Positions 1 through 64,000 of a DNA stretch of 64,000 nucleotides are shown here, piece by piece. The translations under genes and the position numbers were made by a program. The number at the start of each line of letters is the position of its first letter. Within the stretch, counting starts at the first letter, position 1. Below the pieces are notes generated by a model that was not told the DNA's origin, ran no database searches, and saw only the letters and a list, made by a program, of their open reading frames with translations. The DNA is from Vulcanimicrobiota bacterium (GTDB lineage: Bacteria; Vulcanimicrobiota; Vulcanimicrobiia; Eremiobacterales; Eremiobacteraceae), in assembly GCA_963812135.1 (NCBI GenBank), contig CAWETU010000001.1, positions 576,001-640,000 on the forward strand. The letters run 5' to 3'.

Positions 1-2
1 GG

Positions 3-353
3 GTGCGACTAGCGATGTCGCGCGCCGCGATGGTCGACGGCCGTCACGTTGGCCGGCGCGAGGTCGCCGTGCAAGTCGCCGCCGAAGCGTCCGGGTTGCC
101 CATTCTCGACATCGAGCGCGCGATGAACGACCCTCGCACGGCGCCGGCCATGGAGAAAACCACACTGGAATACCAGGCGCTCGGTGTGCAGGTCCAGCCC
201 GCGTTCGTGCTGCGCAACGACATCGGCGACATGGCGATTCTGTCGGGCCTCTACCGTTACGAAACATTGGCGGCGTGCGCCGCAGAAATGCTCGCGGCCG
301 CGGACGGGTACGCGGCGTTCAGCGCGGCAAACCCGCAACCGAAACCGGCTTGA
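3..353 (+). CDS. DsbA/FrnE-like thioredoxin-fold protein, C-terminal part (5' truncated by window)
   Basis: Helical segment followed by 'YQALGVQVQPAFVL..LSG..YETL', resembling the DsbA-family C-terminus. Confidence 0.5.
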   Translation: MRLAMSRAAMVDGRHVGRREVAVQVAAEASGLPILDIERAMNDPRTAPAMEKTTLEYQALGVQVQPAFVLRNDIGDMAILSGLYRYETLAACAAEMLAAADGYAAFSAANPQPKPA

Positions 354-366
354 GAGGGGAAACACC

Positions 367-765
367 ATGAACATGACGCGCATGATCATCGCGGTGATCG
401 TCGTGTGGATCCTGTCGATCGCGTTCGGCACGGTCATCCACGCCATTTTGCTGCAAGCGGACTACAATCAGGTCGCGCAGCTCTACCGAAGCGCGCCCAA
501 TCTCCCGATGATCTTCGCGGCCTATCTCGCGTTCGCGATCGGCGCCGTCTGGCTGTACTCGCATGGCGTCCAGGACCGGCCTTGGTTCGGACAAGGCCTG
601 CGTTTCGGACTTGCGGTCTGGCTCGTCGTCAGCGTGACCTCGTTCCTGATCGAATATGCGACCCAGCCGGTGCCTGAGATGCTCGTCGCCAAGCAGATCG
701 GCTTCGAGCTGGTCAACAAATTGATCCTGGGCGTCGTGATCGCGGGAATCATCCGAAAGGCGTAA
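367..765 (+). CDS. Four-TM membrane protein of unknown function
   Basis: ATG at 367 after GAGAGGGG RBS; four hydrophobic segments. Confidence 0.7.
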   Translation: MNMTRMIIAVIVVWILSIAFGTVIHAILLQADYNQVAQLYRSAPNLPMIFAAYLAFAIGAVWLYSHGVQDRPWFGQGLRFGLAVWLVVSVTSFLIEYATQPVPEMLVAKQIGFELVNKLILGVVIAGIIRKA

Positions 766-792
766 GCAGTTGCAAACCTCTTGGCGAAAACC

Positions 793-2328
793 CTAACGCG
801 TCCATAACGAACGGTCCAACGAGCGATACCCGGCAGCTTCCGCGAGATGGTCGGGCGCGACGCGCTCCGAGCCCGCAAGATCAGCGATGGTCCGCGCCAC
901 GCGCAAGATCCGGTCGTGCGCGCGTGCCGAGAGATGCAGCTTCGTCACGGCAGCGGCCAACAGTGCGCGGCCGCGCTCGTCCAGCGCGCAGTGCTCGCGC
1001 AGCAGTTTCGCGGGCATCGACGCGTTCGAGCCGACGTTTCCAAGACGAAGACGCTGTCGCCGGCGCGCCGACTCGACACGCGCCCGCACTGCGGCAGAAC
1101 CTTCTGCGCTTTGGCCGCGCGACATGTCGTCGTACGGCAACCGCGGCACTTCGACGTGCATGTCGATGCGATCGAGCAGCGGACCCGACAGTTTCGAGAG
1201 ATAACGCGAGATCGCGATCGGCGAGCACGAACAGCCGCGCAGCTGGTCGCCGTGATAACCGCATGGGCACGGATTGAGGCTCGCGAGCAGCATGAAGTCA
1301 GCCGGATAGGTGATCGCGCCGCCGGCGCGGCTGATGGTGACCGACGCATCCTCGAGCGGCTGGCGTAACACTTCAAGCGCGGATCGAGGAAACTCGGGTA
1401 GCTCATCAAGGAAGAGCACGCCGCGGTGCGCGAGCGATACCTCGCCCGGTCGCGGCACGGAGCCGCCGCCCGCTAGCGCGGTGGCGCTGACCGTGTGATG
1501 CGGCGCGCGAAATGGTCGCGCGCAGATCAGCTCGGCGCGGTTGCGCAGCAGTCCGCTCACGCTGTAGAGTTTGGTGACTTCGAGCGCTTCCTCAGACGAC
1601 ATCGCTGGCATGATGGACGGCATCCGCCGAGCGAGCATCGTCTTGCCGCTGCCGGGCGGCCCGACGAAGAGCAGATTGTGCGCGCCGGCCGCCGCCACTT
1701 CCATCGCTCGCTTCGCGCGATCCTGACCTTTGACGTCATCCAGATCCTCGTGGAAGATCTCTCCCGCGCCGGCGACCTCGCGCGCGCCGTTGGACGAGCA
1801 GACGCCGGGTGCGCCGCGGCCGAGCACCACATCCACCGCTTGCGCGAGCGTGCGCACAGGGTGCAAGATCAGGCCGTCGACGAGCGCAGCTTCGGCGAGG
1901 TTGTCAGCGGGGACGATCAAGCGTTGGTGGCTCGAGCGCTTCACCCCGATCGCGATCGGCAACACGCCGCCGACCGGCTTGACGGAACCATCGAGCGCGA
2001 GTTCGCCGATCGCGACGACGTCGCGCAGCCGCCGCGCGTCGAGCTGTTGATCCATCGCAAGGATCGTCAACGCGAGCGCGACGTCGAACGCCGAGCCCTG
2101 TTTGCGCACGCCGGCGGGCGCGAGATTCACCACGACTTTGTAGGTCGGGAACAAGAAGCCGGATGAGCGCACCGCCGCGTTGACCCGCTCTTTGGATTCC
2201 TGAATCGACCGATCGGCCAAGCCGACGATATGGATCCCGATGTCGGTGGTCGGAATGCCGACGACCTCGACGCGCACGATATACGCGTCGATGCCGCGGA
2301 CCGCGGCCGAATAGCCGATGGCAAGCAT
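793..2328 (-). CDS. comM: YifB/ComM Mg-chelatase-like AAA+ ATPase
   Basis: IVGLAD..ESKERV, VNLAPA, GPPGSGKT, RPFRAPHH, LFLDELPEF, NPCPCG, SGPLLDRID. Confidence 0.95.
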   Translation of the reverse strand: MLAIGYSAAVRGIDAYIVRVEVVGIPTTDIGIHIVGLADRSIQESKERVNAAVRSSGFLFPTYKVVVNLAPAGVRKQGSAFDVALALTILAMDQQLDARRLRDVVAIGELALDGSVKPVGGVLPIAIGVKRSSHQRLIVPADNLAEAALVDGLILHPVRTLAQAVDVVLGRGAPGVCSSNGAREVAGAGEIFHEDLDDVKGQDRAKRAMEVAAAGAHNLLFVGPPGSGKTMLARRMPSIMPAMSSEEALEVTKLYSVSGLLRNRAELICARPFRAPHHTVSATALAGGGSVPRPGEVSLAHRGVLFLDELPEFPRSALEVLRQPLEDASVTISRAGGAITYPADFMLLASLNPCPCGYHGDQLRGCSCSPIAISRYLSKLSGPLLDRIDMHVEVPRLPYDDMSRGQSAEGSAAVRARVESARRRQRLRLGNVGSNASMPAKLLREHCALDERGRALLAAAVTKLHLSARAHDRILRVARTIADLAGSERVAPDHLAEAAGYRSLDRSLWTR

Positions 2329-2378
2329 CTGCCATGCTTGTCACGGGTCGTGCCCGGAGCGTCAAGGGGAGCTCAGGG

Positions 2379-3026
2379 TCACTGGAAGCATTGCGGCGAC
2401 GAGTTGCCGTAGAGGTCCGTCCATCCGACGAACAGGTGGCTATTGAACCCGCCGTCGTTGCATGCCAACCATGCGATCGTGTCAGTGTTGCCATAGGTCG
2501 TGAATAGGTCGTTGTCGAGCGTGTTGATGTTGTTTCGCACCAGAGTCAGCTCGCCGAACAAGAGCGTTTCGTCAACGCTCACCTCTTGCTGCAACGCGGT
2601 GATCTGTTGTGCCATCTGCGCCTGCTGCGCTTCGAGCTGTTGGATGGTGCTCGGCTGGACGGTGACGGGGATGGGAATCGGAACGTAGTGCCACACCGTG
2701 AGTGACTTGCTGAACTTGGCGTGCTGGTCCGAGAACGTCGCTAGACCCGGCTTGATATCCGTGACTTTGATATTCGAGCGCACGGTCTTGGGCGGCGACT
2801 TGTGCACCAACAATAGCGAGGTCTGAGCGTGGCCGCCTTTCGATACTTCTTTCTCAAGGTCGTTCACCCGCGACTGCAGGGCGGCGATGAGCTTTCCCTG
2901 CGCGGCGACTTGTTGCGCCAGAGACGAGCTCGAAGGCGCGCTCGCCTCGGCCCGAGCGAGGAGCGCACCGGCCCCTAAGATGCCTGCAGCCAGAAGAACC
3001 GGGACGATAAAAATACGAGCGTGCAT
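2379..3026 (-). CDS. Secreted hypothetical protein with coiled-coil segments
   Basis: Signal-peptide-like N-terminus; heptad-like Q/L-rich runs. Confidence 0.65.
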   Translation of the reverse strand: MHARIFIVPVLLAAGILGAGALLARAEASAPSSSSLAQQVAAQGKLIAALQSRVNDLEKEVSKGGHAQTSLLLVHKSPPKTVRSNIKVTDIKPGLATFSDQHAKFSKSLTVWHYVPIPIPVTVQPSTIQQLEAQQAQMAQQITALQQEVSVDETLLFGELTLVRNNINTLDNDLFTTYGNTDTIAWLACNDGGFNSHLFVGWTDLYGNSSPQCFQ

Positions 3027-3168
3027 AGCTTTGCTCTCCTTTTGCGCGCGGGTTCAGTGCAGCCGCCGCGATGCCCTCGCGGCATGCCGGGCGCAAGGGG
3101 AATCCGAAGGCGCCCAGCGGAACGGCCTCGCCACAGAACAACGTCACCGCAGGAAAGGAAGACGGTCT

Positions 3169-3645
3169 ATGCTGACTCGCCTTACGTTTGTCGCCGTCGC
3201 GATGTTGGTGCTCCTGTCGGCTCGCATGCCCGCGCAGGCCGATACGATGGCCCGCGACCAGCAAGATGTGCGCGCCGCGTACGTGTCGTTCATGGGCGCG
3301 CAGAACGGGCATAATCTCAGCGCAGTGCAACAAGCGCTGTGGAACGATCCAAGCCTGGTGTGGCTCACCGTTGCGGGCCCGATCTATGGCCCGACCGCGG
3401 TATTGGCCCACTTCAAGCAGCTCTTCGCGGGCGTGTGGAGCGCGGCGCCGGACTACAGCAACACGCACATCCTAATACGGACGGCGCAAACGGCAGATGT
3501 CGTCTCGCCGGTGAACATCACCGCGACCGTCGGGGGCAGCCCGTACACCGCGAAAGCCGTCGTGGTGACGACGTTCGTCAAGGTGGCCGACGGTTGGAAA
3601 GTCGCCGGCATCGTGCCGGTCGCCGCAGCGGTCAAGAACTACTAA
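3169..3645 (+). CDS. Secreted NTF2/SnoaL-like (DUF4440-type) protein
   Basis: Signal peptide ending AQA; 'VRAAY..F..AQN', 'FVKVADGWKV'. Confidence 0.75.
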   Translation: MLTRLTFVAVAMLVLLSARMPAQADTMARDQQDVRAAYVSFMGAQNGHNLSAVQQALWNDPSLVWLTVAGPIYGPTAVLAHFKQLFAGVWSAAPDYSNTHILIRTAQTADVVSPVNITATVGGSPYTAKAVVVTTFVKVADGWKVAGIVPVAAAVKNY

Positions 3646-3671
3646 ACGCTACATAGCAACGCTGGGCGGAG

Positions 3672-3700
3672 CGGGAGCATCGTACGATGCTCCCGTTTTG
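3672..3700 (+). terminator. Intrinsic terminator
   Basis: Perfect palindrome CGGGAGCATCG-TA-CGATGCTCCCG followed by TTTTG. Confidence 0.75.
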
Positions 3701-3779
3701 TTGTGCAAACCGTGGGGTTTTCCTGAGACCATAACGCTTCCCAGCTCCATCACGTAACCTGTGAATGGAGGTCAATACA

Positions 3780-4481
3780 ATGATCCAAATCAGGAAGCTC
3801 CAACCAATCGCTCGCCCGCTCGTCGCTGCCGCGGTCGCGCTGGCGCTCATCGTGGGCGTCGCGCGTCCGGTATACGCGGACGGGGCAGCATCAACACGCA
3901 ACATCATTCTGGGCGCTGCGGCAGCTGTCGCAGGAGTGATCCTGTACAACAACATCCATCAGAAGCAGGTCGCGCACAACACGGTCGTCGGTTATACGCA
4001 AAACGGCGGCACCGTCTACGCGGACGGACGGATCGTGTATCCGAACGGCACCGTCGTCTACACTGCGAACGGCAACGGCCAACGATGCGCATGGGACGGC
4101 TCACAAACATATTGCCCGAACAATCCGACGGTCTACAATCCGAACTACGGATATCAGAACAACGGATACGGATATCAGAACACCGGTTACAACTATAACG
4201 GCTACAACAACGGCTACAACAACGCCCAATACGATAACAATCAGTACAACCCGAATCAAAACGGCCGGGATCGAGACGACCGGTACAACAACGGGCAGAA
4301 CAACAACGCCAACTGGCAAAATAACAACACCAACTGGAAAAACAACAACACCAACTGGCAGAATAACAACAATTACAACTATGCCAACGCGCACGGCAAC
4401 CGCGGCAATCAGACGCGTTACGCGCAATGGAACGGCAACCGCGGCGATAACAATCAGGGCAACAACAAGGGCGACCACTAG
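3780..4481 (+). CDS. Secreted protein with Asn/Gly/Tyr/Gln-rich low-complexity C-terminus
   Basis: GGAGG RBS, signal peptide ending VYA, NWQNNN-type repeats. Confidence 0.8.
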   Translation: MIQIRKLQPIARPLVAAAVALALIVGVARPVYADGAASTRNIILGAAAAVAGVILYNNIHQKQVAHNTVVGYTQNGGTVYADGRIVYPNGTVVYTANGNGQRCAWDGSQTYCPNNPTVYNPNYGYQNNGYGYQNTGYNYNGYNNGYNNAQYDNNQYNPNQNGRDRDDRYNNGQNNNANWQNNNTNWKNNNTNWQNNNNYNYANAHGNRGNQTRYAQWNGNRGDNNQGNNKGDH

Positions 4482-4510
4482 CGCCTCGCCTTGCCTCCAG
4501 TTGACCGAAG

Positions 4511-4551
4511 CGGGAGCGGCCGGCCGCGGATGCGGACGGCCGCCCTCTTTT
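4511..4551 (+). terminator. Probable intrinsic terminator
   Basis: GC-rich stem (GCGGCCG...CGGCCGC) followed by CTCTTTT. Confidence 0.55.
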
Positions 4552-4689
4552 GGGCCGAATACGGTTTTTTCGGTTTTTTCGATGACCGTCCGCCCGGGAA
4601 TTGCAACGCCCCGCCTCGTATCGCACCCGAGTGGCGGGCACGCATGTGACCTTAATGGCTTTAGGCGGGCTTAACTATCGCGTGGCTCT

Positions 4690-4732
4690 CTATCCACATA
4701 TCCACACAAACCCGAGCGAACCGTGTGGATAG
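4690..4732. promoter_or_regulatory. Cluster of three DnaA-box-like motifs
   Basis: TATCCACA at 4691-4698 and 4699-4706, TGTGGATA at 4724-4731; each matches 8/9 of TTATCCACA. Confidence 0.5.
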
Positions 4733-4810
4733 GAGCGCAGCAGCGCATTCGAACAGTCATGCGGTCCGTATCGTCCGGCAGGACGGCGCAACGGCTCTTT
4801 GGAGGATGAT

Positions 4811-5785
4811 TTGAAGCAGCGTACGGTCACACTTTTGGCGATCGCAGGGGCGATCGCGCTCATGGCGGGCTGCGCGAAAAGCTCGGCGCCGACGACCGCC
4901 CAGAGCCCTGGCGCGGCGGCGCCCGCCGCCAGCGGCAATGCGGGTTCGAAGAGCATCGGCGTGTCGCTCCTCGATCTGCAAGCGCAGTTCTATCAGGTCA
5001 TGGAGCAAGGCATGAAAGACGAGGCCGGCAAGTATGGCTACACCATCGTCTTCACCGACGCCAATCACGATCAGGCCAAGCAGACGTCGCAGGTCGAAGA
5101 TTTCATCAGCAAACACGTCGACGTCATCATTCTCTCGCCGGCGGATTCGAAAGCGGTCGGCCCGGCGATCGTCGAGGCGAACAACGCGAACGTGCCGGTG
5201 TTCACGGCCGACATCGCGAGCACCGCATCCAAGGGCGTCGTCGTCGCGCACATCGCATCCGACAATATCCAAGGCGGCCAAGTCGCGGCTGATCTGATGT
5301 GCGCCGCGCTTAAAGGATCGGGCGACATCGCGATCATCGACGAACCAGAAGTGACGTCGGTGCAAGACCGCGTGAAAGGATTCAAACAAGAGCTGGCCGC
5401 CAAATGTCCGAACGTGCGCATCGTCGCCGATCAGACCGCGGGGGGCGATCGCGCCAAGGCCTATGACGTGGCGACCAATCTGCTGCAATCGTATCCGCAT
5501 CTCGCCGGCATCTTCGGCATCAACGATGACTCGGCGCTCGGCGCGCTGCGCGCGGTGAACACCGCAGGCATGACCGGCAAAGTGAAGATCGTCGGCTACG
5601 ACGCGAACCCCGAAGCCCAAAAAGCGATCGACGCAGGCCAGATGGTCGGCGATCCCGAGCAGCATCCGGATCAGATCGGCAAGCTGACGATCGACGCCAT
5701 CCACGACTATTTCTCGGGCAAGACGCCGCCGGCGAAGATCCCGGTCAGCGTCGGTTCGTACACGGGGCCCGCACCGGCGAAATAA
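4811..5785 (+). CDS. Sugar ABC transporter substrate-binding lipoprotein (RbsB-like)
   Basis: Lipobox LMAGC; IASDNIQGG, NDDSALGA, VGYD; TTG start after GGAGG. Confidence 0.92.
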   Translation: MKQRTVTLLAIAGAIALMAGCAKSSAPTTAQSPGAAAPAASGNAGSKSIGVSLLDLQAQFYQVMEQGMKDEAGKYGYTIVFTDANHDQAKQTSQVEDFISKHVDVIILSPADSKAVGPAIVEANNANVPVFTADIASTASKGVVVAHIASDNIQGGQVAADLMCAALKGSGDIAIIDEPEVTSVQDRVKGFKQELAAKCPNVRIVADQTAGGDRAKAYDVATNLLQSYPHLAGIFGINDDSALGALRAVNTAGMTGKVKIVGYDANPEAQKAIDAGQMVGDPEQHPDQIGKLTIDAIHDYFSGKTPPAKIPVSVGSYTGPAPAK

Positions 5786-5790
5786 GCGGC

Positions 5791-7314
5791 ATGTCGAGCA
5801 TCGACGCCGCAGCGCCGGCGCCGCCCTACCTCGTCCTGCACGGGATCACAAAGAACTACCCGGGCGTGCGCGCGCTCGACGGCGTCGATTTCGACGTGCG
5901 TCCTGGCGAAGTGCACGCGCTGGTCGGCGAGAACGGCGCGGGCAAGTCGACGCTGGTCAACATCTTGTCGGGCGCGGTGCGTGCCGACGCGGGCACGATC
6001 AGCGTGCAAGGGCGCGAGGTCACGATCGCCACGCCACGCCAAGCCGAAGCGCTTGGCATCGCGGTGATCCATCAAGAATTCAACTTGGTGCCGCAGCTGA
6101 CCGCGGCGGAGAACATCGTGCTCGGCCACGAGCCCGTGCGCGGTCTCGCCATCGACACGCGCGAGGTCCACGTGCGCGCGGCGGCAGCGCTGTCGCGACT
6201 CGGCGTGAGCCTGCCGCTCGACGCCCAAGTGAAGACGCTGTCGGTCGCGCAGCAGCAGACGATCGAGATCGCCAAGGCGCTCTCCGTCGAAGCGCGCGTG
6301 ATCTTCATGGACGAGCCCTCGGCTGCGTTGACCGGCCAGGAAGTCGACCGGCTCTTCGCCATCATCCGCACGCTGACTGCGCACGGTGTGGGCATCGTCT
6401 ACATCTCACACCGCTTGGAGGAAGTGTTCCAGATCGCCGACCGGATCACGGTCTTTCGCGATGGCCGGCTCATCGAGACGCGGTCCAAAGCCGAGCTCAC
6501 GCAGGACGATGTCATCCGCCTCATGGTCGGGCGGACGCTCGACGCGCATTTCCCGACCTTGCCGCCGGATCCGCCGCGCGACAAGCCGTTGCTCTCGGTG
6601 CGCAACTTGACGACGCCGGGCCGCATCAACGACGTGAGCCTCGATGTCTATCCGGGAGAGATCTACGGCATCGCCGGACTGGTGGGATCCGGTCGAACAT
6701 CATTGCTGCGCGCGATCTGCGGCGCAGATCGTTTCGGATCGGGTACGGTCACGCTCGCCGGCACCCAGCTCCATCTCAGCGGTCCGCACGATGCGATCGA
6801 AGCCGGACTCGCGCTCGTGACTGAAGACCGCAAAACGCAAGGCCTCATCCTCGGCATGTCGATCCGCGAAAACGTCACGCTGCCGCATCTCGAGGACTTC
6901 GCGCGCTTCGGAGTCGTCGACCGAGGAAAAGAAACCGTCGCCGTCGCAGCCCTGGCGGCCGAATTGCGCGTGCGCGCGCGCTCGATCGAGCAAGCCGTAC
7001 GTTCTCTGTCGGGCGGGAATCAACAAAAAGTCGTGCTGGCGAAGTGGTTGTTGGAACGGGCGACGTTCATCTGCTTCGACGAGCCGACGCGCGGCATCGA
7101 CGTGGGCGCCAAAGCGGAGATCTACGACCTCATGGTGTCGCTCGCCAACGGCGGCACCGGCATCATCATGGTCTCGTCGGAACTGCCCGAGGTCCTCGGC
7201 ATGTCGATGCGCATCGGCGTGATGCGCGGCGGCAGAATCGTGCGCGAATTCGCGCGGGGAGAAGCCACGCAAGAGACGGTCATCCGGCTGGCGACCGGCG
7301 CGGCGGCGGCCTGA
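5791..7314 (+). CDS. Sugar ABC transporter ATP-binding protein (RbsA-like)
   Basis: GENGAGKST, LSGGNQQK, DEPTRGIDVGAK. Confidence 0.95.
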   Translation: MSSIDAAAPAPPYLVLHGITKNYPGVRALDGVDFDVRPGEVHALVGENGAGKSTLVNILSGAVRADAGTISVQGREVTIATPRQAEALGIAVIHQEFNLVPQLTAAENIVLGHEPVRGLAIDTREVHVRAAAALSRLGVSLPLDAQVKTLSVAQQQTIEIAKALSVEARVIFMDEPSAALTGQEVDRLFAIIRTLTAHGVGIVYISHRLEEVFQIADRITVFRDGRLIETRSKAELTQDDVIRLMVGRTLDAHFPTLPPDPPRDKPLLSVRNLTTPGRINDVSLDVYPGEIYGIAGLVGSGRTSLLRAICGADRFGSGTVTLAGTQLHLSGPHDAIEAGLALVTEDRKTQGLILGMSIRENVTLPHLEDFARFGVVDRGKETVAVAALAAELRVRARSIEQAVRSLSGGNQQKVVLAKWLLERATFICFDEPTRGIDVGAKAEIYDLMVSLANGGTGIIMVSSELPEVLGMSMRIGVMRGGRIVREFARGEATQETVIRLATGAAAA

Positions 7315-7316
7315 CG

Positions 7317-8372
7317 ATGGCCGCGATCCCGCCGCCGCCACCGCAAGCCGTCGAAGCCGGCGAGGCCGCGGCCGCCGCATCGGCCGCAAAAGCGCGCCGT
7401 GGGGCGGCCTGGCGTGCGGCTGGGCTGGTCGCGGGTTTGGCCGTGCTGCTCACCGCGCTCAATGCCTTGACACACGGTGATTTCCTCGCACCGGGCAACG
7501 TCGTTAACGTGCTGCGCCAGATCTCGGTCAACGCCATCCTCGCAGCCGGGCAGACGTTCGTGATCATCACGGCGGGCATCGATCTCTCGGTCGGCTCGCT
7601 GATCGCGCTGACCGGCGTGCTCATGGCGGGCGTGCTGTCGCGCGAATCGTCGGCGACGTTCGGCGTCCTGCTGGCCACGCTGGTCGGCGTCGGCGTCGGC
7701 GGCGCGGCCGGCACCATCAACGGATTGCCGGTCGTCAGGTTCAACCTGCCGCCCTTCATCACGACGCTTGCGATGATGCTCATGGCGCGCGGCGCGGCCT
7801 TTTTGTACACTGGCGGAAGTCCGATCGAGATCGACAACGACAAGTTCAACTTCATCGGCAGCGGATTCGTCAGCATCGGCCATCTCTTCAATCTGCCCGG
7901 CATTCCCGTGCCGGTCATCGTGATGCTGGCCGTCGTGCTCGCCGGGCATTTCGTGCTCACGCGCACGCGCTTCGGGCGCTACGTCTACGCGATCGGCGGC
8001 AACGAGGAAGCGGCGCGCCTATCCGGCGTGAATGTGTTCGGCGTCAAACTCAGCGTTTACATCATTTCGGGCGCGCTCGCCGGCATCGCCAGCCTGCTGC
8101 TGGCGGCGCGACTGAATTCAGGCATACCGCAATCAGGCCAGGGCTACGAGCTGCAGTCGATCGCGGCCGTGGTGGTCGGCGGCACGTCGCTGATGGGCGG
8201 CCGAGGTTCCATCGCCGGAACGTTCGTCGGCGCCTTGCTCATCGGCATGTTGTATAATCTGATGAATCTGCTCAACGTCCAGTCGTACGCGCAGGAAGTC
8301 GTCCTCGGCGCGGTGATATTGGCTGCGGTACTGCTCGACGAGCTGCGTAAGCGCTACTTCACGTCAGGATAA
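7317..8372 (+). CDS. Sugar ABC transporter permease (RbsC-like)
   Basis: GIDLSVGS, GGNEEAARLSGV, IAAVVVGGTSL.GG.G. Confidence 0.95.
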   Translation: MAAIPPPPPQAVEAGEAAAAASAAKARRGAAWRAAGLVAGLAVLLTALNALTHGDFLAPGNVVNVLRQISVNAILAAGQTFVIITAGIDLSVGSLIALTGVLMAGVLSRESSATFGVLLATLVGVGVGGAAGTINGLPVVRFNLPPFITTLAMMLMARGAAFLYTGGSPIEIDNDKFNFIGSGFVSIGHLFNLPGIPVPVIVMLAVVLAGHFVLTRTRFGRYVYAIGGNEEAARLSGVNVFGVKLSVYIISGALAGIASLLLAARLNSGIPQSGQGYELQSIAAVVVGGTSLMGGRGSIAGTFVGALLIGMLYNLMNLLNVQSYAQEVVLGAVILAAVLLDELRKRYFTSG

Positions 8373-8378
8373 GGAGTT

Positions 8379-8717
8379 ATGGCGGAGCACATCTGGGAAC
8401 GGCTCGACCCGATGGTCGCGCGCTGGAAGAAATTCACCGGACCGGACGACGCCGAGCGCCTGGCGGCCGTCGAGCATTCCCTGACGCCTGAGCTGCAACG
8501 TTTGCTCAAGGAGTTCGAAGAAGTGCGCGTCGATATCGCCACGTACATCGCCGCGCTCGAAAAGAAATACGGCGTGTTCGAGACCGGCGACCTCGGCGCC
8601 GACGCCGCTCCGGACGCCAAAGACATCACGCGCCATCAATCGCTGCTCGCGCTGCGCCAGGCCGCCGAAGATGCGAGCGCGGAACTGGACGATCGAGCAG
8701 CGACGGGAGAAGTTTAG
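8379..8717 (+). CDS. Hypothetical helical protein
   Basis: AAGGAG RBS directly after the permease. Confidence 0.65.
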   Translation: MAEHIWERLDPMVARWKKFTGPDDAERLAAVEHSLTPELQRLLKEFEEVRVDIATYIAALEKKYGVFETGDLGADAAPDAKDITRHQSLLALRQAAEDASAELDDRAATGEV

Positions 8718-8719
8718 AG

Positions 8720-8741
8720 CCGAGCTGCGCTCGAGTGCTAC
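8720..8741 (-). repeat. GTAG-capped REP-like palindrome (family B)
   Basis: GTAG-CACT-CGAGC-GCA-GCTCG-G between convergent genes. Confidence 0.5.
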
Positions 8742-8745
8742 TGCG

Positions 8746-9387
8746 TTAGACGTGCCAGGTCGAGTCGGGCAGCGTGACGTTCACTTGGACGTCTGAATAC
8801 GTCTCGTGCCGCGCCACCGTTCCCGTGCCTTCGTATTCGGTGACCTCGACCGGCAGGCCATTCGCACCGAGCGTCATGACCTCTTTGACGATGCCGTCGT
8901 TCTGCGTCGGGTCTTCCGGTATGCCCGTCATCGTGAAGCGGTCGCCGTCGATCGTGACCTCCGTCGACTTCCATTTCATCGACTTGATCTGATCGAGCGC
9001 GGCACCGAAGGGCGCCTGCGCGATCGTCCGGCCGCGCATCGACGTGGCGGTGTGGTTGTGGATGTTCAGGTTGAGATGGATCGGCGAAAGCCAGCCGCCT
9101 TGATGCCCGACGACGCGGTCGCCGCCTTGCCAAACCGCGGCGCTGCCTTTGCCGTCGCCGCCGACGATATCGAGCCGGCACGACGTCGGCTTTTGGAATT
9201 TGATCGCGTAGACGCGGTCCTGGGTCCGGCCGTTCAGGTACTCGCGAGCGGTGATCGTGGCCTGGTAGGTGTTCAGACCATCCCATGCCGTCTGGAATTT
9301 GCTGATCCACTGTTCGCTCGACATCGGGGCGGCAGGCGACGCGCCCATCATCAGCACGGCTGCCGCGAGGATGCCAAGGTATCTCAT
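8746..9387 (-). CDS. Secreted LolA-like/DUF1571-type protein
   Basis: Signal peptide; beta-rich sequence with 'FQKP..RLDI' and 'TYSDVQVNVTLPDSTW'. Confidence 0.65.
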   Translation of the reverse strand: MRYLGILAAAVLMMGASPAAPMSSEQWISKFQTAWDGLNTYQATITAREYLNGRTQDRVYAIKFQKPTSCRLDIVGGDGKGSAAVWQGGDRVVGHQGGWLSPIHLNLNIHNHTATSMRGRTIAQAPFGAALDQIKSMKWKSTEVTIDGDRFTMTGIPEDPTQNDGIVKEVMTLGANGLPVEVTEYEGTGTVARHETYSDVQVNVTLPDSTWHV

Positions 9388-10010
9388 CGTTTTTTCCCCT
9401 TGTCCGCGTATGCGTCGATGGCCGGCACGCTCAGCATGCTCTTCGCGTCGGTGCCCGACACGCCGATGAGCACATCCGTCGTCGTGTTCGTGGTCACGAA
9501 CTCGATCGCTTTGGCGAGCGGCGCGCCCGCATAGCCGTGCTCTCGGTAGGTGCCCATGACGATGAGGCTCGCGTTTTCTTCACGCGCCGCCCGGATGATG
9601 GCGGTTCCCGCCTGACGATCCCGAATCATGCGGGTTTCGATGTCGACGCCGGCCTTGCGCGCGATCTCTTCGGCGGCGCTCAACGAGTCGAGCGCACGCC
9701 GTTCTGGTTCGGGCAGCTCGGCCTCGATCGGCAGCGTGTACGGCACCTCGATGACGTAGATGGCGACCAACGTAGCTGCCTGTCGCTTGGCCATCCTGGC
9801 GGCGAGCGCCATGAGCACGAGCGAATTGATATCGGCCGAGAAGACGACGAGCACGTTGCCGGTGACCGCGCGCGCCTGGGTGGAAGCGGTTTCCGCGATC
9901 ATCGCCGAGCGGCTCAGCGCCGGATGGAGCATCCAGTAGAGCGTCGAGCTCACCGCTCCGACGACGAACAACGCGATGATCGCGCCGAGCAGATTTGGCG
10001 TGGCGATCAC
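9384..10010 (-). CDS. Universal stress protein with N-terminal TM helix
   Basis: 'IYVIEVP', 'AIIRAAREENASLIVMG'. Confidence 0.85.
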   Translation of the reverse strand: MIATPNLLGAIIALFVVGAVSSTLYWMLHPALSRSAMIAETASTQARAVTGNVLVVFSADINSLVLMALAARMAKRQAATLVAIYVIEVPYTLPIEAELPEPERRALDSLSAAEEIARKAGVDIETRMIRDRQAGTAIIRAAREENASLIVMGTYREHGYAGAPLAKAIEFVTTNTTTDVLIGVSGTDAKSMLSVPAIDAYADKGKKR

Positions 10011-10216
10011 GAGCGCGCCATGGCGCGCATCGCGCGCATGTAGATGAACCCGCGCCAAACGCCGGCGGCGATGAAGATGCCGGCCACCCCATATGCCAGC
10101 ATCGTCGAGTTTGAAAATGGCGCGACCGTGGCCAAGCGCACGGCAGCGACGCCGCCGAGGATCGCGAATGCGAACGACGTGAAGATCTTATAGCGCAGAC
10201 GATTCGGAGTGACCAT
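10007..10216 (-). CDS. Small two-TM membrane protein
   Basis: Two hydrophobic helices; overlaps both neighbours. Confidence 0.65.
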   Translation of the reverse strand: MVTPNRLRYKIFTSFAFAILGGVAAVRLATVAPFSNSTMLAYGVAGIFIAAGVWRGFIYMRAMRAMARS

Positions 10217-11229
10217 CAGCGTTCGTTGGGTTGGGAGACGACGTCGATCGCGTCGCGATACAGCGCTTGCGCCACCTCGACGTCGCCCGAGCGGCCGCGC
10301 TCGATGCCGCGCTCCATCAGCGCGAGCGCTTCGACATATGCACCGCGCGAGGGCGGCTCAGCGCGCGTCGCGGCCGATGGCAGGAAATGCGACCAGCCGG
10401 CACCCCCGCGCTCGCGGGCTGCTTCGAGCGCCGCGATGAGCGACGCCGCGTCGCTGAAACGACGTTGGGGCTGGCTCTCGAGCAGCCGTACGATGATGCG
10501 GTCGAGCTCGGCGGGGATATCCGGTTCGAGCAGCCGCGGCGGCCGCGGGACTTCGTTGACGTGGGCGATCATCGTGGAGACGAGATCCTCGGACGATTCG
10601 GCGAACGGGAGCACGCCCGTCACGAGCTCGTACAGCAGCACGCCGATCGAATACAAATCGCTGGAGCGATCGCCGGTCTTGCCCATAAAGCGTTCCGGCG
10701 GCAGATAGGCGACGGTGCCGACGATCTCGCTGCTCTGCGAAAGGTTGCCGACGTCCGACATGCGCCGCGCCAAGCCGAAGTCCGTGACCTTGACGACGCC
10801 GTCCTCGGCGATCAAGACGTTGCCGGGTTTGATGTCGCGATGCACGACGTCTCGATCGTGAGCGAAGCGAAGCGCGCTCAAGACCTGGAGCACGAGATCG
10901 ACGGCCTGCGCGACGGTCGTCGAGGCGCGGTCGATGCCGCGGATGGTGTTGCCGCGCACGAACTCCATAATGATGTACGAGACATGGCCTTCCATGCCGA
11001 CGTCGTGGACCGCGACGATGTTCGGATGATTGAGCTGCGCCATCGCGCGCGCTTCATCTAAGAAGCGGCGGTTGACCTCATCCGAGCGTTCGGCGAGCAC
11101 CTTGACGGCGACATCGCGCTCCAGCCCGTGGTCGTAGCCGCGATAGACCTCGCCCATGCCGCCCGAACCGATGCGCTCCACGATACGGTAGCGATCCGCC
11201 AAAACCGTCCCTGGCACGAGCTCCATCAT
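10216..11229 (-). CDS. Hanks-type Ser/Thr protein kinase, no TM segment
   Basis: GSGGMGEVY, VAVK, HRDIKPGN, DFG, GTVAYLPPE. Confidence 0.95.
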   Translation of the reverse strand: MMELVPGTVLADRYRIVERIGSGGMGEVYRGYDHGLERDVAVKVLAERSDEVNRRFLDEARAMAQLNHPNIVAVHDVGMEGHVSYIIMEFVRGNTIRGIDRASTTVAQAVDLVLQVLSALRFAHDRDVVHRDIKPGNVLIAEDGVVKVTDFGLARRMSDVGNLSQSSEIVGTVAYLPPERFMGKTGDRSSDLYSIGVLLYELVTGVLPFAESSEDLVSTMIAHVNEVPRPPRLLEPDIPAELDRIIVRLLESQPQRRFSDAASLIAALEAARERGGAGWSHFLPSAATRAEPPSRGAYVEALALMERGIERGRSGDVEVAQALYRDAIDVVSQPNER

Positions 11230-11603
11230 GCGGACGTGAACGCCGCTTTGAAGTGCGTGATCTCGGTCCGCGTCGACGTGCGCATCACGCTGATGACGTC
11301 GAAGCGGATGCGCGGGAAGACCCGTCCGCAAAACGCGAGATACGATGCAGCGGCGCGCGCGACGCGGGCCTGCTTGAGCGCCGTGACAGCCTCGATCGGA
11401 GCGCCGCGCGAGAGCGTGCGGCGCAGCTTCACTTCCACGAACACCAACGTGCCGCCGTCGAGCAGAATGAGATCGACCTCGCCGCCCCGCGTCCGGAAGT
11501 TGCGCTCGAGGACGTGATAGCCCCGATCGCGCAGGAACGTCGCGGCGGCTTGCTCGGCGAGGCTGCCGGCGGAAGCGCTGCTGCGTGGTGCGGCACGCGT
11601 CAC
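11226..11603 (-). CDS. yraN: YraN family nuclease
   Basis: 'AEQAAA.FL...GY.VLERNFR...GEVDLI...LVFVEVK', 'RFDV'. Confidence 0.92.
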   Translation of the reverse strand: MTRAAPRSSASAGSLAEQAAATFLRDRGYHVLERNFRTRGGEVDLILLDGGTLVFVEVKLRRTLSRGAPIEAVTALKQARVARAAASYLAFCGRVFPRIRFDVISVMRTSTRTEITHFKAAFTSA

Positions 11604-12259
11604 GATACTTCGCTCTCGTACATGAAGCGTAGGCGCGGCGAGATCACCGGCATGAACGAGCGGCGGTGGATCGGGCAGGGTCCCAACTTGTCGAGCGCGT
11701 CGAAATGCGATGCCGTGCTGTAGCCCTTGTGCTCGGCGAACCCGTAGCCCGGGTACTGCGCCTCCATCAACGACATGAACGCGTCGCGCGCCACTTTGGC
11801 GACGATGCTCGCGGCCGCGATGGCTGCAGACTTGCGGTCGCCGCCGATGATCGGCGACTGCGGGTAGGGGCAGCCCGGAATCGAGAGCGCGTCCACGAAC
11901 ACCCGGCACGGAGTTTGGGTGAGGCCGGCGAGCGCGCGGTTCATGGCCACCTTGGTGGCCGCGAGGATGTTGATGCGGTCGATCTCCTCGTGATCGACCC
12001 AGCCCAGCGAAACGCATATCGCTTGGGCGCGGATGGTCCTATCGAGGTCAGCGCGGCGTAATTCGGTGACCTGCTTGCTGTCGTTGAGGAATTCGAGGCG
12101 CAGCGGCTGATCGATGACGACCGCGCAGGCCACCACCGGCCCCGCGAGCGGTCCGCGTCCGACTTCGTCGACGCCGCAGATGTAGCGAGCGCCGCTCTCC
12201 CAAGCGGCGCGTTCGTAGGCATGTAAGCGGCGGAGGCGGGAGCGCTCTTTCGGTTTCAC
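11600..12259 (-). CDS. rnhB: Ribonuclease HII
   Basis: GVDEVGRGPLAGPVV, DSK, IAAASIVAKV, HKGY, HRRSF. Confidence 0.95.
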   Translation of the reverse strand: MKPKERSRLRRLHAYERAAWESGARYICGVDEVGRGPLAGPVVACAVVIDQPLRLEFLNDSKQVTELRRADLDRTIRAQAICVSLGWVDHEEIDRINILAATKVAMNRALAGLTQTPCRVFVDALSIPGCPYPQSPIIGGDRKSAAIAAASIVAKVARDAFMSLMEAQYPGYGFAEHKGYSTASHFDALDKLGPCPIHRRSFMPVISPRLRFMYESEVS

Positions 12260-13071
12260 GTGCCCTCTCTCGGCAGTTCGAAAGTGAATCGGCCAAGCGC
12301 GCCGCTGCGAAATTCAGTGAGCAGCTTGCGTGCGGCGCCGGCGCGGTCGACTTCGCCGCCTTTGCGCAGCATCCCGTGCGCGCGCGCGAATTCTGCGATG
12401 TCGAAGCGCGCAGCGACCGTTCCGTTTTCATGTTCGCGCATCCACGCGGCCAGCTGTTCGACCACGTCCTCGGCGTCGTATGCCTTTTCCGGCAGGCAAC
12501 CGGTGGCTGCGAGCTGCCACGCCATGTCGGCGCCGACGATCTTCGGCGGCAGTACGCCGGGCGTGTCGAGCAACTCGATGCCTGGCGCGAGCGCGAGCCA
12601 GCGCACGTGCCGCGTCACGCCGGCGCGATCTTGCGCGACCGCGCGCTTGCGCCTGCTCAAGCCGTTGATCACGGAGGACTTGCCTGTGTTGGGCGCGCCG
12701 ACCACGGCGACATGCAGCGTGGCGCGCCGCCGGGGCGCGCTGACGATCGCCGCGCGCACGCCGTGCAAGGAAGCGGCGTGGGTGCCGGTCGTGGCGTACG
12801 CAGGCCGCTCGCCGCGCAACGCGGCCAGCCAGCGGGCGGTGGCCGCGGGCTCCGCCAGATCCTCGCGGTTGAGCAACGTCAGGCGCGGTTTGGCGCGCAG
12901 TTTGGGATGGAGCGAGGCGACCGCCGTCGCCCGCGGCACGCGGGCGTCGCGCACCTCGACGACGAGGTCGATGAGGCTTGCCGTGTCCTCGATCGCGCGC
13001 ATGCCCGCGGCCATGTGGCCGGGGAACCAGCTCGCAGCTGCCTTCTCAGGCTTATCTGATCGGCGTGGCAC
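12256..13071 (-). CDS. rbgA: Ribosome biogenesis GTPase RbgA/YlqF
   Basis: WFPGHM, DARVP, GAPNTGKSS, LLDTPG. Confidence 0.9.
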   Translation of the reverse strand: MPRRSDKPEKAAASWFPGHMAAGMRAIEDTASLIDLVVEVRDARVPRATAVASLHPKLRAKPRLTLLNREDLAEPAATARWLAALRGERPAYATTGTHAASLHGVRAAIVSAPRRRATLHVAVVGAPNTGKSSVINGLSRRKRAVAQDRAGVTRHVRWLALAPGIELLDTPGVLPPKIVGADMAWQLAATGCLPEKAYDAEDVVEQLAAWMREHENGTVAARFDIAEFARAHGMLRKGGEVDRAGAARKLLTEFRSGALGRFTFELPREGT

Positions 13072-13729
13072 GGTTGAGCGGCCAAACGACGGCTTGGGCG
13101 CGACCGATGACAGCCGTGCGGGGCACCGCGCCAAACGCGCGCGAGTCGTCCGATTCGGCGCGATTGTCTCCGAGGACGAAAAACGAGCCGGCGGGGACGC
13201 GGGTCGGCGCCATCGTCGTGGTGTCGCGCAGCATCCCGTTTGGTTCGGCGAACGGCCGTCCGTTCACCGAGACGAAACCGCGCGAGATAGCGACCATGTC
13301 GCCCGGTACGCCGACGACGCGCTTGACGTACACTTGCTGCGCGTCATCGCTGGCGTGGATGAACGCCACGACATCGCCGTGCGCGATCGGATGCAGGGCA
13401 ACGTCGAAGAACGGTTGGTCGCCTCCCCCGGCCCGCAGATCGTACGCGATGGTGTTGATGAGGACGTGTTCGCCCGAGCGCAGCTGCGGTTCCATCGAGT
13501 GGCCATTCACTTGGGGGAGGCGGATAAAGAAGAGCGCGAGCAGCAGCACGAGCGCAAGCGCCTCGCCGACGAATTTGAGCGCGCGGACAAACGCGCGCGC
13601 GATGGGTGACTGATCGGGAACCGCGCCTGGGATCCCTTGCGGAATCGCGCCGGTTTCGGCGACTATGGCAAATGCAGCGGTGGGGTCGAGTTGACCGCGT
13701 CCGTGCCACCGAGGAGCCGGCTGTCGCAC
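13052..13729 (-). CDS. lepB: Signal peptidase I (start uncertain)
   Basis: GHSMEP, YVKRVVGVPGD, LGDNRAESDDSR.FG. Confidence 0.9.
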   Translation of the reverse strand: MRQPAPRWHGRGQLDPTAAFAIVAETGAIPQGIPGAVPDQSPIARAFVRALKFVGEALALVLLLALFFIRLPQVNGHSMEPQLRSGEHVLINTIAYDLRAGGGDQPFFDVALHPIAHGDVVAFIHASDDAQQVYVKRVVGVPGDMVAISRGFVSVNGRPFAEPNGMLRDTTTMAPTRVPAGSFFVLGDNRAESDDSRAFGAVPRTAVIGRAQAVVWPLNRATPIR

Positions 13730-13784
13730 GGAATGACGTGTTCATTGCGCGCGGCCGCTCGCCCTTGTCAGGCGGGGGTGCGAA

Positions 13785-13807
13785 GGGCGCATGCGCGCGC
13801 CCCCACA
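13785..13807 (-). repeat. Degenerate REP-like palindrome
   Basis: TGTGG-GGGCGCG-CGCA-TGCGCCC (GTGG in place of GTAG). Confidence 0.35.
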
Positions 13808-13819
13808 AACATTCTCACG

Positions 13820-15046
13820 ATGGCGTCACCGAACCCGACGCGCAGCATTTTTGCTGAGCGCAGCTTCACGCTGTACTACTCCGGCCAGTTGCTGAGCTAC
13901 TTCGGCGACGGCTTGCGCACGTTTGCGATTCCGCTGCTGGTGTTCAATCTCACCGGATCGGCGCTCTCGCTCGGCGCCACGTACGCCCTCGAGTTCTTGC
14001 CCTTCGCGCTCTTTGGGTTGGTGGGCGGGTCGCTGGCGGACCGGCTCGACCGGCGCCGGCTCATGATCGCCTGCGACTTCGTGCGTTTCGCGATTATCGC
14101 GCTCTTCGCCGTGCTGTACTGGCGCCACGCGCTCACGCTGCCCGTGTTGTACCTCGGCATCGCGATCGTCTCGATCGCGGCGGCGATCTTCCTCGGCGGC
14201 CAATCGACGAGCATCCCATATCTGGTCGGTAAAGAGCGCTCGGGAACTGCTGTGGCAGCGTTGATCGCCGCAGAGCAGACGACGAATCTCATATCGCCCA
14301 CGCTAGGCGGTCTTCTTTTCGCCATCGGCGGCGCGTTGCCGGCGCTCGTCACCAACGCCTTCACGTATCTGACCTCGCAGTTGGCGTTGCTGCTCGTGCC
14401 GAGCATGGGCCCGGACGAGCCAGGTCCGCTGCCGTCTGCGCGCGAGATATGGGCGGACATCGTCGAAGGCTTCCGCTTCATGCACGACGATCGCGTGATG
14501 ATGACGGTCGCGTACTGCAGCCTGTTGCTGAACTTTTTCGGGATGATGGCGCTTGCGGTGCTCATCCCGTACATGAAACTCGATTTCGGCGCGAGCGACG
14601 CGCAGGTCGGCTTCGCCTTCGGCGCGCTCGCGTTAGGCTCAATCGTGGGTTCGCTTGTTGGCGGCGCGACTGTCACCAAGTGGCCGTTCGGACCGGCCCT
14701 GCTGGCCGCATACGCGTTTGACGGCCTCATCTTCATACCCGTGGTCTTCGCGCACCGCCTGTGGACGGCGATCTTCTTCTGGACGGTGGCCAACGCGTGC
14801 GGATCGTTCGAAGTCACGCAGATCATCAGCTGGCGCATGCGCGTCACGCCGCACGAGAAGATCGGACGAGTCTTCGCTGCTGTCCGGCTCATCGCGCTCA
14901 TCGGCATCGTGCCCGGCACGCTCATCGGCGGGTCGCTCGCCGATCTGCACGGTCCGCGCCTTCCGATCGCGATCTCCACCTTTGGTTTTCTCATCATCGC
15001 CCTCGGTGCGGGGTTGGTGGGCGCGCTGCGCCGCGAACGGCGCTAG
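13820..15046 (+). CDS. MFS transporter
   Basis: About 12 TM segments; motif A 'GSLADRLDRRRLM'. Confidence 0.92.
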   Translation: MASPNPTRSIFAERSFTLYYSGQLLSYFGDGLRTFAIPLLVFNLTGSALSLGATYALEFLPFALFGLVGGSLADRLDRRRLMIACDFVRFAIIALFAVLYWRHALTLPVLYLGIAIVSIAAAIFLGGQSTSIPYLVGKERSGTAVAALIAAEQTTNLISPTLGGLLFAIGGALPALVTNAFTYLTSQLALLLVPSMGPDEPGPLPSAREIWADIVEGFRFMHDDRVMMTVAYCSLLLNFFGMMALAVLIPYMKLDFGASDAQVGFAFGALALGSIVGSLVGGATVTKWPFGPALLAAYAFDGLIFIPVVFAHRLWTAIFFWTVANACGSFEVTQIISWRMRVTPHEKIGRVFAAVRLIALIGIVPGTLIGGSLADLHGPRLPIAISTFGFLIIALGAGLVGALRRERR

Positions 15047-15059
15047 GAACGATGCGAAC

Positions 15060-15830
15060 ATGACGTTGCGCGATCACGAGCGCAAGAACCGCGATTTCTG
15101 GGATCGCACAAGCGCGGACTATCAATCAAAACACGCCGAGCAGCTCAATAAGAAAGAACTCGCGTGGGGCGTCTGGGCGATGCCCGAAGCTCGATTGATG
15201 GTGTTGGGCGATGTCGCCGGCAAAGACATGTTGGAGTTCGGCTGCGGCGCTGCACAGTGGTCGATCTTTCTCGCGAACCTCGGCGCGCGTCCGGTCGGGC
15301 TCGACCTCTCCGCCGAGCAGCTGGCGCATGCGCGCGTGCTTATGGATGGGGCCGGCGTCGATTTTCCGCTCGTGCACGCCAGCGCGGAGGCCGTACCGTT
15401 GCCGGATGCGAGCTTCGACATCGTGTTCTGCGATCACGGCGCCATGAGTTTTGCCGATCCCGAACGCACGGTGCCAGAGGCGGCGCGACTGCTGCGACCT
15501 GGCGGCCTGTTCGCGTTCAACATGGCGACGCCGATACTCGAGCTGTGCTGGGATGACGAACTAGATGCCGCACAAGAATCGTTGCGGCGCACCTATTTCG
15601 AGATGCGCGGCGGCGAAGACGACGAGACGGTCGTCTTCCAACTGCCGTACGGCGAGTGGATCAGGTTGTTCCGGCGCTGCGGCTTCGAGATAGAAAATCT
15701 CATCGAGATCAGGCCCGATGAGAATTCGGAGTCGACGTACGGGGAGTATGTGCCATTGGCGTGGGCGCGGCGCTGGCCTGCGGAGAACATCTGGATGCTC
15801 CGCAAGCAGCGCGCGCCCGCATCGTCGTAG
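15060..15830 (+). CDS. Class I SAM-dependent methyltransferase
   Basis: LEFGCG, GLDLS, SFDIV, LLRPGG. Confidence 0.9.
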   Translation: MTLRDHERKNRDFWDRTSADYQSKHAEQLNKKELAWGVWAMPEARLMVLGDVAGKDMLEFGCGAAQWSIFLANLGARPVGLDLSAEQLAHARVLMDGAGVDFPLVHASAEAVPLPDASFDIVFCDHGAMSFADPERTVPEAARLLRPGGLFAFNMATPILELCWDDELDAAQESLRRTYFEMRGGEDDETVVFQLPYGEWIRLFRRCGFEIENLIEIRPDENSESTYGEYVPLAWARRWPAENIWMLRKQRAPASS

Positions 15831-15848
15831 CGCGTTCGTCGAACGCGC
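15827..15848 (+). repeat. GTAG-capped palindrome (REP-like or bidirectional terminator)
   Basis: GTA-GCGCGTTCG-T-CGAACGCGC between convergent genes; its TAG is the methyltransferase stop. Confidence 0.45.
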
Positions 15849-15853
15849 AGAGG

Positions 15854-16183
15854 TTATTGGTGCTTCAGAACGACGATCTTGTCAGCGTGCCGTGCGCCCA
15901 TCGCGCTCTGGTCGTACGTGACCTTCACAGGGGTGCCCGGCTTGAGAAACGACATCTGATACGTCGTCTTGCCGTCCTCCGACCAGATGTTCTTGAACTT
16001 GGGGACGATGAGAAAGCTCAGCTCTTGACCGCTGCTGCTCTTCACCTTGAGATTGCTCGTGGAGACGTGGGTGATCGTGCCGGTGAAGTATGCGTTGGGG
16101 CTCGCCTGAACCGGCTTGGTGGAGGTGCTGACGAATGCAGCCGCAACGAATAGCGCTGCGACTAGTAGGAGAAGATTACGCAT
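15854..16183 (-). CDS. Small secreted OB-fold-like hypothetical protein
   Basis: GAAGG RBS, signal peptide, 'FTGTITHVS', 'LKPGTPVKVTY'. Confidence 0.65.
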   Translation of the reverse strand: MRNLLLLVAALFVAAAFVSTSTKPVQASPNAYFTGTITHVSTSNLKVKSSSGQELSFLIVPKFKNIWSEDGKTTYQMSFLKPGTPVKVTYDQSAMGARHADKIVVLKHQ

Positions 16184-16251
16184 TGAGTTCCCTTCTTTGC
16201 CTTGGTTCCGCGCGATACAGCGATCGCGCCGCTCTCTTATAACGTACCCAG

Positions 16252-16944
16252 CTACTTCAACGTTCCAATGTGTTTGGGCGGCCAGAACACGAAGAACGCG
16301 TGGCCGACGAATTGATCGCGCCGCAAGAATCCCCACAAGTGACTGTCGTCCGAATCGTTGCGGTTGTCGCCCAACATCAGATAATACCCGTTGGGCACGC
16401 GGTCAGGCGCTTGCCAGGCCGACTTGGGAGGGATCTGCGATCGCTGCGGATCCAGTGGCATGCCGTCGACGTAGATGCCGTAGTTCTTGATCTCGAGGTC
16501 GTAGTTCGGGCGCTGACCTTTGGGCAAGTACGGCTCGACGAGCTTCTCGCCGTTGCGATAGACGTCGCCGTTCTTCACCTGGAACGCATCGCCGGGCGCG
16601 GCCATGACACGCTTGATGAAGTCCGTCGTGCCCAATTGGGGCGGCGGCGCGAAGACCGCGATCTGTCCGTCTTTCGGATCGGAGATGCGGTATTGGATCT
16701 CGTTGGCGAGCAGCACGTCGTTGACGTCGAGCGTCGGCTCCATCGAGCCCGACGGGATCCAAAACGTGCGCACGACGAATTGCATGAGAACGAGTGCGAC
16801 GATGCCTGCGACGATGAACGCGTCGAGATACTCGCGGATGACGATGCGCTGCTTCTCGTCCGGCACGGTCGCCGGGCGCAAGCCGATGACGATGCGGGCG
16901 ACGAGCAGCAGCCCGATGATGAGGAAGAGCGCGCCGGGACTCAC
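16252..16944 (-). CDS. lepB: Signal peptidase I
   Basis: [29 protein letters not shown]. Confidence 0.95.
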
Positions 16945-17297
16945 TGCGCGGTTTGCTTCTGCTCTTTGATCCGCGTGGCTTTGCTGCCGACGCGCTCCTG
17001 CAGATAGAAGAGTTTGGCGCGACGCACGCTGCCGCGGCGCACGACGTCGATCTTCTCGACTCTGGGCGATTGCACCAAGAACGAACGCTCGACGCCGACG
17101 CCGTGCGCCAAGCGGCGGACCGTGAAGGTCGCGCTCGTGCCGCCATGGCGGCGCTCGACGACGACGCCCTCGAACACTTGGATGCGTTCCTTATTGCCTT
17201 CGGTGACGCGCGAATGCACTTTGACCGTATCGCCGGGTGCGAAATCGGCGGTGCGCTTTTTGGCGCCGCCCGGGCCTACAAGGCTGGCGAGATTCAT
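16941..17297 (-). CDS. rplS: 50S ribosomal protein L19
   Basis: [28 protein letters not shown]. Confidence 0.97.
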
Positions 17298-17393
17298 GAT
17301 ACCAACGTCCTCTACGGCCGCGAAAAAGGCGTCGACCTCACGTTCGAGGCTCGACGCCGCAGCCAAAAATGTGCCTGAATGCGAACGCAAACC

Positions 17394-17423
17394 AGTATAG
17401 CATAAGGCTGCGCCATGCTTCAA
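17394..17423 (-). promoter_or_regulatory. Sigma70-type promoter for rplS
   Basis: TTGAAG-N18-TATACT with TG extended -10. Confidence 0.6.
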
Positions 17424-17473
17424 GCGTCTGGGCCGGCAGGACCGCCCTCCCCCGAACCAACCCTTGCCGCAGC

Positions 17474-18151
17474 CTAGGGAAGATCTGGCCGGCGCGTGCG
17501 GGTGCGCGTGCGCGACTGTTCGCGCCGCCATGCCTCGATTTTGGCATGATCACCGCTTAGCAACACATCCGGCACCGCAACGCCGCGGAAGACGGCCGGA
17601 CGCGTGTAGTGCGGCCAGTCGAGGGCGCCGTCCGCGAACGAATCTTCTGCGGCGCTCTGCTGGGCGATGACGCCGGGCAGCAGCCGCACGCACGCATCGA
17701 CGAATGCAAGCGCTGGGATCTCTCCTCCCGTCAACACGAAATCGCCGAGCGATGCTTCTTCCGCCGGCACGAGATCGAAGAGCCGCTCATCGATGCCTTC
17801 ATAATGGCCGCAGACGATGATCAACCGCGATAGCGCAGACCATTGCGCGGCCATCGCATGATCGAATCGCCGCCCGGCAGGCGAGGGGACGACGAGCCGC
17901 GTGCCTTCGGGGAGCGCGAGATCCGGGCCAAGCAGCTCCTCGAGACACGCGACCAACGGGCCAAGCCGCATCACCATGCCCGCGCCCCCACCATACGCGG
18001 CGTCGTCGGCGCGCTCGCCAGCGGGCACATAGCGCCACAGGTCGTGCACGTGGATGTCGACCGCGCCTTTCTCTTGCGCGCGTCCGAGGATGCTGCCCGA
18101 AATGATAGGCTCGAAAAAGGCAGAAAACAGCGTCACGATGTCGATGCGCAT
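17474..18151 (-). CDS. trmD: tRNA (guanine37-N1)-methyltransferase
   Basis: [35 protein letters not shown]. Confidence 0.97.
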
Positions 18152-18176
18152 GGGGCCCAGCGGTTTTGGCAAGGGC

Positions 18177-18623
18177 ATGAACACGCCCTTTGAGCAGGGC
18201 CTTGTCGCGCTGGCCGAACGGCGTTACGACGAGGCCATCGGTCTGTTCAGCGCGGCCGCGGAGAGCGGCGATCGAAAAGCCGAAGCGCTCTCAAAACGCG
18301 GGGTATGCCATTTGCGCCTCAGCGCTCTGCAGAGCGCGGCTGCCGATTTCGAGGCCGCGTTGCAGATAGATCCGAAGTGCGCACCCGCGTTGACCAATCT
18401 TGGCAACATGGCGCTTGAAGACGGCCGGCTCGCCGAGGCGCGTACGCGGTATGAGGCAGCACTTGCCGCAGATCCCGACTACGCGCTTGCCCACCACAAC
18501 TATGCGGTGCTGCTCAAACGTGAAGGCCGCATCGGCGAGTCGGTGCGCGAGCTGCGCCGTGCGGCGAAGCTCGAGAACGGCTCGTTCTGGGATTTCTTGT
18601 CGGGCAGGCGCAGGCGCAACTAA
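18177..18623 (+). CDS. Tetratricopeptide repeat protein
   Basis: TPR pattern 'ALQIDP..A.ALTNLG', 'ALAADPDYALAHHNYA'. Confidence 0.85.
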   Translation: MNTPFEQGLVALAERRYDEAIGLFSAAAESGDRKAEALSKRGVCHLRLSALQSAAADFEAALQIDPKCAPALTNLGNMALEDGRLAEARTRYEAALAADPDYALAHHNYAVLLKREGRIGESVRELRRAAKLENGSFWDFLSGRRRRN

Positions 18624-19099
18624 CGCTTCGAGGGCTCGAGCACCTCGACGACATCTGCCTTCTTCACGTCTTCAAGATACTCGAACAGTTGTGGCAGCGA
18701 GATGCGCTCCAACGCGCTGCGCTTGGGTCCCTTGCCTTCTTCGCCTTCGTCGCGCAAGTAGTAGCGCACGTCGAACTCACCTTCTTCCTCTGTATAGAAG
18801 GCGACGGCGTAGCTCTTGCCCTCGTCGTAGATTCGCAACGCGTGCGGATTGACGATCTCGATCGAATGGGCTGGGTGATCGGCGTCGAAGAGCGTCACGA
18901 CCAGCTCGCTTTGACCGCTCACGTCGACTTGGCCCAGCAGGAACACGTTCTTGACGGAGAAGAGCTGGCGGGTACGGCGATGCCGTGCCGACATCTCGTA
19001 AAAGACGTAATGGCGGACGAAGCGCGCGAGGATTTTCTTGAGGGTCGCAAGCGACGCGACCGGGTCCTCGCGCTGACCCTTAGTGTAGAAGATCTTCAA
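18620..19099 (-). CDS. Hypothetical protein
   Basis: 159-aa ORF with protein-like composition; start uncertain. Confidence 0.65.
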   Translation of the reverse strand: MKIFYTKGQREDPVASLATLKKILARFVRHYVFYEMSARHRRTRQLFSVKNVFLLGQVDVSGQSELVVTLFDADHPAHSIEIVNPHALRIYDEGKSYAVAFYTEEEGEFDVRYYLRDEGEEGKGPKRSALERISLPQLFEYLEDVKKADVVEVLEPSKR

Positions 19100-19208
19100 C
19101 AGACCGCCTAGACGGTGAGAGGTTCGAGAGAATGGGGACCCGTGCCGGGGACCGCACCAGGGACGGACGACGGCCCGGAGAAACTTTGTCTTTCAACGCT
19201 GCAAAACC

Positions 19209-19508
19209 ATGCTGAGCCCATCTGACACCATCCTCATCTTCGTCGTCGCGCTGCTGCTGTTCGGGCCGGAGCACCTGCCCAAGATCGCGCGTCAGCTCGG
19301 CGATGCGATGCGTCACGTCCAGAACACGACCAACTCGTTCATGGCGGAGATGGATCGCGCGGCCGCCGCGGCCGATCTCAAAGCGCACACGACATGGGAG
19401 CCGCCGCCAGCCGAAGATTGGCAAACGCCGACGTCCACGCTGACAGTCGAACCGGCGCACGAGTTGCCCGAGCCGGAAGTTCCCGAGCCGCCGAAGACGG
19501 TCGAATAA
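19209..19508 (+). CDS. tatA: Twin-arginine translocase TatA/TatB family subunit
   Basis: 'ALLLFGPEHLPKIARQLG'. Confidence 0.88.
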   Translation: MLSPSDTILIFVVALLLFGPEHLPKIARQLGDAMRHVQNTTNSFMAEMDRAAAAADLKAHTTWEPPPAEDWQTPTSTLTVEPAHELPEPEVPEPPKTVE

Positions 19509-19521
19509 ATCCGACCGCTAC
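19498..19521 (-). repeat. REP-like palindrome family A, overlapping the tatA stop
   Basis: GTAG-CGGTCGGAT-TT-ATTCGACCG. Confidence 0.8.
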
Positions 19522-19527
19522 CTTTTT

Positions 19528-20115
19528 TTAGTTGGCGTCGAGGCCCACGAGGCGGCGCCACAGTGTGATCACCTTATAGACGTAGTTCACCGTCTCGTCG
19601 TATGGCGGGATCCCGCCATATCGATCCACCGCGCCGGTGCCGGCGTTGTATGCGGCGATCGCCCGCTCGAAGCAATCTTGCGCATCGAGCGAAGAGTAGT
19701 GCTCGAGATTGCCTTTGAGCGTGAGCACGGTGCCGTGGATGTTCTGGTCGATATTCTCGACGTCGGTGACGTGGTCGATCGCGGCGGTGCCAGGCATGAG
19801 CTGACCGAGCCCCCGCGCGCCCGCGCTGCTGCGCGCCGTCGGGTCAAACGAGCTCTCGGTGGCGACGATCGCGACCACCAAGCGCGGATCGATCTTCTGA
19901 TCCCACGATTCGCGGATGATCGCGGCGACGATCTCCTCGGCTTCGGGTTCGTCGATGCCGGGATTGAAATAACGGATCGCTGCGACGTACGCGCGCATCG
20001 CTTCGGCGGCGGACATCTGGTGCAGCGGGTGAGTCGCCGCAGCAGCAGGCTGCCCCGAAAGGAGGACAGCTGCAAGGACGAGCGACGCAAACGAGGCGCC
20101 TAACAGGAGACGCAT
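19528..20115 (-). CDS. Lytic transglycosylase (SLT domain), secreted
   Basis: TESSFDP.A.S.AGA.GLGQLMP, AAYNAG, GGIPPY.ET.NYV. Confidence 0.93.
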   Translation of the reverse strand: MRLLLGASFASLVLAAVLLSGQPAAAATHPLHQMSAAEAMRAYVAAIRYFNPGIDEPEAEEIVAAIIRESWDQKIDPRLVVAIVATESSFDPTARSSAGARGLGQLMPGTAAIDHVTDVENIDQNIHGTVLTLKGNLEHYSSLDAQDCFERAIAAYNAGTGAVDRYGGIPPYDETVNYVYKVITLWRRLVGLDAN

Positions 20116-20145
20116 ATGAGAGGTATATCGGGCGCGCGGGGGTCG

Positions 20146-20176
20146 AAATGAAGACGCCGCCCATGCTGGGGCGGCG
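20146..20176 (-). terminator. Probable terminator after the rplU-prp operon
   Basis: CGCCGCCC/GGGCGGCG stem followed by TCTTCATTT on the minus strand. Confidence 0.45.
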
Positions 20177-20207
20177 CTCACGCGGTTGGTGGGCCGGCTT
20201 TCGGCGG

Positions 20208-20492
20208 TCAAAACTTGAGCTGTGACCTCACCTCGGCGACGCGCTCCTCGACGAATTTCGTCACGGACTTGCGCAGCGCGGCGCGATGCTCTTCCTCGAG
20301 CCGGTTGTAGATCACAAACCCAGCGGTCGCGACGACCGCGCCGATGAGCCCGGCCATGAGGGCGCCGCGCAGCTCGCCGGAGCCGTCGTCGGGTTGAATA
20401 TCTCGACCGGGATTTTGGCTGGCGCCGTTGGGCAGCGCGTCGCGATTGACAGGCGAGTCCATCGTCTTAGGCTCCTTTGCGGGGCCGGACAT
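20208..20492 (-). CDS. Small single-TM hypothetical protein
   Basis: One hydrophobic helix plus a charged helix. Confidence 0.6.
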   Translation of the reverse strand: MSGPAKEPKTMDSPVNRDALPNGASQNPGRDIQPDDGSGELRGALMAGLIGAVVATAGFVIYNRLEEEHRAALRKSVTKFVEERVAEVRSQLKF

Positions 20493-20859
20493 GTTCCGCG
20501 GGCCGCCGGCGGGCCCCTGTGGAGCGCACCGTCACGCGCAGATTCTGGGGATATTCGCGGGCGATCGCGCGCAGGCCGGAAAGCGTCGTCTCCAAGACCG
20601 CTTGCGCGGCCGCGTTGCGCGGGTCGAGCAGCTCGAGCACGTACGCGCCGTCAGGGTGATCGTGGACGTGGACGTGCGCCTTGCAGTGGCGGACGAGGCC
20701 GTGGGCGGCGGATTGGATCAGCGCGCTCACGCCGGCGCAGACGATATCTTCGCCTGGCTGCGCGAACCCCGCATGGCCTGTGACTTCGAAGCGGACGAGA
20801 TGGCCGCCGTGCCGCTGCGCGGCGACCGCGAGCGACGGTTTAGAGCGAGATCTTTTCAA
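20467..20859 (-). CDS. prp: Ribosomal-processing cysteine protease Prp
   Basis: GHA.....GEDIVCAGVSAL; directly downstream of rplU. Confidence 0.9.
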   Translation of the reverse strand: MKRSRSKPSLAVAAQRHGGHLVRFEVTGHAGFAQPGEDIVCAGVSALIQSAAHGLVRHCKAHVHVHDHPDGAYVLELLDPRNAAAQAVLETTLSGLRAIAREYPQNLRVTVRSTGARRRPAEHVRPRKGA

Positions 20860-21151
20860 TGCGCAGCTCGGTGATCGGCTGCCGGTGCCCGTGCCGCTTG
20901 CGGATGCGCTTCTTGGGCTTGTAGTGGAAGACCATGATCTTGCGGTCTTTGCCTTGGCGCAGCACGCGCGCGGTGACTCTTGCGCTTGAGATCAAAGGCG
21001 ATCCGATGCGCAGCTCGTTGCCGTCATGCGCCAAGATCACGCGCTCGAACACGATCTGCGAGTCGGGCGCGCCCGGCATGCTATCGACGCGGATGACGTC
21101 GCCTTCGCTGACCTTGAATTGGCGGCCGTTGGCTTCGATAACCGCGTACAT
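20840..21151 (-). CDS. rplU: 50S ribosomal protein L21
   Basis: MYAVIE..G.QFKV, GHRQP.TEL.I. Confidence 0.97.
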   Translation of the reverse strand: MYAVIEANGRQFKVSEGDVIRVDSMPGAPDSQIVFERVILAHDGNELRIGSPLISSARVTARVLRQGKDRKIMVFHYKPKKRIRKRHGHRQPITELRIEKISL

Positions 21152-21176
21152 TGACAAGTACCTTTCCGGGTAAGTA

Positions 21177-21202
21177 CGGTTCGGATAAATCCGACCGCTA
21201 CA
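21177..21202 (-). repeat. REP-like palindrome family A in the rplU leader
   Basis: TGTAG-CGGTCGGAT-TT-ATCCGAACCG. Confidence 0.8.
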
Positions 21203-21256
21203 TCTGACGTGGGGAGTTCGGCGGGAGCGATTTGATTCGCTGCGCGACAAGCGAGA

Positions 21257-21286
21257 ATGGTATCACAGAGCCTTTGATGTAGTCAA
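21257..21286 (-). promoter_or_regulatory. Sigma70-type promoter for rplU
   Basis: TTGACT-N18-TACCAT with TG extension. Confidence 0.6.
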
Positions 21287-21321
21287 ACCAACGTGTCCCG
21301 TATCACGGGGCCCAAAAACTA

Positions 21322-21350
21322 TTTACAAAGCATGTTAAATGGCCTAATAT
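21322..21350 (+). promoter_or_regulatory. Sigma70-type promoter for speD
   Basis: TTTACA-N17-TAATAT in an AT-rich patch. Confidence 0.6.
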
Positions 21351-21442
21351 TCGTATTTGGTACGTGGGACAACCCGCGTTTGTCAACCCAACCATTGGAG
21401 GTGGGATCTCCCTGCTCGTTTAGCCCTGTGGGGGGTCGTTTA

Positions 21443-21889
21443 TTGAAAGCACCCGGAGCGCTCGGAACGCATATCATCGTCGAACTGTCGGACTGTCACC
21501 CAAAGGTCCTCGCCGACGTCGACAGAGTCAGGAACATCCTTATCGCCGCGGCCAAAGAGGCCAACGCAGAAGTCCTGCAAACCGCTTTTCACCGCTTCGC
21601 GCCTCAAGGCGTCAGCGGTGTTGTCGTCATAGCCGAGTCACATCTGTCGATCCACACCTGGCCGGAGTACGGTTACGCCGCCATGGATATCTACACGTGC
21701 GGCGACAAGACCGACCCCTGGAAGGCCTGCCGCTACGCGGCCGCCGAGTTCCAGGCCAAACAGATGCTCACCACGGAAGTTCGGCGCGGGATGACCAACG
21801 AAGACGGCGTCTACAGCCACAGCGTCGGCCGTAAGACGTCGGGGGTCGATCTCGTTGCCAAAAACCGAAAACTTTCAGTGGTACGTTGA
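21443..21889 (+). CDS. speD: S-adenosylmethionine decarboxylase proenzyme
   Basis: HRFAPQGVSGVV.IAESHLSIHTWPE, DIYTCG. Confidence 0.95.
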   Translation: MKAPGALGTHIIVELSDCHPKVLADVDRVRNILIAAAKEANAEVLQTAFHRFAPQGVSGVVVIAESHLSIHTWPEYGYAAMDIYTCGDKTDPWKACRYAAAEFQAKQMLTTEVRRGMTNEDGVYSHSVGRKTSGVDLVAKNRKLSVVR

Positions 21890-22742
21890 GCAGGTCGCGC
21901 CCGGCGAGGCGCATGGCCACGCGATAACCGCAACCCTCGCGGCCGGCCAATCAGAATTCCAACGCTACGCGATCGTCGCAAGCCCGCTCTTCGGCAAGAT
22001 GCTGGTGCTTGACGGCGATACGCAAAGCGCGGCGCTCGACGAGTTCATCTACCACGAGGCTTTGGTCCATCCGGCGTGCGCCGCTGCCGGCGCGCCGCAG
22101 CGCGCGCTCATCCTGGGCGGTGGAGAAGGCGCCAGCCTGCGCGAGCTCCTGCGAATCCCCTCGATGCGCAAGGTCACCATGGTGGATATCGATGGGGTCG
22201 TCGTCGACATGTGCCGGCGCCATATGCCCGAATGGAGCGCCGGCGCGTTCGAGGATCCGAGAACCGAACTGATCATCGGCGATGCCAAGGCCTACGTCGA
22301 GAAATCGAACGAGGCGTTCGACGTCATCATCGGCGACCTGACGGAGCCGCTCGAAGACTCGCCGTCATACGGACTCCACACGCCCGCGATGTATCGCCAG
22401 ATCCGCGCGCGGCTTGCGCCTGGCGGCTGCTACGCGTTGCAGACCTCGATGTGTGGACCCCACAACTTCCATCTGCATGCGCGCATGATCGCCACGCTGC
22501 GCACCGCGTTCGATTCGGTCGCGCCGTATTCGGCATACGTACCCGCGTTCGACACCCAATGGGGCTTCGCGCTGTGCGGCGCGCCGCTCGACCCGCGCAG
22601 CGAAGGCGCTGCCGAGGCAGCTGCCGCGTACGCGAAGCGCTGCACCGGCCTGCGCTTTTACGACGCCGAGTCGCACCGCGGACTGTTCAATCTTCCGCGC
22701 TATCTGCGTGACGCATACGATGCAGCTGTTCCGCTCGGCTGA
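21855..22742 (+). CDS. speE: Spermidine synthase (polyamine aminopropyltransferase)
   Basis: LVLDG..QS...DEFIYHE.LVHP, ILGGGEG, VDID, DVIIGDLTEP. Confidence 0.93.
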   Translation: MPKTENFQWYVEQVAPGEAHGHAITATLAAGQSEFQRYAIVASPLFGKMLVLDGDTQSAALDEFIYHEALVHPACAAAGAPQRALILGGGEGASLRELLRIPSMRKVTMVDIDGVVVDMCRRHMPEWSAGAFEDPRTELIIGDAKAYVEKSNEAFDVIIGDLTEPLEDSPSYGLHTPAMYRQIRARLAPGGCYALQTSMCGPHNFHLHARMIATLRTAFDSVAPYSAYVPAFDTQWGFALCGAPLDPRSEGAAEAAAAYAKRCTGLRFYDAESHRGLFNLPRYLRDAYDAAVPLG

Positions 22743-22788
22743 GCGCGCGCTCCCAGGGCGCCTTCGGGCCTAAAGCGAAAAAAGCGCG

Positions 22789-23892
22789 GTGACGACGACT
22801 CAGGCCGCGGCGCGAACTCCGCTGTTCGCAGTCCACGAGCGGCTCGGCGCCAAGATGTCCCCCTTTGGGGGCTTTCTTATGCCGATCCAATACAGCGGCA
22901 TCATCCCCGAGCACCGAGCGGTCCGCACCGCTGCCGGCATGTTCGACCTTTCGCATATGGGCCAATTCGTCGCGACCGGCGACGGCGTCGCGCCCTGGCT
23001 CGACTCCTTGACCGTCAACAACGTCGAGACGATGAAGCCGAATCAGGCGCGCTACAACATCTTCACGAACGAGCAGGGCGGGGCGCACGATGACGCGATC
23101 ATCTATCGGCTGCCCGGCCGCTGGCTAATCGTGGTAAACGCAGGCAACAGCGAGAAGATGTGGCAGCTGCTCTCGGCCAGCGCGCCCAACGGCGTGAAGC
23201 TGGTCAACCGAACGCCTGAATCGGCGTTGATCGCCATCCAGGGGCCGCGCTCGCTCGAGTTGCTCCAGCCGCTCACGAAGACCGATCTGTCGGCCGTGAA
23301 ATACTATTATGCGACCGAAGGCGAGGTCGCGGGCGTGCCGGCGGAGATCGCACGCACCGGCTATACCGGCGAGGATGGCTTCGAGCTGTTCGTGCCGGCC
23401 GCGGCGGCGGAAGGGTTGTGGACCACGCTGACGCGCGAAGGCGCGCGCGTCGGATTGCTGCCCGCCGGCCTCGGCGCGCGCGACGTGCTGCGGCTCGAGG
23501 CGGGCATGCCGCTCTATGGTCACGAGTTAGAAGAAGACATCACGCCGCTGCAAGCGGGTCTCGATCCCTTCGTGAAGCTCGACAAGCCGGCGTTCGTCGG
23601 CAAGGATGCACTCGTGCGTCAACGCAGCGCCGGCGATTACGACCGGATCGCCGGATTGATCATGGAAGGGCGCGCGCCGGCTCGCGCCGGGTACGAAGTG
23701 TGGCGCGGCGATCAGCGGGTCGGCATCGTGCGCAGCGGCTCGCCTGCACCCGCGGTTGACGGGAAGAACATCGCGACCGCACTGGTGCGCTCGGACGCGA
23801 GCGCGGTCGGCACGCCGCTCGACGTCGAGATACGCGGTCAACGCCACCGAGCGACGGTCGTCCCGATGCCGTTTTACAAACGCCCGAGATAA
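22789..23892 (+). CDS. gcvT: Glycine cleavage system T protein
   Basis: FDLSHMG, RTGYTGEDGFE, GLGARDVLRLEAG. Confidence 0.97.
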   Translation: MTTTQAAARTPLFAVHERLGAKMSPFGGFLMPIQYSGIIPEHRAVRTAAGMFDLSHMGQFVATGDGVAPWLDSLTVNNVETMKPNQARYNIFTNEQGGAHDDAIIYRLPGRWLIVVNAGNSEKMWQLLSASAPNGVKLVNRTPESALIAIQGPRSLELLQPLTKTDLSAVKYYYATEGEVAGVPAEIARTGYTGEDGFELFVPAAAAEGLWTTLTREGARVGLLPAGLGARDVLRLEAGMPLYGHELEEDITPLQAGLDPFVKLDKPAFVGKDALVRQRSAGDYDRIAGLIMEGRAPARAGYEVWRGDQRVGIVRSGSPAPAVDGKNIATALVRSDASAVGTPLDVEIRGQRHRATVVPMPFYKRPR

Positions 23893-23915
23893 TTCTAAAG
23901 AGAAAGCACAAAAAC

Positions 23916-24305
23916 GTGGATCTACCTTCAGACCTCCTCTACACGAAAGAACATGAGTGGGTGAAGCTCGACGGCGCCACGGCGACCGTCGGCATCACCG
24001 ACTACGCGCAGTCGTCGCTCGGCGACATCGTTTACGTCGAGCTGCCCAAACCAGGCGCCAGCCTCGAGCAGTTCGCGCAGATGGGCGTCATCGAATCGGT
24101 CAAGGCGGTGTCGGACATTTACGCGCCAATGGGTGGAACGATCATTGAGATCAACGGCGACGCTGAAAACGATCCCGCGAAGGTCAACAGCGAGCCGTAC
24201 ACCGGGGGCTGGCTCGTCAAGATCAAGCTCGCCGACGCAGCGCAGACCAAGAACCTGCTCGATGCCGCCGGATACCAGAAGGTCGTCGACGCGGCGGCGA
24301 GTTGA
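23916..24305 (+). CDS. gcvH: Glycine cleavage system H protein
   Basis: EHEW, GITDYAQ..LGDIVYVELP, ESVKA. Confidence 0.97.
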   Translation: MDLPSDLLYTKEHEWVKLDGATATVGITDYAQSSLGDIVYVELPKPGASLEQFAQMGVIESVKAVSDIYAPMGGTIIEINGDAENDPAKVNSEPYTGGWLVKIKLADAAQTKNLLDAAGYQKVVDAAAS

Positions 24306-24307
24306 CG

Positions 24308-25658
24308 ATGTACACACCGCACACTCCGGAAGACATCCGCGCGATGCTCGACGTCATCGGCGCGCCGTCGCTCGAGTCATTGACCGACCCGCCGAGCGGC
24401 CTGAAGATCAAAGCGCAGCTCGACGTCGCGGCACCGCTGCCTGAATCCGATGCCTACGCGCGCATCCGCGCGATGGCCGACGAGAACGCGGCATCGCGCA
24501 TGGTGTCGTTTCTGGGTGCCGGCGCGTATCGCCACTATCAGCCGCCCGCCGTGCCGTACTTCGCGTTCCGCTCCGAGTTCCTGACGTCGTATACGCCGTA
24601 TCAGGCGGAAGCAAGTCAAGGCAGCCTGCAAGCGATCTTCGAGTGGCAGACCTACATCTGCTTGCTCACCGGCATGGACGTCAGCAACGCGTCGGTGTAC
24701 GATGGATCGACCGCGCTCGTCGAAGGCGTCATCATGGCGTCGCAAGCCACCGGACGCCGTCGCGTCGCGATCAGCGCCGCCGTCAACCCGCTGTATCGTC
24801 GGGTGCTCGCCACATACGCCGAAGGCATGGGCGTCGAGATAACCGAGCTGCCGGTCGACAGCGACGGCCGGACCAACAGTGCCGGCAAAGATCGATGCCG
24901 ACATCGCCGCGGTCATCGTGCAAAGCCCGAATTTCTTCGGCGTCATCGACGAGATGAAGACGGCGGCGGAGCGCGCACACGCGGCAGGCGCGCTCGCGAT
25001 CCACGTCACCGCCGAAGCCTTGTCGCTTGCCGTGCTCAAGGCACCGCGCGAGTTGGGCGCGGACATCGCCATCGGCGACGCGCAATCGTTCGGCCTGCCG
25101 ATCGGCTACGGCGGCCCGTACGTCGGCTTCGTCGCGACGACCAAGGAGCACGTGCGGCGTTTGCCTGGCCGGCTCGTCGGGCAGACGCACGATGTCGACG
25201 GGCGCCAAGCGTACGTCCTCACGCTCCAGGGGCGAGAGCAGCACATCCGGCGCGAACTTGCCAGCTCCAACATCTGCACCAATCAGGCGTTGTGCGCGCT
25301 CATCGCGACCATCTATCTCGCCACGGTCGGACGCAAAGGACTTACGGCGATCGCCTGCGCCAACATGGCGAACGCGCGCGCCCTAGCGGACGCGATCGCG
25401 ACGCTGCCCGGCTTTGGCGTCGCCAGTCACGCCAGTTTCTTCAACGAATTCGTCGTGCGAACGCCGGTGCACGCCAAAGAGCTCGCCGCGCGTCTCGAAA
25501 AGCGCGGGATGCTGGCGGGCTTACCGCTTGCGACCTTCTATCCCGACCGGGCGCACGAATTGCTCGTGTGCGCCACCGAATTGACCACGCCGAGCGAGAT
25601 CGCCGACTTCTCGCGGGCGCTGGCCGAGGAGTGCAAACATGCCGTCGCTGCTGTTTGA
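24308..25658 (+). CDS. gcvPA: Glycine dehydrogenase subunit 1; +1 frameshift near 24875
   Basis: FLGAGAY, YTPYQAE.SQG, NASVYDG in one frame; QSPNFFG, GGPYVG, SNICTNQ in the next frame. Confidence 0.92.
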
Positions 25659-27126
25659 GATCGGCGCGCCAGGGCGCGGCAGCGACTTCGTGCGTGAGTC
25701 CGGCCCGGCGACGCAATTCCTCGACAAGTCAGCGCTGCGCGCGGATCTGCCGCTGCCCGATCTGACGGAGCTTGACGTCGCGCGCCATTTCACCGAGCTG
25801 TCGCATCGCAATTTCTCGGTCGACACCAATTTTTATCCGCTCGGTTCGTGCACGATGAAGTACAATCCAAAGCTGAACGAAGCGGTCTCCGGCTTCACCG
25901 GCTTCACGGATCTGCATCCGTTCGCGCCCGACGCCGGCGCGCAAGGCGCCATCCGGCTGCTCTGGCACATGGAGCGCACGCTCGCGAGCCTGTTCGGCAT
26001 GGAAGCGTTCTCGTTGATGCCTGCCGCCGGCGCGCACGGCGAGATCACCGCCATGCTGATGGCGAAGAAATATTTCAAAGAGCGCGGCGAGCACGAACGG
26101 CTCACGTGTTTCGTGCCCGACACCGCACACGGCACGAATCCCGCCAGCGCAGCGATGGTCGGCTACAAGGTCATCTCGATCCCGTCGACTTCGCGCGGGC
26201 GCACCGATCTCGGCGCGCTCAAAGCAAAACTCGACGGCTCGGTCGCGGTCTGCATGATGACCAACCCCAATACGCTCGGCTTGTTCGAAGACGACATCGT
26301 CGAGATGACGCGCGCCGTCCACGACGCCGGCGGCCTCATGTATTACGACGGCGCAAACGCGAACGCGATCGTCGGCCTGACGCGCCCGGGCGACATGGGC
26401 TTCGACCTCATGCACCTCAATCTGCACAAGACGTTCTCGGTGCCGCATGGCGGTGGCGGCCCGGGCGCTGGTCCGGTGGGCGCAAGCACGCGCCTCGCGC
26501 CGTACTTGCCTTCACCGCTGGCGGCGCGCGACGAGTCAAGCGCGTATTTCTGGGATTACGAGCGGCCGAAGAGCATCGGCGCCGTGCGCGCATTCCCCGC
26601 GCATTTCCTCGCGATCGTGCGTGCGTACGCCTACATCATCGTCCATGGCGCCGAGGGGTTGCGCCGCAACAGCCAGCTTGCGGTCCTCAACGCCAATTAT
26701 CTGCGCGCGAAGATCAAAGATGTGCTGACGGTGCCCTATTCGGACTATTGCCGCCACGAGTTCGTGTGCTCGGCCGAAGAGCTCAAGAAAGAGACGGGTG
26801 TGCGCGCGCTCGATCTCGCCAAGGGCCTGCTCGATGCCGGCGTCCACGCGCCGACGATGTACTGGCCGCACGTCGTGCCCGAGTGCTTGATGATCGAGCC
26901 GACCGAGACGGAAAACCGCCACACGCTCGACGCGTTCGTCGCGACGCTGCGCGGGCTCGTCAAGCTCGCGCACGAAGACCCCGCGGCGGTCCAGCAAATG
27001 CCGCTGCACACGGCGGTGCGCCGCGTCGATGAAGCGCAGGTCGGCAGGCTCGCCAACAAGGGCATCGGATTGCGTTGGTCCCCGTCGGGATCAGGAGCAG
27101 AATCGGATGGCGCGGCCAAGATATGA
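25639..27126 (+). CDS. gcvPB: Glycine dehydrogenase subunit 2
   Basis: YPLGSCTMKYNP, AHGTNPASA, HLNLHKTF..PHGGGGPG. Confidence 0.97.
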   Translation: MPSLLFEIGAPGRGSDFVRESGPATQFLDKSALRADLPLPDLTELDVARHFTELSHRNFSVDTNFYPLGSCTMKYNPKLNEAVSGFTGFTDLHPFAPDAGAQGAIRLLWHMERTLASLFGMEAFSLMPAAGAHGEITAMLMAKKYFKERGEHERLTCFVPDTAHGTNPASAAMVGYKVISIPSTSRGRTDLGALKAKLDGSVAVCMMTNPNTLGLFEDDIVEMTRAVHDAGGLMYYDGANANAIVGLTRPGDMGFDLMHLNLHKTFSVPHGGGGPGAGPVGASTRLAPYLPSPLAARDESSAYFWDYERPKSIGAVRAFPAHFLAIVRAYAYIIVHGAEGLRRNSQLAVLNANYLRAKIKDVLTVPYSDYCRHEFVCSAEELKKETGVRALDLAKGLLDAGVHAPTMYWPHVVPECLMIEPTETENRHTLDAFVATLRGLVKLAHEDPAAVQQMPLHTAVRRVDEAQVGRLANKGIGLRWSPSGSGAESDGAAKI

Positions 27127-27587
27127 AAGCGCGCCGTCGCCCGACGAGAGTGAAACACGAACGCTCGGCGGGCGGCTTCGTGCTCAAACACACCAATGGC
27201 GGATACTCGGGCCTGGTCATCGGCCGCGCATCGCCGCGCATCTGGTCGCTGCCCAAAGGCCACGTCGAACCGGGTGAACAGGTCGAGGACACCGCGACAC
27301 GCGAGGTGCTCGAGGAGACCGGTGTCTCCGGCGCGATCATCGAGAAACTCGCCGACATCAAGTATTGGTTTTACAGCAGCCGGCTCAAGCACAGCAAGAT
27401 CGTGCACTTCTATCTCATGCGCTACCGAGATGGCTCGCCCGTGCCGCAGGTGGGCGAGGTCGACGAAGTGCTCTGGGTGCCGCTCGACGAAATGGCAAAA
27501 CGCATGACCCACTTGAACGAGCGGCGCCTCGTCGGCCTTGTGGAGAAGATCGTCGAAGAGAAATCCGCGTCAGACCTGGGCTTTTGA
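27123..27587 (+). CDS. NUDIX hydrolase
   Basis: LPKGHVEPGE....TATREVLEETG. Confidence 0.93.
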   Translation: MKARRRPTRVKHERSAGGFVLKHTNGGYSGLVIGRASPRIWSLPKGHVEPGEQVEDTATREVLEETGVSGAIIEKLADIKYWFYSSRLKHSKIVHFYLMRYRDGSPVPQVGEVDEVLWVPLDEMAKRMTHLNERRLVGLVEKIVEEKSASDLGF

Positions 27588-28669
27588 GTTCGCGTCGCCT
27601 CGCAGGGTTGTGCGTCGTCGTCGTCCTGCTGGCCGCGGGCTGCGCAAAGCCGCCGCCGCCTCCGGGACCCACTCCCTCGCCAACGCCCGCGCCAACACCC
27701 GTCGTGCCCAATCCGCTCAACGGCGTGCTCGCGCCCCCGCCGGACGTCGCGCATCGCGTCGCCGCGGTGATGATCGACAATTTTCCCGACGCGCGTCCGC
27801 AAAGCGGCTTGCGCGACGCCGACGTCGTGTATGAGGTCGAAGCCGAAGGCGGCATCACGCGTTATCTCGCGCTGTTCTTGCGCAACGCGACGGCGCAGAT
27901 CGGACCGGTCCGCAGCGCGCGCACGTATTTCGTCGATCTGGCACGCCCGTACGATCCGTTCTTCGCACACGCCGGCCAGAACGACGACGTGATCGAATTC
28001 TTGCAAGGATTGCGCGCTGCGGGTTTTGCGGACATGGATGAGATCCAGCACACGCCCGAGGCGTTTTGGCGCGACAACACGCGCGACATGCCCCACAATC
28101 TCTACACCAGCGTCGTGCGCATCCGCAAGGTCGGTCCCAGTTATGGCTTCGCGGATAAGAAGTACACCGGCAACCAATTCGATTTCGTCGATGTAGGACC
28201 CGAGCGAAGCTCGGGTGATTCCCCGAGCGATAGCTCGGGACCAATCCCCTCACCCTCGCCGGCACCGGCATGGCCGCCCGAAGCGGTCGCGTCGTTCTGG
28301 CTCGAATACGACGTGCATTTCGTCTGGGATGGAACGGCATACCAGCGCTTCATCGACGGTCAAGCCCAGCACGACCTGAACGACGATCGGCCGTACGAGG
28401 TCAGCGACATCATCGTCGTGTGGATCCGCGCGAACGTGCTCGACGCGATCGGCGATCTGAGCATGGATGTGTACGGCACGTATCCGGCAGTGCTCGTGCA
28501 CGCCGGCAAAGCGATCGCCGGCAAGTGGGTCGCAACCGGTCCTGCATCGCTGCCGCGACTCGAGGACAACGCCGGCGCGCCGTTGCCGTTGCGGCCCGGT
28601 CAGATCTATGTCGAGATCATGCCGCAGGGCAGCACGCTGAAAGTCGGGAAACAAACCTGGTCGCACTGA
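27584..28669 (+). CDS. DUF3048 (YerB-like) lipoprotein
   Basis: Lipobox LAAGC; VMIDN..DARPQSGL..ADVVYE..AEGGITR, GPVRSAR. Confidence 0.88.
   Translation: MSSRRLAGLCVVVVLLAAGCAKPPPPPGPTPSPTPAPTPVVPNPLNGVLAPPPDVAHRVAAVMIDNFPDARPQSGLRDADVVYEVEAEGGITRYLALFLRNATAQIGPVRSARTYFVDLARPYDPFFAHAGQNDDVIEFLQGLRAAGFADMDEIQHTPEAFWRDNTRDMPHNLYTSVVRIRKVGPSYGFADKKYTGNQFDFVDVGPERSSGDSPSDSSGPIPSPSPAPAWPPEAVASFWLEYDVHFVWDGTAYQRFIDGQAQHDLNDDRPYEVSDIIVVWIRANVLDAIGDLSMDVYGTYPAVLVHAGKAIAGKWVATGPASLPRLEDNAGAPLPLRPGQIYVEIMPQGSTLKVGKQTWSH
28192..28242 (+). repeat. Intragenic double palindrome (REP-like family B)
   Basis: TGTAG-G-ACCCGAGC-GAA-GCTCGGGT followed by CCCGAGC-GATA-GCTCGGG. Confidence 0.7.
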
Positions 28670-28721
28670 GCGACGACGTTTAAGCGAGGGGGCCACAGAC
28701 ATAACCGCAGGCGCCACGACC

Positions 28722-29495
28722 GTGGCCGCGACGGCCGCCGAGGCGTTCGCAGACCGCAAAAAACTGCAGGTCAAACTCGACGTCTTCGACGGTCCCCTCG
28801 ACCTCTTGCTCCACCTGGTCCTCGAGCAGGATCTGGACATCACCAAGGTCAGCCTTTCGGCCGTGTGCGACCAGTACATGGCCTATCTGTCGCTCATGGA
28901 CCGCTTGGACATCGACGTCGCGAGCGAATATCTGGTGATCGCGGCGACGCTGCTGTTCATCAAATCGAAGAAGCTGCTGCCGCCGCCTCCGCCGCCGTTC
29001 AGCGACGACCTCGAGGACGAAGCGGCGATCGCCGAGGAGACGCTGCGCCAGCGGCTGCTCGCGTACGCGCACTTCAAACGGTTGGGCCACCGATTCCGCG
29101 AGTTGTTCGACGAGAACGCGGCGTACTATCCGCGCGCCGGCGCATTAGAAGAAGGACTCGTGCAGCACTACCGGCTCGAAGCACCGTCGCTGGCGCGCGC
29201 GCTCGCCACGGTGTTCGCGAACGCCGAAGCGCGGCCGGCGGTCGTCAAACGCGAGACTTTCTCGATGGTCGTCAAGATGAACTACGTGCTGCGCCAAGTG
29301 CGCGAGCGCGCGGCGCTCGTCTTTTCAGAGCTCATCGCAGGCTGCCATCGGCTCGAGATCGTCGTCACGTTCCTCGCGCTGCTCGAGCTCGTCAAGGCGC
29401 GCAAGGTCGTATGCGTGCAGCCCAAACTTTTCTCGGACATCACGGTGACGCCCGCGCCGAAGGGAGCGACCGATCAGCTTGGCAAGTCTGCGTAA
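28722..29495 (+). CDS. scpA: Segregation and condensation protein A
   Basis: FDGPLDLLL.L, ASEYLV.AATLL.IKS..LLP, VVTFLALLEL. Confidence 0.95.
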   Translation: MAATAAEAFADRKKLQVKLDVFDGPLDLLLHLVLEQDLDITKVSLSAVCDQYMAYLSLMDRLDIDVASEYLVIAATLLFIKSKKLLPPPPPPFSDDLEDEAAIAEETLRQRLLAYAHFKRLGHRFRELFDENAAYYPRAGALEEGLVQHYRLEAPSLARALATVFANAEARPAVVKRETFSMVVKMNYVLRQVRERAALVFSELIAGCHRLEIVVTFLALLELVKARKVVCVQPKLFSDITVTPAPKGATDQLGKSA

Positions 29496-30150
29496 CCGCG
29501 TCGAGGCGATACTGCTCGTCGCCGACAAACCGGCGAGCGAGCGGGATATCTGCGAGGCGGTCAAAGCATCACCGCCTGAGGTGCGCGCCGCGCTGAAGGA
29601 GATCGGCGCATCGTTCGAAGGCCGCGGCATCACGCTGCGCGAGGTCGCGGGCGGCTGGCGGCTCGCGACCGATCCGCAATGCCGCGAGGACGTCGAACGC
29701 TACTTGTTGCCGCCAAAGACCCACATGTCGCAAGCCTCACTCGAGACGCTGTCGATCATCGCCTATCTGCAGCCAGTCACGCGCGCCGAGATCGAGAGCC
29801 TGCGCGGCGTCAACGTCGACGGCGTGATGCAGACGCTCGAAGAGCGGCGCCTCATCAAAGAGCTCGGACGCAAGGACACCGTCGGGCGGCCGATCATCTA
29901 CGGCACGACCGATCTGTTCCTCGAGGCGTTCGGATTGCGGGCGCTCGGCGAATTGCCCGCGCTGCCCGACGGCGCACCGCGCCGTGTGAACGGCCAAGTC
30001 ATCCCATTGCCGCTGTCAGCGGAACGGCAAGAATCGCTCGGACAGATCCACGAGTCGGTCGACGGCCACGAAGGCGACGAAGAACCGCACTCGCAGTCCA
30101 AGCTCGAGCATAGCGTCGCCGACGAGCTGGCTCACGCCCTCGACGAGTGA
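29479..30150 (+). CDS. scpB: Segregation and condensation protein B
   Basis: LETLSIIAY.QPVTRAEIE..RGV, GRP..YGTT..FL..FGL. Confidence 0.95.
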   Translation: MASLRNRVEAILLVADKPASERDICEAVKASPPEVRAALKEIGASFEGRGITLREVAGGWRLATDPQCREDVERYLLPPKTHMSQASLETLSIIAYLQPVTRAEIESLRGVNVDGVMQTLEERRLIKELGRKDTVGRPIIYGTTDLFLEAFGLRALGELPALPDGAPRRVNGQVIPLPLSAERQESLGQIHESVDGHEGDEEPHSQSKLEHSVADELAHALDE

Positions 30151-30941
30151 GATACGCTTCGGACTTCGACACGCTCGTCGAAGAGTACGCGCGCTACCGG
30201 ACATCCTATTCCGACGAGTTGTTCGACGCCGTCGCCACGCTCATCGGCCCGGCCCGCGACAAGCGGGTGCTCGACGCCGCGTGCGGCACCGGTCTCGCGA
30301 CGCGTGGGATGCTCGAGCGCGGCTACGGCGTGACCGGCATCGACGTCGCCGAGCGCATGCTCGACGTGGCGCGCTCCAGCGCGCCGGCCGGCGCCGACGT
30401 CGCGTTTTATCTCGGCCGCGCTGAAGCGCTGCCGTTCGGCGACAACGCATTCGCGGGCATCATGTGCGCGCAGGCCTTCCACTGGTTCGACGAAGCCGCG
30501 GCGCTCGCCGAGTTTTCGCGCGTGCTCGCGACCGGCGGCGCGCTCGCCATCTTCTGGAAACACGCGCGAGCCGACGACCCGTACGCGCGCGCGGTGCGCA
30601 CCTTGTTCACCGAGTGGACCGGCCGCTCGGAAGCGCCGATGGAAAGCAGCTTCCGCGATTCGCTCGCGCGCTTCTGGGAACAGGTTGGACGCGCCGGCGA
30701 GCGCAGACCCGGCGCGCTATTCCGCGACGCCGAGCTGCGCATGTTGCGCTTCGGACTGCGCTACACCACCGACTCGTACGTCGGCTATCATCGCTCGCGC
30801 GAGAACCTGCGCATCGCGCTCGGTGATCAGCGCGAAGCGTTTCTTGGAGCCGTCCGCGAGCGCATCGCGGCGCTCGCGCCACCGTCGGGAGAGTTCGAAG
30901 TCGAACAAGACCAGTTTTTATACTGCGCGCGCAAGACATGA
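30147..30941 (+). CDS. Class I SAM-dependent methyltransferase
   Basis: VLDAACGTG, AEALPF, AQAFHWFD. Confidence 0.9.
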   Translation: MRYASDFDTLVEEYARYRTSYSDELFDAVATLIGPARDKRVLDAACGTGLATRGMLERGYGVTGIDVAERMLDVARSSAPAGADVAFYLGRAEALPFGDNAFAGIMCAQAFHWFDEAAALAEFSRVLATGGALAIFWKHARADDPYARAVRTLFTEWTGRSEAPMESSFRDSLARFWEQVGRAGERRPGALFRDAELRMLRFGLRYTTDSYVGYHRSRENLRIALGDQREAFLGAVRERIAALAPPSGEFEVEQDQFLYCARKT

Positions 30942-31798
30942 GATTCGGCGTCCACGTCGGCATCGGTGGCAACTTCCCGAAGAAGACGATCGAGCAAGCG
31001 CTCGAGGCCGGTTGCGATTGCATCCAGATCTTCGCCGGCAATCCACGCGGCTGGCGCCGCACGCCGTACGATGTCCGCGCGTGGCAAGAGTTCCGCGACT
31101 TGCGCAAGCAGCACGGCATCTACCCGGTGGTCATCCACACTTCATATCTGGTGAACCTCGTGACCGCCGACAAGACGCTGCAGAAGAATAGCACGATGGT
31201 CGTCGCGCACGATCTGGAAGTGGCCGCACGCAGCGGCATCGAGTACGTCAACACACACCTGGGCAGCTATGGCGCGCAGCCACGGGCCAAAGGCTTCGCG
31301 CGCGTCACGGAGACCATCGCCAAGCTCATCAGCGCGGCAAAGCCCGGGCCGATGCTGTTGCTCGAAAACTCGGCGGGCGCCGGCAATCTTTGCGGCGGCA
31401 CGATGGACGAATTGGGCGCGATCATCAAGGCGGTCGGCAGCAACCGCGTCGGCGTGTGTCTCGACACCGCGCACGCCTGGGCGTCCGGCTACGACATCCA
31501 CGACGTCAAAGGCGTCGGCGCGTTTGTCGGCGCGGTCGGCAAACACATCGGTTTCAAACGCGTGCGCGCGTTGCATCTCAACGATACGCAGGTCGCCCTC
31601 GGCGCGAAGCGCGACCTTCACTGGCACGTGGCCGAAGGCCGCATCGGAGCGACCGGTTTTCGAACGCTCTTGCGCCGTCCCGAGTTCGCCGATGTCGCTG
31701 TGATCTGCGAGACGCCGAAGACCCTCGAGGACGATCGGAAGAACCTGCGTACGGCTCGGCGGCTCGCGGGTGTGCGGGCGGTGAAGGCGAAGACTTAG
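30938..31798 (+). CDS. nfo: Endonuclease IV
   Basis: H.SYLVNL, H.GS, LLEN.AG, CLDTAH, HLND, ETP. Confidence 0.93.
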   Translation: MRFGVHVGIGGNFPKKTIEQALEAGCDCIQIFAGNPRGWRRTPYDVRAWQEFRDLRKQHGIYPVVIHTSYLVNLVTADKTLQKNSTMVVAHDLEVAARSGIEYVNTHLGSYGAQPRAKGFARVTETIAKLISAAKPGPMLLLENSAGAGNLCGGTMDELGAIIKAVGSNRVGVCLDTAHAWASGYDIHDVKGVGAFVGAVGKHIGFKRVRALHLNDTQVALGAKRDLHWHVAEGRIGATGFRTLLRRPEFADVAVICETPKTLEDDRKNLRTARRLAGVRAVKAKT

Positions 31799-31863
31799 GC
31801 TCGGGACGGCACCGAGGGCTGGGACGCTACATTTTGGGCATTCGTCGAGTAGAGGCAACCGTC

Positions 31864-32817
31864 ATGAACGCTCTCAAGAAACCATCTGTCTTATTCGCGC
31901 TCGTCGCGATCGCGCTCGCATCGGCAGGACCGATCGAGGCGCTGGCGCGCGCCGGCGGCGGCAGCCATTACGGCGGCGGTGGTGGCGGCGGGTATCACGG
32001 CGGCGGCGGCGGCGGCTATCATGGCGGCGGGAGCTTCGGTGGCGGGGGCGGCTTCGGTCTGTGGCCGTTGCTGTTCTTGGGCCACGGCAGCGGCATCTGG
32101 GTCCTTATCGTCTTGATCGTCATCTACTATCTTTGGAAGCGCAGCCAGGGTGGCATGATGACGCAGTTCAGCAGCGCTGGCCAGACCGACACGATGTCGC
32201 CGCCGCCGGTTACCAAGCAGTTCATGGATGAGCCGGCGCGCACCGTCGATCCGCAAGCGATCGAGACCGGCGAGGCCACCATCAAGGCGCGTGACCCCGG
32301 CTTCGACGAGCGCTCGTTCCTCGACCGCGCGCAAACGGCGTTCTTCAAGATCCAGCAGGCGTGGATGGGCCGCAACCAGGACCTCGCGCGCGATGTGATG
32401 AGCGATGCGCTCTACGAACGGCATAAGATGCAGACCGATCAGCTCATCGCCGCGCATCAGATCGACGTCTTGGAGAACATCGTCATCGGTCATGCAAAGG
32501 TGGTCGACGTGCGCCCGGGCACGCCGTACGACACGATCGTCGTGGCGTTCACCGCGAGCATGACCGACTACACGATCGACGAGAACACGAAACAAGTCGT
32601 CGACGGCGAGCGCACGCCGACCACGTTCACGGAGTTCTGGACGTTCATACGGCGAGCCGACGCCAAGAGCGCAGCCGGCGCCACGGGTCTCGCGTCGACC
32701 TGTCCGTCGTGCGGTGCGCCGCTCAAGCTCACCAACGGGCGCTGCGACTATTGCAGCGCACCCGTGCGCACCTCGTCCTCGGAGTGGGTCGTCGATCAGA
32801 TCGAACAGGCCTTTTGA
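31864..32817 (+). CDS. Tim44-like domain protein with Gly-rich N-terminus and C-terminal zinc ribbon
   Basis: ARAGGG.. Gly run, TM helix, FTEFWTF.R, CPSCG...CDYC. Confidence 0.85.
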   Translation: MNALKKPSVLFALVAIALASAGPIEALARAGGGSHYGGGGGGGYHGGGGGGYHGGGSFGGGGGFGLWPLLFLGHGSGIWVLIVLIVIYYLWKRSQGGMMTQFSSAGQTDTMSPPPVTKQFMDEPARTVDPQAIETGEATIKARDPGFDERSFLDRAQTAFFKIQQAWMGRNQDLARDVMSDALYERHKMQTDQLIAAHQIDVLENIVIGHAKVVDVRPGTPYDTIVVAFTASMTDYTIDENTKQVVDGERTPTTFTEFWTFIRRADAKSAAGATGLASTCPSCGAPLKLTNGRCDYCSAPVRTSSSEWVVDQIEQAF

Positions 32818-33158
32818 ACGAAGACGCAGCCGGCGAGCTGCACATCGACCGCCGGCGCTACCCGCGCTTCAATCTCAAGCTGCCGGTGGAGTACACCATC
32901 GTCGAACAGCAGCGCCGCTGCAGCGCCATGGTCGACAACATCAGCCTCGCCGGGGTGCTGCTGCTCACGGCAGAGCCACTTCGCCAAGGAACCAACGTCG
33001 TGGTCCACTTGCCGACCGATTCCGGGGAGTCGCTGGACATCAAAGCGCAGATCGTGCGCACCTCTGTGGTCGGCGAGCTCGGTGTCGCTTTCATCGCGAT
33101 GACCGCGGATGAGGTCGAACGCGTGACGGCGCTCGTCGAACGGCGCTCAGCGCTCTAA
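32814..33158 (+). CDS. Single-domain PilZ protein
   Basis: RRRYPR (RxxxR) and NISLAG (NxSxxG). Confidence 0.88.
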   Translation: MNEDAAGELHIDRRRYPRFNLKLPVEYTIVEQQRRCSAMVDNISLAGVLLLTAEPLRQGTNVVVHLPTDSGESLDIKAQIVRTSVVGELGVAFIAMTADEVERVTALVERRSAL

Positions 33159-34757
33159 GATGAAGCGCCCGCCCGGGTAGTCGAGGAACACGGCGCCGAA
33201 CTTGGAGAGCACGGCGGCGCCGAGCAAACCGTCCGAGCTCGATGGTGTGAACGCGCCGGTCGGTTGCAGCACGATTTCGGTGAAGATCTTTTCGACCGAG
33301 AACCGGCCGAGGTTCAGACGCGAGACGAACGCCGTCTTCACGTGGATTGAGCCGCCCGCGCCGTTCGCCTGGGTCAGATCGCTGAAGTAGCGCGATGGAT
33401 CGACCGGATCCCGTTCGAGCGACTGCGCGTTGATCGTCGTGGTCGCGTCGGATGCGAGATCGCCTGGCCGCAAGAAATCTTGCGCGTGCGCTTGGGCGAA
33501 ATCCTGATACACGATCAGTCCTGAATCGCTGCCGGTGTCGACGGTGAACGTCGCCGGATCCTTTTCGCCGAGCGTGGTCGCGACGCGCGGCAGACGCGAT
33601 GATGCGTCGAGCGCGATGACGGCGCCCGTGCCGGCGTAGGTGAAGCTCGAGGGCGCGATAAGGCGCATGCGCGCGCGCCCATAGTCGATGCGCGCGACGA
33701 GTTGCGCCAGCACGTCGTAGCCGAGGATGCCTTGGATGCCGAAACCGCGGATGGAGGCTGGCAAGCCGAGCGGCACGGCCTCGAAGATGAACGGCGCGAA
33801 TTTCACGCCGGCGAGCTCGAGGGATTCCGCGCGCGCGGGCGATCCGTGCATCACGGTGGCGCCGGCCACGCGGGCGTCGCCGGCCATCGGCAGCTTCAGG
33901 AGGCGCGCTTCCTCGATGTCGATCAGCGACGCCGAACTGCCCGAATCCAGCAAGAACTTCACAGGGATGCCGTTGACCTTCACGTTGATGACGATCAGCG
34001 AGTGCGGCGAATCAAAGTCCAGTCCGACATCGGATTGGCCGGCGGGGAACTCAGGTTTGCGCGAGGCTGGCGCCGCGAAATCCGCGACCGCGAGCCGCGG
34101 GAACTCGACGGATGAGATCGTCGTCGTGACGGTCGTCTGATTATCTTGCTCGACGATCTTGTCCGGGATCGTCAATCCGCCAAACGAGGCGTAGTCGACG
34201 TACCGGATGCTACGCGGTCCGATATCCACGCCATAGACCAACGCCGTACGCGAATCGACGTACATGACGACGTCGTAGCCGCCGAGCTTGGTGTGCAGCC
34301 TGACGACAGGCCGCCCGTCCATGGTCAACGGGCCGTCGAACGCCCACGTGACGTCCTCGTCGAGTAGGGTCGCGTTGAAGCCGAGCAGGCGCGTTAAGAA
34401 GGGGCGCCGATGTTCCATCGGTTCGAGCGAGACGTTGCCGTTGACGTCTTGCAGCCAATGCGTGGTGTCGTCAAGGCCCTCGCTGCGCTGGCCGAACGGC
34501 ATCGAGTAGACGGTCTTGTATCGGCCGTCGTTGTCACTGCTCTCGCTGAATGGGATGTCGGTGCCGTTCTGTTCGATCACGCCTTTCCACGACGCGCTCA
34601 TCCCCGGCAGATGTCCGAGCGCGTGGCGGTGCCGCTCGAGCAAGGCGTAGAGTGGAGACGGGCTCGCGGGCGGTGGCGGAGCGGTGGCCGTGGCCGCCGG
34701 CGTCGTTGCGGCAAGCAAGAACGCCGCAAGACCGCCGCCAATCCAGACGGCTATCAT
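33147..34757 (-). CDS. Secreted aspartyl protease with two retropepsin-like domains
   Basis: FLLDSGS and FTVDTGS, GILG/GLLG motifs; signal peptide starting MIAVW. Confidence 0.85.
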   Translation of the reverse strand: MIAVWIGGGLAAFLLAATTPAATATAPPPPASPSPLYALLERHRHALGHLPGMSASWKGVIEQNGTDIPFSESSDNDGRYKTVYSMPFGQRSEGLDDTTHWLQDVNGNVSLEPMEHRRPFLTRLLGFNATLLDEDVTWAFDGPLTMDGRPVVRLHTKLGGYDVVMYVDSRTALVYGVDIGPRSIRYVDYASFGGLTIPDKIVEQDNQTTVTTTISSVEFPRLAVADFAAPASRKPEFPAGQSDVGLDFDSPHSLIVINVKVNGIPVKFLLDSGSSASLIDIEEARLLKLPMAGDARVAGATVMHGSPARAESLELAGVKFAPFIFEAVPLGLPASIRGFGIQGILGYDVLAQLVARIDYGRARMRLIAPSSFTYAGTGAVIALDASSRLPRVATTLGEKDPATFTVDTGSDSGLIVYQDFAQAHAQDFLRPGDLASDATTTINAQSLERDPVDPSRYFSDLTQANGAGGSIHVKTAFVSRLNLGRFSVEKIFTEIVLQPTGAFTPSSSDGLLGAAVLSKFGAVFLDYPGGRFILER

Positions 34758-35352
34758 GCGCAAGGGTTCGCCGCGGAAAGCGGCTCCGACCTGGCTGGCC
34801 GGCGATAAAGTGAGATTGCGTCCGATCGAACCGGACGACGTCGCCATGCTGCAGCGCTGGATCAACACATCGCCGGCGCGCGATTTCATTTTCAGCCGCT
34901 TGCCCCTTTCTTTCGAGCAAGAGCGCGACTGGGCGGCCAACGCTGCGGTGAATCCGAACACGCCCAGCTACATCATCCAGACGGCGGATGGGACGGACAT
35001 CGGCACGATCGGCTTGCATATCGAGGGAGCGCGGGCGATGCTTGGCATCGCGATCCACGAACCTGAATTTTGGGATCACGGCTATGGCACGGATGCGGTC
35101 AAGACGCTCGTGGACGGCGCATTCCGCGCTCGGCAGCTCGTCCGCATCGAGCTGACCGTCCTCACGGATAACGCGCGCGCGATCCGTTGTTACGAACGCG
35201 CCGGTTTCACGCGCGAAGGCATCTTACGGCGCTACGTGTACCAGGACGGAGCGCACCGCGATCTCGTCCTCATGAGCGTGCTGCACGAGGAATGGGCTGC
35301 CGGGCGTGCGGCTGCACGCCCGGGTCGATCACGTATGCGCCGGAGACGGTGA
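34756..35352 (+). CDS. GNAT acetyltransferase (RimJ/RimL-like)
   Basis: VRLRPIE, W.HGYGT, N.RAIRCYE.AGF..EG.LR. Confidence 0.9.
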   Translation: MRKGSPRKAAPTWLAGDKVRLRPIEPDDVAMLQRWINTSPARDFIFSRLPLSFEQERDWAANAAVNPNTPSYIIQTADGTDIGTIGLHIEGARAMLGIAIHEPEFWDHGYGTDAVKTLVDGAFRARQLVRIELTVLTDNARAIRCYERAGFTREGILRRYVYQDGAHRDLVLMSVLHEEWAAGRAAARPGRSRMRRRR

Positions 35353-36171
35353 CGCAGCCGGCGCCGGAGACGCGCCTGCGGGCGCGCTCGGGGTCGCCGG
35401 CGCAGAGGTAGACAGCGTACCCGTGGGCGGCGTTGCGCTTGGCGCTGGCGACGGGCTGGCTGTCGGCTTCGCGCCTGGTGCCGGCTTCGCGCTTGGTGCC
35501 GCCGTCACGCCAAGGTTCGGCGTCGAAAGCGGTCCTGGCGTGACCGCGCCACCACCCGTCGGCACAGGAATCGGCTGACCGGTCGGCGTCGGCGCCGGCG
35601 TGAAGCACGGCGCGGGCTCGACCTGCAAATGGATGTTGTTTCGCGGATCTTCCGACGGCATCGGTGCCGGCGTCGGCGTGGGTTCGCCGATCTGCGGCTG
35701 ACACGGCGGCGCCGCGCTGTACACGTGCATCGTGAGACCTTTACTCAGGCTCGCTTTCGCCTGCTTGCCGAAGAACGTGTGTGGGTACTTGTCGCGCAGC
35801 TCGATCAGATAGTACGTGGCGCGTGTCTGCCCGTCGGTGGTCCACACTTTGAGATAGGCGTTTGACATCAAGAACATCGACCGAGCGAGCTGTGGATCGG
35901 CCGGATATTTGCGCTGCCAGTCGAGAAACGCGTCTTCCGCGAGCTTGATCTTGTTGATGACGACCGCGAACACCGTGTGATCGCCTGCCATGATCGAGGC
36001 GTCCTTGAACGAGTTGTTGATGCCCAGATAACTGAGCTTCATTCTGCCGAAATACTCGTCTGCCGGCGCGTTCGCGCTGGTCGGATTCGTGGGCGTCGCC
36101 GCGCTCAGTGCGACGATCGCCGTGAAGGCGACGAGGACGGCGGACAACATCGGAAGGGCGAATCTGCGCAT
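35329..36171 (-). CDS. Secreted hypothetical protein with Pro/Ala/Thr-rich tail
   Basis: Signal peptide, helical core 'APADEYFGRMKLS', PT/PA repeats. Confidence 0.7.
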   Translation of the reverse strand: MRRFALPMLSAVLVAFTAIVALSAATPTNPTSANAPADEYFGRMKLSYLGINNSFKDASIMAGDHTVFAVVINKIKLAEDAFLDWQRKYPADPQLARSMFLMSNAYLKVWTTDGQTRATYYLIELRDKYPHTFFGKQAKASLSKGLTMHVYSAAPPCQPQIGEPTPTPAPMPSEDPRNNIHLQVEPAPCFTPAPTPTGQPIPVPTGGGAVTPGPLSTPNLGVTAAPSAKPAPGAKPTASPSPAPSATPPTGTLSTSAPATPSAPAGASPAPAASPSPAHT

Positions 36172-36204
36172 GCGATCTCCGTGTGCATTTCATCGGTGGG
36201 GAGG

Positions 36205-36298
36205 TGGCGGGAGAAGATAGGAATCGAACCTACCGGTCCCCTTGCGAAGACCTTACGGTTTTGAAGACCGCCCAGAGCACCAGCCCCGTGCTTCTCCC
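36205..36298 (-). tRNA. selC: tRNA-Sec (anticodon UCA)
   Basis: 8-bp acceptor stem GGGAGAAG/CTTCTCCC, G discriminator + CCA, 6-bp D stem, CTTCAAA loop, long variable arm, 5-bp T stem. Confidence 0.96.
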
Positions 36299-36300
36299 AT

Positions 36301-36783
36301 TCAAGCGGTCGTCGGCCGCGGGCCGCATATTTCAACGCGGCCGGCCGCGAAGCCCGCAACGATTTCTTCATCGCTTGGGAAAACGTCGTCGGGCGGCAAT
36401 TCGGGTCGCGTAGCCGGCTCGCTCAACCCGCGGATGAAGCGCTCGATGCCCGCAACTGTGCTGAGCATCAACACCCGAACGGTTTCGGATTCGACCATGA
36501 ACGTGTGGGGCACGCCGCCCGGCGCGTACATGAGCGAACCTGGCGTGAGGCGACGAGACTCGTTCCCGAGCCAGGCGGTCATCTCGCCGTCAAGTACGTA
36601 GAAGGTCTCATCCTCCGGGTGCCTGTGCAGCTGCGGCGCTGCGCCTCTTGGAAGCAGGCCTTCCCACACCGCGAGCCGCCCGGCGCTGTCGTCACCGTCG
36701 ATTTTGATCGTGGCGAGCGTTCCGAGAAACCAGCGCGCGTCGCCCTCGCCCGGCCCGAGGATTTTTGGTCTTGCATTCGTCAT
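36301..36783 (-). CDS. Cupin domain protein
   Basis: H.HPEDETFYVLDGE, PGGVPHTF. Confidence 0.88.
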   Translation of the reverse strand: MTNARPKILGPGEGDARWFLGTLATIKIDGDDSAGRLAVWEGLLPRGAAPQLHRHPEDETFYVLDGEMTAWLGNESRRLTPGSLMYAPGGVPHTFMVESETVRVLMLSTVAGIERFIRGLSEPATRPELPPDDVFPSDEEIVAGFAAGRVEICGPRPTTA

Positions 36784-36822
36784 GCAGAAATCTTCGCGCC
36801 CGCAGGTCGCCGTTGCCTGCTG

Positions 36823-36868
36823 TTGACATTCTCTGACGCGCCTGTTACTATATTGACAAATGTCAATA
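36823..36868 (+). promoter_or_regulatory. ars promoter and ArsR operator
   Basis: TTGACA-N17-TACTAT (36823-36851); perfect inverted repeat TATTGACA-AA-TGTCAATA (36851-36868). Confidence 0.85.
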
Positions 36869-37192
36869 CAACGATGCTGCCCTCCGGCGAAGGTCGACAA
36901 ACGCGATCGCACGGAAGAGGCCGAGCTGTTCAAAGCCTTGGGCGATCCCTATCGGCTTCGGATTCTCGCGACGCTGTGCCGTGCAAAGCACGAGTGCTGC
37001 GTCTGCGATTTCACGGATGCGTTCCCGCTGAACCAGCCGACCGTCTCTCACCATCTCGGCGTCTTGCGCGACGCGGGTCTCGTGACATGCCAACGCCGCG
37101 GCACATGGGTCTACTACCGCTTGGCGCCGGGCGTCGCGCAGCGGCTCGAGGCCGCATTCGATGATATCTTTCCTCGGAAGGTGGCCGCATGA
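36860..37192 (+). CDS. arsR: ArsR/SmtB family repressor
   Basis: FKALGDP.RL.IL, ECCVCD, QPTVSHHL.VL..AGLV. Confidence 0.93.
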   Translation: MSIQRCCPPAKVDKRDRTEEAELFKALGDPYRLRILATLCRAKHECCVCDFTDAFPLNQPTVSHHLGVLRDAGLVTCQRRGTWVYYRLAPGVAQRLEAAFDDIFPRKVAA

Positions 37193-37626
37193 AAACGCAT
37201 TTGCATCTCTCGACGCGAGATCTCGCCGAAAGTGTCGCCTTCTATCGCACATTGCTCGGCTCCGAGCCCGTGAAGAGCTATGATGATTATGCTCTCTTCA
37301 TAACCGAGGACCCGGGCCTTGAATTGGCGCTCTCGATCGATCGCCAAACGAAGAGATCATCCGACGCCCATTACGGCATTGCGGTTAACGCCCCGGAGCA
37401 GGTTGACGGCGCGATCAAGCGGCTGAAGGCTGCAGAGCTACCAGTCGACATCGAAACCGAAGAGACGTGCTGCTACGCGACCCAGACCAAAGTGTGGGCC
37501 AGTGATCCGGATGGCCGGCGCTGGGAGACCTACTACGTCATCGCAGAGACCGAAAAACGCAATGATGATGACATGACATGCTGTCGCGGGACTGGCGACG
37601 AAGACGCCGCTTGTTGTCCGGCCTGA
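37189..37626 (+). CDS. ArsI/CadI family VOC metalloenzyme
   Basis: TCCYA.Q.KVW..DPDG..WE.Y; Cys-rich tail. Confidence 0.9.
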   Translation: MKTHLHLSTRDLAESVAFYRTLLGSEPVKSYDDYALFITEDPGLELALSIDRQTKRSSDAHYGIAVNAPEQVDGAIKRLKAAELPVDIETEETCCYATQTKVWASDPDGRRWETYYVIAETEKRNDDDMTCCRGTGDEDAACCPA

Positions 37627-37647
37627 TCTTCAGAGGAGAGTGTTGAC

Positions 37648-38286
37648 ATGGCTCCCGACCACAAACAGACGCTTGTCGAATTAGCTTTGTCGGGGGCTCC
37701 AAATCTGTATGCCGAATTCAAGGGCATGTACTCCATGGAGACGATCCGGCGTTTCCTTGACGAGAACGCAGAGGTGCTCAAGAAATGCAAGGTGACGGAT
37801 TATCTGCCGATCTTCGCATACAGGTTTACCCGCGAGCGCCTAACTGCCATGGCTCAGGTCGCCGGCAGCATTCCCAAAACTGTGCCCGAGGTGCTTTTCG
37901 TCTGCACACACAACGCCGGACGCAGTCAGATCGCCGCCGCCATGCTTGATGCGAAAGCCAAGGGAAAGGTTCACGTGCGATCAGCAGGCAGCGCTCCGGG
38001 CGATGCGATTAACCCGGTCGTCATCGAGGCGATGTCAGAGGTAGGGCTGGATCTGAGCAAAGAGTTCCCGAAGCCGATGACCGACGACGTGGTGCAGGCA
38101 GCTGATGCCGTGATCACGATGGGTTGCGGCGACGCGTGCCCCATCTACCCGGGCAAGCGCTACGAAGACTGGGAAGTGGAAGATCCCGCGGGCAAAGATT
38201 TGGAAACGGTTCGCCGGATCCGCGACGATATCGCGCGCCGCGTCGACCAGCTCGTCAGTGAATTGACTCCCGTCAAACAGCGCTAG
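37648..38286 (+). CDS. arsC: Arsenate reductase (LMW-PTP fold) with N-terminal helical domain
   Basis: VLFVCTHNAGRSQ, MGCGDACP, DP. Confidence 0.92.
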   Translation: MAPDHKQTLVELALSGAPNLYAEFKGMYSMETIRRFLDENAEVLKKCKVTDYLPIFAYRFTRERLTAMAQVAGSIPKTVPEVLFVCTHNAGRSQIAAAMLDAKAKGKVHVRSAGSAPGDAINPVVIEAMSEVGLDLSKEFPKPMTDDVVQAADAVITMGCGDACPIYPGKRYEDWEVEDPAGKDLETVRRIRDDIARRVDQLVSELTPVKQR

Positions 38287-38289
38287 GAG

Positions 38290-38943
38290 ATGGGGTTCCG
38301 CCAGGCTCTGGTGGCCGAATTCGTCGGAACATTTTTTCTTGTCTTCGCCGGCACCGGCGCTATCGTCATCGACGCACTCACCCACGAGATCACGCACGTC
38401 GGGGTCGCGCTTGTGTTTGGCCTCGTCGTGGCGGCGTTGGTGTATGCCCTCGCCCATATCTCTGGTGCGCATTTCAACCCAGCGGTGACTCTGGGGTTTT
38501 GGATGGCCGGGGAGTTTCCGGCGATGCGCGTCCCCGCGTACATCAGCGCGCAGGTTTTGGGTGCGATCGCAGCCAGCGGCGCGTTGCGGCTGATGTTCGG
38601 GCTCGTCGCCGCTTTGGGAGCGACGCTGCCGAACGGACCCGCGCTCACATCATTTTGGCTGGAGCTCGCGATGACGTTCCTGCTCGTGTTCGTCATTTTG
38701 GGTTCAGCCGTTCACGGTCGAGCGACGAAGAGTTTTGCCGGCATCGCCATTGGCAGCACGATCGCGCTCGATGCGCTTTTCGGCGGGCCCATCTCCGGGG
38801 CATCGATGAACCCGGCGAGATCACTTGGGCCCGCGCTGGTCGCCGGTGTCTGGCACGATCAGTGGATCTACCTGACCGCGCCGTTCGTCGGCGCGGCGCT
38901 GGCCGTCCTCATCTATAAGATGATGAGCGAGGCCGCGGCTTAG
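38290..38943 (+). CDS. MIP/aquaporin channel, probable arsenite efflux
   Basis: Two NPA motifs (SGAHFNPAVT, SMNPARS); last gene of the ars operon. Confidence 0.92.
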   Translation: MGFRQALVAEFVGTFFLVFAGTGAIVIDALTHEITHVGVALVFGLVVAALVYALAHISGAHFNPAVTLGFWMAGEFPAMRVPAYISAQVLGAIAASGALRLMFGLVAALGATLPNGPALTSFWLELAMTFLLVFVILGSAVHGRATKSFAGIAIGSTIALDALFGGPISGASMNPARSLGPALVAGVWHDQWIYLTAPFVGAALAVLIYKMMSEAAA

Positions 38944-39611
38944 GACTGGGACTTCACCAGCGATGGGAACTGCTTGCGCAGGTTCGCGACTTTCGGTTTG
39001 TCGTTGAACATGATATAAGGATTGTACGGATTGTTCGCCATGTAATGCTGATGGTAGCTCTCGGCCGGATAGAAGGCGACCAGCGGCACGACCTGCGTGA
39101 CGATCGGGGCGCTGAAGACTTTCTGCGCGGTCAACTGCGCGATTTCGGTGTCGGCCGCACGTTTTTGGGTCTCGCTCGTGTAGAAGATGACCGAGCGGTA
39201 TTGCGTGCCGTCGTCTGGACCCTGATGGTTCAGCTCCGTCGGATCGTGCGCCACGAGGAAAAACACCTCGAGCAGCTGCTGGAATGAGATCTTCGAGGGA
39301 TCGTATGTGACCTCGACGGATTCGGCGTGGCCGGTCGTGCCGGTGCTTACGATTTCGTAGTGCGCCGTTTGTGCGCTGCCGCCTGAATACCCCGAGACGG
39401 CGCTGGTGACGCCTTTGAGCGACTCAAAAACGCCCTCGATTCCCCAGAAGCAGCCGCCTGCAAAGACGACTTTTTGCGTGGAACCGGGCGAAGTGTCGGC
39501 CGGCGTGCTGCCCGCGGCGCGCGCGCCGCTCGAGCTTGCGCAGGCGGTCGCGAAAAGGACGAACGCGCTCAGCATGGCCGCTCGCGTGAGATGATTCAGT
39601 CGCATGCCCAT
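38940..39611 (-). CDS. msrA: Peptide-methionine (S)-sulfoxide reductase, probable lipoprotein
   Basis: GGCFWG, TGHAE, HDPT, QYRS, AESYHQ; ATAC lipobox-like motif. Confidence 0.93.
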   Translation of the reverse strand: MGMRLNHLTRAAMLSAFVLFATACASSSGARAAGSTPADTSPGSTQKVVFAGGCFWGIEGVFESLKGVTSAVSGYSGGSAQTAHYEIVSTGTTGHAESVEVTYDPSKISFQQLLEVFFLVAHDPTELNHQGPDDGTQYRSVIFYTSETQKRAADTEIAQLTAQKVFSAPIVTQVVPLVAFYPAESYHQHYMANNPYNPYIMFNDKPKVANLRKQFPSLVKSQS

Positions 39612-39652
39612 GATACGCCGCCGACCCCCTTTCGGATGTATGGCAGGCGCCC

Positions 39653-40612
39653 TCATGAGGCGGCGACCGTCCCGAGGCGTTCCCGGCCGTGCGGTGCGTT
39701 CAAATCCTGTGCCGGGCCGATCGGCACGAGGCGGGTCGGGTTGATGTCGTCGTGCGTGATGTAATAGTGCCGCTTGATGTGATCGAAATTGACCGTCTCG
39801 GCCACGCCCGGGATCTGATACAGGTCGCGCGTGTAGCCGAACAGGTTCGGATACTGAGCGATGAGTCGCACGTTGCACTTGAAATGCACGTAGTACACTG
39901 GATCGAAGCGAATGAGCGTCACAAAGAGGCGCCAGTCGGTTTCGAGTGGCCGGGACCCGAAGAGGTAGCGGCGCGCGCTTAGCCGTTCCTCGAGTTTGTC
40001 GAGTGTTTCAAAAACGCGGCGCGCCGCCCGCTCGTACGCGACCTGCGACGTCGCAAAGCCGGCGCGATAGACGCCGTCGTTGACGGTCTCATAGATCAAC
40101 GTATTGAGCTCGTCGATTTCGGCGCGGTGCTCGGGCGGATAGAGATCGACCCAATTGGTCGCGAGCGCCTTGAACTCGATTTCGAACATGCGCATCATAT
40201 CGTCGTCCGAATTGCAGACGATGCGCTTGGTCTTCGTATCCCACATCACGGGCACGGTGAAGCGCCCCCGATAATGCGGATCGGTCGCGAAGTACGCTTC
40301 GCTCAGGTACGCGAAGCCGTTGATCGGATCTTTCGAGTAGCCAGGCCCATCGCGAAACGCCCAACCCCGGTCATCGCGCACCGGATCGACCACCGTCATA
40401 CCGATCGCCTGCTCCAAGCCGAGCAGCTTGCGCAAGATCACAAGGCGCGACGCCCACGGACACGCGAGCGACACATACAGATGGTAGCGCCCGGCCTCCA
40501 CCGGATAGCCGGAACGGCCGTCGGCCGTGACGCAGTCGCGGAACACATCGTCCTGTCGGACGAAGCTTCCGTCCGGGGCTTGCTCATCGGGGAATTGCGC
40601 GTGTACTTTCAT
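39653..40612 (-). CDS. Glutathionyl-hydroquinone reductase / omega-like GST (YqjG family)
   Basis: RYHLYVSLACPWA, TVPV.WD, NDGVY.AGFA, RFD.VY..HFKCN. Confidence 0.93.
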   Translation of the reverse strand: MKVHAQFPDEQAPDGSFVRQDDVFRDCVTADGRSGYPVEAGRYHLYVSLACPWASRLVILRKLLGLEQAIGMTVVDPVRDDRGWAFRDGPGYSKDPINGFAYLSEAYFATDPHYRGRFTVPVMWDTKTKRIVCNSDDDMMRMFEIEFKALATNWVDLYPPEHRAEIDELNTLIYETVNDGVYRAGFATSQVAYERAARRVFETLDKLEERLSARRYLFGSRPLETDWRLFVTLIRFDPVYYVHFKCNVRLIAQYPNLFGYTRDLYQIPGVAETVNFDHIKRHYYITHDDINPTRLVPIGPAQDLNAPHGRERLGTVAAS

Positions 40613-40694
40613 GGGCGCTCCAGCTTCGACGTACCGATGCGCGTTTGCTTGCAAGGTATCCATACCCACCTGGATAGTAGTACGAGCGGCCCTT

Positions 40695-41909
40695 ATGCAG
40701 ACCTTGAATGTCCAATGTTGTATCGCCGGCGGCGGACCGGCCGGTATGCTGCTCGGCTTTCTGCTCGCGCGCGCGGGCGTATCGGTCGCCGTGCTCGAGA
40801 AGCACGCAGACTTTTTCCGGGACTTCCGCGGCGACACGATCCACCCGTCGACGCTCGAGATCATGTACGAACTCGGCATGCTCGACGGCCTGCTCGCGCT
40901 GCCGCATCAGGAAGTGCGCGAGATCGGCGCGTATGTCGGCGGGCAGTTCTCGATGATCGGCGATTTCACGCATCTTCCGACGCACTGCAAGTTCCTCGCG
41001 TTCATGCCGCAATGGGATTTCCTGAATTTTCTCGCGGAACAGGCCAAGCGCTATCCGACCTTCGATCTGCGGATGGAAGCCGATGTGCACGATCTGTTGT
41101 GGGCGGATGGGCGCGTCACGGGGGTGCGCGCGTCGGTGCCAGGCGATGAACTGGAGGTGCGAGCGGATCTTGTCATCGGCGCGGACGGTCGTCATTCGAT
41201 CGTGCGTGAAAAGGCCGGTCTCGTCGTCGACGATTTCGGCGCGCCGATGGACGTGATGTGGTTTCGCGTCTCGCGGCATCCGGACGATCCACGCCAGGCG
41301 CTCGGCTGGCTTGATCGCGGCAAAATGCTCGTCATGATCGACCGCACCGACTACTTCCAGTGCGGCTACTTGATCCGCAAAGGCACCTACGAGCAGATCA
41401 AGCAACGAGGCGTGGACGCGTTTCGCGCCGATATCGCGTCGCTCGTGCCGTTTCTGCGCGATCGCCTTAGCGAGATACCCGATTGGGATCAGATCCGCTT
41501 GCTGACCGTCGTCGTCAACCGCGCCCGCGAGTGGTACCGGCCGGGTCTGCTGTGCATCGGCGATGCGGCGCACGCGATGTCGCCGATCGCCGGCGTCGGC
41601 ATCAACCTCGCGATCCAAGACGCGGTCGCCGCCGCGAATATCTTGGCGCGGCCGCTACTGGAATCTGCGGCGTCGGTCGAGATGCTGGCGCGTGTGCAGC
41701 GCCGGCGAGAGTTCCCCACGCGCGTGATACAGCGCGCGCAAGTGATCATTCAGAACCAGTTGATAAACCGGATCCTCGGCGTCGACGAACCGATGTCGCC
41801 GCCGTGGCCGCTGCGTCTGCTAAACCGTTGGCCGCTCTTGCGTCGGCTGCCGGCCCAGCTCGTTGGCATCGGCGTCCGGCCCGAGCACGTGAAGTCGCTA
41901 CGGGTGTAG
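40695..41909 (+). CDS. FAD-dependent monooxygenase/oxidoreductase
   Basis: GGGPAG, RDFRGDT.HP, GADG..S, GDAAH.MSP..GVGIN.AIQDA. Confidence 0.92.
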   Translation: MQTLNVQCCIAGGGPAGMLLGFLLARAGVSVAVLEKHADFFRDFRGDTIHPSTLEIMYELGMLDGLLALPHQEVREIGAYVGGQFSMIGDFTHLPTHCKFLAFMPQWDFLNFLAEQAKRYPTFDLRMEADVHDLLWADGRVTGVRASVPGDELEVRADLVIGADGRHSIVREKAGLVVDDFGAPMDVMWFRVSRHPDDPRQALGWLDRGKMLVMIDRTDYFQCGYLIRKGTYEQIKQRGVDAFRADIASLVPFLRDRLSEIPDWDQIRLLTVVVNRAREWYRPGLLCIGDAAHAMSPIAGVGINLAIQDAVAAANILARPLLESAASVEMLARVQRRREFPTRVIQRAQVIIQNQLINRILGVDEPMSPPWPLRLLNRWPLLRRLPAQLVGIGVRPEHVKSLRV

Positions 41910-41926
41910 CCTGCGGAGTAATGGGC

Positions 41927-43660
41927 TCATGAGGTATGAGAAGAGAACCGACAGCGCCGTATAGGATGGCGCCAGATGGTATCAAGCACGCGTGATAGAT
42001 GCGGATCAAGAGCAGCTGCAGTCACTCCATTCGATGCGCTGCTCATGTGGTGAACGGAGCTCAAAGTCTGTTGTAGCACGCCACAAAGCGAAGGGGAAGC
42101 GCCTAACAAGCGGATGGCGCCTGGGCAGAGCTTTGCCCAATACGGTAGAACCCCTCTGGCACATCGAAGGGCCGCAGGCGAAATCCATAGTGGAGAAGGC
42201 GCTCGAAATCTGGTTCGAACCGCATAAAGAACACCGCGCTCGAATAATGACGCGATGCCTGCGCGTCAGTCCCGTCGACTCTCGGTAAACGCATCGAGAT
42301 AGCCGCCGGGAGCTGCAAAGTCAGCGGACCGATTTCGAGTGGAAAGTGACCTGACGCATCGGCGGCGAGCTATGGCGAACTGCTCGATGCTGCGCTGGCA
42401 CAAGCGTCGATCTCGTCTGATCGCAGTGATTCTGATACGTCGAATGACGTAAAGGTTGTGGTCGTCCGGATCATATGTGGTGCCCGCGAGCTTTCGCAGA
42501 AACGCGCAGTACGACCTTGGGCCGTCGAGGAATCCCGCATGCGTCAGCGATTGAACCCATCACGCTTAGTCCGACCGCAAAAAAAAGTGCCGAGTGCCCG
42601 GAGTGGGTTACCTCGCCTGCCAGGGAAACTCGGCGAATAGTTGTCTGGTCAGCGACGTAAATCGCGTGGTCATTCGGGTCGTACGCTAGTGCTTCGATTT
42701 CGTCGAACATGGCCTGCGAGCCGTTGCCGTACGCGCTGTTCGAATGTTGGCAAAAGGAATTTCCGAGCATGAAATCGGTCCAACCGGGCGCGTGCAGCAG
42801 TCGGGCTATGGATCGCGGCATTACCACGTTTGCATTCGACGAGTACGATAGAGATCGCCAGCGTCCAAGACGAGGAGTCCACGCTGTTGGGCGAATCGTC
42901 AAGCCAAGCTTGGCCTCGGCTTCGAGGCCACGGTATTGCCCGGGTGGTGTGCGGCAGTTTGATTGTTGCGAGCGTGCCTGTAAGCAGGCGCAAGCGCCGT
43001 CAAACGATGCTAGTCAGTGACGTACAGATGATGATCTGCGCTGGTTGCAAGACGATCGACTTGTTATAGCATGGCCGACTGTTCGCGGTGCATTGAGTGT
43101 TTGTACGTCAGGCAGCTACGCATTTTAGTCGCGATCGAAGCGCTCACGCTTCGCAATATGGTCGCGCTCGGTTTACGGGACCATCGAAGCATGTCGGGCA
43201 GTAATCGTACGTGCGAAGACGTAGGTTAAACTTCGCGATTGCCGATTCGAAGCTGCGACCGATTAGCATGGGGGAACCGAACGCCAAAGCGGCAGAAGCT
43301 GCGCTTACGGTCCACTGCAGAGGTCGATGCAGTGGCCCCACACGAGCTCAGACGTGTGCAGTGCCCGGCGAGCAAGCGTCGACGCTCGCATCTTGGGTCA
43401 CCTTCTCAAGCAGCTTGCGTGTTCGATCCGTGAAGTATATCGCGTGGTCGTGTGCAGTTGAAGACGAAGCCTGCTGGCCAAGCGGTGTCTCCAGCCCGCG
43501 CAGCGCAACACGGTAATGCGTCCGCTCGCGTCGAAATTCGCGTCGCCCATGTGGCGGAACTGTCCGCGCCGCGGTAAATATAAACAACAAGGCCGCATCT
43601 ATCAAGATGAGCGCGCCCACGAGCCAAAGGACGGCGGGCCTATCCCGATACCATATGTCT
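41927..43660 (-). pseudogene. Decayed NHL-repeat (beta-propeller) gene; bounds approximate
   Basis: Fragments in different frames: 'HDHAIYFTD', 'LAYDPNDHAIYVAD.TTIRRVS..GEV', 'TYDPDDHNLYV'. Confidence 0.6.
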
Positions 43661-43683
43661 GAAAGGCGTCGGCTGGTAACGTG

Positions 43684-43710
43684 ACCGCGCACAGTGTGCG
43701 TGGTTTCTAC
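43684..43710 (-). repeat. GTAG-capped palindrome downstream of msrA
   Basis: GTAG-AA-ACCACGCACA-C-TGTGCGCGGT (one mismatch). Confidence 0.5.
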
Positions 43711-43715
43711 GAGCC

Positions 43716-44201
43716 CTAGATGTGGCAGGTCGGGGCGATGCCGCGCTTTTCGAAGTAGCGCTGGTGGTAGTCTTCGGCCTCGTAGAACTTCGATGCCGGC
43801 GTGATCTCGGTGACGATCGGCCGCTTGAAACGTCCGGAACGCTGCGCTTCTTCTTTGGACCGTTTCGCGATCGCCTCTTGCTCGGGCGTGTGGAAGAAGA
43901 TCGCGGAGCGATACTGCGTGCCGTAGTCGGGCCCTTGACGGTTCAGCTGCGTCGGATCGTGCATCGTCCAGAACGCGTCGAGCAATTTCTCGTATGACAC
44001 TTTTTGCGGATCGTACGTGACCTGGACGACTTCGGCGTGCCCGGTGCGATCGGTGCACACGTCTTCGTACGTCGGATTGTCGAGCGTGCCCCCGAGATAA
44101 CCGACGCGCGCGTCGATGACGCCCGGGATCTGCCGGAAATTCGATTCGACGCCCCAGAAACAACCTGCTCCGAAAGTGGCTTTTTGCAATCCGTCTGACA
44201 T
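43716..44201 (-). CDS. msrA: Peptide-methionine (S)-sulfoxide reductase, cytoplasmic
   Basis: GAGCFWG, YEDVC, TGHAE, AEDYHQ, C-terminal Cys. Confidence 0.96.
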
Positions 44202-44231
44202 GTTTTTATGCTCCCATATGTTTCTACGTGG

Positions 44232-46115
44232 CTACGGCGTCTTCGGATGCGCGACCTTGCGCAGCCGGCGCAGATCCCCGTCGCGTAAGGTCACGCCGAT
44301 GCCGTCGAAATACTCCATGAGCGGCAGCGCGTACTTGCGCGACGTCCCGAAGGCGTCGCGCAGCTGCGCCATGGTGGCACCGCTGCCGTCCTTCAGCACG
44401 GTCGCGAGCACGGTGCGCGCGTGCTGCAACTGCGCGCGCCGGTAGAGGTCGTCGCCGACGCGTACGAGCGCGCCGGTCGCCAACAGCGTGTCGATGGCCT
44501 CGACAAGGCCCTCGATACGCGCGCTCGTCGCGTGCTTCGCGACCGCGTCATAGGAATGCGGAACCAACGGGCTCGCGGGATCGTCGCGCAGCGCATCGAC
44601 GAAAAACGCACGCTGTTGCGCGGTCAGCGTCGGGGCCACGCCGGGAAGATGCCACCATCTGCCGGTCGACGCGATCCGGCCGTCGTCGTGCCACGCCGCG
44701 AGCAGACGCACCATCAGCGCTTCTGGTATTGCGAATTCTGCGGCGATTTCAGGCGCGTGTGCGCCGAGCGTCCAGGGCGCCTTACGATGCCGCTGTTCGA
44801 GAAAAAGTGCAAGCCGCTCGAAACCCGCGTCGAACGCCGCGCGCGCCACGTACGATTGCGGCTTTTGGATAACGACCGCGTCTCCCGTCGCAACGAGAGC
44901 ATCGATCTGGGCTTGTGCGCGATCGACGACGACGTTGAGCGCAGCAGCGATCTGGGTCGTTTGAAGCGGCACCAGGCCCGACGCCGACAACACTTCAAGC
45001 GCACCTGTAGCGGTCGAATCTATTCGACCGAGACCCAATGCAGTGGTCGAATCTATTCGACCGAGAGCGACCGCTCCGCCGAGCAGATCCTTCGGACTCA
45101 TGCGGCGCACGATGAGGCGGCTGCCCGGATAGAAGACGGTCGGGCGCGACAACAACAAACGCGCGCGCACGGTCTCCGCCTGCGCCGGCGCTGTCCGCTC
45201 GAACACCAGCGTGCCTGGGATCTCGTCCGAACCGATGTGCGCGCGGACCGGCGTGCGCCGCTTCAACATGCGCAGCGCTTGCGGCAGCGGGGTGAAGTCG
45301 ACGAGCAGCTCGTTCGCGGGCGCGAATTCGCGCGGTGCCACCAGCGTCTCGCCGCGCCGGATCGCGCCGACTTCTATGCCCGGCAGGTTCACCGCCACGC
45401 GCGCGCCGCCCGTGGCGGATTCGACTTTGCGGCCGAACGTCTGGATACTGCGCGCGCGCACCTCGACGCCGCTCGGCTGCAGCAGCAGCGCGTCGCCGGT
45501 CTTGATCGTGCCTTGCATGAGCGTGCCCGTCACGATCGTGCCATGTCCGGGTAGCGCGAAGACCCGATCGACCGGCAGATACGCGGGTGCGTCCGGATCG
45601 CGCGGCGGCAACGCATGCAGCGCCGTGCGAATCGCATCCTTGAGTTCGGCGATGCCTTCGCCCGTCAGGCTCGACACCGCGACGATCGGCGCATCCGCAG
45701 CAACGGTCCCAGCCACGGCATCGCGCGCGAGCGCGCTCGCGATCTCGAGGCCGTCGGCATCGACGAGGTCCCGTTTGGTCAGCACGATGATCGCGCGGCG
45801 CACGTTGAGCAGATCGAGGATACGCAAGTGGTCGAATGTCTGTGCGCGCGGACCTTCGCCCGCGTCGATGACGAGCAGCAGCAGCTCCATGCCCGCGGCT
45901 CCCGCCAGCATGTTATGGAGAAAGCGCTCGTGTCCGGGCACGTCGATGATGCCGGCTTCGACGCCGTCGTCGAATCGCAGCGGCGCAAAGCCGAGATCGA
46001 GCGTCATGCCGCGCTCGCGTTCCTCGATGAGCCGGTCCGGGTCGTGGCCGGTCAGCGCGATGACGAGCGAGCTCTTGCCGTGGTCGACGTGGCCGGCGGT
46101 GCCGATGATGTGCAT
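44232..46115 (-). CDS. selB: Selenocysteine-specific elongation factor
   Basis: GTAGHVDHGKS, DVPGHE, TKRD; C-terminal SRKYA.PL.EY.D. Confidence 0.97.
   Translation of the reverse strand: MHIIGTAGHVDHGKSSLVIALTGHDPDRLIEERERGMTLDLGFAPLRFDDGVEAGIIDVPGHERFLHNMLAGAAGMELLLLVIDAGEGPRAQTFDHLRILDLLNVRRAIIVLTKRDLVDADGLEIASALARDAVAGTVAADAPIVAVSSLTGEGIAELKDAIRTALHALPPRDPDAPAYLPVDRVFALPGHGTIVTGTLMQGTIKTGDALLLQPSGVEVRARSIQTFGRKVESATGGARVAVNLPGIEVGAIRRGETLVAPREFAPANELLVDFTPLPQALRMLKRRTPVRAHIGSDEIPGTLVFERTAPAQAETVRARLLLSRPTVFYPGSRLIVRRMSPKDLLGGAVALGRIDSTTALGLGRIDSTATGALEVLSASGLVPLQTTQIAAALNVVVDRAQAQIDALVATGDAVVIQKPQSYVARAAFDAGFERLALFLEQRHRKAPWTLGAHAPEIAAEFAIPEALMVRLLAAWHDDGRIASTGRWWHLPGVAPTLTAQQRAFFVDALRDDPASPLVPHSYDAVAKHATSARIEGLVEAIDTLLATGALVRVGDDLYRRAQLQHARTVLATVLKDGSGATMAQLRDAFGTSRKYALPLMEYFDGIGVTLRDGDLRRLRKVAHPKTP
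45006..45063 (+). repeat. Tandem pair of REP-like family A palindromes inside selB
   Basis: TGTAG-CGGTCGAATCTATTCGACCG and TGCAG-TGGTCGAATCTATTCGACCG, period 33 nt. Confidence 0.88.
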
Positions 46116-46144
46116 GCGTGCGTCGGCGCGAACGTGACGCGCCG

Positions 46145-47509
46145 CTAGGGCGCGGGCGCGGATATGTCGAGCGCGCCTGCCAGCGCGGCGGCGAGCGCAT
46201 CGAGGTCAGATTCGCGCACCGCGCGCAGGTCGGCGACGAAATGGTCATCTTCGACGCGGCCGATCACCGGCGGTTGCGCGCGACGCAGACGCGCCGCAAA
46301 CGCGTCTGGTCCGTCCTCGGTGCGCACGCACACGCCCGCCGATGCGATCTCGACATCGGGCAGCGTGCCGCCGCCGGTCGTCGCCGCGGTGCGCACGACG
46401 CTGACTTTCGCCGCCGGCCGCTGCGCTTTGACCGCGGCGCAGACGCGTTCTGCTCTCGCCATCAGCTCTGCCTGTGTCGTCTTAAGCATCGCGAACAACG
46501 GGATATCGTCAAGCGTTCCCTCGACGTACGAGGAGAGCGTCGCGCTCAATGCCGCGAGCGTCATCTTGTCCACGCGCAGCGCGCGCAGCAGCGGATTGCG
46601 TTTGAGCGCGCCGATCAGATCGGCTCGGCCTGCGATGATGCCGCACTGGGGACCGCCGAGCAATTTGTCGCCTGACACCGTCACGAGATCGAGGCCCGCG
46701 GCGATCGTCTGCGCGAGCGTCGGCTCGGACGGCAGTCCGAACCCGGTCAGGTCGACGAGCGCGCCCGTGCCCAGGTCCTCGAACGAGATGATTTCGAGCT
46801 CGCGCGCGAGCGCCGCCAGCATCGCCGCCGGAACCGTGGCGGTGAAGCCGCTGACTCGGTAATTGCTCGGATGCGTGCGCATGAAAAGCGCGGTGTTGGC
46901 GTTCCACGCATCGCGATAGTCGCGGGGATAGGTCTTGTTGGTCGTGCCGACTTCCACCAAGACCGCGCCACTCTTGGCGAGCACGTCAGGCAGCCGGAAA
47001 CCGCCGCCGATCTCGATCAACTCGCCGCGGCTAACGACGACTTCGCGTCCGCGCGCGAAGGTGTCCAACACGAGCAGCACTGCGGCGGCGCAGTTGTTGA
47101 CGACGAGCGTCGCCTGCGCGCCGGAGACCTCGCGCAAGAGCGACGAGATGCGATCGTAGCGGCTGCCGCGATCGCCCGTCGCGATGTCGTATTCCAGATT
47201 GGTGTAACCCGCGCCGAGCTCGCGGACGGCGTCGAGCGCCTTCTCGGAGAGCGGCGACCGGCCGAAATTGGTGTGCAGCAAGACACCGGTCGCATTGATG
47301 ACGCCGACCAGGCCCTCGGCATGGGCGTGCGAGAGCCGCTCCAAAACGCCGGCGCGCAACGATTCGAACGACGCGCCGGCCGCAGCGGAGCGCGCCGCGT
47401 CGAGCACCGCTTGGACGTGCGCGCGTATAGCGCCGCGTCCGAGGAGCGGCGCATACGTGGCGATCGCGGGGTCGGTGGTGAAACGATGGACGGCGGGTAT
47501 GTCGCGCAT
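46145..47509 (-). CDS. selA: L-seryl-tRNA(Sec) selenium transferase
   Basis: INATGV.LHTN.GR, SRGELIEIGG.FR.PD, SGDKLLGGPQ.G. Confidence 0.97.
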   Translation of the reverse strand: MRDIPAVHRFTTDPAIATYAPLLGRGAIRAHVQAVLDAARSAAAGASFESLRAGVLERLSHAHAEGLVGVINATGVLLHTNFGRSPLSEKALDAVRELGAGYTNLEYDIATGDRGSRYDRISSLLREVSGAQATLVVNNCAAAVLLVLDTFARGREVVVSRGELIEIGGGFRLPDVLAKSGAVLVEVGTTNKTYPRDYRDAWNANTALFMRTHPSNYRVSGFTATVPAAMLAALARELEIISFEDLGTGALVDLTGFGLPSEPTLAQTIAAGLDLVTVSGDKLLGGPQCGIIAGRADLIGALKRNPLLRALRVDKMTLAALSATLSSYVEGTLDDIPLFAMLKTTQAELMARAERVCAAVKAQRPAAKVSVVRTAATTGGGTLPDVEIASAGVCVRTEDGPDAFAARLRRAQPPVIGRVEDDHFVADLRAVRESDLDALAAALAGALDISAPAP

Positions 47510-47529
47510 CGTCCTAGATCAAGTGGCGC

Positions 47530-47862
47530 CTACGCGGCGGCGAGATGTTTCTCGACCATCGCCGAGAGATGCTTTTCGGGCACGTATCCCACGATGCGGT
47601 CGACCGGTGCGCCGCCCTTGAAGAGGATGAGGCACGGAATGCCGGACACGTCGTACTGCGCGGCGAGATTCGGATTGTCATCGGTGTCGAGCTTGACGAC
47701 CTTCAGCTTGCCCTTGAACTGATCGGCGATCTTGTCGACGATCGGCGCGATCATCTTGCACGGGCCGCACCAGTCAGCCCAAAAATCGACGAGCACGGGC
47801 TCGGACGACTTGAGGACTTCGGCGTCGAAGTTGCTCTGATTGACGGCGGTGGCGGAACTCAC
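47530..47862 (-). CDS. trxA: Thioredoxin
   Basis: VDFWA.WCGPCK. Confidence 0.97.
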   Translation of the reverse strand: MSSATAVNQSNFDAEVLKSSEPVLVDFWADWCGPCKMIAPIVDKIADQFKGKLKVVKLDTDDNPNLAAQYDVSGIPCLILFKGGAPVDRIVGYVPEKHLSAMVEKHLAAA

Positions 47863-47898
47863 GGTATTTTGTTCTCCTTTGAGCGGTACGTCTTAGGG

Positions 47899-50430
47899 TT
47901 AGAGGCGTTCCATCTCCTCCGTGCGCTGGCCTATGTTCGCTGCCCCTGTGACGACATCTCCCTCATCCATCTTCATCACGCGCACGCCTTGCGCCGCCCG
48001 GCCGGTCTCCCGGATCTGGAACACCTTGGTGCGGATGACGACGCCCTTGGTCGTGATGACCATGATCTCGTCGTCGGGCTTGACGAGCAGCTGCTCGACG
48101 ATGTCGCCGTTCTTGGCGGTCTTGGAGAACGCTTTGATGCCCTTGCCGCCGCGATTGGTCTTGCGGTAATGATCGATCTTCGTGCGCTTGCCGTAGCCTT
48201 TGGCGGTGATCACCAGCACTTCACGGCGATCCTTCGAGACGACGTCCATCGCGCGCACGAGGTCGCGGGAGCCGAGGCGCACGGCGCGCACGCCGCGGCT
48301 GGCGCGGCCCATCGGGCGCACCTTCGCCTCTTCGAATCGGATCGCGAAGCCGCCGGTGGTGGCGAGCAGCAGCTCTGCCTTGCCGTTGGTCAACGCCACC
48401 GACAGCAGCTCGTCGCCGGGCATGAGGTTGATGGCGATGAGTCCGCTGCGCCGCACGTTGCCGAAATCGGACAGCGGCGTCTTCTTGATATAGCCTTTCT
48501 TGGTGACCATCACAAGGAATTCTTCGGTCTTGAGCTTGCGCACCGGCATGACCGCGGTGATGACCTCGCCAGGCGGCAGCGTGAGCAGGTTGACGAGCGC
48601 GGTGCCGCGCGCCTGGCGCGATGCGTCGGGGATCTCGTGCGCGCGCAGGCGATAGACGCGCCCGCGATTGGAGAAGAAGAGTACGTGCTGGTGCGTCGAG
48701 GCCGAGAACAAGAAGCGGACGACGTCTTCCTTTTTCAGGGCCAGACCCGAGATGCCGCGGCCGCCGCGGTTTTGCGCGCGGAACACGTCGACGTTTTGAC
48801 GTTTGATGTAGCCGCCGGTCGTCGCGGTGATGACCACCGGCTGATCCGGGATCAGATCCTCGATCGCGAACTCGCCCTCGGCTTCGACGATCTGCGTGCG
48901 GCGCTTGTCGCCGTAGCGCTTCTTGAGCGCGTTGATCTCTTCTTTGACGACCGAGTAGATGCGCCGCTGGCTGCGCAACAGCTCTTCGAGACCCGCGATC
49001 GTCTTGAGCAGCGCGACGTATTCGTCTTCGATCTTCTGGCGTTCGAGCGCGACCAGCCGCTGCAGGCGCAGGTCGAGGATCGCGTTGGCTTGTATCTCGC
49101 TCAGCTCGAATTTCTTCATCAAGCCGGCGCGCGCTTCTTCGGTGGTCTGCGACGCGCGGATCAGCTTGATGACCGCATCCAGATGCTCGAGGGCGATGCG
49201 GTAGCCTTCTAAGATATGCGCGCGTTCTTTGGCCTTGCGCAGATCGTACTGCGCGCGGCGTGTGATGACGATGCGCCGGTGCTCGACGTATTGGGTCAGC
49301 ATCTCGCGCAGGCTCAGCGTGCGCGGCTGCCCGTCGACGAGCGCGACGTTGTTCACACCGAAGCTGGTCTGCAGCGGTGTGTGTTTGTAGAGCTGATTGA
49401 GCACGAGCTGCGCGGAGGCTTCGCGCTTGAGCTCGATGACGATGCGCATGCCCTTTCGATCGCTCTCGTCGCGCAGATCCGCGATGCCCGCGGTCTTCTT
49501 CATCGCCACCATCTCGGCGATCGACTCGAGCAGGCGCGTCTTGTTGACCTGATACGGGATCTCGGTGACGATGATCGCCTGGCGGCCGCCGCGGATCTCC
49601 TCGAATTCGTGCTTGGAGCGCAGCATGATGGAGCCGCGGCCGGTGAGATAGCTTTGGCGGATGCCTTCGCGGCCGAGGATAAGCGCGCCGGTCGGGAAGT
49701 CGGGTCCGGTGACGATCTTCAGCAGCTCGTCGTCGCCGATCTCCTTGTCTTCGATGAGCGCGACAGCGGCGTCGCAGATCTCGCCGAGATTGTGCGGCGG
49801 TATATTGGTCGCCATGCCGACGGCGATGCCCGACGAGCCGTTGACGAGCAAGTTCGGCAGACGCGCCGGCAGCAGAGACGGTTCGCGCGATGACGAGTCG
49901 TAGTTGGGGACGAAGTCGACGGTCTCGCGATCGATGTCGGCGAGCATCTCGAGCGCCAAGGCGCCGAGACGAGCTTCGGTGTAACGCATCGCCGCCGGCG
50001 GGTCGCCGTCGATCGAACCGAAATTGCCGTGTCCGTTGATGAGCGGATAGCGCAAGCTGAAGTCCTGCGCCATGCGCACCATCGCGTCGTAGACCGAAAC
50101 GTCGCCGTGCGGGTGGTAGTTCTTGAGGACCTCGCCGACGGTGCCCGCGCTCTTGCGATGCGGCTTGTCGGGGTTCAGCCCGAGCTGCGACATCGCGTAC
50201 AAGATGCGCCGGTGGACCGGTTTGAGACCGTCGCGGACATCGGGAAGCGCCCGCGCCACGATGACGCTCATCGCGTAATCGAGGTAGGACGTGCGCATCT
50301 CGTCTTCGATGTTGACCGTCAGCACGCGGTCTGATGGCGTGGTGTGGCGGTATTCCTCGAAGCTCATGTCGGGGCGCGGCTTTCGCGTGCCGCCGTCTTT
50401 TTTGGCGCCGTCGTCGTCAGCTGGAGGCAA
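47899..50430 (-). CDS. gyrA: DNA gyrase subunit A (start uncertain)
   Basis: [22 protein letters not shown], GyrA box QNRGGRG. Confidence 0.97.
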
Positions 50431-50552
50431 GGATAAAGTGGCCCTTTTCTAAGTGAAATCCCGGCGTTTTTGGGCCGGGGCGTGCAACACGACAATGTTC
50501 GATTTGCGCCGCTTGCACTCCCGCCCAAAGGCGCGCACGAGCGCACCGTGAA

Positions 50553-51038
50553 ATGGAGCGCGGCTTGGGACATATCGATTTTTCACTCGCGGACGCGGCC
50601 GCGACAAGAGCGCTGGGAGCTCGGCTCGCCGCTGTCTGCCCGCCCGGCTCGCTGGTCTTGCTGCGCGGGCCGCTCGGGGCCGGCAAGACCACCCTCGTGG
50701 AAGGCGTGGTCGAAGCCCTCGGCGCCGGACACGCCGCGAGTCCTACTTTTGTCTTGGTCCATGCGTACCTCGGCGGCAGCATGCCGGTCTCGCACGTCGA
50801 TCTGTATCGGCTCGAGGATCCGCGCGACGTTGAAGATCTCGACATCGGGCAATACGTGCGCGCGGACGGCATCACATTGGTGGAATGGCCGGAACGGGCC
50901 GCGGACGCCTGGGCTGCCGACCGCATCGAGATCGACATCGCGCTCGACGGCGACGGGCGGCGGGCACACGTCGAAGGCTTCGGCTCGCTCGCAGACGTCG
51001 TCGCGCAGCTGGCGCTCGGCCGCGAAGTGCGCGGATGA
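50553..51038 (+). CDS. tsaE: tRNA t6A biosynthesis ATPase
   Basis: GPLGAGKT, SPTF, H.DLYRL, EW. Confidence 0.95.
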   Translation: MERGLGHIDFSLADAAATRALGARLAAVCPPGSLVLLRGPLGAGKTTLVEGVVEALGAGHAASPTFVLVHAYLGGSMPVSHVDLYRLEDPRDVEDLDIGQYVRADGITLVEWPERAADAWAADRIEIDIALDGDGRRAHVEGFGSLADVVAQLALGREVRG

Positions 51039-51715
51039 TCGTGCTCGGCATCACGACCTCGGGACCCGTCGAGGCGAGCATCGTCGGCGGCGAACGCGAG
51101 GTGGCCGTCGCGAGCACGGGTCAAGCGCTGTCGTCACTACTCGATTGCGTGACGAGCGCGCTGGCGCAATCCGAGCACGCATTGTCCGAGGTCGGCGCGA
51201 TCGCGGTCTGCACCGGCCCCGGATCGTTCACGGGTCTGCGCATCGGCGTCGCCTTCGCGAAGGGAGTCGCGCAAGCGCGCGACTTGCCGTGCATCGGCGT
51301 ATCGGCATACGACGTCGCCGAGGCCGGCAGCCGCGCATTGTTCCCGCGTGCGGCGATCGTGATCGGCAAACAAGGGTACTATTACGCGCGGCTGTGCGCC
51401 GCGGCCGATGCCCCGGCGACCTTCGTCCACGGCGATGCGGCCGCGATCGCGCGCGCGGTGACGCAGCTGGCGTCGACCTGCGGCCGGCCGGTGATGCTTC
51501 ACGGCGAAACCCGCGTGCTGGCCACCGGCAGAGACGCGATCGCCGCGGGCAGCTTCGCGTCGCGCCGGCCTGGCGACCGGGCGTCGTCCGTCGCGCAGCT
51601 GGGGGCCGCGCGTCTGCGTGCGGGCGAAGATGCCGACTGGCGGCGCATCGCGATCGACTACGGTCAGCGTCCCAACGCAGTGACGAATTGGGAGGCCAGG
51701 CGCAGCCGGACGTGA
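51035..51715 (+). CDS. tsaB: tRNA t6A biosynthesis protein TsaB
   Basis: GPGSFTGLRIG..AKG. Confidence 0.92.
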   Translation: MIVLGITTSGPVEASIVGGEREVAVASTGQALSSLLDCVTSALAQSEHALSEVGAIAVCTGPGSFTGLRIGVAFAKGVAQARDLPCIGVSAYDVAEAGSRALFPRAAIVIGKQGYYYARLCAAADAPATFVHGDAAAIARAVTQLASTCGRPVMLHGETRVLATGRDAIAAGSFASRRPGDRASSVAQLGAARLRAGEDADWRRIAIDYGQRPNAVTNWEARRSRT

Positions 51716-51766
51716 CCTGCGCCTAAGAATGGTGCCGCGTCGGCCAGCGCGAACCACGCCCCTGGA

Positions 51767-52279
51767 ATGAAGTCGCTGTCCAGAACCCTCGAAATCGCAC
51801 CGATGAGCGTGGACGACATCGGCGATGTTTTGCGGGTCGAGGCGCAGTGCTTTTCGACGACATGGCCGCGCAACGCGTTCCTCAACGAGCTGACGGAGAA
51901 CAGGCTGGCCCACTATTTCGTCGGCCGCGCCGAAGAAGCGACCATCGCATACGGCGGCCTGTGGGTGATCCTCGAAGACGCGCACATCACGACCGTCGCC
52001 GTCGATCCGGCGTATCAAGGCAAGGGCTACGGCGAGCGCATGCTTGTCTGGCTGCTCGACGAGGCCATCAACCGCGGCGCGTCGTGGATCACGCTCGAAG
52101 TCCGCGAGTCGAATCAGACGGCGCAGAACCTCTATAAGAAGTACGGCTTCACGGTGGTCAACACGCGGCGCGGCTATTATTCCGATAACGACGAGAACGC
52201 GCTCGTGATGTGGGCGGGCAATCTGAAGGGCACGATCTACCGCAACAGGCTGGCCTCGCTGAAAGAGAGCTTGCGCTGA
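51767..52279 (+). CDS. rimI: Ribosomal-protein-alanine N-acetyltransferase
   Basis: AHITT.AV.P, TLEVRESN..AQ.LY, R.GYY.DN.E.A..M. Confidence 0.95.
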   Translation: MKSLSRTLEIAPMSVDDIGDVLRVEAQCFSTTWPRNAFLNELTENRLAHYFVGRAEEATIAYGGLWVILEDAHITTVAVDPAYQGKGYGERMLVWLLDEAINRGASWITLEVRESNQTAQNLYKKYGFTVVNTRRGYYSDNDENALVMWAGNLKGTIYRNRLASLKESLR

Positions 52280-52287
52280 CGGCCGAC

Positions 52288-52905
52288 GTGCACCCGCGCA
52301 CCGCCGCCGTTCCCAATGGCTCCGGCATCCGATTCGTGCACTTGATTCGCGCGGTGCGCGCACGTTTGACGCGCGCCCGCTATCGGCACGTGTTAGGGGT
52401 CGCACGGATGGCGGAGAAGCTCGCGCGGCGCTACGGGATCTCGCGCGCTGCAGCGCGCATGGCGGCGATCTTACACGATATCGCGCGGCAATGGACGCCC
52501 GACGAATTGGTCGCCTATGCCGCGCAGCACCGCATCCTCGCGAACGAGAGCGAACGCGCGGCGCCGATCCTGCTGCACGCGAAAGTCGCCGCGGATATCG
52601 CGCGGCGCGAGTTCGGCGTGACCGACGATGACGTGCTCGCCGCGATCGAGACGCATACTGTCGCCGTGCCCGGCATGTCCGATCTGCAAAAGATCATCTT
52701 CCTGGCCGACACGTTCGAGCCGTCACGGACGTTCCCGGCGCGCGCGGCGCTCGAGGCCGCAGCGCTGCGCTCGCTCGATGAAGGCATGCTCGCCTGCGTC
52801 AAGGCGTCTCTTGAATACCTGATGTCGCGCGACGTTCCGATCGCGCCGCAAACGCTGGAGGTCTACAACACTTTGGTACGAGGCAACAATGGCCCGACGT
52901 CCTAA
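52288..52905 (+). CDS. yqeK: HD-domain Ap4A hydrolase YqeK (start uncertain)
   Basis: RY.H.LGV, LHDIA, LLH, I.FLAD..EP.R. Confidence 0.88.
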   Translation: MHPRTAAVPNGSGIRFVHLIRAVRARLTRARYRHVLGVARMAEKLARRYGISRAAARMAAILHDIARQWTPDELVAYAAQHRILANESERAAPILLHAKVAADIARREFGVTDDDVLAAIETHTVAVPGMSDLQKIIFLADTFEPSRTFPARAALEAAALRSLDEGMLACVKASLEYLMSRDVPIAPQTLEVYNTLVRGNNGPTS

Positions 52906-53419
52906 GCGCGCGAAACGCTCCGGCGGAGCGGTGAGAAAAGGCAAACCGGTGGCGCGTCCGGCTCGGGCGGCAAGCGCGTCAACTTCGCGCGCGGCGCTGA
53001 CCGCCGCGTCGCTTGCTCCCAAACGCAACGGCATCGCAAGCACGCGTAACACGATCGGCACGCTCGACGACGCGGCGGTGCTCACGCTCGCGCGCCAGTG
53101 CCGCGACGCCGCGCTCGGCAAGAAGGCCGAAGACGTCGTCATGCTCGACATCCGCAAGCTCGCCAATTTCGCCGACTTCTTCGTGCTGGCCACCGGCCGC
53201 TCGCTCATCCAAGCGCGCGCCGTCGCCGACGCGGTCGTCGAAGCGTGCGAGGACGCGTTCGGCTCGCCCATCCGTACCGAAGGGTACAGCGAAGGCGGCT
53301 GGATCCTGGTGGATTACGGACCGGTGATCGTGCACGTGTTCTTGCCGCAGACGCGCGAGTTCTACAACTTGGAACGGCTCTGGGGCAAACCCACGGCGGC
53401 GGCGAAGCGCACGCCATGA
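52889..53419 (+). CDS. rsfS: Ribosome silencing factor with basic N-terminal extension
   Basis: KKAEDV..LD, W.LVDYG..IVH.F, REFYNLERLW. Confidence 0.93.
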   Translation: MARRPKRAKRSGGAVRKGKPVARPARAASASTSRAALTAASLAPKRNGIASTRNTIGTLDDAAVLTLARQCRDAALGKKAEDVVMLDIRKLANFADFFVLATGRSLIQARAVADAVVEACEDAFGSPIRTEGYSEGGWILVDYGPVIVHVFLPQTREFYNLERLWGKPTAAAKRTP

Positions 53420-53550
53420 TGTTCGGTAAGATGAAGAAAAAGACGCGCGAAAAGATCTATCGCGCGTTCACGTTCGGGTTCTTGCTCATCTTTTTGCTCT
53501 CCGTCGTGGCGGCGCTGCTCATCACGGGTCTGCAGGCACCTTCACACTGA
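53416..53550 (+). CDS. 44-aa single-TM protein
   Basis: ATGA overlap with rsfS; Lys-rich N-terminus plus a hydrophobic helix. Confidence 0.6.
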   Translation: MMFGKMKKKTREKIYRAFTFGFLLIFLLSVVAALLITGLQAPSH

Positions 53551-53552
53551 TC

Positions 53553-54209
53553 GTGATGGCCGTTCGTACGCGTTCATTCGCATTTTTTGTCGCCGTCGCG
53601 CTCTTCGCGGCTGCCGCGCTGTGCTCTCTCCCGGCACTTGCGGCGGCATCGAAATATGTCGACGATGGCGCAGCGATGTTCGGCGCTGATGCGATCGCGC
53701 GCGTCACCGCGATCGACGATTCGCTCCAACGCCGCACCGGCAAGACGGTCACGGTCGTGACGGTGAAGACGACCAACGGCGTGCCGGTCCAAGAAGCGGC
53801 CGCAAACGAAGCAAAGGCGCGCCACCTGAACGGCGCGATCATCTATGCCGCCCGCGACGACCGGCAATTCGCCGTCGCCTACGCCGCGAAGACGAGCCAG
53901 CTTCTCTCACCCGCGCTGCAGACCTCGATCAAACAAGCGCTGAGCGCCGCGTTTCGCGCGGGTGACTACGACGGCGGATTGGTGACCGCGGTGAGCGCGA
54001 TCGCCGACGTGATCGAAGGCGGCGCGTCGGGCGGGCATGGACCCGCACCTCAATCGGTCAATGCGGCGCAGCAGCGCTGGAACTCCACTGGGTACGACAT
54101 CAGCTGGATCTGGTGGGTGGTCGGGGGTATCGTGGTGATTTTGATCGTGCGCGCCTTGATCGTGCGACGCCCTCCATCGACAGCCAAAGGCGCCGGAGGG
54201 GGCCGGTAG
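53553..54209 (+). CDS. TPM domain protein
   Basis: YVDD.A.MF, V.VVTV.T, FRAGDYDGGL; C-terminal TM helix. Confidence 0.85.
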   Translation: MMAVRTRSFAFFVAVALFAAAALCSLPALAAASKYVDDGAAMFGADAIARVTAIDDSLQRRTGKTVTVVTVKTTNGVPVQEAAANEAKARHLNGAIIYAARDDRQFAVAYAAKTSQLLSPALQTSIKQALSAAFRAGDYDGGLVTAVSAIADVIEGGASGGHGPAPQSVNAAQQRWNSTGYDISWIWWVVGGIVVILIVRALIVRRPPSTAKGAGGGR

Positions 54210-54337
54210 TGCTGTCTTTTGCCATCATCGCGCTAGCGCTGCTCCTCTTCATCGCGGTGGCACTCGCCATCGGCTCGGTCTTCGTCGAGCGGCCCGACGT
54301 ACCTGACGCCGAGGAGCCTCAGCCCGGCCCAGAGTGA
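54209..54337 (+). CDS. 42-aa single-TM protein
   Basis: GTG overlapping the upstream stop; hydrophobic helix plus acidic tail. Confidence 0.45.
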   Translation: MLSFAIIALALLLFIAVALAIGSVFVERPDVPDAEEPQPGPE

Positions 54338-54373
54338 AGTGAACCGGCCGCCCCTCGGCGGCATACCTTGTGC

Positions 54374-54697
54374 ATGATACAGATAAGCTTTCTCCTGGCC
54401 GCAGCGCTGAGCGCAGCGCTTGCTTCCGGCACCCCCGCCGACACGCACGTCACCATCGAGAACTATGCGTTCAAAGCGCCGACCGTGACGATCGCCGCCG
54501 GCAGCGCGGTGATCTGGAAGAACACCGACGACGATCCGCACACCGTCACCGCGGATGACGGATCGTTCGACTCCAAAGGCATGGCGCAGGGCGACACGTT
54601 CAAGCACGTGTTCACCAAGCCCGGTACCTACCCGTATCATTGCTCGGCGCATCCGTATATGAAGGGCGTCGTCATCGTCCAAGGGGCGCAAACATGA
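54374..54697 (+). CDS. Cupredoxin (amicyanin/plastocyanin-like)
   Basis: N.D..PHTV, YHCSAHPYM.G. Confidence 0.92.
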   Translation: MIQISFLLAAALSAALASGTPADTHVTIENYAFKAPTVTIAAGSAVIWKNTDDDPHTVTADDGSFDSKGMAQGDTFKHVFTKPGTYPYHCSAHPYMKGVVIVQGAQT

Positions 54698-55617
54698 GCA
54701 AGAAGGTAGACCGCAGCGAGTTCCTCGAGTGCATGGCGTGGTGCGGCACCGGCGTCGTCTACGGACTGACCGGTGCCGGGCTGATAGGGAAGCCATTTGG
54801 CGCGTTCGATATCGCCTCGGCGGCCGACATCCCGGGAGCGACCGCCACCTTCGTGCAGATCAGCGACACGCACATCGGCTTTCACGGCGAAGCGAACGGC
54901 AATGTGATCGGCACGTTCCAATCGGCGATCGACAAGATCAACGCGTTGCCCCGCCGACCGGACTTCGTGATGCACACGGGCGACCTGAGCCACGTCTCAA
55001 AGCCGGAGGAGTTCGACACGGTCAAGCAGATGCTCGGCACGATCAAGACCGGTTCGGTCTTCACGGTGCCTGGCGAGCATGACGTGATCAACGATCAGGG
55101 CAAGATGTATTTCTCGATGTTCCAAGCCGGTACGCCGACGCCGTGGTACAGCTTCGACATGGCCGGCGTGCACGCGCTCGCACTGACCAACGTGCTGAAC
55201 ATCACGGCCGGCGGCATCCTCGGGCGCGATCAGCTCGACTGGGCCAAACACGATCTCGCGCTGCAAAAACCGTCGACGCCGATCGTGGTCTTCGCCCACA
55301 TCCCGCTTGCCGCTGTGTATCCCGAATGGGGTTGGACGACGGATGACTACGCCGAACTGCTCACGCTGCTGCAGCCGTTCGAATCGGTGACGGTGCTCAA
55401 CGGCCACATCCATCAGGTCTTCCAGAAGAACGATGGGAAGGTGCAGTTCTACACCGCGGCGTCGACCGCGTTCCCGCAGCCCAAGCCCGGCAGCCGTCCC
55501 AAACCGGGTCCACTGACCGTGCCCGCGGGCGAGTTGGCCAACTATCTTGGGATTCGAACCATTACGGTGCACGAAGGGGACGGCCAGATCGCCATCGCGG
55601 ACGCATCGCTCACCTAA
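54694..55617 (+). CDS. Metallophosphoesterase (Icc/CpdA-like)
   Basis: SDTH, TGD, PGEHD, H.PL, NGHIH. Confidence 0.9.
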   Translation: MSKKVDRSEFLECMAWCGTGVVYGLTGAGLIGKPFGAFDIASAADIPGATATFVQISDTHIGFHGEANGNVIGTFQSAIDKINALPRRPDFVMHTGDLSHVSKPEEFDTVKQMLGTIKTGSVFTVPGEHDVINDQGKMYFSMFQAGTPTPWYSFDMAGVHALALTNVLNITAGGILGRDQLDWAKHDLALQKPSTPIVVFAHIPLAAVYPEWGWTTDDYAELLTLLQPFESVTVLNGHIHQVFQKNDGKVQFYTAASTAFPQPKPGSRPKPGPLTVPAGELANYLGIRTITVHEGDGQIAIADASLT

Positions 55618-55675
55618 ACCACTAGCGCGCGGGGCCGCGCCGCGGCCGATTCGGACGATTTTGCCGATATATCAG

Positions 55676-56932
55676 ATGATGGCGTCGTCTGAAGCGGTCG
55701 CGGTTCGCTCGTCGGCAGCGGGATCACCCCACATCGCGTTCATGGACGGCATGCGCGGCATCGCCGTGCTCATGGTGCTGCTCTACCACCTCAAGGAAGC
55801 GCTCAGGTCCGACATCCACCTCGGATCAGGCCCATTCAACGTCGGCATCAACACGTTCGCCGGCGCCGGCTTCATGGGCGTCGAGGTGTTTTTCTTCATC
55901 AGCGGCTTCGTCTTGTTCTATCCATATGCGCGCACGCTGTTCGAGGGCAAACCGTTGCAGACGGTGGCGCATTTCGCCGATCGGCGCGCGCTCAAGATCC
56001 TGCCGAGCTATCTGTTCTCGCTGACGTTCATGACATTGTTCCTCTTAGTGATACTGCCGCGGCCACTCGATCTCGTGGCTGTCATGGCGCTCGTGAAAAA
56101 CTACGGCGTGCACCTGATCTTCGCGCACTCGGTTTCCAAAGCGACGTTTTTCGCGATCAACGGGCCGCTGTGGTCGCTAGCGGTCGAGATACAGTTCTAT
56201 CTGATCTTCCCGATCGTCGCGTGGGCGTTCCGGCGCTGGGCACTTGCCACACCGCTCGTGCTCATCGCGCTCGCACAAGCCTATCGCTGGCATCTCGAAA
56301 TGCACGGCGGCGCGAGCAACTCCTTCTACGTCTATCAGCTGCCCGGGTTTCTCGATCTCTTCGCCTTCGGCATGGTCAGCTCGTACCTGACGGTGATGTT
56401 CCGTGCGCGCTTCCCGCAACTCGCCCGCTGGTGGCCCGTGTTCACCATCATCTCGCTGCTCGCCGCAGCCGGCTTGAACGCGATGTTCGCAAGTCTGGTC
56501 CAGTCGGGCGGCGGACCAGCCGCATGGCATTGGCAGAACACATTCCGTCCGATCTTCGGCGTGCTGCTCGCCGTCTTCGCGACCGCCGGCATGCTCGCCG
56601 CACCGTTGTGGCAGAAGATCATCGCCAATCGCGTCTTCGTCTATCTTGCGTTCATCTCGTACAATCTCTACTTATGGAACAAGTTCGTGATCCTGTGGGT
56701 GGCGGTGCACTGGCTGCCGTTCTTCCGCAATTGGCCGCACTCGACGCTCATCGCGAATCTCTTGCCGTTCGTGTGCGCGCTGCTCATCGGCATCGCCGCG
56801 ACTTATCTGATCGAGCGCCCGTTCTTGGACCATGGATGGGCGGTCTTGGGGTGGCGCGTGCCGCGCAAGGTAGAGCTCAAGGCGCCCTCGACCGCGACAA
56901 GTCCGGACCGTCCTGCTGCGGAAAGGCTCTAG
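55676..56932 (+). CDS. Acyltransferase 3 family membrane protein
   Basis: DGMRGIAV..V..YH, FFFISGF, WSLAVEIQFY, ISY.LYLW, IERP. Confidence 0.92.
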   Translation: MMASSEAVAVRSSAAGSPHIAFMDGMRGIAVLMVLLYHLKEALRSDIHLGSGPFNVGINTFAGAGFMGVEVFFFISGFVLFYPYARTLFEGKPLQTVAHFADRRALKILPSYLFSLTFMTLFLLVILPRPLDLVAVMALVKNYGVHLIFAHSVSKATFFAINGPLWSLAVEIQFYLIFPIVAWAFRRWALATPLVLIALAQAYRWHLEMHGGASNSFYVYQLPGFLDLFAFGMVSSYLTVMFRARFPQLARWWPVFTIISLLAAAGLNAMFASLVQSGGGPAAWHWQNTFRPIFGVLLAVFATAGMLAAPLWQKIIANRVFVYLAFISYNLYLWNKFVILWVAVHWLPFFRNWPHSTLIANLLPFVCALLIGIAATYLIERPFLDHGWAVLGWRVPRKVELKAPSTATSPDRPAAERL

Positions 56933-56964
56933 GTCCCCGCGAGTACGCAGCCGAACTGAGCGAA

Positions 56965-59743
56965 ATGCCATCCGATGGGGCTGAAGTCAGAGCCAAGGTT
57001 CCGGTTGCTTTGCCTACGGGTACGGTAACGTTCCTATTTTCTGACGTGGAAGGCTCCACGCAGCGCTGGGAGCGGCACCGCGAAGCGATGAAGGCCGCCG
57101 TCGCCCGTCACGAGCAGCTCATGCGGGCTGCGATCGAGCAACACGGCGGCTACATCTTCAAGAGCATGGGCGATGCGTTCTGCGTCGCCTTCCCCACCCC
57201 ACCGCAAGCCCTTCGCGCCGCGGTCGACGCTCAACGCGCCGTCGCAGGAGAGGACTTTTCAAGCGTTGATGGCCTGCGCGTGCGCATGGGCCTTCACACA
57301 GGCTATGCTGAGGAGCGCAACGCCGACTACTTCGGTCCGGCCGTCAACCGCGCCGCGAGACTCATGTCCATCGGCCATGGCGGCCAGGTGCTGCTATCAG
57401 CTGAGCACTCGCGAACTCGCCCACAGCGATCTTCCCGCCGGCGTGTCGCTCGTCGACCTCGGTTCCCATCGGCTCAAGGACCTTGCCGAAGCAGAACAGG
57501 TGTGGCAGCTGACCATTGAAGGTCTGCCGGCAAGCTTCGCGCCGCTCAAGTCGCTCGATACGATTCCGAACAACCTCCCCATTCAGCCGACAAGTTTTCG
57601 CGGGCGCGAGCACGACCTCGAGAACGTGAAGGGTCTGCTCGGTCAGCACAAGTTGTTGACGCTGTTCGGCTCCGGCGGTGTCGGCAAAACGCGGCTGGCA
57701 TTGCAGGTCGGAGCAGACGTGCTCGACCAGTATCCTGATGGGGTCTGGCTGGCGGACTTTGCCCCCATCACAGACCCGGAGCTTGTCTCGAGCATCATCG
57801 CAAAAGAATTGGGCATGACCCAGGTCGAGGGCCGCAGAGTTGACGAGTCCATTATCCAGTGGCTCAAACGCAAGAAGCTGCTGCTCATTCTCGATAATTG
57901 CGAGCACGTCTTGGAAACGGTCGCAGCGATCGCCAACTCGATCCTGCGTGCTTGCCCCGACGTGCGGATGCTCGCCACCTCGCGCCAGGCGCTTGGCGTC
58001 AGCGGCGAGCAGGTTCTGCGACTTCCCTCGCTGGACGTGCCGCACAAGATCGTCGACCTCACCCCTGAAGCGGTGATAGAATTTGGCGCCGTGGCCCTGT
58101 TCGTCGATCGTGCTCGGTCGGTCGACGCCTCCTTTGCGCTCACGAGCGACTCAGCGCCCATCGTTGCCGACATATGCCGTCGCCTCGATGGTATTCCGTT
58201 GGCCATCGAACTTGCCGCTGCGCGCGTGAAAGTGCTCAGCATCCCGAACCTCGCACAGCGGCTCAACGAACGCTTCAAGATACTCACCAGCGGCAGCCGT
58301 AGTGCGCTGCCGCGCCAGAAGACGCTCAGCGCGCTTATCGACTGGAGCTACGACCTGCTCAGCCCGCCGGAGCAGATGCTGTTCACTAGGGCGGCGATCT
58401 TCGCCGGTGGCTTCAGCCTTGACGCGGCGACGGCGGTGGTCGGCGGTGAAGGCCTCGATGAGATCGAGGTTTTGGACGTGCTCTCGTCGCTGACCGACAA
58501 ATCGTTGGTCGTGGCCGACACGTCGGGAGAGCAAGAGCGCTATCACTTGCTTGAATCTACTCGTGCCTACGCCCTTGACAAGCTTATCGCCGCAGGCGAA
58601 CGCGACCGGCTGGCACGCGCGCACGCCGAGTACTTTCGTCACAAGGCGGAGGAAGCCGACAAACGTTTGGGGATGGGCTCGACTGCGGCCTGGTTTGCGG
58701 ATGTGCAGCTGGAGTTGGACAACTATCGTGCTGCACTTGAGTGGGCGCTGACTCAGGGAAATGATGCCGTGGTGGGCGCCGCCATCGCCGGTGCTCTCCA
58801 ATACTTCTGGCGGCGAGCGGGCCTGGCCGTCGAGGGCCGCTACTGGATTGAACCTGCGCTCAAGCGCCTGAACGCCGCTGAAAACCCGCAAGTCGCGGCG
58901 AGGTTGTGGCTTGCGCTCGCGGGGCTTCATTCGGCGCGGCGTGCGTGCGAAGCCGCTGAGCAAGCGGTTACTCTTTACGAGTCTGTCGGCGACGGCCAGG
59001 GCGCGGCTCGCGCGCTTAGCAGTCTTGCCTATGGTCTTTCCCAGATGGGCCGCACTGACGAGTCGGATGAGACCAGCAAACGAGCACTTGCTGCATTGCG
59101 CGGGTACGGGGATAAGCGAGGTGAGGCGGGGTGCCTCAGGCAGCTGGCGAGTAACACGACCTATCGAGGTGCAGTTGCCGACGGGCGCGATCTCTATGCG
59201 CAGGCGCTTGCGCTCTATAAGGAGCTCGGCAACGAAAGCGGAGCTGCGGTCGTCCTTGCAAACCTGGCGGAACTGGAGTTTGCAGACGGGCACCCCGAAG
59301 AGGCCCTGCGTTCGGTGAGCGAATCGCTTGAGATGGACCCGAGCCGCGGAGCTGATATACAAAACATGGCCATGTACCGCTCGAATAGCGCGGCATATCG
59401 AATCGCTGTCGGAGACACTGACGGAGCTCTCGCGTTGGCGCGTGAAGGGCTGACCCTCGCACGCCGCGCTCAAGCGCCATACCTTGTCGCGTACGTGTTG
59501 CAACATTTGGCATTGATCATGGCGCTGCGCGGTCAGACACAAAGTGCAGCGAAGCTGTTGGGCCACGTCGATGTGCAGCTCAAGGAGCTCGGGTGGGAGC
59601 GGGAACCCACCGAGCAGTGGGGCTACGAGAAGCTCATGGCCGCGCTGCGCGAGCATTTGAACGCCGCAGAAATAGAAAAACTAGCGGCCGAAGGCGCGAC
59701 CTGGTCGGAAGATAGAGCGGTCGAAGAGACGCTGAGGCTTTAG
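56965..59743 (+). CDS. Class III nucleotide cyclase - STAND/NB-ARC ATPase - TPR protein; +1 frameshift near 57400
   Basis: FLFSDVEGST, K..GDAF, VNRAARL; then GSGGVGKT, LDNCEH, LDGIPLAIELAA in the next frame. Confidence 0.9.
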
Positions 59744-59747
59744 TCCG

Positions 59748-60320
59748 TTGAGTTTCGAGGTCATCACTGCGGTCGCGGCCGTCGGCACGTTTCTGGTCAT
59801 CGCGGCCACCGCGGTCGCCGCGTTTGTGCAGCTGCGCCATCTGAGCGGATCGAATTCGATCAGTGCGCTCACCGAAAGCCGCGAGATACTCGAAAGCGCC
59901 GAATTCGCCGCGGCGCAGCGCTTTGTCGCATACACGTTGCCAGAGCTCCTGAAGGACCCAGCGGTCCGTGAGCAGTTGAACGAGAGTCCGACCCCAGAAG
60001 AACTTCGACCGGTGATCCAGGTCGGAAATTTCTTCGAGTCGCTTGGCGGCTTCATCAGACACGGGATCGTCGACCGTGACATCGCCGTCTCTTTGTGGTC
60101 CAGCGTCGTTATCAGAAACTGGGAGTGCCTGGCACCGGCGCTTGCGATCATGCGCCGCACGTCTGGTCCATCGCTGTGGGAGCAATTCGAGTATCTCGCC
60201 CGCGTCTCCAAGGACTGGATCGACTCACACCCCCGCGGGGATTACCCGGCCGGCGTCGCGCACATGCCGGTGACCGACGTTTGGTTGGACGCGGATAGAG
60301 CCTCCGAAGCAGGCCGCTAG
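59748..60320 (+). CDS. DUF4760-like protein with N-terminal TM helix
   Basis: 'VGNFFE.LG..IR.G.VD', 'WEQFEYLA'. Confidence 0.65.
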   Translation: MSFEVITAVAAVGTFLVIAATAVAAFVQLRHLSGSNSISALTESREILESAEFAAAQRFVAYTLPELLKDPAVREQLNESPTPEELRPVIQVGNFFESLGGFIRHGIVDRDIAVSLWSSVVIRNWECLAPALAIMRRTSGPSLWEQFEYLARVSKDWIDSHPRGDYPAGVAHMPVTDVWLDADRASEAGR

Positions 60321-60324
60321 TCTC

Positions 60325-61281
60325 CTACAGGGCCGATAACAGCGCTTTGGCGTGTTCGCTGACGTCGCCGACGAGCAAGTAGTCGGCGATCTGCTGGATA
60401 GGCGCGCTCTGCTGATCCACGATCGCGACGATCGTGCTGGCGCCGCTCACTGCCGCGTTGTGTTCGGTCGAGCCGCTCACGCCGATCGCGATGTATAACT
60501 CGGGCGCGATGCTCTTGCCAGGCAACGAATTCGCGTCCACGAGTTGGGCGTTGAGCGCACGCGCGATACCGCGCGCTGCTTCTTGCACTTCTGTTGAAAG
60601 ATCTGATCTCATCGATACGAGTCGACGCGCTACACGCTCCGGTGAAGTGGGCGCGTCTCCGATCCGCTCACCGGGTGTGCTTGCATCCAATATCTGCGCG
60701 GCGAATGGCGCGCCGCCGCGCGGCACGAGCGTGACGACCGTCTTGCCGGCGCCGGCGCGGCTGGTCGTCTTGACGATGCCGCCGTATCGTAATCGCGTCG
60801 CGCGTACACCGCCGGTCTCATCGAGCGTCAGATCGCTGGCGCCGGCGAGCAGCGCACCACCGACGCCAGCGGCAACACGCGCCGCGATCGCAGGGCCGGC
60901 GCCGTCGTGCGGCAGGATCACCAAACCGTAGCCGTTCGCCTGCGACTCTTTGACGATGGCGTCGGCCACCGCGCCTGCGTCGAGCGGATCGACCCGCGCG
61001 CCGCTCGCTGTCGCGCCCACGCGGCGCGTGGCGCGCTCGACGATCGGGTTGATGCCCGAACGTTCGCCGAAGTCAACGACGAGAATGTTGCCGCCGGCGG
61101 TCTCGGTGGGCGTGGCGGAGATGATGGCGTGTGTCGGACACGCGCGCACGCACGCGTCGCAATCCACGCAGTTCTCGAAGATGACCGCCTTGTCGTTGAT
61201 GACGTCGATCGCGTTGAACGCGCACGCGCCCAAGCAGTCGCGCGAGCCGACGCACTTCTCGAGGTCGACCGTGACGGGCAT
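60325..61281 (-). CDS. etfA: Ferredoxin-fused, divergent electron transfer flavoprotein alpha subunit
   Basis: CVDCDACVRACP; YGG; GK.IAPELYIAIGVSG; API...ADY..VGD. Confidence 0.8.
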   Translation of the reverse strand: MPVTVDLEKCVGSRDCLGACAFNAIDVINDKAVIFENCVDCDACVRACPTHAIISATPTETAGGNILVVDFGERSGINPIVERATRRVGATASGARVDPLDAGAVADAIVKESQANGYGLVILPHDGAGPAIAARVAAGVGGALLAGASDLTLDETGGVRATRLRYGGIVKTTSRAGAGKTVVTLVPRGGAPFAAQILDASTPGERIGDAPTSPERVARRLVSMRSDLSTEVQEAARGIARALNAQLVDANSLPGKSIAPELYIAIGVSGSTEHNAAVSGASTIVAIVDQQSAPIQQIADYLLVGDVSEHAKALLSAL

Positions 61282-61282
61282 G

Positions 61283-62071
61283 TCAGACCAGCTGGCGGTC
61301 GCGCAGCGCGCCGACCAGCGTGATGGCGCGCGCCTCAGCGTCCGGACCGTCGACGATTTCGTTGGCTCGTTTCTTGCGGTTCGACTCGAGCGGTCCATCG
61401 GCTACGCCCGTACTAGGTATTGTAGAGATCGAATTCATGCGACCGTCCGACACGTCGGCGAGGGTGCGTTCCTCGACCGGTTTCTTCGAAGCGCGCATTA
61501 AGAGAATTGGTGAGATCGTGCGCGTCGCAATCCCGTAGGGAACAGCGGCGACGACGAGCGGCCTCGGCGCGTTCGATCGGACAAGCGATGCGCCATCGAT
61601 CTGAGTCACCCGCAGGTCAGCGCCTTCGATCTCCAATCCCACGACGTCCGCGCGTAGTCCGGCGCCGAGCGTCGAGGAGAGATATCCAGCGACAGCGCCG
61701 CTGCCATATGACGTCGTCTGTGGTCCGCACACCACGACATCTGCGCCCCCGTCCTTGGCGATCGCCGCGGCAAGCGCGCCTGCGACACCTGCTTCGTCAG
61801 CGGTCTCGAGCAACGGGTCGCTGATCGCGATGAGGCGCTGCGCGCCGAACACGGCAGCTTCGCGCAACGCCGCAGATGCGCCTGACCCTGCGGAATAGAC
61901 GTCGAATGTGGCACCTGAAGATTTCGCGAGTTGCGCCGCGAGTTCGAGCGCGTTGCGATCGGCGGGATTGAGAACTGGCTCAGCGTCTTGCAGATCGAGC
62001 AGCTGGCGAAAGCGGTCCCATTTCACCTTCTCGGGATTTGGGACCGCCGCGACGCAGACCGCGATGCGCAC
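61283..62071 (-). CDS. etfB: Electron transfer flavoprotein beta subunit, divergent
   Basis: M.IAVCV..VP, LNPAD..ALE.A, ALREA..FGA. Confidence 0.85.
   Translation of the reverse strand: MRIAVCVAAVPNPEKVKWDRFRQLLDLQDAEPVLNPADRNALELAAQLAKSSGATFDVYSAGSGASAALREAAVFGAQRLIAISDPLLETADEAGVAGALAAAIAKDGGADVVVCGPQTTSYGSGAVAGYLSSTLGAGLRADVVGLEIEGADLRVTQIDGASLVRSNAPRPLVVAAVPYGIATRTISPILLMRASKKPVEERTLADVSDGRMNSISTIPSTGVADGPLESNRKKRANEIVDGPDAEARAITLVGALRDRQLV
61421..61445 (+). repeat. Degenerate REP-like family A copy inside etfB
   Basis: TGTAG-AGATCGAAT-TC-ATGCGACCG; 4 differences from the copy at 63267. Confidence 0.65.
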
Positions 62072-62072
62072 G

Positions 62073-63248
62073 TTACTTGAGCAGCTCTCCGGCGATGACC
62101 ATGCGCTGGATCTCGTTCGTGCCTTCGTAGATCGCGAGGATGCGCGCGTCGCGATAGCCGCGTTCGATGCCGGTCTCGTTCATGAAGCCCATGCCGCCAT
62201 GGATCTGCAGCACGCGGTCGACCACCTGGATCGCCATGTCCGAGCAATAGCGCTTGACCATGGCGGCTTCCATCGAGAAGCGCTCGCCGCGATCGGCTTT
62301 CCACGCGGCGTTGTACACCATGTTGCGCGCCGCGTAGATCTCGGTGGCGATGTCGGCGAGCATGAACTGGATGGCTTGCTGCTTGGCGATCGGCTTGCCG
62401 AACTGCACGCGCTCCTTGGCATGCGCGATGGCCTTCTCGAGCGCGAACTGCGACGCGCCGACGCAGCCTGCGCCGAGCGAGAGGCGCCCCATATCGAGCG
62501 TCTTCATCGCGGTGATGAAGCCCATGCCGACCTGGCCGATGACGTGATCGGCCGGCACCTTCGCATCCGTGAACACCAATTCGCAGGTGTGGCTGCCGTG
62601 CAGGCCCATTTTCTTATCGTTCGGTCCGCGCTTGACGCCCGGCTGGTTGAGATCCACCCAGAACGCGGTGATGCCGCCGCGTGCACCCAGGCTCTTATCG
62701 GTGACGGCGAACACCGTCGCGAAGTCCGCGAGGTCGCCGTTGGTGATGAAATGCTTGACGCCGTTAAGCACGTAGGTGTCGCCTTCGCGCTTGGCGCTCG
62801 TCTGGATGTTCGCAGCGTCCGATCCGGCGGCCGGCTCGGAAAGCGCGAAGCACGCGATCTTCGCGCCCGCGCACAAGTCAGGGAAATATTTGTCCTTGAG
62901 CTCCTTGCTGCCGTCAAGGTACAGCGCCATCGCGCCGATGCTGCAATGCGCGCCGATGAGATTCGAGAAGCACGCGTTCGCGCGCCCGAGCTCTTCGAGC
63001 GCGATGCAGTAACCAAGCTCGCCTACGCCGGCGCCGCCGTACTCCTCGGCGAACGGCAGCCCGAACATGCCCATCTCTTTCATCTTGTCGATGGTGGCTT
63101 TGGGAATGTCGTCGGCGTCTTCGACTTGCTGGCTCACCGGCCACAGCTCTTTTTCGACGAACTCGCGGATCGAGCGCCGCAGCAGCTTCAGATCCTCGGG
63201 CAGTTCGAAGTTCAGGCCTTCGGGCGCGGCTTTGGTGGCGATAGCCAT
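62073..63248 (-). CDS. Acyl-CoA dehydrogenase
   Basis: FALSEP.AGSD, LNG.K.FITNG, R.QFGKPI, Q.HGG.G, IYEGTNEIQ. Confidence 0.96.
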   Translation of the reverse strand: MAIATKAAPEGLNFELPEDLKLLRRSIREFVEKELWPVSQQVEDADDIPKATIDKMKEMGMFGLPFAEEYGGAGVGELGYCIALEELGRANACFSNLIGAHCSIGAMALYLDGSKELKDKYFPDLCAGAKIACFALSEPAAGSDAANIQTSAKREGDTYVLNGVKHFITNGDLADFATVFAVTDKSLGARGGITAFWVDLNQPGVKRGPNDKKMGLHGSHTCELVFTDAKVPADHVIGQVGMGFITAMKTLDMGRLSLGAGCVGASQFALEKAIAHAKERVQFGKPIAKQQAIQFMLADIATEIYAARNMVYNAAWKADRGERFSMEAAMVKRYCSDMAIQVVDRVLQIHGGMGFMNETGIERGYRDARILAIYEGTNEIQRMVIAGELLK

Positions 63249-63266
63249 GATTTCTCTCCTTAAGAA

Positions 63267-63291
63267 TGTAGCGGTCGAATTTATTCGACCG
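63267..63291 (+). repeat. REP-like palindrome family A, intergenic, perfect stem
   Basis: TGTAG-CGGTCGAAT-TT-ATTCGACCG. Confidence 0.85.
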
Positions 63292-63292
63292 T

Positions 63293-64000
63293 TTACGAGC
63301 CGGTGAATTTGGGGCGGCGCTTGCCGAGGAATGCGTTGACGCCTTCTTGGGCATCCTTGCTGGCGAAGATCTTGCCGACGGCCTCAGCTTCGGCTTTGAA
63401 ACCGGCCGCCATACCTTCCTCGAGGCCGATGTTGGTCGCTTCTTTGATATAACGCATGGATAAGCGGCGCGCCCATCGCGAGTTTGCGCGCGAGATTGCG
63501 CGCCTGTGTCACGACTTCGTTGTCGGGCACGACTTTGTTGACCAGGCCATAGCGTTGCGCGTCGTCGGCTTTGACGAAGTCGCCGGTGAGCATCATCTCG
63601 AGCGCGCGGCCCTTGCCGACCACCCGCGGCAGGCGCTGCGTGCCGCCCCAGCCGGGGATGATGCCGAGGTTGACTTCGGGCTGGCCGAGCTTGGCGCTCT
63701 CGGCCGCGATGCGGATGTCGCACGCCAGCGCGAGCTCGTTGCCGCCGCCGGCGCAGACGCCGTTGATCGCCGCGATCACGGGTTTGGGGAAGTGCTCGAT
63801 CGTGTTGAACAATTGGTGGCCGCGCTGCACGGATGCCAGCGCGCTCGCTTCGTCCAATCCGACGAACTCGGTGATGTCGGCGCCGCCGACGAAGACGTAC
63901 TGCCCCGCACCGGTGATCACGACCGCGCGAGCGTTCGCGTCGTTCTCGAGCGCATTGAACGCCGCGAGCAGCTCTTCGATCGTCGCTTTGGAAAGCGCGT
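63293..64000 (-). CDS. Enoyl-CoA hydratase/crotonase (5' truncated by window); +1 frameshift near 63461
   Basis: GGADI, GGGNELALACD, GQPEV.LG..PGWGGTQRL; C-terminus 'DAQEGV.AFL.KR.P.F.G' in the shifted frame. Confidence 0.93.

Follow-up and report, generated by a model that had tools for sequence, protein, structure and literature searches.

Two tandem REP elements, lying in frame in selB, probably encode the interdomain spacer of SelB in an Eremiobacteraceae bacterium

Introduction

How can a short palindrome of the mobile type come to be read in frame, twice over, within a translation factor, and what becomes of the sequence that stood there? The question is raised by selB in a 64,000-nt stretch of DNA (the window) from genome G000, an Eremiobacteraceae assembly (GCA_963812135.1, contig CAWETU010000001.1, positions 576,001 to 640,000). 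A sequence-only reading of the window had taken the palindrome for a GTAG-type REP of the kind mobilised by RAYT transposases, inserted twice into the SelB linker. Our main reading, to which we give a probability of roughly 0.78, is that selB contains two tandem GTAG-tagged REPs in frame, that these code for the flexible spacer predicted between D3 and WHD1, that they likely replaced an older spacer of the same length, and that their product is likely a tether indifferent to its sequence.

Results

SelB and the selenocysteine pathway

Three features of the Sec pathway lie in the window.

44232-46115, minus strand: selB, encoding an intact selenocysteine-specific elongation factor, SelB, of 627 aa (TIGR00475, Foldseek)
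46145-47509, minus strand: selA, adjoining selB (from context)
36205-36298, minus strand: tRNA-Sec (from context)

SelB scores 301.7 bits against the TIGR00475 profile (cut-off 242), and the top Foldseek matches of its structure model are 5lzb_z and 4zu9, with agreement over the whole fold. An unbroken frame runs through the EF-Tu-like domains D1-D3 and the winged-helix C-terminal half. The Sec pathway is complete in this genome (selA, selB, tRNA-Sec, selD). Outside the window the genome carries selD and a molybdopterin enzyme whose frame contains a single TGA, so that SelB has a likely use.

The repeats in selB and in the window

The repeat copies in the window, and the part of SelB that they encode, are listed here.

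45007-45030, plus strand: REP copy with an intact GTAG tag and an 8-bp hairpin, antisense to selB, encoding residues 363-370 (exact match)
45031-45039, no strand assigned: 9-nt spacer between the two selB copies, approximately residues 359-362 (from sequence)
45040-45063, plus strand: REP copy with its tag decayed to GCAG-T and a 7-bp hairpin, encoding residues 352-358 (2 mismatches)
45006-45065, minus strand: REP-derived spacer that lies between SelB's N- and C-terminal halves (N-C spacer), residues 351-370 (structure model, alignment)
63268-63291, plus strand: consensus REP between genes (pattern match, 1 mismatch)
19498-19521, minus strand: REP that overlaps a predicted plus-strand gene at its 3′ end (pattern match)
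61422-61445, plus strand: degenerate REP within the gene for ETF-beta (61283-62071, minus strand), in the same reading frame (comparison with relatives)

The two selB copies, 24-nt units, stand 33 nt apart, as the sequence-only reading had it, and lie head-to-tail on the same strand; by chance no REP copy is expected in the window (0 in 100 shuffles). Translation gives LGRIDSTTALG and LGRIDSTATGA directly after LLGGAVAL, again as first read, and the repeat does sit between the EF-Tu-like and winged-helix halves (structure model; PMC4605307). The near-identical lone element noted between genes is the copy at 63268, and the orthologous gap in a congener carries a REP in the opposite orientation. 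A GTAG tag had been claimed for both selB copies; it stands for the one at 45007 and fails for the one at 45040. Both fold as hairpins (z -3.5 and -4.1), and the whole region folds stably as single-stranded DNA. From the open frame, the repeat in SelB is presumably translated. Near the window end, at about 63460, an enoyl-CoA hydratase-like gene shows a frame change that is probably a one-base assembly error.

That the palindrome had been inserted twice is a part of the earlier reading that is not supported. The two copies share 21 identical nt, flank included, together with a variant absent from every other site, and this suggests local copying between tandem units, by duplication or conversion, instead of two arrivals. 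The peptide variant of the intact copy occurs nowhere else in the genome, and relatives carry different second copies. The 9 nt between the copies are nearly unconserved, with only 1 of 28 positions in close SelBs identical to the window SelB.

Could the doubled peptide be a product of assembly, or of chance? Apparent single-base frameshifts do occur elsewhere, and contigs of run X1 break at the repeat. However, seven other assemblies encode the two peptides, and contig 17 of run X2, from another sample, runs through 44757-45297 without a gap and with 10 substitutions, bridging both copies, so that a duplication made by assembly is ruled out; together with the absence of chance copies in shuffled sequence, this leaves the explanation with a negligible probability. 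RNA run X11 yielded no contig across the spacer and is uninformative on transcription.

The repeat family across the genome and genus

At up to 3 mismatches to the consensus, G000 holds 176 copies, whilst the reversed-pattern control gave 0. By the calls of a codon-model gene caller made for this analysis, 93 copies are intergenic, 41 lie over gene ends, where they often supply a TAG stop, and 42 fall inside predicted ORFs, in a genome that is 87% coding. SelB is no special target; when 4 mismatches are allowed, 26 of 197 copies lie deep in predicted genes, 18 of them in the antisense, GRINSTAT-type frame. The family has the marks of a GTAG REP: a palindrome of 20-40 nt that folds as a hairpin (stems of 7-9 bp, z -3.5 to -5.6), a 5′ GTAG tag (GTAG 158/194, GGAG 15/194), high and dispersed copy number, a mainly extragenic or gene-end position and restriction to a lineage. 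As to the last, 127-169 matches were found in each of four of the seven genomes of the genus and at most 2 in the other 37 of the 41 genomes searched. A wider scan of genome collections returned at least 48 loci among the matches listed, all in one assembly, and is silent on wider distribution.

Close pairs are nearly always on the same strand (13/14 in G000 and 17/18 in the comparison genome G005; inverted 1/14 and 1/18). Most REPs are thus not inverted doublets, as REPINs or BIMEs would be, and the selB pair itself is head-to-tail. In both genomes half elements, made of the tag and left arm, are often found immediately upstream of a complete element that points the same way, as if copies had been remade beside older ones. 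As regards the G000 assembly, contigs C1 (at its end) and C5 (at its start) share an overlap of 2.9 kb; contigs C3 and C4 are 82-99% variants of C1 at 1.93-1.95 Mb and probably represent strain haplotypes; and C1 at 2.29-2.37 Mb is lower in GC, rich in accessory genes and the most strongly skewed in base composition.

RAYT genes in the family and in this genome

Genes for Y1 transposases (PF01797) are present in 18 of 32 genomes of the family, many of them with inverted GTAG/GGAG hairpins on their flanks, of which some are nearly identical to the window REP. All four that were tested pass the RAYT cut-off (NF047646), and one matches the TnpA-REP structure 4er8. RAYT genes of the family (loci L031-L057) are flanked by at least 10 distinct classes of GTAG/GGAG hairpin, and one such class has 248-480 matches in genomes of genus g4.

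The proposed association with RAYT thus holds for the sister hairpins and fails for the window genome itself. PF01797 finds no RAYT in G000 (98% complete), tblastn with 20 family RAYTs gave three weak matches that were unconvincing on inspection, a family HMM run over six frames of G000 and G005 found none, and an NF047646 search of five genomes (G000, G002, G003, G005 and G006) returned no RAYT. G000 therefore lacks the arrangement that defines a REP-RAYT system (REPtron), a RAYT flanked by the same REP, and genome G001 does have a RAYT, but with a different flanking hairpin. The window repeat is accordingly described as a GTAG REP whose mover we infer from sister classes. RAYT-less REP families have been described (in parts of PMC3733652 and PMC3686654). 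In vitro, TnpA-REP cuts single-stranded REP on the 5′ or the 3′ side of the hairpin and also joins strands, and models for the enzyme provide for tandem amplification and for integration at REPs already present or close to them (parts of PMC8266576 and PMC3333891). Such chemistry would fit arrival, doubling and renewal, each step in the window lineage being read by analogy.

The SelB spacer

In the structure model of SelB (mean pLDDT 87) the last strand of D3 covers residues 344-350 and a helix residues 370-379. Between them pLDDT falls below 50 at 355-369, which may partly reflect poor alignment depth there, and the repeats map to this predicted low-confidence loop. Across the class the first part of the N-C spacer is a highly variable loop. 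The double repeat peptide occurs in 8 of 74 SelB proteins, namely the window SelB and seven from other assemblies at 91-95% identity; close relatives carry the source name Candidatus Eremiobacteraceae. The repeat is confined to SelBs at least 91% identical to the window SelB. None of the 29 relatives at 77% identity or less has the window REP in its spacer, relatives without the DNA repeat also lack the peptide, and the sampled SelBs include none between 76% and 91%. With the contig evidence above, neither of the two refutations named in the sequence-only reading came about.

A net insertion in the linker, as first read, is not what the lengths show. Between fixed anchors the spacer has 32 aa here, 31-32 in the clade and 31-37 in six congeners without the repeat. 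In 99 other selB loci the median is 32 aa and the range 26-55, in a survey of which 3 of 100 rows (L004, L007, L060) took their anchor from an incorrect frame and 2 loci were unanchored; for L004 and L007 the correct lengths are those of a separate congener alignment. Three genomes that are unpublished, G010, G013 and G016, contribute to counts alone (41 genomes, 32 family genomes, relatives' spacers, 99 loci), and no key claim rests on them. The repeats account for 20 spacer residues, and without them about 12 aa would be left, below the range of 26-55. Because 20 residues are repeat-derived at unchanged length, about as much of an older spacer is likely gone, and the repeat would stand in for it. 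Among the SelBs compared we found no allele with one copy, nor one with the insertion and the old spacer together.

Two REPs might instead have been simply added to a spacer that had already been shortened in the clade ancestor. Single REPs do add 5-6 aa at two other genes, ETF-beta and ValRS, and the SelBs sampled include no ancestor of the clade between 76% and 91% identity. However, addition would have to start from a spacer some 12 aa long, and the shortest of the 99 other loci has 26 and the six congeners have 31-37; we consider it unlikely. The length gains themselves were compared with outgroups at ETF-beta and ValRS only. The ETF-beta loop has 22 aa with the REP and 17 aa in most relatives without it, a net gain of 5 aa, and the in-frame REP is common to many relatives down to about 67% identity. 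In ValRS the REP adds 6 aa relative to the closest relative (91% identity). The ValRS loop holds an antisense REP in G000 (C1:1570911-1573553) and a sense REP in G005 (L218:16-498) at equal loop length; among 78 sequences the repeat peptide is found in 5, in sense in G005 and antisense in four others, and is absent from the closest relative. Pairwise length differences at REP sites between G000 and G005 run from -12 to +24 aa, a set in which some pairs are weak or paralogous and at least one protein has low-complexity repeats, and which is of qualitative use only. One further G005 gene carries a double REP at net -1 aa, nearly identical to the SelB case. Replacement is thus not a general rule for REPs in genes, since ETF-beta, ValRS and other sites gain length.

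Alternatively, the repeat may be kept for a function of its own, either a hairpin that adjusts the stability of selB mRNA or the pausing of ribosomes, or a peptide that contacts tRNA-Sec or the ribosome. It is retained in all 8 clade SelBs, conservation of its residues (67-80%) exceeds that of the four lying in between, and the region folds stably, as single-stranded DNA. Yet this conservation is below that of the rest of the protein (93.6%) and most variants follow the genome-wide pool: in the seven relatives, 10 of 14 repeat peptides match variants found elsewhere in the window genome. Moreover, 98 of the 99 other selB loci are without a clear REP match in the spacer, and many proteins unrelated to SelB contain this peptide too. 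We therefore find a dedicated function very improbable, and favour replacement by a sequence-indifferent tether.

The exception among the other loci is that of G009, from another genus (L013). In its selB spacer stands a 26-nt REP of the genome's own type, a perfect copy in sense orientation, identical to the hairpins flanking its RAYT (L054), and as far as sequence goes this is an independent match on a permissive loop. P0061 shows similar repeat peptides, by eye. A decayed REP suspected by eye in the G001 SelB spacer was not significant (p 0.17).

Renewal of tags and strand polarity

G000 and G005 were compared over 2118 reciprocal best hits at 79% identity. Genes with an internal REP in both genomes number 15 (0.8 expected), and gene gaps with a REP in both 31 (3.6 expected). 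Among these 46 shared sites the orientation is the same at 40 and opposite at 6. At 25 of the 40 the tag is GTAG in G000 and GGAG in G005, with 1 the reverse (sign test 8e-7, sites treated as independent). The tag at orthologous sites, coding ones included (Thr to Pro), follows the majority tag of each genome, and REP copies therefore appear to have been renewed in place, by conversion or by re-insertion at hot spots. The title of a 1988 review reportedly raises gene conversion for REPs. Partial replacement of REP variants has been proposed earlier (in part of PMC3686654).

On C1 of G000, 82 of 90 tagged REPs between 1.2 and 2.37 Mb lie on one strand (46/82 elsewhere), as do 86 of 86 on the syntenic G005 contigs C3 and C4 (44/73 elsewhere), the boundary having been chosen after seeing G000 and coinciding with contig ends in G005. 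The stretch is about 1.15 Mb long, with density highest near 1.8-2.3 Mb, and the bias holds whichever strand the neighbouring genes are on and persists across the inferred terminus. A third genome has no such bias (10 versus 8 in 18 mapped sites). A replichore cause was rejected, because the polarity does not reverse where gene-strand skew places the terminus (~1.54 Mb); no dif-like motif was found. We also rejected an assembly artefact, as tag and loop direction agree and the 8 opposite-strand sites hold no mangled relics. A literature search on REPs with strand bias and replichore gave one paper, PMC3971601.

A broader reading, which we put forward tentatively and hold to be possible but doubtful, is that in this genus REPs overwrite loops in place, that existing copies, coding ones among them, are renewed to the species consensus so that the repeat sets the residues (GRINSTAT versus GRINSTAP), and that this renewal keeps a fixed strand polarity across some 40% of the chromosome, whatever the gene direction or the inferred replichore. 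If so, the SelB spacer would be one product of a process that rewrites the proteome, with no RAYT detectable today.

Discussion

For SelB we propose the following course of events. A RAYT-type enzyme that cuts and joins single strands, since lost or undetected, would have placed a REP in an already hypervariable loop in the clade ancestor, and the gene would have survived because the antisense GRINSTAT-type frame has no stop. Local duplication may then have given the second copy, and the old spacer may have been lost in the same event or trimmed later by selection on length. Since then, sequence exchange would have continued between the two copies or between them and the REP pool of the genome.

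A spacer that is rigid and helical in Aquifex can, it seems, be built wholly from mobile-repeat sequence, which would mark a tolerant site in a translation factor. Two sequenced congeners offer dozens of orthologous sites that are filled, refilled or flipped, making REP spread and uniformity testable by comparison, and the strand polarity is a constraint that any mechanism of REP spread must explain. A search of mostly non-subscription literature found no paper on Eremiobacter with REPs, or on REPIN/RAYT with concerted evolution, and nothing in the SelB literature found bears on spacer repeats.

The position of the spacer between D3 and WHD1 is the same as in SelB of Aquifex (4zu9) and E. coli (5lzb). 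In Aquifex it consists of two helices that fix WHD1 on D3, according to the relevant part of PMC4605307, whereas here its first part is a loop that varies across the class and is REP-derived in this clade. The spacer is thus not always a passive tether (PMC4605307).

Rickettsia palindromic elements, the precedent first proposed, are likewise palindromic and read in frame in working genes (parts of PMC3733652 and PMC3184786). Elements of the RPE-1 type, however, measure about 105-146 bp (relevant part of PMC3184786), whereas the window unit has 24 nt and a GTAG tag and brings no net gain to SelB; it is therefore not of this class. With the RAYT/TnpA-REP systems (as treated in parts of PMC3116915, PMC3333891, PMC8266576 and PMC3686654) it shares near-perfect GTAG hairpins like those of group 3 REPs, and the family RAYTs are likewise hairpin-flanked. 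Unlike REPINs and BIMEs, copies in the window genome are single or head-to-tail, with no cognate RAYT found and, along part of the chromosome, a strong preference for one strand; persistence of REPs after RAYT loss has been described (part of PMC3686654).

A closer precedent than Rickettsia is that of Di Nocera et al. (2013, PMC3733652), who, in the relevant sections, describe intragenic GTAG REPs, single or grouped, that encode 20-30 aa and are proposed to lie in linkers. Those REPs too are short hairpins with a 5′ GTAG tag, in high copy and mostly outside genes, that often supply a TAG stop and sometimes lack a RAYT. A term search of four supplementary files of that paper gave no entry for SelB, selenocysteine or elongation factor. 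Its relevant sections treat intragenic REPs as insertions, and net length and turnover at orthologous sites are not covered there. The SelB spacer is thus a clear new case of known behaviour, of which the length-neutral replacement, the renewal to consensus and the strand polarity are the less ordinary aspects.
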